From Mobula hypostoma (lineage: Eukaryota), in NCBI RefSeq assembly GCF_963921235.1, contig NC_086108.1, positions 75,208,001 to 75,272,000 on the forward strand: a stretch of 64,000 nucleotides of DNA. The letters run 5' to 3'. Of this stretch, positions 1-64,000 are shown piece by piece. The notes below the pieces were generated by a model, which was not told the DNA's origin, ran no database searches, and was given only the letters and a program-made list of their open reading frames with translations. The stretch's first letter is position 1. The number at the start of each line of letters is the position of its first letter. The translations under genes were made by a program, and so were the position numbers.

Positions 1-440
1 CCCATAGAGTTAGTAAATGCTTGATATCCCATTGGCTCACTCTAGCTCATGGCTGTTAGCCGTGCGTGTATCTTCTGGAGGATTGCTGAGGCAACAGAAC
101 CCTGGAAAATGTGGTCCACATCCTATATCTTGGTATCCACCTTTCAGTGAAGGTCACCATCAACTACAATGCACCAGAATAGCCTTAGCAGACCTAGCAC
201 AAAACCCATTCTCTACTGAACAGCAATGACATCTGCCTGCCCATAAGCTATCTAGAACTGGACTTCTTACAGGATGGAGTGGAAGGGAGTGGAAAGATAC
301 CACCACCATTATCTCCATATCAACCTCTGCCCTTCTATATTCCTCTGAGGCCTAGACCACTGACAGGGTTACTTACAGCAGTCACCACAAGACATTGGAA
401 AATTACCAAATATTGCATCTCAAACTCCTCCTAATTCACA

Positions 441-745
441 GTTATACAGCACAGAAACAAGCTCTTTGACCCACTGAGTTCACAGTGACCATCAGGCACC
501 CTTTTACAGTAATCCCATTTTATTCTTTCCACAATTCCCATTCCCTTTCCCAGATTCAGTTGTAAAATGTGCCCACCCAGGGTAATTTGCAGTGGCCCGC
601 TAACCTACTCTATGCACATTTTTTGAGATGTGGGAGGAAGTGGAGCCACTAGGAGAAACCCCACACAGTCATGGAAATGTGCAAGCTTATCAGAGTCGAC
701 ACAGGAGGTCGGGTTTGAACCCAGCTCACTGGAGCTTTATTCACA
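441..745 (-). mobile_element. tRNA-derived SINE (HE1/V-SINE-like) with CR1-type 3' tail
   Basis: The minus strand carries a B-box-like gggttcaaacc (~712-722), a central ...tttctcc...cttcctcccaca domain and a CR1-like tail (...gtttctgtgctgtataac). Confidence 0.7.
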
Positions 746-959
746 GGATCACTGGGTCACTATTCAGTGCAAGGAAATGTATTGTCAATACCTTCTCTCA
801 GGCCAGAATCGTTAGCACTGAAGTCCTAGTCGCAGTCAGACAGGGTGCTATCATTTGCATTGCTAGGCATCCAGAGAAAATACTTCCTTGAAGTGCAACA
901 TTTCCACTTACCGCTAGGAACATCTAACTACTGCAACAATCTTTTGGATGAACTTAGAT

Positions 960-1160
960 CAAGCAGCTTTTGGACGGGGAAAGGAATTGTCAATGACCCA
1001 TGTCAAAATCTTGCATCGGGGCCAAGAGTGGAGAGGGGAGATAGCTGATGCACCTTTCCATTCCTTTTTATCCCTCCTCTCCCACCACAGGTGCCAATCA
1101 ATCTGCTGAGTTCTTTGAGAAGATTGTTGCTTTGGATTCCAGCATCTGCTGTCTCCTTCA
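960..1160. mobile_element. Old degenerate Penelope-like terminal-repeat fragment
   Basis: atctgctgagttctttgag...ttccagcatctgctgtc resembles the PLE 3' terminus seen at 42190-42285. Confidence 0.45.
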
Positions 1161-2232
1161 GAATGGACAGGGATACTGAACTTTGTATTGATAATCTCAT
1201 GGCTATTCATTGGGAGCACACAACACTGCTTCACAAACAAAACACCTATTCACCTCATCATCTACCTCCTGTCCCATGAGTGCAAGAGCTAACAGTCCCT
1301 GCATTAGCCACCATGAACTCTCAAAACTGGTGTGAAAGCAAGTCATCCTCAGTCCTGAGGATTTCCCTCAGAAGGAAAAGTAAGGAGTTCGGCAGACGCA
1401 GACAATGACTTCGGCGAAGAATGTGCTTTCCAGCACAGTCAAGCTTTTAAAGGAACATTCAGCAAATTAAAAGTGCTTTATTACATCTTGGTTTGACTTT
1501 CACTTTGATAGAAAATTAAACTAATTCAGCATCTGAATCAGAGCCAGTTTTCTTACCCCAAAGTAAATATGGCTTCTTTGATTGTGAATTTCAAGTAAGT
1601 AAAACAAACAGAACAAAATTAATCACAAATATTTTTATTCAGAAAGTTACGATTGAAAAAACATATCTAATTACCGTTTAGCTCAATGATTTATTTTACA
1701 GAGACAAGAATAAACATGAAGCAACTATAAAATAAGTGTTTAACTACAAGCTGCTTGCAATCTTCTATATTATTTCATTCCATTATTTATGTGGAGAATA
1801 GAAGATAATTAGGTGCATATTATATGGGTTTGGTGATCAGATAAATCACCAGATTAATTTGGAATTATTGATTCTATGATCCAAATTTCTAAAAAGTGTG
1901 TTATAAACTTGACAGCATTCACAGTATTCCTTGCTTTTGTACTACATATCTACTTGCTGGCTCTTAATACATGCTGAAGTTTCCATGTTTAGCATCTGTA
2001 TTATGGTAAGGAGGTTTATCTGTACTTTTAACTTTGTTAACAAGTTACATTTGACATAAGTGCAGAGCTCTTTGTTCTCTGCTTTTTCATAAATTACATC
2101 TCTGTAAAAATATGATAATTTTAAATTTCTGATTACTTCTTTTCTTTGATGCATATTCTTAGTCTTTAAAAGCATTCTCAGTTGCATCATTAGCTTTCTG
2201 GCCCAACACTGCAAAGCTGCATTACAGGCAAA

Positions 2233-4255
2233 AGAGTTCAAATTTATTGTCACCCAATGGTACATATATACAAACAAATGAAACAACATTCCTCCAGACC
2301 ATGATGCACCCTCGAAACATATATCATGCACAGCGCATAAATCAAAATATTACAATAAATAAATCAACAGAATATAATCTAAAATGCATGTAGCGTGCAG
2401 CACAGGTGAACAGTACAGAGAGCTGCTCGCTGTCCTCGTGACAAGTCCTCAGAAGTGGCAGAGTATTCATTAGCCTCGCAACCAGAGGGGAGAAGTTGTT
2501 ACCCAGGCTGGCAGTCTTAGTCCTGATGCTTTTGTATCTCCTTCCTGATGGTAGTGGGTTAAAGAGATTATGGAATGGGAGGGATTCTCAGTAATGCATC
2601 AGGCCCTTCATCTGCAATAATCCCAATAAATTTCACAAATAGCGGTGAGGGAGACCCCTATGATAGTTTTTACTATCCTTTGTAGGGTCTTGTGGTCCGA
2701 AGCCTTGTAGTCTCCACACCCCCCACACAATGATGCAGCCAGACAAGACAATCTCGATGGTGCTCCTATACAAAGTTGCTGAGTGGGGGTGTGGAGCCTT
2801 GCATGTGTCAATCTCTTCAGAAAGTGTAGACGTTGCTGTGCCTTCTTGACAAGTGAGAAGGTGTTGTTGGTCCAGGTTAGATCATCCATTATGTACACAC
2901 CAAGGAACTTGTGCTCTTCATTCTCCCCATTGCAGAGCCACTGATATGCAATGGAGAGTGGTCAGCCTGTGCTTCCACAATCACCTCTTTAACCTTGTCC
3001 ACGTTGAGACTCAGATTGTTGTTCTCACAGCATTTGACAAGCCTCTTTACCTCCTCTCTGTATACTGACTCATCATTATTGCTGATGAGGCCAACCACTG
3101 TGAACTTGATGGCGGCTTGAGCTGAACCTGGCAGTGCAGCCGTGAGTCAGAAGCATGAACAGCAGTGGAGAGTGCACACTGCCCATGGGGCCGCCAGTGC
3201 TCAGTGTGATGGAGCTTGAGATGCTGCTGCCAACTCGAACTGACTGGGCCCTTCCCATCAAGTAGTCCAAGATCAATTTACAGAGAGGGGCATTGAGTCC
3301 CAACCAGGACAGTTGACCCACCAACCTCTGAGGGATGATCGTGTTAAATGGCAAGTTGAAGTCAATGAAAAATATCCTGGAGTATAAGGCATCATTTTCC
3401 AGATGGGACAGGATAAAGTAGAGGGCTGAGGTGACGGCATCATCAGTGGAGCGGTTTGGGTGGTAGGTGAACCGGAAAGGGTTTAATATAGCTGGAGGGT
3501 GGGACTATATGATCTATTACCAGCCGTTCAAAGCACTTCATAAAGCACTGGGCGGTAATCGTTTAGGCCAGTTACCGTCACTCCCTTGGGCACTGGAATA
3601 ATGGTGGCTGCTTTGAAGCAGGTAGGGACAGTGGACTGTTTCAGAGAAATATTTAAGATGCTTGTTAAGACCTCTATTAGCTGAGGCACACAGTCCCTCA
3701 GCATCTGTTTTCCAGAACTGCAGCTTTGCATTGGGTTTACCCTAGCTAAGATCCTTCTCACCTCAGATGTGACCAGAGAGGGTGCCTGTTTCTTGGGGGA
3801 GAGGGGGCTTTCCTTGATGCCACATCATTCAATGTGTCAAATCGTGCATAGAAGGCATTCAGCCTGTCAGGAAGGGAGGCGTCACTGTTGTTGTCTCGCA
3901 GGGTGGGTTTACAATCGTTATGGTTCGTGTACTTTGCCACACGTGCCGCGTGTTCCTGGTGTCACAAAGGTGTCTGTGGATTTTCATGCTTTGCCTTCCT
4001 GATGGCACAGGAGAGCGCAGAACTTGCTTACCTTAATGTCACCCTGTCCTCTGGTCATGATCTCTAAACAGTGCACAAACCCTGCAGTCAGCCATGGTCT
4101 CTGATTTGCCCTGGCAGTACAATATTTTACACTGTCCTCAATGTATTTCCCTATGTAGCCAGTCACCGATCCCACATATTCATCAATGTTGATGTGATGG
4201 TCATATGTAGCATAGAAGAGGAGACACAGGCAATGTGCATCACCACAAAATAGTG
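2233..4255 (-). mobile_element. Degraded Rex1/Babar-type LINE (RT region and 3' UTR)
   Basis: Frameshifted ORF pieces FNTIIPQRL..LGLNAPLCKLILDYL..STGGPMGSVHSPLLF, NNLSLNVDKVKEVIV, KKAQQRLHFL and FKAATIIPVPK..LNDYRPV. Confidence 0.85.
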
Positions 4256-4330
4256 GGTACTGATAAAAGCAACACACACAAAAAATGCTGGCGAATGCAG
4301 CAGGTCAGGCAGCATCTATAGGAAGAGGTA

Positions 4331-4368
4331 CAGTCGAAATTTCGTGCCGGGACCCTTCATCAGGACTG
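4331..4368 (-). ncRNA. Minimal hammerhead ribozyme motif (PLE-associated, mutated)
   Basis: Reverse complement cagtc CTGATGA a gggtcccggcac GAAA tt TC gactg; stem I cagtc/gactg is perfect. Confidence 0.65.
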
Positions 4369-5897
4369 TGGGAGACAATGGCCTGGTGCTCCTTAGTGGG
4401 GTCATGATCGAGGGGTAAACAAGAGGAAGTATCCGCGAGTTGACGCTGTGCCTCGGCAAGGTAAAGGTCAGTACGCCAGACTACAACAGCACCCTCCTTA
4501 ACAGTGGGTTTTATAGTAACGTTAGGATTAGTGCGGAGGGAGTGGAGAGCAGAGTGTTCAGAAGGAATGAGGTTGGAATGGGGACAAGGTGCGGTGAAGT
4601 CGAGACTGTTGATGTCCCGTCGGCAGTTAGCAATAAAGAGATCCAGAGCAGGCAGAAGATCAGAGCGGGGTGTCCATGAAGAGGAGGAGGGTTGAAGACA
4701 GGAGAAGGGGTGATTAGTGGGGGTGGGAGAGTCCTTGCCGAAGAAGTGGGTTCGAAGACGGAGCCGACGAAAGAAGAGTTCAGCGTCATGGTGTACACGG
4801 AACTCGCTGAGGTGTGGGCGAAGGGGGACAAAGGTAAGGCCCTTACTGAGGACAGAGCTCTCTGCCTCAGAGAGTGGGAGGTCAGAGGGGATAGTAAAGA
4901 CCCAGCGCGGGTGAGAGCTGGGAGCAGAAGGGGGAAGGGGGAGGCTGGCGGTGTCAGTGGAGAGGGGAAGGTTTGGGTGAGAGGAAGATGGAGCCTCTGA
5001 GGGCCCAGGAGCTGACAATGGGATCTGAGGGAGACGGGGTCGCAGAGTGGTGGTGGGGGAAGGGGAGATGGGAGTCACAGTAGCAGCACGTGAAGACCCA
5101 GCCTGGAGTTTAAGGCTGGAGTTGCAGTTGATGGTTGCGCAATCACTTTGAAGGTGTCCATGGTCGTTGCTGGAGTCCGGGTTTTGAATATGCCCTGGGG
5201 TGTTGGAGCCGGGGAGATCAATGGCAGGGGCCGGAATCCAAAGTTCATACCTGCTAACGTCGGGGCCAGCAGGCTCTGGCGTCTGCAGATGTAAGATCTA
5301 GCGATCCTTGCCTAACATGACAAAGTCCAAGAAACGGCGATTGCACTTATGAATCCGATGGAGGATGACGTTCCGGGTAGGACCATTACAAACAGCGAAG
5401 AAAGTGTCCCTGAGGTGTGGAAAGGTCTTGGATAGGGACGCCAAGTACCTCCTCTTGGTGGAGAGCGTCGCCTTCAGAGCTTGAAGGGAGAAGCTACAGG
5501 AAGCAGAATCAATAAAATGTGAGTACCTGGCATCTTCAGAAGGTCCAAATTGAGAGGCTCGAAAACTAATCCTGAAGCCAGCTGGAGTAAGTTGGAGGTG
5601 GAGGCATGTTCCAAGGAAGGATATATGGCTGTGATAGCGAGTCTGAGTCAAAGTGTGGTCGAAAAGTTGAAGAGCCGAAGAAATTATAGATGGGGAGCAC
5701 TGAGAGAGGGTTTCACTAAACTCCCGTCGAAGAGAAGATCTGAACTTCTTCAGTGTAGGCATCACTGGAAGAGGCTTCGCAGTAGTGAATTTAAAAACGC
5801 AAACGCGAGGAAATCTGCAGATGCTGGAAATTCAAGCAACACACACAAAAAATGTTGGTGAACGCAGCAGGTCGGGCAGCATCTATAGGAAGAGGTA

Positions 5898-5928
5898 CAG
5901 TTTCGGGTCGGGACCCTTCGTCAGGACT
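5898..5928 (-). ncRNA. Hammerhead motif lacking the GTC cleavage site
   Basis: Reverse complement agtc CTGACGA a gggtcccgaccc GAAAC tg; the consensus gtcgac is deleted. Confidence 0.55.
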
Positions 5929-6068
5929 TTTGCAAAGGTTTGAGAGGAGAAAGTGTGAGATGAGTCTATTTCTAGTAAAAAGAAGACATTAATGCTGACA
6001 TTTTGCCTACAAAACCCTGCTCTGAGGTGTCCAAGAGGTGTCTATTGTCTGAGGCTAATGTGCTGAGA

Positions 6069-6083
6069 TGTATGTGTGTGTCT

Positions 6084-6114
<31 letters not shown>

Positions 6115-6120
6115 CTTGTG
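6069..6120. repeat. (TG)n microsatellite
   Basis: Imperfect tgtgtg run read directly. Confidence 0.95.
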
Positions 6121-6263
6121 CATGCACGTATTAGCTATGTATCTCACGATGGTTACTATTAGTGAGGACGTTTGCACTTCTAGCACCAATACCTGCTTAA
6201 AGAATGCTGATCACAGTGCAAAGAAGACACATTTGAGTACAACCCAGCAAGTATCATCTCATT

Positions 6264-8769
6264 GAGACCACCGCCGCATTGTGTCCAAGTTCAGGCTTCG
6301 CATTCTGCCCATGAGAAGACCCCAAGGGCAGAAGACTGCAAAGAGGTTGAATGTCTCCAAGCTGAAAAGCAGCAGGGCTGCAGAAGAATTCATCGATGAC
6401 CTTGAAGGCAGACTGCCAGACACACCACAGGAAAACGGGACCAGCGTTGAGGAACAGTGGACGGCCTTCAGAGACGCTGTCTACAGTACCGCCCTCGAAC
6501 ATCTCGGACCAGCAACCCGATAAAACCAAGACTGGTTCGATGAGAATGATGAAGAAATACAGGCACTACTAATGGAGAAACATCAACATTACAGAGCACA
6601 TCAGAATGACCCCACGTCGCTAGCCAAGAAAGATGCCTTTACCAACGCAAGAGGAAAGGTGCAGAAAAAACTTTGCGAGATGAGGACAGCTGGTTCAGCA
6701 AGAAGGCCGATGAAATCCAGGGCTATGCAGACAGCCACGACATAAAGCGCTTCTACGATGCGCTTAAGGCTGTATACGGACCCCAGTCCTCCGGCTCCTC
6801 ACCCCTCCTCAACGCAGATGAGACGCAGCTGCTGACAGAGAAGAAGCAGATTCTGGATCGGTGGGCTGAGCACTTTAACAACGTCCTTAACCGCCCTGCC
6901 AACATCAACGACGAGGCCATTGCCTGCCTGCCCCAGGTAGAGATCAACAAGAACCTCGACACCCTCCCCACAGTAGATGAAGTCAGGAAGGCAGTGAAGC
7001 AACTCTCCTGTGGCAAAGTGCCAGGACCCGATGCAATCCCTGCTGAGGTATACAAAGCAGGCGGCCCTGTCATGATGCAAAAGCTGACTGTACTCTTCCA
7101 GTCCATGTGGAAAAAGGGACAGGTCCCGCAACAGCTGAAAGATGCCAGCATAGTCCACATCTACAAGAGGAAAGGCAACCGCCAGTCTTGTGACAACCAC
7201 CGAGGCATCTCCCTCTTGTCCATTGCGGGGAAGATTCTGGCCCGTGTCCTGCTCAACCGCCTTCTCCAACATCTTGAGCAAGGTCTGCTCCCAGAAAGTC
7301 AGTGCGGCTTCCGTGCTGAATGTGGGACCGCGGACATGATTTTTGCTGCGCGCCAACTCCAGGAAAAATGCCAGGAGCAACACAGCGACCTCTTCGTGAC
7401 CTTTGTCGATCTAACCAAGGCTTTCGATACGGTCAGCAGAGAAGGCTTGTGGAAGATCATGGAGAAGTTTGGCTGCCCCAGCAAGTTCATCACAATCGTC
7501 CGGCAGTTCCACGACGATATGATAGTGAAAGTTCTGGATGACGGCGACGAGTCGGAGGCCTTCCCAGTGACAAATGGCGTCAAACAAGGCTGCGTTCTTG
7601 CCCCGACTCTGTTCAGTATGGTATTCTCTGCCATGCTGACAGATGCCTTCCGTAACTACGAAGAAGGAATCCACGTCAGATACAGGACTGACGGCAGGTT
7701 GTTCAACCTTAGGCGCCTGCACGCAGTTACAAAGGTGCGAGAGACTGTCATCAGAGACTTCTTGTTTGCTGATGACTGCGCACTCAACGCCAGCACAGAG
7801 CAGGAGATGCAGCGTGAAATGGACTGCTTCTCACAAGGCTGCGACAACTTCGGTCTCACTATCAGCATCAAAAAGACCGAAGTTATGTACCAGCCTGCCC
7901 CAGGAAAACCATACCAAGAGCCACGCATCACGGTGAAGGGCCAGAACCTCCAGGCAGCCGACAACTTCACCTACCTGGGCAGCATACTCTCTCGCGCAGT
8001 GAACATAGACGCTGAGGTCAACAACAGGATTGCCAAAGCCAGCGCCGCCTTTGGGAGACTCCGTGAGAACGTCTGGGAGCGGAGAGGACTCAGCCTTACC
8101 ACCAAGCTGAAGGTCTACTGTGCAGTGGTCCTTACCACCCTCCTTTACGCCAGCAAGACCTGGACTGTCTACAGCAGACACGCCAAACAGCTCAACCACT
8201 TTCACCTGAGCTGTCTCTGCAGACTCCTCCACATCAGGTGGCAGGACAAGGCCCCCGACACGGAAATCCTGGAACGAGCTGGGCTCTGCAGCGTCTACAC
8301 CCTCCTGCTGAAAGCCCAAGCCAGGTGGGCTGGACATGTGGTCAGAATGCCAGACAGCCGATTGCCTAACCAGCTGCTGTACGGAGAACTGTGTCAGGGC
8401 AAGCGCTCAGTCAAGGGGCAGAAGAAACGTTACAAAGACTGCCTCAAAGCGTCCCTCAAAGGCCTGAGTGTCGACATCAACACGTGGGAGACGCTTGCCC
8501 TCGACCATCCAGCTTGGCGCAGCAAGATCACCACAGGAGCCCGTGCAGCTGAAGTCAGGCGCATCATCGAGGCACAACGAAAGCGTGCTGTGTGCAAGGC
8601 CCGAGCAGCATCCACTGCCACGACAGCACCCACCCACTTGTGTCCCACATGTGGGCGAGCCTTCAGGGCCCGGATTGGCCTCATCAGTCAGCTCCGGACC
8701 CACAGCCACCAATCTCCCATTTGACTTTGAACCCATGGTCATCTTCGACTACGAAGGATGAACAACAAC
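6264..8769 (+). mobile_element. Young 5'-truncated RTE-clade LINE
   Basis: 11-bp TSD atcatctcatt (6253-6263 / 8770-8780) and a (CAA)n-type tail. The RT ORF has one stop at 6521-6523 and a frameshift near 6683. Confidence 0.93.
6673..8724 (+). CDS. RTE reverse transcriptase with C-terminal C2H2-like motif (683-aa open segment of a 5'-truncated element)
   Basis: Motifs NHRGISLLSIAGK, PESQCGFR, FVDLTKAFD, GVKQGCVLAP, FLFADD, FTYLGS and CPTCGRAF...LRTH. Confidence 0.9.
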   Translation: MRDEDSWFSKKADEIQGYADSHDIKRFYDALKAVYGPQSSGSSPLLNADETQLLTEKKQILDRWAEHFNNVLNRPANINDEAIACLPQVEINKNLDTLPTVDEVRKAVKQLSCGKVPGPDAIPAEVYKAGGPVMMQKLTVLFQSMWKKGQVPQQLKDASIVHIYKRKGNRQSCDNHRGISLLSIAGKILARVLLNRLLQHLEQGLLPESQCGFRAECGTADMIFAARQLQEKCQEQHSDLFVTFVDLTKAFDTVSREGLWKIMEKFGCPSKFITIVRQFHDDMIVKVLDDGDESEAFPVTNGVKQGCVLAPTLFSMVFSAMLTDAFRNYEEGIHVRYRTDGRLFNLRRLHAVTKVRETVIRDFLFADDCALNASTEQEMQREMDCFSQGCDNFGLTISIKKTEVMYQPAPGKPYQEPRITVKGQNLQAADNFTYLGSILSRAVNIDAEVNNRIAKASAAFGRLRENVWERRGLSLTTKLKVYCAVVLTTLLYASKTWTVYSRHAKQLNHFHLSCLCRLLHIRWQDKAPDTEILERAGLCSVYTLLLKAQARWAGHVVRMPDSRLPNQLLYGELCQGKRSVKGQKKRYKDCLKASLKGLSVDINTWETLALDHPAWRSKITTGARAAEVRRIIEAQRKRAVCKARAASTATTAPTHLCPTCGRAFRARIGLISQLRTHSHQSPI

Positions 8770-9189
8770 ATCATCTCATTACTCTGTTTACACTGTGCTT
8801 GTCTTTTGGCATATATTTGATGAATACATTTTATTTCTGGCATAAAAAAAAATTTGCACACCTTAGAGAATGGCAACCCCAAGAGAATAAGCATTAAACA
8901 GTCAGAGCTGGCCAAGCTTCTAAAAGGAGGAGGAGTGAGAAGGAGGGAGCTTAGCAGAAACTGCATCCGGCAAAGGTGTTCAGAGGGCAACTAACAATCA
9001 GGATCATCTTTGCAAATCCAGCCATAGCTCCAAACTCAGAGTGGCACTGTCACTATCTGGCAAGATTGTTTTCCCCTTCATATGTTGAACACCGTTTGAT
9101 TTAGAGATATGCACAGCTCTGTGCAGTTTGCCTTCTACCATTGCTTAAGGTCTCCAACTCCATAGTTTAATAAAAATTGAGCTGAGGAT

Positions 9190-9360
9190 ACGGATACGAT
9201 AGGGTCTTTTAAGAGACCCCTGGATAGGTACATGGAGCTTAGAAAAATAGAGGACTTTGGGTAACCCTAGGTAATTTCTAAAATAAGTATATGTTCCGCA
9301 CAGCATCGTGGACCGAAGGGCCTGTATTGTGCTGTAGGTTTTTTTTGTTTCTATGTTTCA
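9190..9360 (+). mobile_element. CR1 3' tail fragment
   Basis: gatagggtcttttaagagac...gtggaccgaagggcctgtattgtgctgtagg...tttctatg; same family as 21150-21424 and the element starting at 50577. Confidence 0.8.
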
Positions 9361-11309
9361 TTTTTTTTTTCTTCTCAGAGGGCAGCAGTAAGCGTAAGCA
9401 GGTGGCTTTGCAAGAATCACATTTTTTCTAAGATGCTGTATGTCATCAAAGGTATGCATTTCATTTTGCAGGAGCTAAGTTGAAATATACTACCACTCAA
9501 CTCAATTTCTATCCTTTGACTGCATGTGACTGCATAGTTGTCTAGCAATAGTTATGATACTTTTAGTCTCTAACAATTCCCAATACTACCAAACCATTTG
9601 ACTACAACAAGCCAATAGGTTTAAGAAAAAGGGAATCTATTAATGGCTTGGCCCTTGATTCTAATGCATAACAAATATATATGTGAGCAAAGTCCACTCA
9701 TCTAACTGCATACTGCCACACCAAAAAAAAACTAATAAAGTGGAGCATTACTGTGCTCAAATAGTAAGTTGACTGTCTGGTAATGTTCTGATTGTTGGAA
9801 GGAGCTGGTTGATGCTCATCAGATTCAATATCAAGATAATCTGAGAGATACTTGCTTACACTATCTACAACGTTTGTAAATCAGAAGTTGTGAGATCAGG
9901 GTGAAAAATCTTCTGAGAGGAGATACAGTATGAACATATTGTGAACTTTGATAGTTTCAAACTCAATATGGATGTATACAACATGAAATTAAAGGTGTAT
10001 GTTGACAAAGTTCCCTATTTTAAGGAATTGGGAACAAAATAGAAAACACTCTAGGAGTGAAAAGCAATTACTCAAAATGCCAAAAGGAAGTGGTATTCCT
10101 CAGGGGTTAGTGCTAGGGTGACTGCTTTTCCTTATATTTACATAAATGGTTTGGACGCAAGAACCAGAAATACAATTGCAATCTTTGTAAGTGACATCTT
10201 GAAGGATAAGCATGGTTTGGGTGCATTAGTTTCAATATAGATATATCTTGATAGGAAAAATAGCAAGCCTGAAAAAAAGTCTATAAAAAATAAAATCCAA
10301 GTGGAGCTTCAATATTAGATAGTCATCAATAAATCCAAAAGAAAGTTCAGGAGTAATTTTTGCATCCAAAGAGGCAAATGGACAAATTCAAAGAAACAAA
10401 ATGAGAGAATTAGAATCTGGCTTTTTATCAGTGACATCTGTCATGAAATTTGTTGTTTTGTAGCTGCAGTACAGTGCAAGACATAAAAATTACTATAAAT
10501 TACAAAAATAAATTGTGGAAAAGAGGAATAAAAGGGTATGCCAGTAAAAGAGAGGCAGCAGGCTCATTGTGCAGCATTGAGCCAAATGGACTGTTTCTGT
10601 GATATGCTTCTGTGCAGTGCTATGCAGGCAGTCTGTTGGCCACCAGTGCTGTTGGATCACTCTTCTGTATTAATACTAGAAAATTCTAGGAAATGGTTGT
10701 ATTTTTGTTCCGGGGTAACTTCAGCTGCCATAATGCATTAACTTTTCAGACCGAGAACCTGGCGGTGGAAAGTTGAAAGAGTGAACTGCAATGTAAGGAT
10801 TGGATCAAATTATTCAACTTTAACTTAAATTAATGCATAAGAATTGAAGTGAACTGTCGTATTTCTGTTTAATTGCAACATATGGTGTTAAAGATTCTTT
10901 ATCTTTAGTAATAATAGTAAGTTATATACACTTGCTATTTAAGTTATTCTGATATAGCCCTGATATAAAATATTTCTCAATTATTGAAGACACATGAGGC
11001 CAATAATGTAACTTCTCCTTTTACATAATTGCAAATAATGGAATAATCATTCCACCACATTTACTGTTGAAGTTGATATACAATGTTGCCAACAGTTTTT
11101 CAATTGAAATTTTATGGTTTATGTTCATTTTCTACATTGTAACATAATAATAATTAGAGTTAATTTCAAGCTGAAATTTTTAATATTTTTTAACAAAACC
11201 TGTCAAAACGTTGATTCAACTATTTCTACTTTTTATCTTTGATATGGATCACATCTGGGTCTCCTAGGAAATTACATCATCCAGTTTCTGGGGCAGAAGC
11301 TGATTCATA

Positions 11310-12889
11310 CATAGAAACATAGAAACATAGAAAATAGGTGCAGGAGTAGGCCATTCGGCCCTTCGAGCCTGCACCGCCATTTATTATGATCATGGCTGAT
11401 CATCCAACTCAGAACCCCGCCCCAGCCTTCCCTCCATACCCCCTGACCCCTGTAGCCACAAGGGCCATATCTAACTCCCTCTTAAACATAGCCAATGAAC
11501 TGGCCTCAACAGTTTGCTGTGGCAGAGAATTCCACAGATTCACCACTCTCTGTGTGAAGAAGTTTTTCCTAATCTCAGTCCTAAAAGGCTTCCCCTCTAT
11601 CCTCAAACTGTGACCCCTCGTTCTGAACTTCCCCAACATCGGGAACAATCTTCCTGCATCTAGTCTGTCCAATCCCTTTAGGATCTTATACGTTTCAATC
11701 AGATTCCCCCTCAATCTTCTAAATTCCAACGAGTACAAGCCCAGTTCATCCAGTCTTTCTTCATATGAAAGTCCTGCCATCCCAGGAATCAATCTGGTGA
11801 ACCTTCTTTGTACTCCCTCTATGGCAAAGATGTCTTTCCTCAGATTAGGGGACCAAAACTGCACACAATACTCCAGGTGTGGTCTCACCAAGGCCTTGTA
11901 CAACTGCAGTAGTACCTCCCTGCTCCTGTACTCGAATCCTCTCGCTATAAATGCCAGCATACCATTCGCCTTTTTCACCGCCTGCTGTACCTGCATGCCC
12001 ACTTTCAATGACTGGTGTATAATGACACCCAGGTCTCGTTGCACCTCCCCTTTTCCTAATCGGCCACCATTCAGATAATAATCTGTTTTCCTATTTTTGC
12101 CACCAAAGTGGATAACTTCACATTTATCCACATTAAATTGCATCTGCCATGAGTTTGCCCACTCACCCAACCTATCCAAGTCACCCTGCATCCTCTTAGC
12201 ATCCTCCTCACAGCTAACACTGCCACCCAGCTTCGTGTCATCCGCAAACTTGGAGATGCTGCATTTAATTCCCTCATCCAAGTCATTAATATATATTGTA
12301 AACAACTGGGGTCCCAGCACTGAGCCTTGCGGTACCCCACTAGTCACCGCCTGCCATTCTGAAAAGGTCCCGTTTATTCCCACTCTTTGCTTCCTGTCTG
12401 CTAACCAATTCTCCACCCACACCAATACCTTACCCCCAATACCGTGTGCTTTAAGTTTGCACACTAATCTCCTGTGTGGGACCTTGTCAAAAGCCTTTTG
12501 AAAATCCAAATATACCACATCCACTGGTTCTCCCCTATCCACTCTACTAGTTACATCCTCAAAAAATTCTATGAGATTCGTCAGACATGATTTTCCTTTC
12601 ACAAATCCATGCTGACTTTGTCCGATCATTTCACCGCTTTCCAAATGTGCTGTTATCACATCCTTGATAACTGACTCCAGCAGTTTCCCCACCACCGACG
12701 TTAGGCTAACCGGTCTATAATTCCCCGCTTTCTCTCTCCCTCCTTTTTTAAAAAGTGGGGTTACATTAGCCACCCTCCAATCCTCAGGAACTAGTCCAGA
12801 ATCTAATGAGTTTTGAAAAATTATCACTAATGCATCCACTATTTCTTGGGCTACTTCCTTAAGCACTCTAGGATGCAGAGCACTCTAGG
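11310..12889 (-). mobile_element. Young 5'-truncated CR1 (HER1-like) LINE
   Basis: Uninterrupted 485-aa RT ORF, a 3' UTR containing cgaagggccgaatggcctactcctgc, and a (TTTCTATG)n tail. Confidence 0.93.
11409..12866 (-). CDS. CR1 ORF2 reverse transcriptase (partial)
   Basis: [49 protein letters not shown] and VRPHLEYCVQFWSP. Confidence 0.9.
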   Translation of the reverse strand: MLKEVAQEIVDALVIIFQNSLDSGLVPEDWRVANVTPLFKKGGREKAGNYRPVSLTSVVGKLLESVIKDVITAHLESGEMIGQSQHGFVKGKSCLTNLIEFFEDVTSRVDRGEPVDVVYLDFQKAFDKVPHRRLVCKLKAHGIGGKVLVWVENWLADRKQRVGINGTFSEWQAVTSGVPQGSVLGPQLFTIYINDLDEGIKCSISKFADDTKLGGSVSCEEDAKRMQGDLDRLGEWANSWQMQFNVDKCEVIHFGGKNRKTDYYLNGGRLGKGEVQRDLGVIIHQSLKVGMQVQQAVKKANGMLAFIARGFEYRSREVLLQLYKALVRPHLEYCVQFWSPNLRKDIFAIEGVQRRFTRLIPGMAGLSYEERLDELGLYSLEFRRLRGNLIETYKILKGLDRLDAGRLFPMLGKFRTRGHSLRIEGKPFRTEIRKNFFTQRVVNLWNSLPQQTVEASSLAMFKRELDMALVATGVRGYGGKAGAGF

Positions 12890-14028
12890 ATACAATCCAT
12901 CAGCTTTACGTCAAGGCAACCCGTGCAGTACTCGCTCAGGGCTCGCTCATGAGACAGGTTCCATACCTCTGTAGGAGTCTGTCAGGGCTGCCTCCTCTCC
13001 CCCACTCTCTTCAACGTCTTCCTGGAACGGATCGTGAGTGTTGCTCTTGAAGATTATGTGGGCACAGTCAGCATCGGAGGGAGGAACATCACAAACCTAA
13101 GATTTGCTGACGACATTACTGGACTTGCAGGAAAAAAGGACGAACTGACCAACCTGGTCAGCCATCTTGACAGAGCCTCCACAAAGTTTGGAATGGAAAT
13201 AAGTGCCGAGAAAACCAAGCTCATGGCAAATGCCATCGGTGCCATCACAACAGACATCTCAGTCCATGGTCAGAAACTTGAGACAGTGCCTGGGGGCAAT
13301 CATCAGTGATGAAGGATCAAGACCAGAAGTCCCGGCAAAAACCGCACAGACAATGACTGCACTATCCAAACTCAACACAACATGGAGGGACAGCAACATC
13401 ACCATGAAGTACAAGACCAGACTCCTGCGTGCGTTGGTATTCTCCACTTTCCTGTATGCATGTGAGACATGGACCCTCACAGCAGAGCTACAGAGGAAGA
13501 TACAGGCATTGGAAATGAGATGCTATCGCAACATCTTGGGCATCTCATACTTGGACCACATCACAAACGAGCTGGTCCGCAAGACCATCCAGCACCACAT
13601 TGGCCACCATGAAGACCTTCTCACAACGGTGAAGAAAAGAAAGCTGAGATGGTACGGCCATATAACAAGATCCAGTGACCTTGCAAAGACCGTTCTACAA
13701 GGAACTGTGGAGGGGAAAAGGAGAGGTAGACAGAGGAAAAGATGGATGGACAACATTAAAGAACGGACAGGGAAAGCATTTGCAGTGACCCAGGATCTGG
13801 CACACAACCGCGACAGATGGAACAGACTGGTGCAAAGCTTGTCATGACGGCGCCCCGACGACTCCACCAGGAGTTAAGGGCACAAGGCAAGGCAAGGCAA
13901 GTTTCTGTACCACAAAAATTTAAAAAAAAGTTCCTACATGTTTGTTTTAATTAATTTTGGTACAAAATAAGGAAAAGTAAAATAAATGTTTGTCGTGTTG
14001 ATTGTTCAAAGGAACTTACGATATAATA

Positions 14029-14238
14029 ATCATCCAGCTGGCCAGTGGTGTAGTGGCAGCCTCACTGGACTTCAAGGTGAGTGGTCCCTGGTTCGAACGC
14101 AGCTGGGAGCTTGCACACTTTCTGTCCGTGTCGGGTTGAGCATTAAGCAAGCAACTCAGCCTCGTAAAAAACGACAACATGCTAAAGAAACGGTAAGGCT
14201 GCGGCCCGATGCGCTATGAGGGGCTGAAAGGAACAACA
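14029..14238 (+). mobile_element. tRNA-derived SINE with (CAA)-type (RTE-like) tail
   Basis: A-box tggtgtagtgg, B-box ggttcgaacgc, tail gaacaaca, and TSD atataata (14021-14028 / 14239-14246). Confidence 0.75.
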
Positions 14239-14249
14239 ATATAATAGTA

Positions 14250-14525
14250 GAGCGCAGGAACAGCTCCTTCTGTCTACCATATCTGCATCGACCATGATGT
14301 CAACCTAAACTATTCTCATCTACTTACGCATGTTCATCTATCTGTCCAAATGCTTCTTAAACTTTTCTATTGTATCTGCTTCTACCACTTCTCTTGACAG
14401 TGGGATCCAAGCATCTACCACCCTCTGTATATGAAAACTTGCCTCCTCTAAACTTCCCCCTCTCACTCTAAACCTATGTCCGCCAGTACTCAACCCTTCC
14501 ATTTTGAGAAAAAGACCATCTTCTA
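14250..14525 (-). mobile_element. Old CR1 3' fragment
   Basis: Minus ORF GHRFRVRG...QRVVDAW...VVEADTIEKFKKHLDR. Confidence 0.75.
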
Positions 14526-15344
14526 TAACCAACCTGTTTTTGAAACCAATCTATCAAGTGTGCATAGATCAGACTACCATGAAGGAACTTGTCAAATATG
14601 TTATCAATTACTTATATACACTATGGCTAAGTCTGAGTTCTGTTGACTTTGATTCTAAGGTGAATTGTTAGCTTTTATCTTGTGGCCTCATTTTTTAAAA
14701 TTTTGATAAGTAACTTTAGTATTTTTCATTCAGTATTTGTCCTATCTGAAGGTTGTCATTGAGCTAAATTTAGACACACGTATTCCTTGGCATGCTACTG
14801 CTCTACCCTCATCAGTTATTTTTGTCACCTTCTCAAAAAATCTCTGTCAAGTTTGTGAGATGTGATTTACCACACACAAAGCAATGCTAACTATCTTTAC
14901 TAATTCTACACCTTTGCAATCTGAGCAAATTCTCAATAATTTCATGACCACTAATAGAAGGTTCAGCTGCCTATAAATTCCTGGATTATTCTGAGTGCCC
15001 TTTTCCCACCTTCAGGAACCCCTCCTCCCCACATCCATGGCTAAAGAGGATACAAGGCTTTACGAATGGAATTTTGTAAAGGTATTAGTATAGGAACCTC
15101 GACAGGAGTACTGTATTTATCAAGGACATTTAAGAAGAACTTAGGATTCACCATCTAGGATATGCTAAGGGATGTGTATGTCTAACTGAACTCATTGACT
15201 CATCTTCTCTAGGATGTTAGCTTTGGTAGGTAGGAGAGTGATAAAACTCTGTTAGCAGATGTCCATTTACTTTGGATCATTTACTCCCAGATATTCATCT
15301 TCTGCATTTCTTCTTTACATGGACAAACTGAGCTAAGTTTCTGG

Positions 15345-15785
15345 AGTCACAAGAAACTGCAGATACTGTAGTCTGTAGCAACAAATAATCTGCTGAAAGA
15401 ACTCAGTGGGTGGAGCATCATCTGTAGAAGGAAAGAATTTGTGGATGCTTCAGTTCAAAAATCTGCATCAGGACTCATTCAGCCTAGAATGTTGGTCTTT
15501 CTGCCTCCCACAGATGCTCCTCAACCCATTGAGTCCTTCTGGCAGATCATTAGTGGACCTAACTTCCTTTTATATTGCACAGATAATCTCTAAATGACAG
15601 ATTTAGCTGTTGAAAATCAAAAAAGAAAACGCAGATGCTAATATTCTGCAAAAATAAATAAAATGAAAAGGCTGAAAATACTCAGCAGGTTAGGCCGCAT
15701 CCATGAAGCAAGAAATGGATTTCCTTGCACTCCACAAATACTACTTCAGATGCTGACTTCTTCCAGCCTTGTTCCAGTTTATCAT
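15345..15785. mobile_element. Two old PLE-derived fold-back fragments (~15345-15550 and ~15620-15785)
   Basis: Each starts with the reverse-complement PLE end (..gcagat(a/g)ct..) and ends with the forward ..cagatgct..tgag..; the first contains tgcatcaggact, a hammerhead remnant. Confidence 0.55.
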
Positions 15786-17562
15786 GTCTCCATGTTTCGG
15801 CTTATTTAGTAATGCAATTCTGCATTGTCCAATCTTTCCCTGAATCATAAGAGATCTGATTTTATAGAGAAACAATGTGCTATCACATATAAAATAATCC
15901 AGAATTAGTAATTTCAACACTAATCTAAGATTTAATTTACATATCCTTAGCTTTCACTGAAGAATTCTCAATTATACTAACTAATTCAAATAACATGACT
16001 GAAAGGATTCAGTACTAGTCTGTTCACTTCACTTGGCTCCTTTCACATCTTTGATAATTTTAAAGTTAATTCATCACCAGCATTTACTCCCTAGCTCCAG
16101 GTTCTTTTCAAACACAAGGTATATTAATGTTAATAATGCCCTCCTTAGAAAGCCTCCTAATGGCCTTGATTAGCATTCTCCACATTGGAAATAAACACGT
16201 CTTTTATCGGAGCCTTCTAAACATAATGTGTTTCACCTCAACTTCAGAATATTTGATACCTTGCTTGGTATAAAGAAGAATGTGCATTATCATCAAACCT
16301 TAGTCCCAAGTATACTTTGCATTTTTTAAAACCTAATGTAGGATCTACGTGTAAGGAAAATAGTGATTAAATTATAAACTGTGAGGAAAATGCAATTTGA
16401 AGGTTTCCTATTAAGTTCTGACACTATTAATTTCACAGACTGACATATAATCTTACAGGCAAGCGACTGGTGAGAAATTAGTCTCTGCTTTTTGTTTAAG
16501 TATAAATTTACAGGATAAGTTAAACTACTTCTTCCAAGTGGTTCCCCAATTTGATCCCAAATTAAGCAGCCATTTTAACTCAGTTAAAAAAACAGCAGAA
16601 TTAAAGTGTAAGAGGCCAAGAATGGAGAAAGAGTGGGAGAGTAAAAGCCTATTTTAATTCCTTCTTTCTGTCAACTGAGTGTTAAAAATCAACATTTTAC
16701 ATTTCTAGCTGTTTTGGGTTGAGCATTAAAATGTTTTCACAATTTCTTGTAAAATGCTCTGTTCATTAAGAGATAATCCTGCAAGTATAACAGTAGTAAA
16801 TTAGTTTATTTTGACTTGTTCGTTGCTGGATAATTAATTGATCTTTTTCACAGTAATTCTCCATGAAGGAATGATAATTATACCATTCTCCAGAAACAAA
16901 AGCAACAGGTGTAATTTATTTTTTATTTACCACCTTAAAATGCTCACACAAATGGATTTCACAATACTTGAGACATTAATTGACACAATAATTTCTAGGA
17001 CTGCTAATGCTGCTGGCTCTGGTCCAAAATGCTCAACAGTAGAAAAAAAATCTCTCACAATGTAAATCTCACATAGCACTTCATTAATAAAGCCACTTCA
17101 CTTAAAAGCAGTCTTCAGTTCTAAAAGGTTTCAACTGGGTCATGTCTGCATGATATCTTTCAATGTAGAAAATTAATACATCTTCAATCACAACAGTTAT
17201 TTAAAAATCTAAAGATTCAGATTGTTATTGTATCTTCGACTAAAAAAAAGCATAAGCTCTTTTTCAATTGTTCCAAAGCTAAATCTGTCTATGGACATAT
17301 TTATTGGAGAAAAACATGAGAATATAGCGTTGGAGCCACGTTAAGGTTTTTTTGCGAGTCTGAAACAGATACTGCACATGGAGTGTGTATTCAAACCAGG
17401 AGGACAAAACAGGCGTGAAATGGAGCCCGAGGATACTCTGTACTGCCAACCCCAGTCTAGCTCCAAAGGCAGGTTGCCTACGTCATGCAAATGAATGCTA
17501 AAGTGCTTGCCTTGCCTGCATAAGACTGAAGCTTTATCCCAGCATCCCACAATCTCCACCCT

Positions 17563-17792
17563 TGTGGTAAACCATGTATATATGTTGTAACTCTGTTACC
17601 TGTCTGGACACACCCCTCTGCTGACTGCTCCTGTGGCTCCTCCCACAGAGTCCTGTATAAAGGTGTTCGTCTTGCCCCTCCCCCTCAGTCCGGGGGCAGA
17701 CACTCACTGTGGAGGTTGTATTGTACAGCGAATAAAAGCCTTTCAGTATTTTTACCAAACCTCAGTCTTTTGGAGTAATTGAAGGTGCTTCA
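17563..17792 (+). mobile_element. Solo LTR (230 bp)
   Basis: TG...CA ends, 5-bp TSD accct (17558-17562 / 17793-17797), and internal tataaa then aataaa. Confidence 0.85.
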
Positions 17793-18935
17793 ACCCTGTC
17801 AAGGAAGTGAAGAGAAGATGGAATGCCAATAACAGCCTTCCTTCTCCTGATTTCATAAGTTTGCCAGGTCACATTCATGCCTGGAAAATTTGACCAGAAT
17901 AGATGCAATGTTTCTCCATTCTCTGCTATTCATTTCACCTAATGGGCCTTACAAACAAGTGCAAGTCATTTAATTAGCACATGTAAGGGGCCTAATGTTT
18001 ACATCAGTTTGTGATGAAAGTATCAGAGGAAAAGCTGGCAAATATAGGTACACCGTCCTCTTTACAATTCTGCGGCCGTCCCAGATTGGCCCTTGTTTCA
18101 ACATTGCTACTTCATCCCACACTCAGTGGTTTTATTGCCTGTTTCTTTCCAGACACTCAGCTGTGTTTGTTTTCCTTTGTCTTTCTTTGTTACTCAATTA
18201 CTGATGGAGTGCTATGTGGACTCATTACCATGGCTGGATCTAAAGGAATAAGCTGGACCTTTCTAGAATCCTTCATTGGCAAGATTACTTTCCTAATGCC
18301 TGCAAACTTTGCAAAAGGTTGAATTGGAAATAAAACACATGCTTTTTTGAAATGTCACCACTTTTATTTTTGTAAAATTCAATAGATGAATACTGCTTCA
18401 ATCTGGCCAGAGTAGACCATAATTGAGGAGATGATAGACTAAAAAATAAAAATGGTTTCAAATTAACTGTGTATTCTTGAATTTTATTTTGCATTCCCCA
18501 TTAAATGATGAATTTTGTTTGCCATTCTTTCGTTCCAACCTTCTAATGATGTAACTCATTAAAACACTGATAAAACAGAAACCCTGTCACTGTCTGTGTG
18601 ACTACAGAAAAACTTATCCACACAACCACCAACACCTATTAAGCACCTACCTTTTCACATCTTCATGAACCTTTGAAAACAGTGAATTGCATTAGAATCC
18701 CTTCTTCCACTGTGCCCTTCAGCAGAGATTTTAATGCTCAAATTTATTTCAAGAACTGAATACCCATAATGCAACTCTGACCCTATCCAAAGTAAGGCTT
18801 CATTCTAAACCCTACGTTTCTTTTTCCTGCACACAATCTTCCCTACACTCCCAAATGTTTTATACCATGCCTATTTCTAGCCTTCCTTATCTTCATATAT
18901 CTAACGAGACTAAAACCTCACTGTTATTGACACAA

Positions 18936-19155
18936 CACACCCAGAATGCTGGAGGAACTCAGCAGGTCAGGCGACATCTGTGGAAATGAGTGCAGTCGAC
19001 ATTTCGGGCCGAGACCCTTTATCAGGACTCATGCAGGGTCTTGGCCTGAAACGTCGACTGTACTCCTTTCCATAGTGCTGCCAGGCCTGCTGAATTCCTC
19101 CAGCATTTCATGTGTGTTGCTTGGATTTCTAGCATCTACAGATTTTTGCTTGTTA
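18936..19155. mobile_element. Short head-to-head PLE fold-back element with two hammerhead remnants
   Basis: Inverted arms; TSD gttatt(g/a)acacaa (18923-18935 / 19156-19168); hammerhead-like sequences at 18993-19030 (-) and ~19028-19060 (+). Confidence 0.8.
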
Positions 19156-19414
19156 GTTATTAACACAAGTTTCTCTATGTGCCAAGTTGCAAATGTTAGG
19201 TACAAACCATTTTAATAGTATAGGTACTCCAATAAGACTGAAGGTGAGGATGTCAGTATTAGCTTTCTCTTAAATGATGATGAACAGTTTCTGAAGTCCG
19301 TAAAGACAGAGCAAAATGTAATAATCACAGATGCCCTGCTCTTCACAGACATTGCAGTTGGACCTGGCAAACACACGGATGAAAGTCATAATACTTATCT
19401 ATTAGAAACCCATA

Positions 19415-19880
19415 CAGTTCAAGATTCAGAATTCAAGGTTGTTTTATGTCATTTTCGGTACACAAATGTGAAGGAGAATGAAATAATTGTTACACCAGAT
19501 GCAATGCAGCATAAAAATACACAATAAGAACATAATAATAATAAAAATGCAATAAGTATAAATATGTAAGATAGCTTATATATGTAGATTCATTGTAGTA
19601 TGTCCATAAAGTGATTTTAGGCACAGGAGTGTTTGTACGTAAGATGATTGATGGGAAATGATAAAGTAGTGGTGCTAGGAGTGTGAAGGGGTGGGTTAGT
19701 GGGTGGAAGTGTTGATCAGCTTTTTTGCTTGGGGCAAGTAACTGTTCTTGAGTCTGGTGGTTTTGGTATGCATGCTACTTTGAATCCTCCCTGATGGGAG
19801 TAGGTCAAACAGTCCATGAGCAGGGTGGGATAATTCGTGATGTTTCTGGCCTTGTTCCAGCAGTTTTCTGTGTACATGTC
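19415..19880 (-). mobile_element. Rex1/Babar-type 3' fragment
   Basis: The tail repeat and ORF end resemble 2233-2620 and 60380-60900. Confidence 0.6.
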
Positions 19881-20109
19881 CTTTGTGAACACACGAGATA
19901 ACACTAGAGCTACTTCATACAAACATTTGTGGATTTTTAATGGTATGAGCAATAAACTGCTAAGCAATCTCTTTAGCATTGAAAAAATAGTTTTCTTCTT
20001 TTAATTTCTAATGAAGATTTAAACAAAACAAATTAAAAAGTCAAGTTTTAACTTTTCTTCTATCCTTTACATAATACTACCTAAAGGTTGTTCCACTGTT
20101 AAAGAAAGC

Positions 20110-22297
20110 TCTAAACAGAAAGCAGAAAATTATAGGCTGGTAAGTCTATAATTCAGTTGTGCAAAGTTATTGGAAGGTATTCTAAAGGACCAAATATGCA
20201 AGCATTTGGATAAAAAAGGACTGACTAAGGATAGCCAACATGACTTTGTATGTGGTACGTCATGTCTAACCAATCTTATAGTGTTTTTCGATAAAGTTAC
20301 CAGGAAAGTGGATGAACACAAGGCTGTGGATGTTGCCTATTTGAACTTTAGTAACACACTTGACAAGGTCCCGCATGGGAGGCTGGGGCAGTTGCTCAGC
20401 ATTCAGGGTGACCTAGTAAATTGGATTAGACTTTGGCTTTGTGGGAGATGTCAGAAAGCAGTAGTAGAGAGTTGCTTCTCTGACTGGAGGCCTGAGACGA
20501 GTGGTGTGCCACAGGGATTGGTGCTGGGTCTTTTGTTGTTTGTCATCTATATCAGTGATCTGGATGATAACGTGGTTAACTGGATCAGCAAAGTGGGGAT
20601 GTGGAGCACAGTGAGGAAAGCTATCGTGGCTTGCAGAGGGATCTGCATCAGCTGGAAAAATTGGCTAAAAATATGGCAGATGGAACTTAATGCAGAGAAG
20701 TGTGAGATTTTGCACTTCGCTTGGACCAACCAGGGTCGGTCTTACCAAGTGAACGTGAGGTGTGGTAGAACAAAGGGATCTGGGAATACAAGTCCATCAT
20801 TCATTGAAAGTGGTGTCACATGCAGACAGGGTTGTAAAGAAAGCTTTTTGTATATTGTCCTTCACAAAATCAATGTATTGAGGCCAGAAGATGAGATGTT
20901 ACATTGAAGCTGCATAAGACATTGGCGAGGTTTAATTTGGAGTATTGTGTGCAGGTTTGGTTACCTACCTACTGGAAAGATGTAAACAAGGTTGAAAGAA
21001 TACAGAGAAATTTACAGGCTATTGCTGGGTCTGGAGGGCCTGAGTTATAAGGAAAGATTGAATAGGTTAAGACTCTATTCTTCAGAATGTAGAAGAGTGA
21101 GAGATTTGCTAGAGGTATACAAAATGATGAGGGGTATAGATAGGGTATATAGAAACATAGAAATATAGAAAACCTACAGCACAAAACAGGCCCTTCAGCC
21201 CACAATGCTGTGCCGAACATGTACTTGCTTTAGAAATTACCTAGGGTTACCCATAGCCCTCTATTTTTCTAAGCTCCATGTACCTATCCAGGAGTCTCTT
21301 AAAAAAAAACTATTGTGTCTGCCTCCATCACAGTCCCTGGCAGCCCATTCCACGCACTCACCACGCTCTGTGTAAAAAACTTAACCCTGACATCTCCTCT
21401 GTACCTACTTCCAAACACCTTAAAATTCGATTTCATTTATACAGTTTAATTATTGAGAAAGCTCCTTGTGTTTGTATCAGACACAACTTTAGCTTTACCT
21501 GCCAGGGATTAGTATCATTAGATGTCTGTTTATAAATGATTTTGGAACACCACACTGACAGAATGTTTTCAAGCTTTTGGACTTTACAACTTTTATATAT
21601 TTTGTATTGGTATTGCTTGTTGCTTGCCATGAATCTACAAGACTCAAAATCCGATGATAATCTGCTCCCTTTGAATTTTCTGGAGAAACTATTGAGGAGA
21701 ACCAAATAATTCAGGAGGCACCTTGATCCCGCTGTGCTTTCCTTTACATGACAAACCCTAAACCAAAACAACAAAACTTTCCTCTGTGAAAACAATAAAA
21801 CATTGGGTTTTTTCTGTGAGTGCATTGTTTCAGTTCTACAGTTGTAGTCAACATTACACTGCTATAATGGTCTATGTACTCCAGTCCTCACTTCCCCACC
21901 TAGTCCTGCAGCTTGAAGTCCTTCTACTCATCAATGTGAACAATAGACCACCATCGTAGATAGGGTATATGTAAGCAGACTTTTTCCACTGAGGTTGGGT
22001 GGGACTACAACCAGAGGTCATTGGTTAAGAGTGAAAGGTGAGAAGATTAAGGGGAACATGGGGGGAAACCTCTTCACTCAGAGAGTCGTGAGAGTATGGA
22101 ATGAGCTTCCAGCACAAGTAGTGCATGCAAGCTTGATTTCAATGTTTAAGAGAAGTTTGGATAGGTACATGGATAGTAGGGATATGGAGGGTTATGATTC
22201 CTGTGTAAGTTACTGGGACTAAGCAATTAAAATGTTTTCAGCATGGACTAGATGGGCCGAAGAACCTGTTTCTGTGCTGTACTTCTCTATGACTCTA
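20110..22297 (+). mobile_element. Degraded CR1 LINE interrupted at 21151-21956
   Basis: ORF 20170-20907 (SQHDFV..SCLTNL, SGVPQGLVLG) and ORF 21995-22222 (RGHWLRVKG..FTQRVVRVWNELP), ending in ...ctctatgactct. Confidence 0.85.
21151..21956 (-). mobile_element. Chimeric insertion: CR1 3' tail (~21150-21424) plus ~530 bp of non-repeat sequence
   Basis: Flanked by the 14-bp direct repeat tagatagggtatat (21137-21150 / 21957-21970). Confidence 0.7.
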
Positions 22298-23219
22298 AAT
22301 ACCAACTTTCTTTTCACACTTTTTGTCTGAATGATTTATTCCAATTTGCATCGCAGGCTCAGCATGCTTCAATGCATGTTCTTCAATCATACAGACTGAA
22401 TTACACAGAAAAGCTTTCCTTATTCAGGAAGACTATTATCTGTAGAGTGAACTGTACAGAATGGCACTTGTGCTATCCAAAGACCCATATGAATTCTATG
22501 TAATTAATGAAGGATCCTTTTTGTTCACTGCAAAGCATAAATTTAAGTCTAATTTGCAATTATGCAAATCATCCAATGTTTATTCTAATTTCCTGAAATA
22601 CACAGACCAGGCTATGCTAACGTACAGCTTTGCTAAATCTAAGTCACCAGGCACAAAATGGACTGAGAGTAGTAAGTGACAAGACATTGGGGAATAAGGA
22701 GGGAACGAGGTGTGATTAGGAATTGGCAGCAGATTGGAATTCATTCATATGTGCTGTGTCATATGACATGAGCAATGATGGTCTTTCCATGATTATCCTT
22801 GGCAAAAATTTTCTACAATGTCTTTACAAGACAGGTGACCCGAGCCATTATCAATACTGTTCAGATGTGTCTTCCTGGCATCATTGGTTGCATAATCAGG
22901 ACTTGTGATATGCACCATCTGTTCATATGACCATCCACAATCTGCTCCCATGGTCTCACATGACCCTGATCGGAGGGCTAAGCAGGCACTGCACCTTGCC
23001 CAAGGGTGACCTGCAGTCTAGCGGAGTGAAGGAGCACTTTACATCTCCTTTGATAGAGACGTATTTCCACCCTGCCACCCTGAGGTGAAAAGTTGCCACG
23101 TGGGGTCAAGTGAATTGAGGATGAGGTGACCAGGTCTGGATACAAAGGTACTTAGTTGTCTTAATATGAGTTTCCTCTCCATTGTGATGTTGAGTCATAG
23201 TCAGCACGGTACGTACAAT

Positions 23220-23465
23220 GGGGTGGCATGGTAGCATAGTGGTTAGTGTAATGCTTTACAGCACAAGTGACACGGGTTCAATTCTTGCCATTGTCTGTAA
23301 GGAGTTTCTTCATTCTTCCCTTTACCGTGTGTGCTCTGTTTTCCTCCCACATTACAAAGTCATATGGGTTAGTCTTAGTGGCCTGATTGGTCACATGGGT
23401 GTAATTGGGCAGCAAAGGGCCTGCATGCCAGAATGTCCTGTTACCATGCTTTATCTCTAAATAAA
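23220..23465 (+). mobile_element. tRNA-derived SINE (HE1/V-SINE-like)
   Basis: tagcatagtggttag A-box, gggttcaattc B-box and tttcctcccaca central domain. Confidence 0.75.
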
Positions 23466-23473
23466 GTAATTAA

Positions 23474-24639
23474 TTTCCTCCTCATTTTCATTGACTACAG
23501 CTCTGCCTTTAATACCATCATTCCAAATAAACTGATTCCTAAGCTCTGGAACCTAGGCCTTAGCACTGTCTGCAGCTGGATCTTCAACCTCCTCACAGAC
23601 AGGACCCAGGCTGTAAAAATAGGGGACAAGCTCTCCTCTACAATCACGCTGAGCACCGGTGCCCCACAAGGCTGTGTACTCAGCCCCCTGCTGTACTCAT
23701 TGTACACCCATGGTTGTGTAGCCAAGTTTCCATCAAACTCAATATATAAGTTTGCTGATGACACAACAATTGTAGGCCATATCTCGGGTAATGATGAGCT
23801 TGAGTACAGAGGGGAAATTAAGAACCTGGTGGCATGGTGTGAAGACAATAACCTATCCCTCAACGTCAGCAAGACGAAGGAATTGGTTGTCGACTTCAGA
23901 AGGAGTAGCGGACCACATGACCAAATTTACACCGGTGGTGCGCAAGTGGAACAGGTCAAAAGCTTTAAGTTCCTCGGGGTCAATATCACAAGTGGCCTGA
24001 CATGCTCCAACCAAGCACAGTCCACTGCCAAGAAGGCCCACCAGCACCTTTACTTCCTGAGGAAGCTAAAGAAATTTGGCCTGTCCCCTAAAACCCTCAC
24101 TAATTTTTATAGATGCACCGTAGAAAGCATTCTTCTAGGGTGCATCACAACCTGGTATGGAAGTTGTCCTGTCCAAGATCGGAAGAAGCTGCAGAAGATC
24201 GTGAACACAGCCCAGCACATCACACAAACCAATCTTCTGTCCTTGGACTCACTTTACACTGTACGCTGTCAGAGCAGTGCTGCCAGGATAACTAAAGACA
24301 TGATCCACCCAGCCAACACACTTTTCGTCCCTCTTCCCTCCAGGAGAAGGCTCGGGAGCTTGAAGACTCATATGGCCAGATTTGGGAACAGCTTCTTTCC
24401 AACTGTCATAAGACTGCTGAATGGATCCTGACCCGGATCTGGGCATACCCTCCAAATATCTGGACCTGCCTCTCGTTTTCTTTGCACTATCTTACTTTCC
24501 CTTTTCTATTTTCTATTTATGATTTATAATTTAAATTTTTAGTATTTACTATCGATTTGTACTCCAGGGAGCGTGAAGTGCAGAATCAAATATCGCTGTG
24601 ATGATTGTACGCTCTAGTATCAATTGTTTGGAGATAATA
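23474..24639 (+). mobile_element. Young 5'-truncated Rex1/Babar LINE with open RT ORF (to 24431)
   Basis: [52 protein letters not shown] and [11 protein letters not shown]; 15-bp TSD aaataaagtaattaa (23459-23473 / 24640-24654). Confidence 0.92.
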
Positions 24640-26629
24640 AAATAAAGTAATTAAATCACCCAAAGAAATTATGAAGAATCTCACAATGAAGAACATGTGA
24701 AATTATATTATTGAAGTACACTGCTCAGTATAACAATGAAATAATGCTCGAAGGAACTGATGTAGTATCCTGAATGGTGTAAACCACAACAGAAATGAAT
24801 ACAGATATCATTTTGTCACTTAATTATTCCATTGTACTGAGAAAAAAAACAGCATGACAAGAATCTAATATTTAGGCCAAATTCTTTACTCAGCTTGCAG
24901 AAAGAGTTGTGCACTGAATTAATTGTTTTTCTTTTGGAGAGAGACAAAGCAGGAAAATCTGCAGGACCACCAGTTCGTTGACTGCTGAGGGGGGCCACAC
25001 AGAAATACAAACCCAAACCAGCTGTGGCATGGAACATGGTCAATAAGAGGTATTGGTGGAATTGTAAACTTTGCAAAGGAACGTGTTGACTGCAGAATTG
25101 TTCCCAACGTTTATTTCACTGCCAGACTATGCACAAGTCCGACTTGAACTCATTTGAAAAAGGCAGTTTGCAAATTTTAACATTTCTTCATATGTGGCCC
25201 TCTTCTATTTTCTGTTCAGTGTAGCGATCACAAGGAGCTGATGCTTTGAAGACCTTCCAAATAAAAAATGCCAAAAGGGCCAATTCTTTCCAGCTGCCTA
25301 ACCAGCTCTGGTGATCATTAAGTGAGCAAACTAATTCAAGCTAATATTTATGAAATGCACAATTTGAAATTGAGATCTCAGTAAAGGTTACACACGTTTT
25401 GATGTATAAATATATCAAAGAGAAGCTTTTGAATGAAACAATTGTTTAACTTATTCAAGGGGAGAGAAGAAAAAACCTCATTAATTTATACGTGCCTCTT
25501 TGTTTTTAAAGTAATAAAATCACAGATGCATTTGTTTATTGGTGAAAGCAGGGACAAGCCAATCTCTTCTATAGCCAGCCATTGGGATACAAAAGATACC
25601 GTGCACACAATGCATGGGATGACTCGGCCATTGGGTTTTCTCTCCTTAGTAGAAAATGCCTAGCTAGTGGTATGGACATCAGGAAATAAAAATTGATTGA
25701 TATTATTAATAAAATTGAGATTATTAACAGCAGGTGTCCCTTTCCTCACCAAGCTGGATGGTACCTTTCCAATTATCATGAATAATAATTAAATACATCA
25801 GCTAAAAATAGTAATTTTCAAAAGGGCATTTGATGCAGGTGATAAATTTGCAAGGCAGCGCGGAAAGAACAAGAAATTGTGATTAACTTAATGCCTCTTA
25901 TCAAAACTCATTACAATTATGATGTTTCAAACTACCCCCTTCGGTTCTGAATTATATGTCTATTTCATGATTCCATAGTTTGCTAAAGCAGGGCTTTTAA
26001 CACCATCTGGTGTTAATCAGATGTGCCATTGCATCTTAAAGTATCTTAAAAAGTCTTTGCGTGGCAAATTGCTGAGTGTACAAGCTAACGGGGCAGCAAA
26101 GAAAACAGGTCACCTGGAGTCCCAGTGAACAGGCCAAGCAACTGTGCATACCCATAACAAATCAGGTTGAAAGGCTATGAAATTAACAGCTCAACAACCA
26201 AGAAGGAATTAATGGGCTGGATTGTGCTTGACCTGGCCTGAGCCTTGAATTCATCACCCCACCACCCACACAATTCCATTTGCAGCCCCGCGGGTCCAAT
26301 TGAAATTGAGGCCTGACTGATGTGGCCATCCTGCAAAGTGGGGTGATGAGAGAGCAACAACTAGGCCCCAGCCTATAAACCGGCAGTCTGCTTTTGGACT
26401 ATCTAAATGAACTACCTGTTCTCAATTCTCTGATAGAGTTAAAATAAATAATTTTGAAAAACACAAGGCATGTTCCAAAAAGATACTGAAAAATGTACTT
26501 AATATATATAGATTATTGAGAACATTAACAATATTTAAAATACAGACATATTTAAACACTACTTTCACTTATTTATCCATCCAAGTCATAGAGTCCCTTC
26601 AGAGACCAAATAGTCTGGGACTTCTTTCC

Positions 26630-26980
26630 CCTGGTGTGTAGGAGGCTGAGGGGTGACCCTACAGAGGTTTATAAAGTCAACAGATAAGTGATCACCATCT
26701 TTTTCCCTGGGGTAGGGGAGTCTAAATCTAGAAGGCATAGGTTTAATGTCAGAGGTGAAAGATCCAAAAGGGATCTGAGGGGTAACTTTTTCCACACAGA
26801 AGGTGGTGGATATATGGAATGATCTGCCAGAAGAAGTGGTAGAGACCGGTACAATTATAATATTTAAAGGACATCTACACAGGTACACAAACTGAACTGG
26901 TTTGCAGGAAAATGGGCCAAATGCAGAGAAATGGATTTTGTTTGAGTAGATAACTTGGTCGGCATAGTTGAATGAGGCCA
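26630..26980 (+). mobile_element. CR1 3' fragment
   Basis: ggaggctgaggggtgacc...ttttccacacagaaggtggtggatatatggaat, typical of the CR1 ORF2 end. Confidence 0.75.
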
Positions 26981-27046
26981 TGCATTACACATTCACCATC
27001 ATTGACATAAAACTGAAGGTCCAGTTACAATGTGTATACAGGCTCT

Positions 27047-27818
27047 CATAAGAACATAAGAAATATGATTATGAAGACACGTAGTCCTCTTTTATTGTCA
27101 TTTAGTAATGCATGCATTAAGAAATGATACATTATTTCCTCCGGTGTGATATCACAAAACACAGGACAAACCAAGACTAAAAAAACTGACAAAACCACAT
27201 AATTATAACATATAGTTACAAACAGTGTAACAATACCATAACTTGATGAAGAAGTCCAGTAAAGTTCAAAAGTTTCTCAAATGTCCCACATCTCACGCAG
27301 ATGGGAGAAGGAAGAAAAACTCTCCCTGCCATGCCGACCACAATCCGACTCTGAGTCATCCGAAAACTTCGAACTCTGATCAGCTCTCTGACACTGACTA
27401 CTGAGCGCCATCTCTGTCCGAACGATTTGACCTCCTTCTCGATCGCCAAAAGCAGGCAAGGCCGGGGATTTTCCCAGAGGGTGGTGAATCTGTGGAATTC
27501 TCTGCCCAATGAAATAAGAGCAGGAGTAGGCCGTCTGGCCTGTTGAGCCTGCTCCGCTATTCAATAAGATTATGGCTGATGTGGCCATGGACTCATCTCC
27601 ACCTACCTGCCTTTTCCCTTTTCCCCATAACCCTTAATTCCCCAACCATGCAAAAATCTATCCAATCTTGTCTTAACTATATTTACAGGGGTAGCCTCCA
27701 CTGTTTCATTGGGCAGAGAATTCCACAGATTCACCACCCTCTGGGAAAAGCAATTCCTCCTCATCTCCGTCCTAAATCTACTCCCCCAAATCTTGAGGCT
27801 ATGTCCCCTAATTCTAGT
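27047..27818 (-). mobile_element. CR1 3' fragment (ttcttatg tail) interrupted by a non-LTR 3' fragment at ~27066-27510
   Basis: cataagaacataagaaata at 27047 resumes as gaaataagagcaggagtaggcc at 27511. Confidence 0.75.
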
Positions 27819-29564
27819 TCTTTCAGCTCAGAACAAGGACAGTGCCTCATCCAGTGACAGAGCAGAAGGTCAAATGGGCCAGCTTCTGCACTTCAGTGCA
27901 CAGATGTACAAGTAAAAGATGTGCTGATATCACGACACATGCCAGCGATAATAATCCAGATTCTGGTTCTGAATATCAGAGGGTGGATAGGTGATACTCC
28001 TCAAAGGAACTGCCATCCAGTTGGCATTTGGTCCTGTCTATTATGAGTGAGGTCAATAACAAAACCAGGCAAAGCAAGAAGAATGACAGACTAAATCTAC
28101 TGAGATACAGAAAAAAATAAACATGTAATTTCCAAATTTTAGTATCTATGACAACAATTGAAACTGAAAGGAAACTGAAAGAAACCCACCACCTCAACTC
28201 TTTTTTTTGTCAAAAAGTTAATTGGCAGAATTTAATACCTCATTGTGAAATATGTACTTGAACTTAAATACACAAATCTTAACTTTCTGTGTTAAATTCA
28301 GTCTGGATTTAGCATGCAAAATTTATAACTTTCAATCTGCCCGATGGGCCAGTTGGCCAGTTTTGTGAAAATAAAGGAGGAGTTTGTGATAATGAGACAA
28401 TTGCTTGTCTCCTGAAGTCACAGCGGAATTTCCACTAAAATAATGGTGAGCACCATTAGACTAACTATCACCTTGACAGCATCGTTTGGGTCACAATATG
28501 GAAGTCCTACACTTAATGCTGTTACCATCTTTCCAATTCATAACATTTGACGTTCAAACATCCAAAGATTGCTTCAGTATCATCTCCACACAGATTGACT
28601 GTATTTCTACATACTTAGGTTCATCAATCATCCCTCATTTCTTCTTTGTTGTACAGTTTAACTCACAAGATTTAATTCTAGTCAATGCCTTGGCACAATT
28701 ATGTGAGTCACCTTCATAAAATATTTCCTTAATGCCGAGTGAAATGAGCTGTTGTAATATGAGGCTTTGTATTTCCATGCTATCCCTTTGATTTGTTCCC
28801 AATGGAAATAACAAGAGACTTTAATTGTAAACCAGTTCCGCCACTTGGCCCTGAAATCAAGAATCACACCTTTCCGGGTAAAAGAACAAACTGGAAAGAA
28901 CGATAATTGCAAACCTAAAAATGCACAAAAATTAAAGAAGTATACTATCTGGTGGTACGCAAACAGAAGTTTTTCACTGTATCTCAGTACATATGGCAAT
29001 AATAAACCACTACCAATTGACACTGTTTTTATTTAATTTATCCCATTATTCTCATTCAAGTGTTTTATCCTCCTCTCCATTATATTTAAACTATAACAAT
29101 TGCAGACAACTCGCACATATCCATTAATGTTCTTTTACTACTCATTTCAAATAAAAGAAAATACTTTTCATTCAGCTGCTCCTACATACAGATTGGCAAT
29201 TCAGCAGAGTTCTTGCACTGAACTATTGAATTGTCTATTGGCTTTTACTGAGATAATCAAATCAAAAAGATGTGAATTTGTCCAAATGGTAAATGTGAAT
29301 GTAGTTTTATACAAGTTTACCTCTTGATTACCTTTAGCAAGCATTTTCTTACTGTCATATTGCTGCAGATAGCTTAAAATTAACTGCAAAGTTTTGTTGA
29401 TATAACCTTAATTGAGGCAGATTTTCATCTGCTTCATCATTGGCTCAACAACTACATTGAGTTTGTCTCTCTATTCAGCTGAATTATTGATGACTATGGG
29501 AGCACAAAAGAACAGGCAAACTGAGCAGAGAGCTTTCCTTAATGAAAAGCAATTACACCTCAAA

Positions 29565-30980
29565 ATCGGAATCAGACTCTGGTTTAATATCACCAGCATA
29601 TGCTGTGAAATTTGTTGACTTTGTTGACTTACATATATATATATATAATAGTCAAATTAAATAAGTAGTGCAAAAATAGAAATAAAATGTAGTGAGGTAG
29701 TGTTCATGGGTTCAATGTCCATTCAGAAATAGGATGGCAGAGGAGAAGAGGCTGTTCCTGAATCATTGAGTGGGTGCCTTCACACTTCTGTACCTCCTTC
29801 CTGATGGTAACGGTGAGAACATGGCATGACCTGCGTGATGGGTGCCCTTAAAGACGGACTCCACCTTTTTGAGGCATCACTCCTTGAAGATGTCCTGGAT
29901 ACTACAGAGGCTATTGCATATGATGGAGCTGACTAAGTTTACAACTCTCTACAGCGTACTTCGATCCTGTGCATTAGCCACTGCATCACCCCACCCCCCG
30001 CCACCCCCAGTACCAGGTGGTGATGCAGCCAGTTAGAATGCTCTCCACAATACATCTGTAGTAATTTTCAAGTGGTTTTGATGATACTAAATCTTTTCAA
30101 ACTCCTGATGAAATAAAGCCACTTTTGTACCTTCTTTGAAGCTGAATTGATATGTTGGGTCCAGGTGAGATCCTCCGAGATATTGACACACAGGAACATG
30201 AAATTGCACATTCTTTTCACTTCTGATCCCTCTATGAGGACTGGTGTGTGTTCCCTTGTATTACCCTTTCTGAAGTCCTCAATGAATTCTTTGGTATTAC
30301 TGACATTGAGTGGAAGGTTGTTGCTGCAGCACCATTCTACTAGCTAACATATCTCAGTACTGTACGCCCTCTCGTCACCGTCTGAAATTTTGTGAGCAAT
30401 GGTTGTATCATCAGCAAATTTATAGACGGCATTTGAGCTGTGCCTAGCCACAAAATCATGGGCATCGAGAGAGTATAGCAGTGGGCTAAACACACAACCT
30501 TGAGGTGCACCAGTCTTGATTGTCAGCAAGAAGGATATGTTGTTCCTGATCCACACAGATTGTGATCTTCCGGTTAGGGAGTCGAGGGTCCAGTTGCAAA
30601 GGGAGGTACAGAGGTCCAGGTTCTGGAGCTTTTTGATCTGAACTGTAGGAATGATTGTGTTAAATGTTAAGCTGTAGTCAATAAACAACCTAACACAGCC
30701 TAACAGTCCTAAACAGATGTTTTTATTGTCCAGATGATCCTGGACAATATAATAGTTACATTCAGTGTCTAGGAAGCTTACTTCAAGAATATGTTCAAAT
30801 ACATCATCTTCCTTCCTGTGTTATTGGTGTGAAGAGCCAATGAGTTCCAATCCACTGTAGACCTATTGTGGCGATAGGCAAATTGCAGTGGGTCTAGGTT
30901 CTTGCCGAGACAGGAGTTAATTCTAGCCATAACCAACCTCTCAAAGCACTTCATCACAGCTGATGCAAGTGTTACTGGAT
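29565..30980 (-). mobile_element. Degraded Rex1/Babar LINE
   Basis: ORF 30344-30688: [13 protein letters not shown]...[23 protein letters not shown]. Confidence 0.85.
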
Positions 30981-32959
30981 GGACTTTCTCTTAAGAAACA
31001 AACTTATATGCTTATTATATTTAATTAAAGCTAACTGTTTCAACATGCTGTATGATCTTTTTCTTTATTTTTCTGAATGCAAGGCACTTAAATGTTAAAA
31101 TTCTTTTCTGTGATGTAGTCCCAGTATCCATCATTTCCTATATAAATCTATAGCGAATTTCCTATATATTGTGCATTATACATAACCACGTTTTCCTGTA
31201 TATCGTGTTTGATTGTTTTTTTAATCCCAATCCAAATTGATCTCCGCACCTTAATTATGTCAGAAGCCTTACACATTCAACCCTATTCAGAAGCAAATTA
31301 TTATAGTGTAAATATTTAAAAGAAATCTGAAACTTCTGATGCTATAACAAAATTCCACAGAAATCCCATCCTATCAGAGGCACTAATGAGGGAGGCAATG
31401 GTACTAAAACCGTTTCCCAGCTTCCAGTGTTTTATATTTCTGAAGCCATGCCTTTAGGGTGATTGGGGCATTCAAAATGATTACCATGTTAGGTTATGAA
31501 TTAGCAAGTCCTATCCTTTTAACACATAAAGGCCAGAGGGAATTCCTCATTAAGCAATCCCTATAAGAGAGCACTGAGAAATGCTTTCCTAGACTACAGT
31601 GGACAGGTTTTTGCATTTGCATGACCCTCAGAGCAATGTCATCAGGCGTCCTAAATTTCTTAAAGGCTGTGTGGCAGAATGTGCCTACTTGAAGACCTGC
31701 CATGTTTCTGTCGCAATACTACCCCATATCTCATGTAATAAACTGCAATGTATGCAGAGTAATACATTGAAAATCCAGAAAACTATATGATGCATTTAGG
31801 GTTATTGACTCCTCCTTCAGCTCACACACAGACAGTAAAACACATGTGAACAAATATCTTAGAGTGATGCTGGATTTGCATGCATAAACTACACTGCTTC
31901 TCCCTTTGATTAGATTTTCAATTCCCTTTGACCTTTGTAACTGCACTGATCTTGCTCTTGTCGATTTCCAATATAACATACTCAACAGATGTTGATGCAG
32001 CTTTTACTTTTATCCAGAAAGCTTATTTCAAGATTATGTTCAGACACATACTCATCCGTACTCTTTTATTGGGTATGATACAAAGTGATATGAAATGAGC
32101 AATTGACGTAAGAAACTTTCAGTTCGTCTTGTGAGTGAATCCTTGAAAACGTATATGGAGTCATAGAGTCGTAGAAAAGTACAGTACAGAAACGGGCTCT
32201 TCTGCCCATCTAGTCCATGCGGACACCATTTAAATTGCACACTCCCATTGACCATGGTCCACAGTCTGTCTGATATTCCACATTTAGATCCCTGACCACC
32301 TGGTCATAACTACACATTAATTTATTATGCAATCTGAGCCGCTTTCCTTAATCATGTGGGCCATGAGATTTGCTTTTCTTATACCTTTCACTTTTAGCCT
32401 CAGTCAAACCCACACATGCCCTCAGTTTTCTGTGCACCAAAACTCCTGCAGAATTGAATCCCATCACAGAATGCAGTGATAATCCGCAGCTCAGAAGAAA
32501 ATCAGTGAGTCTGTCTTTAATTCCACAAACTATTCAAATTGAAATAACACAAATTGTTGGCCATTATATTCTCTAGAAACCTATGTGTCAGGGAATGGAA
32601 CCAAGTTCCTCTGTAGAGCATTAAATGGTGGTGCATGACCTCTTAATACGTTTTGAATTACTGTCCCCAGATGCCAGGAAGCTTCTTCCAGTAGTTTATA
32701 TGCATATAATGGAATGTTTGTTTAGAAAGGATCTCATATCACCACGCTCAAGGAGAGCTTCTATCCTAATGTTATAAAAGTCTTGAACAGACCTCTTATG
32801 CACCAAAGATGCACTTTTGATCTCTCAACCTATCTGTCATGGTCCTTGCATTTTATTTTGTCTATCAGCACTGTACTCTCTTTGTCACTGTAACAAAATA
32901 TCCTGCATTCTGACTTTATTTTCCTTTTGTACTAGACCAACATCTTGTAAGAGTTGTAC

Positions 32960-34060
32960 ATGGGATTGAGGAGGGTGCGTTTGGAACATTGTGTTCTGTT
33001 TTGGTCATCAGAAATAGGAAACATGCCAGTAACCTGGACAAATTGCAGAGGAGACTCACAAGGATGTTGCCAGGACTTGAGGGTCTAAACATTGATAGAG
33101 ACTGAGCAGGTTGTGACATTATTCACTGGAGTACAGAAGAATGTGGGATGATCTTATAGAGGTGTGAAATTAAGAAAGGTACAGATTGAGTGAATACGCA
33201 AGGTTGGGATCAAAAATTAGAGAACATAGGTTTAAGATGAGGGGAAGAGATTTAATAGGAATCTAAAATGGCAATTCTTTCCCCAGAAGGTGGTCAGAAT
33301 ATGGAATGAATTTCCAGAGGAAGTGGTTGACACTGGTATATTCACAATATTTTAAAGGTACTTGGACATGTAGATGGATAGAAAAGGATCAAAGGGACAC
33401 ACAGTAAGTCAGAGGTAAATGGGACTAGCAGATGGGTATCTTGGTTGGCATGGACTAATTCATGCCTTTATATTGAATATTCTAGAATACCGCAATGTAC
33501 TTTTTACTGGCTTCCATAGCAATCTATTGACAACAAAGAATCATTTATGTTTTATAATCCCGCTCAAGCTCGAAGGTCTTCCTCTGCCTGTCTCTTAGAT
33601 TCAAACACTCTCTCTCAAAAGATAATTGGCAGGTCAGCTTTTTTGAACCACGCTCCTATACTGTTGAATTCGATACCTAAAACTATGAGGGACTATGGTG
33701 TCCTCAGTTGACACTTTTAAAAACCAGTTCAAAAACTATTTATTTAAGCTTGCTTTTAACTACCATCTTTTTTTTTATTTTAATGCTTATTTTTATTTTT
33801 ATTTTTTATTTTATTTTTGTGTTTATACTTTTACCTGATTGTAAAGCACTTTGCATTACATTGTATGAAAAGTGCACTATACATAAGGGGGAGGGAACGT
33901 CGACTCAGACATGAGAGGCCTGCGTCGGGGATTTTCATGCCTTACAAGGCGCAGATTGGAAGTCTGTGTGGGGTGCCACACCATTATACATAAAGTTATT
34001 ATTATTATTATTGATATTATTAATTGGGCTGAAGGGTCAGTTTCCGTACTGTATGACTCT
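32960..34060 (+). mobile_element. Old CR1 3' part interrupted by an L2 fragment
   Basis: The CR1 stops at ggcatggactaatt (33460) and resumes at taattgggctgaaggg (34021). Confidence 0.7.
33461..34020 (+). mobile_element. L2-type LINE 3' end containing a 98-bp insert (33887-33984)
   Basis: L2-like tail tgtaaagcactttg...tgaaaagtgcactata..taaa followed by (TTA)n; the insert is flanked by tatacataa repeats. Confidence 0.6.
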
Positions 34061-35869
34061 ATTACTTTAATGTTCTTATGTATGGAGTGAACTGTCTGGA
34101 TGGCAGAGGAAGCAAAATTTTTCGCTGTATCTTAGTAATAAGCCAATTACCAATTAATATTGACCCATGCTAAGACAACATCAAAATCTGTTGACATTTT
34201 CAAGTTTATGGTCTTCACAAAAGTCTTAATCTTTATGTGGACTGGTTGCAGACAATATGTATCTACCTTACAGGCCAAAACAAATACTTGCTTCGGTACA
34301 GTTTACTTTTCTGATGCTTCTTCAATACATTTTCATATATTCCAGGATTCTCCTCTGTGGCAGTTGCAACCAAAATTTCTCCTTGGATGCAGAGACAGCA
34401 TCCAACTTCCTTTAGCATCCTGACAATGGTGCCTTGAGGTATTTTGGGTGGTGACTTCACACTTTAAGAGAGTTGGTATTTCAATAAAGTGTGGCTTTCT
34501 TTGTCTGCACTTAGTTATGCATAGCATGAGATAGATCAAGCTTGGTAAAGAATTTGGCTCATGCAAAATCAGCAGGAAGATCACGCAATGTGGGCATGGT
34601 GCATCGCTCATCGTCTACAGCTTAGTTTAGGACTACCTTATAGTCTTTTCACAGGCTGGCTGTTGCCTAAGCACTCTGCGAAGGTTTGACAAATATATCA
34701 CATTGTATGAAATTCTTCACTCCTTCCTTAACTTCAGCGTACATCTATAAGTTCAGGCCTGCGATAATCTTTTGACATTATGCTCTTTGCTTCTTTGGAC
34801 AACTTGTTCCGGTAAAAGAGCTGCAACAGTGAATTTTTGAAAGAAGTTTTCTAAGTGTTATCCAGGAGATAATTTCTTGCTTTTGGATTCCAATTGAAAT
34901 AAAACATGGAAGATCCAAAGATCCTGACAATGTGAGAGACCAGAAGAACCCCAGTTAAATTTCAGCTGAGAAATTTGTTCCTTTTTCCCCTCCTTTTCTG
35001 AGCGTTAAGAAAGAGGGCAAAGAAGACTAATGTTGTGACATAACATTTTATATGTTAGAGAAAAATATTGCAGGCATGGTTCTTGCTTAACTTTTATAGT
35101 GACACTCTAACAGGAGAATATATTTTTATCCAATTACCAAAAAGTGAAACTAATGGAATAAAGAGGTTGCTGGCACTATAACACTTAGATCTATTAAAAA
35201 TTATTTTATGCCCCTGACTTTAAGTCTTGGGTTTCATGATCTGGTTGGTCCCCTACAGATATATTTCAAAAACAAAGTATGACTTCAGTTAGCTATTTTA
35301 AAAGATATCAACAAAACAGAAATGAGATAGAGAGGTACAGTGCAAAATAGCCTCGGGTAACTTGAATCAATCCATATGTTTGAGAGATAATGGAATACAT
35401 TAAGTACAGATGGAATTAAAAAATCTATTAAAGGAAGCACAAAATTTAACTGGTGCCTTACGTTTTGGAGAGTGCCTTCTCTGAACGAAACAAAGTAACC
35501 AAGATTGTATCTGGACAGGAAATCTGAGTTGCAATTTGATTCAAGTTGGATAATACGTCAATCAGATGTACAGGAGGAAAACTGAACCATTTGTAATGGT
35601 GTCAAGGGAAGACGGAGGAAGATCCCACCAAAGGAACAGATCTACTCATGTTAGGAGGTAATTAGTGTCAAAAAGCAGCAAATTTGTCAAACAGTAATAG
35701 CCACTTACCTTTCTAAAATATCTTAAGCTAATTAGAACCATACCTCAGAGTATCTTTGAGCACTTGGAGGAAAGTCATGCAGTCATGGGGAAAATGTACA
35801 AACTCCTTACAGACAGTGGCAGAAATGAAACTGGGTTGCTGACGCTGCTTCACGGTAGCATTTAGTGAT

Positions 35870-36175
35870 AGCTTAGGAACAGTTTAGTGATAGGGCGAGT
35901 GAAATTGAGTGAGGTTATCCTCTCTGGTTCAATATCCTGATGGTTGAGGGATAAAAACTGTTCCTGAACCTGGTGTTGGGGGTCCTGGAGCTTCTGTACC
36001 TTCTTCCTGATGGCAGCAGCTAGACGAGAGCATAGCTTGAATAGTGAAGATTCTTGATGATGAATACTGCTTTCCTGTGATGGTGCTCCAGGTAGATGTG
36101 CTCAGTGGTGGAGAAGGCTTTAGCTGTGATGGACTGGGCCATATCCACTACTTTTTGTAGGCTTTTCCATTCAAT
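35870..36175 (-). mobile_element. Rex1/Babar-type fragment
   Basis: aaaactgttcctgaacctgg...cttctgtaccttcttcctgatggcag matches 29750-29830. Confidence 0.6.
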
Positions 36176-36899
36176 ATGGAACCCAATTTATGGTGCCATG
36201 AAGTAGCAGGTCTACTAGCTGTGCTTCTGTACTGCTGTGTAAAGATTATTATTTTTATCATTCTGAATTTAACCTGGTGTTCTTTCTAATCTGAAAATAT
36301 GCTGGAATGGAGCATCCTTCCCTTGACCATTGGATCTTTGGCCTATCCCAAGTTCTGGTCATAAACTGGATCAGTCTTGTATTTATAGTAAGGTATGTTG
36401 TTTTTTGTGAGTTTGTATTTTAAAGCAAGATTTTGGTGAGTGATGTTTGCCAGTTGATTGTGCCTGTGTAAGTAACCAGATTGAGCTAAACTGCTACAGG
36501 ATTTTGTAAAGTGTTAGATTGTTTTGAGTTTTTCTTGGCATTTTCTGCACCTGTCATCTTTGCTGGACATTTATTGTGTATTTTTGATAATTTTTTTTGT
36601 GCTAATCATCTGATCCTGTACCCCCACAAGGAACTTCTCTGTATCTGGGAAGAGGTCTCCAACTCTGAGCCAGCCATTCGATGCTTCCTTGTTGGTATTT
36701 AGTATGCTCCGATTGTGGGGGTGTCTTCCATGAAGGGTCTTTCTCTTCCTTTTTCTTCTGTAGCGATAACATCTTCATTTTACCGTATTGTGCTTTCGTA
36801 TAAATTTAGTGATGTGTATATCTTACCAGAATCGTATATGATCACATGGCGTGCTGAATCCAATTTTCATTGATGAAAATATATCCTTAGAAGTTTTAT

Positions 36900-37430
36900 T
36901 TGCCTTTTGTGTAAATTCTTTATGTATGTTATTCCTCTTCCTCCTTCTGTTATTATTATTATTATTATTTTGTATTTGCACAGTTTGTTGTCTTTTGCAC
37001 ATTGATTGTACATCCATCCTGTTGGGAATGGTCTTTCATTGATTCTATTGTATTTCTTGTATTTACTGTGAATGCCTCCCCGCATAAAAATGAATCTGAG
37101 GGCTGTATGTAAATGGTGACATATATGCACTTTGATAATAAATTTATTTTGAACTTTGAACTTTGACCTATGGTGCTGTCTGTGTGGAATTTGCATATTC
37201 TCCCTCTGAACACATGAGTTCCTTCCGATTGGTCAAGTTTGCTCCCACATCCCAAAGATATGAGCATTGGTTAATTAATTGGATATTGTAAATTGTCCCT
37301 AGTGTGAAGGTGGATGGTACAATCTGGCGGGAGTTGATGAGAATAAAAAAGGATCAATATAGGATAGGTGGTTGGTGGTCAGCAGTACGTAGTGGGTCAA
37401 AACATTTGCTTTCCTGCTTTATTGCTCCAT
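36900..37430 (+). mobile_element. LINE 3' UTR with (TTTGAAC)n tail followed by a SINE fragment
   Basis: Similar to the reverse complement of 58150-58400; then tgtgtggaatttgcatattctcc...ctcccacatcccaaaga (SINE core). Confidence 0.6.
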
Positions 37431-39349
37431 AACTCGATGCCTCTAAAATAATAAAGTTTATTGGAGAAAATAGATCACAGGCTAAAGGTGATTCACCATA
37501 ATTGTTCATTATCTTTCCGGGCCAATTGACATGCACAAGCTCTTAATCTGAAGGTAGCAGTAGCGCTTTAATTGATTTTAATTTTTACATGCGATTCCAA
37601 AACCTATCCAGGATGCAGGACAACAAAATCAGAGTTCCAATTTACCCACAGAAGTTCCACTTTTTTAAGCTGTGCTGTTCATTTAATCTCTTGTGACTTG
37701 GTTAGAGAATAAATAAATCCATGAGCCCAAATTGTTTCTTCCTACTATAGTACTGACATTATCACAAAGTCAATAATGTTGACCTCCACCCCACAGCCTG
37801 AGTTCCTGTCAATCACAGCACCAGGTTTGCTGGTAGAGGAGAGAGGTCAGGGGGATTTTATGTTTTTGATAGCAATAATGCAAGGAGATTAATGGAGAAC
37901 TTAAAAGCTAGATTGTTTGCAATATTTATTTTAAATTTGTTGCACTCTTTGTGATGTTTCTTTTTTCTAATCCTTTCATCCGGTATATATATTTTTGGCT
38001 TATATTTTGACTTTGTTTTTGCAAAGAATATACCAAATGATTAGATTTTATAAAAGCAAAAGCTAAAAAAAAATTCTCTACATAGGACACTACCAGAAGG
38101 CCAACTCTAATTGAACTGATTCGTAAGTAAACAGGATATGAAGAAACTGGAAGAGAACTTCTTCCTACAGCACGAAGTATAAAGCCAGCCTTGCAGCAAC
38201 AAGACATCTACTATGGTCTACAGGAACCTTGATTCTATGATAACCTATCTGAAAAGTAACACTGGGAATTATTATTAAAATTTCTAAAATTGTGTTTTAT
38301 GATTGACATGCTACACAAAATAAATCAGGATTAACTGTTCCTGGTGATACAGGAGGAAATAGTCCCTTTACACAGCAATTTAATGCGATCCAGAAGACAC
38401 AGCCCAAAGTGTGGTGCAATAGCTTGAATAGTAATTTTACAAACAAACTTGGATAAATACAGGATGGGAAGTAAATTGCATGTCAATAACAGAAGAGCAG
38501 GAGAACAACTGGAGGAGCCACATTGTGGTATATGGCTTCCTACTTCCCTCTGTGGTTCTATTATTTTCTTTATAATGTGATAGGAATTTTTCAGCAAAAC
38601 AGTGCTATTCACATTCACCAACATCCAGCCGCAGTGTGTACAGAAAAGGGCAGTCAAGTAGTATGGCAAAGCGTTAAGTATAGTTGTCACTAATGTGTGT
38701 ACAAGCCATCGATCTCTACAGCAAATTTCTTCTGAAGCTCTGGAAGGATGCTTTAAGGATCTTTGCCGGTTACCTTCTGAACTTTGATCCACTATCATAG
38801 GTTTAATCCTCAGTGATCAAGATTCGAGAATTTAGTTGACTGCCACTAGACATCTGTGCAAAATTAACCTCAGACTTTGTGATTGTCCAAACACAAAATA
38901 ATGAAAAATAAAGCAGAACGTGTTCAACTGAAATGTAATCCATGTGTGTTCTAAAACAGCATTGCAAGAAGCAATATCAGGCACATTGTGTAGGAACCTT
39001 TCATCAATCGATCAATTACAGCACCTCCATATCCTTCTTCTGTGCAGTCTACCAGCTGCTAGAACGTAAGGGCATTCTGGGGCCACAGGACTTTGTTCTG
39101 GCACAACTATTTAGTTAATACTTGGGGTGCAATGTAGACTCTGAGTTTTGACCTCAAAGATCAAAGCACATTTATTATCAAAATATTTATGCAGTATTCA
39201 TCCCTGGCATTTGTCTTCCTGCAGACAGCCACTGAACAAAGAAACACTATGGACCCTGTTCACAGAAAGCATCACATGCAAAAAAAAAACAAATCAAGCA
39301 AATGCCAAAAAAAACAAGCAAATAAACCACAGAATATTAAATATCAAAC

Positions 39350-39603
39350 TGTGGCGACCCACTTTCCAGCACACTCGAATCAGCTCACGAAATGGCGCCA
39401 GGCCATCTTCACCAGCAGGGGGGAAAACCCACGCGTGGGAAGGGTCTGCAAATATGCATTCCCCACAGCAGTCCCGCCCGGGGAGGGCAGGAACGGAAAG
39501 GCTTTAAAGGAGGCCGCGAAGTTTGAATAAATCCCTTTTATCTCAATTCCAACTCACCGACTACGTGTCGTTATTCTAGCGCTGTGTGTAGCACACCGCT
39601 ACA
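39350..39603 (+). mobile_element. Solo LTR (254 bp, Gypsy-like)
   Basis: Termini tgtggcg...cgctaca, 4-bp TSD aaac (39346-39349 / 39604-39607), and an internal aataaa. Confidence 0.85.
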
Positions 39604-40332
39604 AAACCACAGAATCCTTGAAACCGTCTAGGAATGGTCAGTTTAGTTCAGTTCAGTTCAGTTCAATTTAGCACTGTGTCATTCAATGTCCACAGGCCAC
39701 AGATCACTTCCACCAAGATCACACAAAATAGCAATCAAAGCAGGAGTAACGAGAAACCAGAGACACATATAACAGGAACTGCAGGGCCCTCTAAAAATGA
39801 GTCTATTCCACAAATGAGACCGATCAAACCTTGCACAAGACCCAAGATCCCTGTGCCTTCCTCTGGCAGCAGCAAGTAAGAGGGAGAGGGAGACCAGTCA
39901 ATAGGAAAGGAAGAAGGATAATTAATTCACCTTACCCAAGTAGTTAAGAATATCTAGTGAACGTAGCAGGCCAGGCAGCATCTATAGGAGGAGGTACAGT
40001 CAACGTTTCGGGCCAAGACCCTTTGTCAGGACTAACTGAAAGGAGAGAAAGTAAGAGATTGAAAAGTGGGAGGGGGAGGGGGAGATCCGAAATGATAGGA
40101 GAAGACAGGAGGGGGAGGGATGGAGCCAAGAGCTGGACAGTTGATTGGCAAAAGGGATACGAGGTTGGAGAAGGGAGAGGATCATGGGACAGGAGGCCTA
40201 GGGAGAAAGCAATGGGGGGGGGGAGCCCAGAGGATGGTCAAGGAGCTATAGTGAGAGGGACAGAGGGAGAAAAAAGAGAGATAAAAAAAGGGGGGAAAGA
40301 AAAAAAAATCATAATAATAAATAAATAAATAA

Positions 40333-40368
<36 letters not shown>

Positions 40369-40380
40369 ATAAATAAATAA
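40333..40380. repeat. (GATA)n/(AAAT)n microsatellite inside the PLE arm
   Basis: Read directly from the sequence. Confidence 0.9.
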
Positions 40381-40806
40381 AGGATGGGGTACGAAGGGGA
40401 GGTGGGGCATTAACGGAAGTTAGAGAAGTCAATGTTCGTGCCATCAGGTTGGAGGCTACCCAGATGGAATATAAGGTGTTGTTCCTGCAACCTGAGTGTG
40501 ACTTCATCTTGACAGTAGAGGAGGCTGTGGATAGACATATCAGAATGGGAATGGGATGTAGAATTAAAATATGTGGACTCGCCAATATATAGAAGGCCGC
40601 TTCGGGAGCACCTGACGCAGGCTGGAAGAACGTCTCACTGAACACCTACACTCTGTCCGCCAGAGAAAGCAGGATCTCCCCGTGGCCACACATTTTAATT
40701 CTATGTCCCATTCCCATTCTGATATGTCTATCCACGGCCTCCTCTGCTGTCAAGATGAAGCTACACTCAGGTTGGAGGAACAACACCTTATATTCCATCT
40801 GGGTAG

Positions 40807-41091
40807 TGTCACGTACCCCGTGTTGGGAGTAAAGAACCAGCAGAGATGGAAAACACTTTGGAGTCTCGTATTGCTATAAACTACTGATATTTATTAGTAA
40901 CTACACAATACAGTAATATAAATGTAGATAAATCAAATAGGTTAGCAATGATTATATATAAAAGTAAGTGTGGAATATATACATATATGTATGAAAACCA
41001 AGCTTCTTTAAGTCTTGGGGTAAAAAGATACAGTTTTACGATGTTGAGTAAAGTTCAGTTCAGTTCAGTTCATGGTATTGAGTTGAGTAGT

Positions 41092-41135
<44 letters not shown>

Positions 41136-41790
41136 GTTGAGTCTTCAGGTAAGCTGATGCTGTCGATCTTCTCGTCGTCCTCCGAAATCCTTTACAAGTC
41201 ACCGACTGTGACTTTAACCAGGGGGACCGGTTTTCCTATGGTGGAGCTATCACCCAGGCGAGGGTGGACACATAAACAACTCCCCACCAGTCAACCCCTT
41301 CTTCACTGTTGGAATAGCAATTTGGATCGATCCGCCTGATTGATTCTCCAAAACCCACTTTCTCTGCGGGCACAACAATGCTCATTCAGTGTCCAGATCA
41401 TGTGTCCTGAGGTCTGTATCATCTGACCTCCCATTTATTTCACCAGGCTGAGCATCACCTGTCATTCAAAGAGTCCCTCCTTCCCTTGTCTGCAAAAAAG
41501 TGCACAAGCAGGCAACAAGTCCTTGAAAGTAACATCAACAATCTGCCTTTGGTCACCATAGCAACTTTCGAGCTGCTCAGTGCTGTCTCCAACTCCAGAC
41601 TCAGTAGAAATCCAAAGTTACTTCCAATGCCTTAAAGTGACAGTCCAACTGTTGATCTTCGTCTCTCCCTCTCTCTCTTTTCAAAAGCAACATATCGGTG
41701 GTAAATAACTCTGTCTCTCTCTCCTTCCCAAACAAACCATCAATGATAAATGTCTCTCTGCAAACAGTTAATAGGGGTACTCCTGGATCC
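40807..41790 (-). mobile_element. Probable solo LTR inserted in the PLE arm
   Basis: Begins tgtcacgtacccc, has ggggtac near the other end, a minus-strand aataaa near 40890 and (GA)n inside. The PLE sequence gggtag|cctccaac is split by it. Confidence 0.55.
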
Positions 41791-44487
41791 CCTCCAACTT
41801 CCGTTAACGCCCAACCTCCCCTTCATACCCAATCCCTTATTTATTTATTTATTTGTTTGTTTGTTTATTATGTTTTTTCCCATTCCCCCTTTTTTTCCTT
41901 CTCTTTTTTCTCCCTCTGTCCCTCTCACTATAACTTCTTGCCCATCCTCTGGACTTCCCCCCACCCTTTCTTTCTCCCTCGGCCTCCTGTCCCATGAACC
42001 TCTCCCTTCTCCAGCCTCGTATCCCTTTTGCCAATCACCTGTCCAGCTCTTGGCTCCATCCCTCCCCCTCCTGTCTTCTCCTATCATTTTGGATCTCCCC
42101 CTCCCCCTTCTCACTTTCAAATCTCTTACTTTCTCTCCTTTCAGTTAGTCCTGACGAAGGGTCTCGGCCCAAAACGTTGACTGTACCGCTTCCTATAGAT
42201 GCTGCCTGGCCTGCTGTGTTCAGCAGCATTTTTTATGTGTGTTGCTTGAATTTCCAGCATCTGCAGATTTCCTCGTGTTTGCGTTTTTAAAGAATATCTA
42301 GTGTCTTGTAAGCAGAAGAACTGTTGACAGCACCAGTGCCACTTTACTCCAGGCAATAATCACTTAGTCCCCCATCTCATGAGTTTAAAGACCTTAGAGG
42401 TCTTTAAGAACATGTCAGCCTCTTGTAATTTCTCTGTCATGAAATAAGATTACAGGTGATCATTTAGTGCAGCAGCACCTTTTTCTCGCAGTCAATATCC
42501 TTTGATCTTTTTTATTATTTAAAAATCTATGAATAACCATCTTGAAAATACTCAGAGACCAAGCCTCCACAGCCATCTTAGATACTTAATTTCATGAGTG
42601 AAGACATTCCTCCTCATTTTTGTTCTAGGTTATCCTAGACACCTCAACCAGCGAAAACAATCCATCTACTCTGTTATGTCTTTGAAGAATATTTTGACTT
42701 GATAAGATTAGCCGCTGTCTTTCACCTTTTTGATCAGTTCGCCCAAATGTACAGATATCAGCTGCATTAACAAATGGCTGTCAACATTAAGTTTAGAGAT
42801 CTGAGTGGAACAGAGAGATAAATTGCTCTAACTTAACTCACAGTGTTTCAAGGTTGTGTTTTTAAAAAGTCAGTCTTTCATGACACCCATATCTTTGGGA
42901 CTTCACCTACTTACAAATCTGAATTATCTAGAGTTTACACTTACTCGTATGCAATTTCTATTTGTAAAATGTAACAAAACTATAATATACCATGAACATG
43001 GAGGAAAGTCACAGCTGAAGTTTTATTCTGCGAGACAGTTTCCTTCCCTATCATTTTCCATTTATAATTTGCTGATATATGAATTATCACCAGCTGTACA
43101 GAAACCCTGAAGAGGAACTTAAAGTAAATGGTAAATAAAATCCAATTACTTAAAGTTGACAAATTACAATGATCCTTCCTTGCTACATATTGAATTCTAC
43201 ACATACTCCTGACCATCTCAGGGTTAATCTGCCTTTGTTGAGAATGTGAAACCCTTCCAGCTACTGACCTTAATAAAATACATTGGGCTGAGGAGCTATT
43301 GCTATAACGTACCACTCCAGTAGCTATAATAGAGAAATTGCATTGATCTAAAACTAAGCTTTGCACTGTACTTCCAATGTTGGGTTGAGCAAATAGTAGC
43401 TCAGCTCTTTCCCTCACCTGCTTGGTCCTTGTGTCAGCTGTTTGATACAATTTTGAATGTTGCACTGTTATAATTTCGAATAACGTTCCTGATGAATAAG
43501 CATAATTTCAGTAGTTACAGAGGGATACTTTGTTTCGGTAAAATTTCAGATGTGAAACCAGATGAAAGAAATTAGACACTAGCAATAGAATGCATCTTAG
43601 ATGAGGAAATAAAAACAATAAAATCTTTAAGGCTTCTCAGCACCTGTTCTGTTGTTGATGTTGATCCAAGCTAAAACCAAATTGATATAAAATGCCTTGC
43701 CATAGTGGATAATTCTTGTTTGCTAGTACTTCTAAAAGTATCTAAGGATCTCTATTTTACCACATTGAATGCTATAGCTCTGTAGGCACAAGAAAATCTA
43801 CAGAAGTGCAGTAAATGGTTAAACTGCTGCTACTATGCAACAGTGATAAAGTGAGTGAATGGTTGTGGATGTGGTGCCTACCAAATGAGCTTTTATGCCC
43901 TATACTTCTTGCTGAAGTAACATGCATCCAGGCAAGTGGAGAGTATTCTATCAGACTCCTGACTTGAGATGGTGGATAGGCTTTGGGAAATTAGGAGGTG
44001 AGATGCTTGCTTCAGGATTCCTAGCCTCTGACTTATTCTTGTAGTAACAGTATGTATATGGCTGCTCCAGTTCAGTTTCTGGTCAATGATGATAACTGGA
44101 TCTTCACTTGTTGGATTTTGTTGTGGTCTAGCACTTGTATGGCAGAAATGTTTCAGTCCAGGCCTAGGTATTGTCCACATCTGGGAGTCACAAATGGTGC
44201 TGAACATTGTGCAATCAGCAGCCAGTATTCCCACTTCTGACCTGACAATAAAATAAATAAATTAATTAAAATGTCATTTATGAAGCCATTGTCAATGGTT
44301 AGACCTAGGGCATTCCCCTGAGGAACTGCTGTACAGATGTCCTGTGCTGAAATGATTGACCTCCAGCCAGCCGAGTCATCTCCCACCCAGCAGAGGGCCC
44401 TCTCCCTGATTTCCATAGATCACAGTACAGCCAGGGCTCCTTGATGACACACTTGATCATATGCTACTTTGATGTCAGGGGCAGTTA

Positions 44488-45205
44488 AGGCCAATTTATA
44501 CTTCTGTGACAAATCGACGCTGTAGGTACGGTGTACCTGCATACCCTACACCATACCCTACGCCCTACCCTGATGTGCACCTCCCCCAAAAACGTATCTA
44601 CGCGTCGCAGCGACGCAGACCGCAACAACTGTGATTGGTCCGCTTGGTAGCATCGCATTTCCTCCTACTCTGCAATAGCTTCCCATTGGGCAACTGAAGG
44701 GCAGGGAAGGAACTCTGGCTGCAATGCTTTCCATAAAGCTTTACAGACGTCTGAAATTATGGAGGACCCTGTGCTTGATGCCAGTTTGTAGCTAGCTGCT
44801 ACAGCCCATTGACTTCCACCTGAAGCTAAAACTCAAATGGTGATTGCCAGTCTCTGAGTATACTGTGCGTACACTGATGCAAAATAAATGGTTAGAGACG
44901 ATGAACCAAATCGTCAAATCTACCTGCCAACATCTGAAAATATTTGAAATGCATTTCCTCGTCCCTGTCTCTCAGTGGCCGGACAAGCACAGAAAATTCA
45001 CCCTCCTTCAGTTTCAGTCGCCATTGTTTGAAGTTTGAGTTTCTTTGTGTTGAGTTTCAACACGAAGAAACTCAACAATGTGGCATAGAAACCCCACTGC
45101 CAACTAGCATTTGGCGGTGAATTGCAGAGCAACGCAGACACACCAACGCACAAGTATAAATTCTCACAACAGCGTAGGCTACTACATAGAAGTATAAATC
45201 AGCCT
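44488..45205. mobile_element. Non-autonomous PIF/Harbinger-type DNA transposon
   Basis: 18-bp TIRs aggc(ca/tg)atttatacttct and 3-bp TSD tta (44485-44487 / 45206-45208). Confidence 0.85.
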
Positions 45206-45273
45206 TTACTCCTACTTCACCTCTGGAATTCAGCTATGTCTGGATTGAAGCTGTACTGAAGTTATTTTTAAGT

Positions 45274-45428
45274 GAACACAAAATAATCTGCAGATGCTGG
45301 GGTCAAAGCAACACTCACAACACGCTGGAGGAACGCAGCAGGTCGGGCAACATCCATGGAAACGACGACTGATCGTTTCCACGGATGCTGCCCGACCTGC
45401 TGAGTTCCTCCAGCGTGTTGTGAGTGTT
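45274..45428. mobile_element. Miniature PLE-derived fold-back (56-bp stem, 7-nt loop)
   Basis: Arms 45310-45365 / 45373-45428 with 3 mismatches; TSD gtta(t/g)ttttaagt (45261-45273 / 45426-45438). Confidence 0.85.
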
Positions 45429-45672
45429 AGTTTTAAGTAAGTCCTGCTTGATAACACTATTGATTGCCCCTTCTGACACTTTGCAAGTCTTTAGTTTTAC
45501 AGTCTTAATGTTGTGAGGGCCCTTAGCCCTTTCTATATCGTATGCCTTGTACTGGGGTGCTGAGCTCACCCATCGTTGATCATGAGGATATTTGTAGAGC
45601 CTCCTCCTCCAGTAAGTTGTTTAATTGCCCACCTCCATTCACTACCGGACACAGCAGGACTGCAAGGCAGTT

Positions 45673-45832
45673 CATAGAAACATAGAAAATGGGTGCAGGA
45701 GTAGGCCATTCGGCCCTTCGAGCCTGCACTGCCATTCAGTATGATCATGGCTGATCATTCAACTCAGAACCCTGCACCAGCCTTCCCTCCATACCCCCTG
45801 ATCCCTTTAGCCACCAGGGCCATATCTAACTC
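45673..45832 (-). mobile_element. CR1 3' tail, same subfamily as 11310-12889
   Basis: Near-identical to 11320-11480; TSD gttca. Confidence 0.85.
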
Positions 45833-46973
45833 GTTCAGGTTCATTGGGCCTGATCCATTGGCATGGGATCGCTTTGCTCTATCTATGGAAAGCTTGTATA
45901 TTTAAAAAACCAAGGTGTTCTTAAAACATACTGGGACACTATATTGTCGATCAGTTTCTGGAATTGTGGATCATGAACTGTTTCTAAAAGCTGCCGGGCA
46001 TCAGTAACAAGGTATCAGAGCAGGCATCACTGCAGATCTAGGCTAACACACTGGTATGGGATTGTCAGAGACTCTGGATGTTACCTGAAACATTAAATCT
46101 AGTTCTTGTCTGTCTGTTTGTGTTAGACCAAAAACACATGGGATTTTCTGGAAGAAAAGAACAGAGCTTTCTGAGATACTCTCAATTAGCCTGATTTAAG
46201 TGCGCAATCATTAATGTCTTTGCTAAAAGAGGCATAATCCTTCACACTGTGGCAGAAAGTCACAACTTTATACTTAGCGTATGACATTAGAAGCTATCCT
46301 ATAAACCCCCTGAAAACATTGGCATTGGGGGAACTTTAAATTGGTAACATCTGCGAATCTTCACATACTTTTTTTGACTTCTTTTCAGTGGGAGGAAATG
46401 ACTGAGTGGTCAGAGCTGCTGGCATTGCACTGAGGAGGTCTGGGGCTGGCTCTCTTCCTGAAACAGCACTACAGGGTTGTTGCAAACCCCCTGCTGAAAA
46501 TCTGGCAAACCAATTACTGGGATAGGTTCGTGTTGAAGCAGATGTGAATTCCTTGGGGCACTAGCTGACCTTGGTGAAAACATGTTTTAAGAAAGGAAAA
46601 CTTGCTTTAAATAATGCTTGCAAATGTATAATGAAACAATTAATATATTTTCAAACCTAATGACAGGACTTTCAAATGAATTTCTTCATTGAAAATGTTC
46701 CTTATACAGAATACCTAGAAATAAATAGGGAAAAAAAAAACTTTTTACGTTCTAAAATCGGGCCAGTTGGACATTACATTTGAAGAATTAAGTTCTAAAC
46801 AGAACTGCCAGTGAACATTATGAGAGTAGCCTGGAACTGCCTTAGAACTGCTTTGAGTTTGCCATTCTTCATGCACACAAATAAGGTGTTTAGCAACAGT
46901 TCAACCAAGTTATGTTAAGCGAACACACTAGCTGGCCTTCACATGAAATCTCCACAAATAAGTGAAAATCTGA

Positions 46974-47368
46974 GGTACATGCCTATCATCTCCCTCTGGT
47001 GCCCATTCTCCTTCTCTTTCTCCCATGGTCAACTCTCTTCTCCTAACAGATTCCTTCTTTTTCATCCCTTTTCTTTTTCACCAATCACCTCTCAGCTTCT
47101 CACTTCATCCTCCCATTCCCCCCCACCCCCCACCAACCTACCTTCCCCCTCACCTGGCTTCACCTATAACCTTCCAATTTGATTTCCTTCCACTCCCCCA
47201 AACCTTCTTACTCTGGCTGCTTCCCCCTCCTTTCCGGTCCCGATGAAGGCTCTCAGCCAGAAGCGTTGACTCCTTATTCTTCCTGACAGATGCTGCCTGG
47301 CCTGCTGAATAATTCCAGCATTTTGTGTGTCTTGCTCTGAATCTACAGCATCTGCAGAATTTCCTGTG
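46974..47368 (+). mobile_element. 5'-truncated PLE (3' region and terminal repeat) with degenerate hammerhead
   Basis: TSD taagtgaaaa(t/c)ctga (46959-46973 / 47369-47383); ggtcccgatgaaggctctcagccagaagcgttgact at ~47236-47271. Confidence 0.75.
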
Positions 47369-48028
47369 TAAGTGAAAACCTGATGAAGTGCTTACGATCT
47401 CAATCATTTCTCTCTCACCAGCCTAATCTGCTGAGTATTTCCAGCATTTTCTGATTTTAGTTTTGGAAATTTACAGTTGTTGAATGGAGCCTGTTTCAAA
47501 CAAGATGGAGTTTGATGTCACAGGCCAATAAGATGATATTATCCTCTTTGTAAAGTATACCTGCATTTTGCTTGTAATTAGCCCCAGTTAAATGAGTTCT
47601 TGCATGCTTTCAATATGGCTGTACAAACTCAGGATGTCTTAGCCTTTGTTTTATAGGTCTGCACTGATGCCTCCTCCAGCATAAGGGGGAAATAATACCA
47701 AAGAAGGAAGGGACTACAGGCAAAGATCATAGATCTGTGAATTCCACTTAAATAGCTCAATCTCCCTCTCTCAACCTACCTCTTAGTCAGAAATCCTGTT
47801 GTTGCCATGGCTCCCAGTAGTCAAGTCTGCCCTGTATAAGTAAAGCAAGATCAAAAATTGCCAGAGCTTTCAAGGCTCCAGAAAACAGAGGCTAAACCTA
47901 CAGCCATTCCAGCATATCAGCAGGGATAAGAGAAATCTGCCTCTCATGAAGCCATGAAGAATAGATAAAGTGTTGTCCTTGTGCAGATACATCAATGTGA
48001 GATTTTACTGGGTACAGAGCTCATATTC

Positions 48029-48809
48029 TTTTCTTTTTCTTTTTCCAGTATTTTTATTGATTTCTATATAGAAGAATACAGAGTCCAAGAGAATAAATAT
48101 TATAAAACGAAAGAAAAAATATAATAATACCAGATACAGTATATTGAATCACATTAATGAACTCCTTACTCTATATTCATATAGATTAGATTAATTTGTG
48201 TGTTAGAATATAAGCAATTTTATTTTAAAAAAAGATCTACACCCACTACCAAAGTCGAAGCTGTTTGGGAAAAAAGAAAAAAAAATTATCAGATAATAAC
48301 ATATACTATTAACCAACTTCTGTACTTTAACAAGAAGTCAAAGTTATGAAAATAATTTTAAAATGGTCCCCACAGATTTTGAAAATCTTGGTTAGATTCA
48401 GAAATTGAGCAACGAATCTTTTCTAAATTTAGGCATGCCATAACATCTTGTAACCACTGAGCATGATTAGGCAGAACAGCATCCTTCCATTTAAACAAAA
48501 GTGCCCTCCTAGCCATAAGAGAAATAAAAGCCAGAATGTGCAGATCAGATGTCTTCAAGAGGATATCTTTCCCTCCAACAATAACAAATATGGCAGTCAA
48601 AGGATTAGGCTTAAAATTTACTTTAAAGAGTACAGAAAAAGTTTGGAATACTTCCTTCCAACATTTTCCAAAACTTGGACACGTCCAAAACATATGAATA
48701 AGTGAAGCTTCTCCATTGTTATGCCTATCAGAGTAGGGAGATATATCCATATAAAAACGAGATAACTTATCCTTGGTCATATAAGCCCTATGAACCACTT
48801 TAAATTGAA
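48029..48809 (-). mobile_element. 5'-truncated L1-clade LINE (C-terminal CCHC region, 3' UTR and A-rich tail)
   Basis: ORF 48358-48822 FKVVHRAYMT...EASLIHMFWTCP; TSD agctcat(a/g)ttc (48018-48028 / 48810-48820). Confidence 0.85.
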
Positions 48810-50244
48810 AGCTCATGTTCATATTATCCCTGCTTTGTCCTTTCAGTAGAACTTGGTGGTAACTGGCTTCTTAACATATGGTACTAAATTAGACAACATG
48901 AGGAAGGAACTTTTGATGGGGACAGAATGCCGAAGGTATGGTTAACTGATTGGTTAAAAGACACAATTTTATCATAGACATTTTTGAGAGTGAGGAGAGT
49001 AGGAAGAGTTGGCGTAACATTTTCTGCTGATGTGGTTGTGCACTCAATGTGACATTTCCATTAAGGACATGTAAATCAACTACCTAATTGAAAGCTTGGG
49101 GTTACATTTTATTAACAAAACTTACTTTACTAGTCAGGGAAGGTGTTTTTACTCTGCATCTCGTATTTAGCAAGATGTGATGGGATTGCTGTGAGAGCTA
49201 GTATATCCTCAATAACCTCCTGTTATGTTTTGCAAGAAGTCTGAAAATATGAGAAATGATATTTTCAGGGGAAAATTTGGTAATTACTTGCTGGAAGAAA
49301 TAACGGGTGCAAATAATCATTCAAAGTGACTAAGCAGCACAGATGACCAAATGGCCTTCAGCTCTGCTGGATCATTTTGTGATTCCAATATAAGGTTCTG
49401 TTCACTCAACTCAGTCTTAGCCCTAGGCAGCCTTAATATGTTATACAAAATGTTGTAATAGTGCTGTGTTGAAATTGTGTATGGAAGTTCTTTTTGTAAG
49501 TGGCCACTTCTTTAGCAATAATTTCCACCAGATAGCATCTTTATAACCAAAGTAGAATAATTGCTAAATATCATAGCTGCAGAATTTACAATAGCAGTAG
49601 ATTTTTTGAAGGAACAAAACAAACCTGATTGCTATGGCTGTACCTAAAGGAGCTGTGTGCTCTAATTTGGTGTGAGTGATAGAATCTACCCCCAATTATC
49701 CTTCAATTGGAAACTTAAGCAACTTTCCAATAAAAAAGAAATGGCTTCCTGTAATCTTACAACTATTACCTTTTTGTACGTGGCAATGCTGACAAGACAA
49801 TAGCAGGATGTTTCCATTCAGTGTAATCCCATTCACTCTAACTGATGAATGAAATATATGTGTTTGTATAATAATCAATTAAATGTAGTAAAGGTGCATG
49901 AAAGATAGATGGATTTATGCTGAGTTAAAATATCTAACTTGAAAATGCCATTGCAAGCTAGGCTTTCATCTGATGATTGTTTAATAGGAGTATCTGATAT
50001 ACTATAGTATACTTTTCATAATGGATATACTTTTACAGGTCCTAAGAGGATCATTATAAACACATGTTTTGTTGTTTGTCCTTCGTATAACACTCCTTTT
50101 ATAACGCTGAATGGAGTTAAGTGATAAAGTTACTTTGGCCACTGGCCTTGCTGTTTCAGTTATCAATCTCATGAGACTGCCTCAGTAATCAGGACATGGA
50201 ATACAAAGTGGATGTTTGCAACCTTTACAAATAGAAGACCATAA

Positions 50245-50577
50245 GTGAGGAGGATGCTAAGAGGATGCTGGGTGACTTGGATAGGTTGGGTGAGTGGGCA
50301 AATTCATGGCAGATGCAATTTAATGTGGATAAATGTGAAGTTATCCACTTTGGTGGCAAAAATAGGAAAACAGATTATTATCTGAATGGTGGCCAATTAG
50401 GAAAAGGGGAGGTGCAACGAGACCTGGGTGTCATTATACACCAGTCATTGAAAGTGGGCATGCAGGTAGAGCAGGCGATGAAAAAGGCGAATGGTATGCT
50501 GGCATTTATAGCGAGAGGATTTGAGTACAGGAGCAAGGAGGTACTACTGCAGTTGTACAAGGCCTTGGTGAGACCAT
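50245..50577 (+). mobile_element. Internal CR1 fragment, same subfamily as 11310-12889
   Basis: Translation is nearly identical to the GDLDRLGEWANSWQMQFNVDKC...YKALVRP segment of ORF 11409-12866. Confidence 0.88.
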
Positions 50578-53500
50578 TTTCCTAAGCTCCATGTACCTAT
50601 CCAAAAGTCTTTTAAAAGACCCTATCGTATCCGCCTCCATCACCGTTGCCGGCAGCCCATTCCACGCACTCACCACTATCTGCGTAAAAAACTTACCCCT
50701 GATATCTCCTCTGTACCTATTCCCCAGGACCTTAAACCTGTGTCCTCTTGTGGCAACCATTTCAGCCTGGGAAAAAGCCTCTGACTATCCGCACGATCAA
50801 TGCCTCTCATCATCTTATACACCTCTATTAGGTCACCTCTCATCTTCTGTTGCTCCAAGGAGAAAAGGGTCACTTCACTCAACCTATCCTCATAAGGCAT
50901 GCTCCCCAATCCAAGCAATATTCTTGTAAATCTCCTCTGCACCCTTTCTATGGCTTCCACACTCTTCCTGTAGTGAGGCGACCAGAACTGAGCACAGTAC
51001 TCCAAGTGGGGTCTGACCGGGGTCCTATATAGCTGCAACATTACCTCTCAGCTCCTAAATTCAATTCCATGATTGGTGAAGGCCAATACACCGTACGCCT
51101 TCTTAACCACAGAGTCAACCTGCACAGCTGCTTTGAGCGTCCTATGGACTCGGACCCCAAGATCTCTCCGATCCTTCACACTGCCAAGAGTCTTACCATT
51201 AATGCTATATTCTGCCATCATATTTGACCAACCAAAATGAACCACTTCACACTTATCTGGGTTGAACTCCATCTGCCTCTGCTCATCCCAGTTTTGCATC
51301 CTATCAGTGTCCTGCTGTAACCTCTGACAGCCGTCCACACTATCCACAACACCTCCAACCTTTGTGTCATCCTAACTTCCTAACCCATCCCTCCACTTCC
51401 TCATTCAGGTCATTTGTAAAAATCACGAAGAGTAACGGTCCCAGAACAGATCCCTGAGGCACTCCACTGGTGACCAACCTCCATGCAGAATATGAGCCAT
51501 CTACAACCATTCTTTGCCTTCTGTGGGCAAGCCAGTTCTAGATCCACAAAGCAATGTCCCCTTGGATTCCATGCCTCCTTACTTTCTTAATAAGCCTTGC
51601 ATGGGGTAACTTATCAAATGCCTTGCTGAAATCCATATACACTACATTTACTGCTCTTCCTTCATCAATGTGTTTAGTCACATCCTCAAAAAATTCAATC
51701 AGGTTCGTAAGGCATGACCTGCCCTTGACAAAGCCATGCTGACTATTCCTAATCATATTATACCTCTCCAAATGTTCATAAATCCTGCCTCTCAGGATCT
51801 TCTCCATCACCTTACCAACCACTGAGGTAAGACTCACTGGTCTATAATTTCCAAGGTTATCTCTACTCCCTTTCTTGAATAAAGGAACCATAGAACCATA
51901 GAACCGTAGAAACTACAGCACAGAAACAGGCCCTTTGGCCCTTCTTGGCTGTGCCGAACCATTTTCTGCCTAGTCCCACTGACCTCCACACGGATCATAT
52001 CCCTCCATACACCTCCCATCCATGTATCTGTCCAATTTATTCTTAAACATCAAAAAAGAACCCGCATTTACCACCTCGTCTGGCAGCTCATTCCATACTC
52101 CCACCACTCTCTGTGTGAAGAAGCCCCCCCTAATATTCCCTTTAAACTTTTCCCCTCTCACCCTTAACCCATGTCCTCTGGTTTTTTTCTCCCCTTGCCT
52201 CAGTGGAAAAAGCCTGCTTGCATTCACTCTATCTATACCCATCATATTTTTATATACCTCTATCAAATCTCCCCTCATTCTTTACGCTCCAGGGAATAAA
52301 GTCCTAACCTATTCAACCTTTCTTTGTAACTGAGTTTCTCAAGTCCTGGCAACATCCTTGTAAACCTTCTCTGCACTCTTTCAATGTTATTTATATCCTT
52401 CCTGTAATTTGGTGACCAAAACTGAACACAATACTCCAGATTCGGCCTCACCAATGCCTTATACAACCTCATCATAACATTCCAGCTCTCATACTCAATA
52501 CTTTGATTAATAAAGGCCAATGTACCAAAAGCTCTCTTTACAACCCTATCTACCTGTGACGACACTCTTAGGGAATTTTGTATCTGTATTCCCAGATCTC
52601 TCTGTTCCACTGCACTCCTCAGTGCCTTACCATTAACCCTCTATGTTTAACGTTGGTTTGTCCTTCCAACGTGCAATACCTGACACTTGTCAGTATTAAA
52701 CTCCATCTGCCATTTTTCAGCCCATTTTTCCAGCTGGTCCAAGTCCCTCTGCAGGCTCTGAAAACCTTCCTCACTGTCTACTACACCTCCAATCTTTGTA
52801 TCATCAGCAAACTTGCTGATCCAATTTACCACATTATCATCCAGATCATTGATATAGATGACAAATAACAATGGACCCAGCACTGATCCCTGTGGCACAC
52901 CACTAGTCACAGAACAACGTCCGCAAGCCTCCGGAACCTCTCCCATCCCCATTGATGATGCAAAGATCATCGCCAGAGGCTCAGCAATCTCCTCCCTCGC
53001 CTCCCACAATAGCCTGGGGTACATCTCATCTGGTCCTGGTGACTTATCCAACTTGATGCTTTCCAAAAGCTCCAGCACATCCTCTTTCTTAATATCTAAA
53101 TGCTCAAGCTTTTCAGTCTTCTGCAACTCATCACTGCAATCACCAAGATCCTTTTCCATAGTGAATACCGAAGTGAAATATTCATTAAGTACCTCTGCTA
53201 TTTCCTTCGGTTCCGTACATACTTTCCCACTGTCACACTTGATTGGTCCTATTCTTTCACGTCTTATCCTCTTGCGCTTCACATACTTGTAGAATGCCTT
53301 GGGGTTTTCCTTAATCCTGCCGGCCAAAGGCCTTCTCATGGCCCCTTCTGGCTCTCCTAATTTCCTTCTTAAGCTCCTTCCTATTAGCCTTATAATCTTC
53401 TAGATCTCTAACATTACCTAGCTCTCTGAACCTTTTGTAAGCTTTTCTTTTCTTTTTGATTAGATTTATTACAGCCTTTGTACACCACGGTTCCTGTACT

Positions 53501-53985
53501 CTACTATAACTTCCCTGTCTCATTGGAATGTACCTATGCAGAACTCCACACAAATATTCCCTGAACATTTGCCACATTTCTTCCATACTTTCCCCTGAGA
53601 ACACCTGTTTCCAATTTAAGCTTCCAATTTCCTGCCTGATAGCCTCATAATTCCGCTTACTCCAATTAAATGCTTTACTAACTTGTCTGTTCTTATCTCT
53701 CTCCAGTGCTATTGTAAAGAAGATAGAACTGTGATCACTATCTCCAAAATGCTCTCCCACTGAGAGATCTGACACCTGACCAGGTTCATTTCCCAATACC
53801 AAATCAAGTACAGACTCTCCTCTTGTCGGCTTATCTACATATTGTGTCAAGAAACCTTCCTGAACACACCTAACAAATTCCACCCCATCTAAACCCCTTG
53901 CTCTAGGGAGATGCCAATCGATATTTGGGAAATTAAAATCTCCCATCACGACAACTCTGTTACTATTAGACCTTTCCAGGATCTA
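50577..53985 (-). mobile_element. CR1 LINE (endonuclease C-part to RT) interrupted by a second CR1
   Basis: MGDFNFPNIDW, LDLVLGN and SDH (APE); NYRPVSLTSVVGK and DFSKAFDK (RT); split at gaac 51885-51888 / 52912-52915. Confidence 0.88.
51889..52911 (-). mobile_element. Nested 5'-truncated CR1 with (TTCTATGG)n tail
   Basis: catagaaccatagaaccgtagaaactacagc tail; [18 protein letters not shown] and VRPNLEYCVQFWSP. Confidence 0.88.
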
Positions 53986-53989
53986 TAAA

Positions 53990-54848
53990 ATAGTCATAGT
54001 CATAGTCATAGTCATACTTTATTGATCCTGAGGGAAATTGGGTTTCGTTACAGTTGCACCAACCAAGAATAGAGTGTAAATATAGCAATACAAAGCCATA
54101 AATAATTAAATAATAATATGTAAATTATGCCAGATGGAAATAAGTCCAGGACCAGCCTATTGGCTCAAGGTGTCTGACCCTCCAAGGGAGGAGTTGTAAA
54201 GTGTGATGGCCACAGGCAGGAATGACTTCCTATGACGCTCTATGTTGCATCTCGGTGGAATGAGTCTCTGGCTGAATGTACTCCTGTGCCCAACCAGTAC
54301 ATTATGTAGTGGATGGGAGACATTGTTCAAGATGGCATGCAACTTGGACAGCATCCTCTTTTCAGACACCACCGTCAGAGAGTCCAGTTCCCTCCCCACA
54401 ACATCACTGGCCTTACGAATGTGCTTGTTGATTCTGTTGGTGTCTGCTACCCTCAGCCTGCTGCCCCAGCACACAACAGCAAACATGATCGCACTGGCCA
54501 CCACAGACTCGTAGAACATCCTCAGCATCGTCCAACAGATGTTAAAAGACTTCAGTCTCCTCAGGAAATAGAGACAGCTCTGACCCTTCTTGTAGACAGC
54601 CTCAGTGTTCTTTCACCAGTCCAGTTTATTGTCAATTCGTATCCCCAGGTATTTGTAATCCTCCACCATGTCCACACTGACCCCCTGGATGGAAACAGGG
54701 GTCACCAGTACCTTAGCTCTCCTCAGGTCTACCACCAGCTCCTTAGTCTTTTTCACATTAAGCTGCAGATAATTCTGCTCACACCATGTGACAAAGTTTC
54801 CTACCGTAGCCCTGTATTCAGCCTCGTCTCCCTTGCTGATGCATCCAA
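53990..54848 (-). mobile_element. Rex1/Babar LINE 3' part with (GACTAT)n tail
   Basis: ORF 54157-54528 MLRMFYESVVASAIMFAVVCWG...SHPLH...RKSFLPVAITLYN. Confidence 0.85.
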
Positions 54849-55058
54849 ATCTCAGCTCTGCCTCCTATATTCACCACCGCCATCATACTCAATCGAAAAA
54901 GAAATATTTCAAATTAAAAGTGAATTCCACCATTGCCAAAGCAAACTTGATTATTAATGCTATCACTAATTATCCAAAACCAAGAGCATAGATACAAACA
55001 TTTCTTTAGGTCTGAAATGCTTGTTGTGATTAACTCTCTCCTCATTTCTCTTTGGCAG

Positions 55059-55105
55059 GTTTCAAAAATGAAGGATGGAAAATTGGACCGTGATCTGGAC
55101 ATAGG
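55059..55105 (+). CDS. Candidate host exon (VSKMKDGKLDRDLDIG), gene unidentified
   Basis: Acceptor ctctctcctcatttctctttggcag, donor GG|gtaagt, and only one open frame. Confidence 0.4.
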
Positions 55106-55431
55106 GTAAGTGCAAGACGTGAGTTTACACAGCAAGTGGAATGAAGCATGATTCAATTCATTATGGCTTAAGACATGCATGACCTATATTTAATATTCAT
55201 TCTATGAAGCTCTCCTATTGTCCTTAAATACTGTAGGCAATCTATTAATTCAGATTTTTATCATCAATGTATCCCATTGTAGCTGGAAGGTCTACAAAGA
55301 GACAAGTCAGTGTTTAATTCTGAAAATTTACACTGCTTACTATAGATTCCTATAGATTTTGTTTTTAATAGTTGTGCCAATTTCAAATTCTTGTTGTCCA
55401 AATTAATTGATCTGAAAATAAAGCTGAGTAA

Positions 55432-55582
55432 CACACATCAAATTTGCTGGTGAACACAGCAGGCCACACAGCATCTCTAGGAAGAGGTACAGTTGACGTT
55501 TCGGGCCGAGACCCTTCGTCAGGACTAACTGAAGGAAGGGCTAGTAAGAGATTTGAAAGTGGGTGGGGGAGGGGGAGATCCA
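55432..55582 (-). mobile_element. Short PLE terminal-repeat insertion
   Basis: 12-bp TSD aaagctgagtaa (55420-55431 / 55583-55594). Confidence 0.85.
55490..55526 (-). ncRNA. Minimal hammerhead ribozyme motif, intact core
   Basis: Reverse complement agtc CTGACGA a gggt ctcg gccc GAAAC GTC aactg, with one stem-I mismatch. Confidence 0.75.
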
Positions 55583-56877
55583 AAAGCTGAGTAAGCAGGC
55601 TTTTAAATTTTAGAGTAGACAGAATATGTAAACAATCATTAGATGTTAATTATTAAAACTCTCTGCCAAAATTAATTAGGGTAAATGTTGTATGGAAAAT
55701 GTATTTTTCTTGTTGTAATGTGTGTTAGGAAAATGGGGAAACTGTAAAAGCTCCTCTTCTTGACATATCACTGAACTATGCACACCTACAATCTTACCTT
55801 TGGACTGAACATTCAGAGGCTGGTTTAAAATCTAACTCACATTTTACCAACAACTGAGCTTCTTAAGTAGGCTGTAAAAAAACCTGCATTTGAGTAAAAC
55901 AGTATGTCATACATTTAAATTAAATTTAAAGACAAAATAGATCATTATTCAAAAGCTTTTTTTTTGCCAACTAACACCAGGTTGAACATAAAATATGTCT
56001 GTTCTACACGATGGAAAACAAGCTGATGACTTGACTAGAATGCTGTTACTTTCTACAAAAAATGAAGTCCAAGTAGACATCAACATGTATAATTACATTA
56101 ATCTGTTTGGGATTGCACTTTCAATCATTAAGGTTAATTTTTATGTCTGCTTCATTTCAGCACCTTTTGTATACTGCCATTTTGAGTATGTGATTTTTAA
56201 TGGGAGAAATTGTTGATGATATTATCATACAAACGGCCCATTCCCCAGTTACAATAATACTTCAATAAATCTCATAGAATTTGATAGCTTACTGTGCACA
56301 GCCTGATATAACTTATTTGCAACTAAAATTAGCATTTATAATTCCCTATCTTTTACATCTGTTCCAAATAATGGATTTATTTGAAAATTTGGTCAATAAC
56401 GCACAAATATTCACACAAAGCAACAAGGGTATTAAATCTGCATTACTGACATGTGTATGCTCAGCCCTCACTATCAAAATCCAGGGGTCATCTTAGACCA
56501 GAAAGCAGCAACAAAAATATTATGTCTGCAAGAATAGGTCAATCGCTTGAAATCACGTACTAACTGACTCCCTTCCTGATACCACAAAGTATCAGAAGGT
56601 ACTAGTCAGGAATGTGATGGAATCATTTCCACCTGCCTGAATGAGTGCAGTCCAACAACATCCACCATCCTAAACATTTATTCCTTCCATCGCAGGCACA
56701 GAGTTGTTGGATTATGTACTGAGTAGAAAATGCACTGTGTTTATTAGCCTTGACTACAAGACCTCCCAAACCTCAGGTCACCACATCAAAGAAGGACAAG
56801 AAAAACAAATGTGTGGGATACCTACTATCACCCTCAGTTCTCTACAAGTAACACATAATCCTGACTCAGAAATATAA

Positions 56878-57966
56878 ACACGAGGAAATCTGCAGATGCT
56901 GGAATTTCAAGCAACACACATCAAAGTTGCTGGTGAACGCAGCAGGCCAGGCAGCATCTCTAGGAAGAGGTACAGTCGACATTTTGGGCCAAGACCCTTC
57001 GTCAGGACTAACTGAAAGAAGAGCTAGTAAGAGATTTGAAAGTGGGAAGGGGAGGTGGAGATCTGAAATGATAGGAGAAGACAGGAGGGGGAGGGATGGA
57101 GCCAAGAGCTGGACAGTTGATTTGCAAAAGGGATATGAGAGGATCATGAGACAGGACGGCCTAGGGAGAAAGAAAAGGGGGAGGGGGGAAAATACCAGAG
57201 GATGGGCAAAGGGTATAGTGAGGGGGACAGACGGAGAAAAAGGAGAGAGAGAAAAAGAATGTGTGTATATAAATAAATAACTGATGGGGTAAGGGGGGAG
57301 GTGGGGCATTAGCGGAAGTTTGAGAAGTCAATATTCATGCCATCAGGTTGGAGGCTACTCAGACGGAATATAAGGCGTCGTTCCTCCAACACCTACTCTC
57401 TGTCCGCCAGAGAAAGCAGGACCTTCCAGTGGCCATACATTTTAATTCCACGTCCCATTCCCATTCTGATATGCCTATCCAAGGCCTCCTCTACTGTAAA
57501 GATGAAGCCACACTCAGGTTGGAGGAACAACACCCTATATTCCGTCTGGGTAGCCTCCAACCTGATGGCATGAACATTGACTTCTCAAACTTCCGCTAAT
57601 GCCCCACCTCCCCCTCGTACCCCATCCGTTATTTATTTATATACACACATTCTTTCTCCTTTTTCTCCCTCTGTCCCTCTCACTATACCCCTTGCCCATC
57701 CTCTGGGTTTTCCCCCCCTCCCCCTTTTCTTTCTCCCTGGGCCTCCTGTCCCATGATCCTCTCACATCCCCTTTGCCAATCACCTGTCCAGCTCTTGGCT
57801 CCATCCCTCCCCCTCCTGTCTTCTCCTATCATTTCGGATCTCCACCTCCCCCTCCCACTTTCAAATCTCTTACTAGTTCTTCTTTCAGTTAGTCCTGATG
57901 AAGTGTCTCGGCCCGAAACGTCGACTGCACCTCTTCCTAGAGATGCTGCCTGGCCTGCTGCGTTCA
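56878..57966. mobile_element. Head-to-head (inverted) Penelope-like element
   Basis: 12-bp TSD tcagaaatataa (56866-56877 / 57967-57978); inverted arms join at ~57385-57390; hammerhead motifs at 56973-57009 (-) and 57891-57927 (+). Confidence 0.9.
57891..57927 (+). ncRNA. Minimal hammerhead ribozyme motif, intact core
   Basis: agtc CTGATGA a gtgt ctcg gccc GAAAC GTC gactg, with one stem-II mismatch. Confidence 0.75.
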
Positions 57967-58147
57967 TCAGAAATATAATGCTGTTCTTTATCATCAGTGA
58001 TGATCATGAGGATATGTCACCACCATTTTTTCAAGACCATTAAAACAGCCAATAATATTGGGCACCCCAATCAATCTCAGATACCTTAGAGTGTAGTAAA
58101 ATATCTTCAAAATGGCAAGAATTGGAAATTGATTAGTGCATGCTTCA

Positions 58148-58410
58148 AAATTCAAAGTTCAAAGTAAATTATTACCAAAGTACATATCTGTCACCATATA
58201 CAACCCTGAGATTCATTTTCTTGCAGGCATTCTCAATGGACCCAATAACCATAATAGAATCAATGAAAGACTGCTCTAACAGGGTAAACAACTGTATGCA
58301 GAAGACAACAAACTGTGCAAATATAAAAAGAAAGAAAATGAGAGATAATAACAATAAATAAATAAAGACTAAATATCGAGAACATGAGAGTCCTTGAAAG
58401 AGAGTCCACA
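58148..58410 (-). mobile_element. LINE 3' UTR fragment (Rex1/Babar-type tail)
   Basis: Similar to the reverse complement of 36960-37165. Confidence 0.6.
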
Positions 58411-59035
58411 GGTAAGCAGTCACTGCATGGTATGTCAAAGACTATTTTGTTTGAGTACCACAGAAAAAAAAATCAGTGGTACACACAGCCTAAGAATGTC
58501 TTTCCTCAAAGATAAAAGAGAACACAAGTTATTTCAGCTAGAAATAATTTTTGGTTGTGCAATGAACAAAATATATCATGATGAGTCAGAGTTCAAAGTC
58601 CTACCTCAATGACTGTTAAGCTTCCAGAAATATGTTTATTTTAAAACCAAATTATGCTGTGCATTGCATTGCACAATTGCTTCAAATTATTATTGCCACT
58701 CATCAGTATTCTCAGAGGCATTGAAGTACAGCTATGTCTGAGACAACCCTGCCAGCACTGAAGGCATGAAATCCAATCCTTTTACAAATTAGACCTTTCC
58801 CACATTGGCAATTCCTTCACCTGGAATTGTTTGTGTTGGTAACACATGCCCAATCCAGCTTTTCTGCCTGCACAGCATACTTCACTTCTTTTGTGAATTT
58901 ATCTGATGTGTTTTCTTTAACTCCGGCCAGTACATGCTGATAAATTTGTGAGGGGAAAATACCGTCATGTGGCTATATGAACAGTTTGCAATAAACTTGC
59001 TGACAATAAGCCTTCTGTGTTTCATTTTGCTACAG

Positions 59036-59101
59036 AATGCCAACTATTAGAAATGCTGCCAATTATGTACTGAAAGAGTTGCTTCGGATCTGGCCCCCAT
59101 G
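59036..59101 (+). CDS. Candidate host exon (MPTIRNAANYVLKELLRIWPP), in frame with 55059-55105
   Basis: Acceptor ccttctgtgtttcattttgctacag and donor TG|gtatgg; 66 bp, phase 2-2, open. Confidence 0.4.
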
Positions 59102-60382
59102 GTATGGTGGAGGTTGCTATCTTAGGATACTTAAGGGCATCCTAACACTATTAGCATTGTACACAGGTCCCTGAGATTCTCTGTCATGCCCTTGTCAGTT
59201 CTGGAATGTGATACTTTACCTCTGTTAAATGTAAAAGGTAACATGCAAAAGCCATTGAAAAGCATTTGATTGCCAAGTGATGAAATTTATCTTGTTTACT
59301 TTTCATGAATGAAAATTGAATTGGTTTCCTTAAGCAAATATACTGTGCAAAGTGCACAAGCTTGTCTGGCTATAAAAAGTAGGTATCACAATAAAGGGAG
59401 CTGAGGGATTAGAATGATAACATCATTGAAGGGAGAAACAAAAGTAAATGCTTGTCTTAAGTGCAGTTCTAATGACCATTATATAAACACTAGAAACAGA
59501 AACTCAGTGTGAGGTAGCCTTTGGTATAAGAGGTTAGATTTCATTCCATCACAGCTGGCAAGATTGTCTCAGATATACCTGTACTCAAATGTCTCTTACT
59601 TAATTTTACTAATAAGTGTCAGAATAAGTGGCTTCAAGTCAGATCCTTCCTGCTCATGTTATTCTGAGCAGATTCAGCAGCATTGACACATATTCTTGGG
59701 AATTAGTTCCCACTCCTGATTGGTTGGAAGTCATTTTAGGACTGTGCCATAGAGATCAAAATTGGAAATTTAATCCAAGCTGACAGTGAAAATGAGAAGA
59801 AGGCTGGTTCAAAAACAAGAGTGCTAGGAACGACGGGTGGGGGAGTGGGGGGGGGCGGGTGACATGGCTCGATTACTGGATGGGGCACAGGATGGAAGGA
59901 AAGAAAATGCACTGTGATTGCTGAGAAGTAATATGCAAGGCTAGGTGGTACTCATCCACAACATCTTGTGAGTCACTCAACATTGAACAGCGACTTAATT
60001 GGACTGACTGCATAAATACTGTAACTACAAGAGCACACTGGAACCTCAGTACCCTGCAGTAACTAACTCATTTCCTGACACCACCAATTTTCAATGCAAA
60101 AAGTCTGGGATGTAACAGAATATTCTGCACTTAGGTGGATGAGTGCAACTTCAACAATACTTAGGAAGCTCTACCCCTCCAGGACAAAGTGGCTAGCTTG
60201 GCGGGTATCATCTTGTAAAATATACAATATTTCAAACAATTGTGTACCCTACCTGGAGCTTGTAGAATGCTTGCACTGCTGAAGCTAAGAAAAAAACAGC
60301 TCACTGTCACTTTCTTGATAGCAACAAGCATGGGACAATAAATGCTGCCGTGACACTAACACCTAAATTCCATGAATGAACA

Positions 60383-60905
60383 AAAGTTCAAGTTCAATTT
60401 TGTTGTCAGTCAACTGCATACGTGTTCATTCCTCCAGGCCAAGGCCTACAACACAGTGCAGATAGCTCACACACAACACATAAAGTAAGGTTTCCACAAA
60501 TAAGTTAACAAATAATAAAATATATTCCAGAGGATTGACATTTAGCATAAGGTGTATTTACGACACAAGTCAGAAAGTAATCAGTACAATGCTGCTGGTG
60601 CTTGGGTGATGAGAGCTGGGCGGTGGTGGGAAGTTCAGTAGTCTCATGGCCTAAAGGAAGAAGCTGTTTCCCATCCTAACAATCCTTGTTCTAATGCTAC
60701 AGAACCTCCTGCCTGATGATAGACGATCAAAGAGATTGTGGTACGGAAGAGAGGGAACTTTGACATTGTCTGGGACCTACATATGCAGCACTTCTGATAA
60801 ATATCTCCGATGGGTGAAAGAGAGACCCAGATGATCCTCTCAGCAGTCCTTGTAGTCCTTTGTAGGGTGTTGTGGCCAGATGCCTTTCAGTTTCCATACC
60901 AGATG
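60383..60905 (-). mobile_element. Rex1/Babar-type 3' fragment
   Basis: Similar to 2233-2740. Confidence 0.65.
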
Positions 60906-61174
60906 GTGAAGACATGCGGACACAGACCTTGGGTCATACTAGTGCATCTATCATATATTTGGGCTGTTGGTACTCCTGTGGTCTGGGTGTATCTGCAAGT
61001 CCAGGCTTCCTGTTGCTCTCTATCCAAAGAAAATTAAAGGAAAGAGAGCTTCCAGTGAGCAATGAACTACCAACACATTATGTTGAGTTGCAAACAGAGG
61101 TTGTAGTACACATCGGCCATTATCAACAGAAATAATATGGAGACATTATAAACATCTCTCCCACAGAGTGCCTG

Positions 61175-62205
61175 CATAGAACATAGAACAGCACACACAG
61201 GAACTGGCCCTTCAGCCCATGAGGTCTGTGTTGACCATGATGCTACATTAATTTAGCCTGTACATGGTCCATATCCCTCCATTCATGTTGATGTGCCAGT
61301 TTTGTATGCCTCTCAAACACCATGAATGTGTCTGGTTCCAACGCCACACCTGGCAACATGCTCTAGACACCAGCCTCTCTTGGTAGAAAATGATGCCACC
61401 ACATTTACTTTACAGTTCCACACCCCATTTTAGTAGTTGACATTCCTACCCTGGGAGAAAGAGTGCCTATCTACCATTTCTACATCTCTCATAATCTGTT
61501 GGACTCCATGCGATCTCATCTCAGCCTCTGATATTCCAGAGAAAACAATTCAAGTTTGTATAGCCTCTCCTTATGACACACGCCCTCCAATTCAACCAGT
61601 AACCTGTCCCACACCCTCTCCAAACCCTCCAACTCCTTCTGGAAATCGGGTGAAGGGAACTGAACATAGTATTCCAAATGTGAATGAATAGAAGTTTGAT
61701 ACAGCTATGACTTCCTGACTCTTATACTCAATACCTCAACTGATGAAAGCAAGCATACTTTTACACCCTCTGTAGCATCCTACCTACTTGTTTCGTGACT
61801 TCAAGGAATAAGGGATTGGACCGCTTACCAGAATCCCTTTACACACCAGTGCGCTTAAGGATATACCATTTACTGTATACTTTCCCCTTACCTTTAGTCC
61901 CCCAAAGTGTAGCAACTCATACCTGAGTGGATTAAACCCCCATCGACCATTCCTCTGCCCTTATCTGTAACAGATCTATATCCTGCTGTATCCTTTGACA
62001 ACCGTCTCCACTGTCCACCAATATTTGTAAAGTGTGCAAACTTACTAAATCAGCCAAGCTCCATTTTCATTTAGATCATTTGTATATATCATAGTAGCTC
62101 AGGTCTCAGAACTGATCTCTGCAGAGAACCACCTCCAGTCAGAATAACATGCTTCCATCTCAGACTTTTCTCTTCTATAGCCAAGTCAATTTTAAATCCA
62201 ATCTA
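61175..62205 (-). mobile_element. Old degraded CR1
   Basis: catagaacatagaacagcac tail and a degenerate RT 3' region. Confidence 0.65.
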
Positions 62206-62939
62206 CGTCTACCAAGTCAAGAAGAAAATCTTCAAATGCTACCAAGCCTTGCAGTAAGGAACATATCTCAGTGACCACTTGCTTTGAAAACACTACCTCT
62301 GAATGCTGCGTTGACAGGTAGAGGCAGGAACGTTGCTTCTAAAAGACCCTTGGCAGATAGGCCCTTCCGACCAGAGCCCATCTCCCGTTCTTCCAGGAAG
62401 CCTTTTTATCTTGCTCCTTCCATTCTAATCATATGGAAGCCAAGAAGGATTACTTCCAAAATCCATTGTTTCAACATTAATATTGAAGATTTTACCTCAA
62501 AATTATTCTCGATCTTCCTCAATCCATTGAAGCTGCAAAGTGCAGCCCACATGACCCCCAATAAACTATAACGTGTTAAGCCATCAGTAGAGCATCAAGT
62601 TATCAAGCATCATTTAATAAGCACAGATACTGTCCAGACATGATTTCCCATACAAAGCTCACATTCACTGTTCATTAACAAAGCACTGTCCCATTTGACA
62701 GGAAATATATCAAAATGAGTTTTGTGTGAGGATTAATGTCACTGCTGCATAGCCTCTGTCGTAACATCATGGCTCGTCTGTTAATTAAGGAGTCTATGAT
62801 GCAAATAACAGCAGTTGGTACATCAATATAACAGCTGTAATGAAAATAACAAACAAATGGGAAACTGTGATCCATAAGCTCATGCAACATGTGAGCTAAT
62901 GTCTATTTCTTAGTCACCATATCAAATGTAACAGGTGAG

Positions 62940-63725
62940 AAGATCATAGTTGAGAGCTTAACATCCAATGTCATACCTTGTATCAAAAGGAGAAGCAGGT
63001 AGGCAGAGAATATGCTGTAGCTTTTATAGTAAAAAAAGAAATCAAGTCCTCAGATCGAGGTGACGTAGGATGATAAGCTGTATTATCCTTGTAAATGGAG
63101 TTCAGAAACTGAAAGGTTAAAAAGACCCCGATGGGAGTTATATATGTACAGGCTTCCAAACGGTAGCCAGGATGTGGGGTACGAATGACAACAGGAGATA
63201 GAAAAGGCATGTAAAAGTGCAATGTTGCAATAGTCATGGGAATTTCAATATGTAGGTAGATTGGGAAAATGAGGTTGCTGCCGGATCCCAAGAGATGGAA
63301 TTTGTAGGATGCCTACAAATTTTTAGAGCAGCTTGTGGTTGAGCCCACTAGAGAATAGACAACTCTAGATTGGGGGTTGTGTAATGGCACTGCTTTAAGT
63401 AGGGAACTTAAGGTGAAGGAACCCTTGGAGGCAGTGATCATGATAGAATTTATTCCGTAGTTTGAGAGAGAGAAGCTGAAGTCAGATGTATCAGTATTAC
63501 AGTGGAGTGAGGGGAATTACAAAGGAATGAGAGAGGAGTGTTCCAAAGTGGATTGCAAGGGGATACTAGCAGGGATGAAAGCAGAACAGCAATAGCGGGA
63601 GTGATTCAGAAGATGCAGGATAGATACATACCAAAAAAGAAGCAATCTTCTAAAGGGAGGATGAGGTAACCATAGCTGACAAAGGAAGTAAAAGACAGCA
63701 TAAAATCAAAAAGAAGTCATACAAT
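62940..63725 (+). mobile_element. Degraded CR1 endonuclease region
   Basis: gtcatgggaatttcaata (MGDFN-like), gagcccactagagaatagacaactctagattgg and ggcagtgatcat (SDH). Confidence 0.65.
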
Positions 63726-63754
63726 ATTGCAAAAATTAGTGAGAACTGAGAGTT

Positions 63755-64000
63755 TAGGCTTCATAACTTCTGCCATCTCCAATGGGATTACACCACCAAA
63801 CACATCTTTCTCTCCCATCCCACTTTCCACTTTCTGTAGGGATCCCTTGTCCACTCGCCTCTCTCCACTGATCTCCCTCCTGGCACTTACTCTTGTAAGT
63901 GGAACAAGTGCCACACCTGCCCTTACACCTCCTTCCTCACTACCATTCAGGGCCCCAAATAGTCCTTCCAGGTGAGGTGACAGTTCTCCCGTGAGTCTGT
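63755..64000 (+). mobile_element. Penelope-like ORF fragment (linker and Cys-rich region before GIY-YIG), running off the window end
   Basis: Degenerate NFCHLQWDYTTKHIF...TDLPPGTYSCKWNKCHTCPYTSFLTTIQGPK*SFQVR. Confidence 0.75.

Follow-up and report, generated by a model that had tools for sequence, protein, structure and literature searches.

Near its end, the 64,000-nt stretch of Mobula hypostoma DNA analysed here (the window) carries a short sequence that resembles a self-cleaving hammerhead ribozyme (HHR), and similar sequences recur throughout it, which raises the questions of what these motifs are, what brought them here and whether they could cut RNA at this locus. An earlier note, made from the sequence alone, had listed ten such motifs and had assigned them to the terminal repeats of Penelope-like elements (PLEs). 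Our analysis makes it highly probable that the ten motifs are damaged PLE terminal-repeat hammerheads from about six truncated insertions; in the active element the ribozyme likely cuts tandem RNA as a dimer, and the copies in the window are predicted to be inactive.

Hammerhead motifs in the window

All ten listed motifs were recovered on the strands given, at most 4 nt from the coordinates given, and each copy is referred to below by its first listed position. A nucleotide profile seeded with five of the copies detected the same ten motifs in the 64-kb window at E<=1e-11, together with two further decayed ones at 45359-45408 (+, E 6e-5) and 15388-15479 (-, E 0.002); in the reversed window, the top match of this profile had an E-value of 0.54. 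The high motif density described in the earlier note is supported.

The alignment majority consists of a stem I strand AGUC, the core CUGA(C/U)GA, an extra A, a stem II of GGGU/GCCC with a 4-nt loop, and then GAA, the palindrome ACGU, C17 and the stem I strand GACU. The consensus proposed in the earlier note, with an extra A after A9, a 4-bp stem II, a stem I of 4-5 bp and an ACGU palindrome, agrees with this alignment of copies, except that its CUCG loop of stem II occurs in four of the ten copies, the others having CUUG (three), CCCG (two) or CUCA (one). The extra unpaired A between A9 and G10.1 is present in all ten copies, and all four pairs of stem I are present in six. The palindrome (positions 15.1-16.1), which replaces a stable helix III, reads ACGU in five copies and the CpG-decayed AUGU in two. 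The 11 invariant core bases and H17 are complete in three of the ten copies and in the alignment majority. In two older copies, ~19031-19060 (+) and 15439-15475 (-), position 9 is a C followed by A, perhaps indicating a variant-core subfamily.

Relationship to known minimal hammerheads

The search with Rfam models proposed in the earlier note did not deliver the expected match: it returned no hammerhead among 13 matches in the window at E<=10, and a strict hammerhead descriptor was passed by none of the ten window copies. Rfam-type hammerhead models expect helices longer than those of minimal hammerheads. As a window-independent test, a descriptor that rewarded, without requiring, a palindromic stem III was run on 80 loci encoding relatives of the PLE protein. 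It gave 17 matches in 16 of these loci (16 sense to the ORF, one antisense) and none in the reversed sequence. Stem III was palindromic in all 17 foreign matches and the extra A was present in 13. The catalytic core, the G10.1-C11.1 pair and a non-G at H17 are kept across the 16 foreign loci, and the helix sequences vary freely. The stem covariation check that had been suggested gave a score of 0.707 vs 0.200 +/- 0.051, with 0 of 500 shuffles reaching it, a result that is partly circular because the hits had been chosen for paired stems.

We then used a covariance model built from nine foreign motifs with a 4-nt palindrome and the extra A; L074, a duplicate, had been excluded, as had the antisense member of the pair in L005. 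Applied to the window, this model ranked seven of the ten copies first, at 24.8-29.4 bits, with the next match at 14; copies 5898 and 47236 scored at noise level, and 19028 was not among the matches listed. On the 80 loci themselves, the model gave 30 matches at E<=1, of which 25 were sense and nine were training sequences. That a generic repeat resembles a hammerhead by chance, as the empty Rfam and strict-descriptor results might suggest, is refuted by the descriptor matches in relatives and by the ranking of seven copies on top by a model built from foreign PLEs, and with the motif on the sense strand beside a PLE ORF, a position shared by 16 relatives, this reading retains practically no probability. 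The core, the helices and the foreign-PLE model thus support the earlier assignment to type I minimal hammerheads with a dimer-type palindromic stem III. Small PLE-linked HHR variants that cleave as dimers have reportedly been described by Lunse et al., to judge by the title of their paper.

On all features testable in sequence, the motifs are the metazoan PLE minimal hammerheads (min-HHRs) of Cervera and De la Pena (2014; PMC4209133). According to the available text of that paper, the two share the type I topology, the CUGANGA/GAAA core, an unpaired base 9/10.1, the G10.1-C11.1 pair, palindromic positions 15.2-16.2, a helix I of 4-5 bp, a location in the PLE terminal repeat (pLTR), a prevalence of solo copies from truncated elements and close opposite-strand pairs. 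Helix II has 4 bp here vs 7-8 bp in the Schistosoma families (PMC4209133). Min-HHRs occur in fish PLEs of the Xena, Poseidon and Neptune types (PMC4209133), and the accessible part of the supplement has no match to the terms shark, Callorhinchus or Leucoraja. The present work extends a known arrangement, published in 2014, to another PLE family. This family looks more abundant than the 4,000-9,000 motifs reported for coelacanth and Xenopus (PMC4209133), an impression set against counts of descriptor-passing motifs.

A type I HHR derived from PLE pLTRs is likewise a feature of animal non-LTR retrozymes, which have been reported in the one chondrichthyan sampled, as described in the available part of Li et al. 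(2026; 10.64898/2026.07.22.740005). Retrozymes form head-to-tail tandem arrays, whereas the copies here are dispersed or inverted. None of 11 tandem-repeat rows in the window, with periods up to 500, is a retrozyme-like array, and a tandem retrozyme identity was rejected on this ground. The only same-strand pair inside one insertion is 5898/4331, in which the cleavage site of 5898 is deleted.

The carrier element

The assignment of the motifs to PLE terminal repeats was supported by endonuclease remnants upstream and an ORF start downstream. The DNA directly downstream of motif 5898 (5762-4370, -) encodes a PLE N-terminus that is 65% identical to a Chiloscyllium protein, and a search with this N-terminus found an RT domain in 12 of 12 hits. 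The best of these protein hits suggests that the host is a cartilaginous fish. Remnants of a GIY-YIG endonuclease lie upstream of motifs 57891 and 39997; the latter, at 40413-40619, is the second half of the domain with the CxxC...LYIGE, H, E and N motifs. The proteins matched by these window fragments (N-terminus and endonuclease) carry both RVT_1 and GIY-YIG. The RT core is absent from the PLE copies of the window, and no complete family member lies within its 64 kb, so RT, linker and HHR do not occur together on a single molecule here. Because the endonuclease end lies upstream and the ORF start downstream (the motif follows the endonuclease stop by 296 nt and precedes the next ORF start by ~160 nt), the motif is placed within the pLTR, in the same orientation as the PLE ORF. 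The distance from stop to HHR in relatives with a downstream HHR is 151-342 nt in eight of 11 and 960-1489 nt in the other three. One relative (L046) has two sense HHR-like matches, 1670-1712 and 5094-5136 (E 0.009 each), 3.4 kb apart around the ORF as a complete unit, and L005 has an inverted pLTR pair, 1056-1091 (-) and 3578-3613 (+), resembling the pairs in the window.

A linker zinc finger is encoded at 63840-63959, in the fragment at the end of the window (Table 1). The finger motif is found in seven of 12 relatives, and three of the other five are too short to reach it. It points to an element of the Neptune/Nematis type, judged from a fragment unlinked to a motif and a finger that is also present in Nematis. 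Neptune-type EN+ PLEs, in the available text of Craig et al. (2021; PMC8557442), share with the family here a C-terminal GIY-YIG domain, 5' truncation, inverted copies, an optional tail and an HHR in the pLTR, and their linker finger CX2-5CxxC occurs in the relatives and in one window fragment. Unlike those elements, the window copies are all incomplete, and the family may be of either the Neptune or the Nematis type.

The family is extremely abundant: a single DNA run yielded 279,121 contigs matching a 2.8-kb stretch, and the repeats exceed the unique flanks in summed contig depth by about five orders, a ratio that is not a copy number. Two runs that we guess to be RNA contain the family sequence and leave the unique flanks uncovered, in contigs that cannot show RNA ends or editing; they speak neither for nor against expression. 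We found no paper on this PLE family in the open literature; subscription journals, Repbase/Dfam or preprint supplements may name it.

Insertions and target-site duplications

The ten motifs were all present, yet they do not represent ten separate insertions: they belong to about six events (Table 1). Three head-to-head pairs, 56973+57891, 39997+42147 and 18993+19028, each lie inside one duplication, 4331+5898 form one continuous piece, and 55490 and 47236 are solo. The target-site duplications (TSDs) are AT-rich and 12-14 bp long, with a score of at least 11 at five of eight candidate insertions vs one of 300 random pairs. No TSD was found for 4267-5928 or 47236, and the candidate at 15381 falls within the tail of the null distribution.

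Table 1. Positions of minimal hammerheads (HHR) and associated PLE features in the window
Positions	Strand	Feature	Remarks
57891..57927	+	Focal min-HHR	Full core, ACGU, GUC at 57920-57922, private stem II mismatch at 57904
57388..57966	+	5'-truncated PLE arm of focal insertion	GIY-YIG C-terminus (stop 57599), pyrimidine-rich pLTR, HHR, 40-nt tail
56878..57390	-	Inverted second arm of focal insertion	HHR 56973-57009 (G12A, AUGU), longer tail
56866..56877 (left), 57967-57978 (right)	.	12-bp TSD of focal insertion	Exact
55432..55582	-	Short solo insertion	HHR 55490-55526, break at 55494; exact 12-bp TSD 55420-55431 / 55583-55594
40604..42287	+	Other arm of 39959-42287 insertion	HHR 42147-42183 (G12A); exact 14-bp TSD 39946-39959 / 42290-42303
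39959..40620	-	Inverted-insertion arm	GIY-YIG second half, pLTR, HHR 39997-40033 (G8A)
18934..19150		Short inverted insertion	HHR 18993-19029 (-, G8A) and truncated HHR ~19031-19060 (+); 13-bp TSD, 1 mismatch, 18923 / 19156
4267..5928	-	PLE piece with two HHRs	HHR 5898-5928 (cleavage site deleted), 5' leader, PLE ORF N-terminus, HHR 4331-4367, tail
47236..47369	+	Older subfamily copy	HHR 47236-47272 (U4C, A15.1G), tail
15381..15579	.	Old inverted copy	Decayed HHR 15439-15475 (-); absent from the earlier list
45274..45428		Short inverted copy	3' third of HHR from 45359 (+); 13-bp TSD, 1 mismatch; absent from the earlier list
63759..64000 (window end)	+	PLE thumb/linker fragment with CX4CxxC zinc finger (Neptune/Nematis type)	No HHR copy linked

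The ORF in 4267..5928 has its ATG at 5762 and a stop at 5298-5300 and runs as an N-terminus to ~4370, with the RT core and endonuclease missing. This piece forms a 1.56-kb HHR-to-HHR unit that may have arisen by internal deletion or template switch; a splice origin of its junctions at 4368 and 5928 was rejected, as neither has a GT donor. The (+) arm of the 39959-42287 insertion is split by about 1 kb of unrelated DNA (40807-41785), whose ends lie close to a 7-nt inverted match. In three of five inverted insertions, the two arms meet in the HHR or at most ~15 nt from it (19026-19031, 15477-15480 and ~45357), which could reflect RT stalling at the motif or a bias toward short copies.

The insertion at 55490 is common to a second species (organism B, run X5), in which a contig crosses the junction (window 55300-55490) with 16 of 1312 letters of the flank differing, and the insertion therefore predates the species split. 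Contigs of organism B enter the focal insertion by 22-26 nt, below our 31-nt rule, and were not counted.

Proposed role in the active element

Published PLEs suggest how the motif might work in an intact element. A tandem PLE transcript would carry two motifs; pairing of their ACGU palindromes could create stem III and with it two catalytic junctions. Cleavage after GUC would be slow and might be assisted by the protein that the element encodes. The PLE protein would nick both DNA strands, with reverse transcription starting just downstream of the motif, so that even the shortest copies would carry it. The high density may be explained in this way, without a host function, because the motif lies within 40-110 nt of the copying start. 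The insertions observed here are 5'-truncated and often head-to-head inverted, and their motifs decay like neutral DNA.

The closest experimental system in this respect is PAc, an Anolis element of the Poseidon clade (Frangieh et al., 2024; PMC11167929), for which the available text reports nicking and extension of both strands, an internal start of reverse transcription and protein-assisted HHR cleavage. PAc shares with the insertions here an HHR just upstream of the 3' ends, two tail lengths and AT-rich targets, and its two-sided priming would explain the head-to-head arms; the two arms of every inverted pair share the same 3' end, as expected if each nicked strand primed synthesis from a start just downstream of the motif (inference from PMC11167929). 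It differs in that its ORF starts inside stem II, whereas the likely start here is ~160 nt downstream.

The active element might instead keep the motif for a role other than cutting, such as PLE protein binding or a splice or translation signal, or as a passenger, which we consider improbable. HHR mutations did not impair PAc insertion in vitro, and the cut site was not the end of any RNA read (PMC11167929), which also weighs against the favoured role in the active element, and Naiad PLEs, in the available text of PMC8557442, amplify without canonical HHRs. In addition, a C at position 7 is predicted to allow an inactive fold in which core and palindrome are paired with each other, and the five young copies have a splice-acceptor-like tract that stops 2 nt short of stem I. 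Against this, the combination of a conserved core, G10.1-C11.1 and a non-G H17 with freely varying helices is the signature of hammerhead catalysis, and the Anolis motif cleaves with protein and loses this activity when C3 or G8 is mutated (PMC11167929). We therefore continue to favour a dimer-cutting hammerhead in the active element. The tract itself comprises a branch-point-like CUUAC, a pyrimidine tract and CAG at 57862-57890 (+), and also precedes 56973, 55490, 42147 and 39997, with neither a donor nor a spliced read observed; in D. virilis Penelope, a pLTR intron ends at helix I (PMC4209133, available text).

Condition and decay of the copies

None of the ten copies combines an intact core with both stems and the palindrome. 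The earlier note had singled out 55490 and 57891 as retaining the full core, which is correct, and also true of 4331, yet neither copy is intact, since one helix pair is broken in each. Copy 57891 has a U10.2.C11.2 mismatch in stem II, and 55490 has a broken stem I pair (C2.1.A1.1) with a perfect stem II; in copy 4331, a G.A mismatch interrupts stem II and the palindrome reads AUUU rather than ACGU. Core changes are G8A in 39997 and 18993, G12A in 42147 and 56973, and U4C with A15.1G in 47236; 5898 has lost its cleavage site, and 19028 is 5'-truncated within the core. Because the contigs of run X1 mostly carry pairing bases at both positions (G in 93% of summed depth at 57904 and the pairing base in 68% at 55494), the family majority restores both pairs, and the two breaks are departures from it.

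Mutations were counted in eight of 12 aligned copies, or seven for private changes, with truncated and the oldest copies excluded. As stated in the earlier note, decay is mainly at CpG: 20 of 92 CpG cells were changed vs 32 of 518 others (p=1e-5, eight copies). The core CpGs (G8 and G12) fared like the rest (4/16 vs 16/76 other CpG cells, p=0.74, eight copies). An excess of core over flank conservation was seen at non-CpG positions when all changes were counted (core 0/70 vs tail 27/312, p=0.007, eight copies), which favours the earlier note, and not when counting was confined to private changes in the seven youngest copies (0/61 vs 7/259, p=0.35), a comparison of low power. Because the contrast disappears for private changes, we read the non-CpG core conservation as subfamily divergence. 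Contigs of other subfamilies diverge at both edges of the motif, with 429 loose ends at 57009, 391 at 55526 and 383 at 55489 (X1). Judged from these alignments and from the partly circular evidence of helix turnover between families, conservation of the motif is seen across families and subfamilies and not among inserted copies, so that the motif likely works in the active element and not here; the picture is one of apparent selection in active lineages and neutral decay once inserted.

Predicted activity at this locus

The earlier suggestion of cleavage of intronic or other transcripts from both strands found no support, given that a same-strand partner is required and that the folded inverted insertions bury the motif. 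According to the available text of PMC4209133, min-HHR cleavage depends on another copy on the same strand, the monomer showing no cleavage and dimers little; one of nine Xenopus dimers cleaved (10.64898/2026.07.22.740005), and PLE protein may be needed for HHR cleavage (PMC11167929). Cutting of unrelated RNA is not expected because any substrate would have to bring its own palindrome and stem I.

Six of the ten copies sit in inverted insertions, of which two, with four copies, were folded. The focal insertion is predicted to fold on either strand as one ~500-bp hairpin (-880 and -915 kcal/mol), in which each motif pairs with its antisense twin and the probability of stem II is 4e-18 for 57891 and 2e-15 for 56973. 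The pair in 18934-19150 is predicted to be buried likewise, and the arms of the 39997/42147 insertion are 90% identical over 385 nt. For a double hammerhead, we required that the core of one copy act on the site of the other; by nearest-neighbour energies, this fold lay 13-21 kcal/mol above the extended duplex in the six pairs tried, which counts against the favoured explanation. As for host transcripts, a crude splice-signal scan of the window gave no recognisable exon, and 11 long ORFs in the window scanned for domains had LINE-type domains or nothing.

The damage to every copy and the predicted hairpins together indicate that the copies here are likely inert. Damaged copies could still complement each other, one supplying the core and another the cut site, and so cut transcripts crossing the region. 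On paper, 55490 fits perfect same-strand (-) sites in 56973 (1.45 kb away), 39997 and 18993, its insertion is shared by two species, and the family is extremely abundant. However, no copy other than 55490 among the 11 compared offers a perfect enzyme strand (two of the 11 prove core-damaged once their register is corrected), and the predicted stem II probability of 55490 in local context is 0.009; its three sites are all in arms of inverted insertions, with 56973 and 18993 predicted to be hairpin-buried on the (-) strand. In addition, core CpGs decay neutrally, and min-HHR dimers are slow even if ideal (PMC4209133, available text). We thus regard local complementation as very unlikely, and give slightly less credence still to the broader idea that broken copies pair as a dispersed ribozyme network that cuts cartilaginous-fish pre-mRNA and shapes the survival and orientation of insertions.

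With inert copies as the preferred reading, motif density overstates activity at this locus: no copy is whole, and an inverted insertion is predicted to silence its motif through antisense pairing. The locus would carry more weight only with evidence that its copies cleave host RNA. Given its size, the family is well suited to asking what the hammerhead contributes to PLEs, since selection acting in active lineages can be told apart from the decay of dead copies.

Other elements in the window

Two open LINE RT frames were also observed. The first, at 6610-8724 (+), is 704 aa long (RVT_1 E 7e-34) with a zinc-finger-like motif at its end; it looks young and may be RTE-like. The second, at 11409-12884 (-), has 491 aa (RVT_1 E 1e-33), and a 332-nt piece of this element is 98% identical to 50245-50576.
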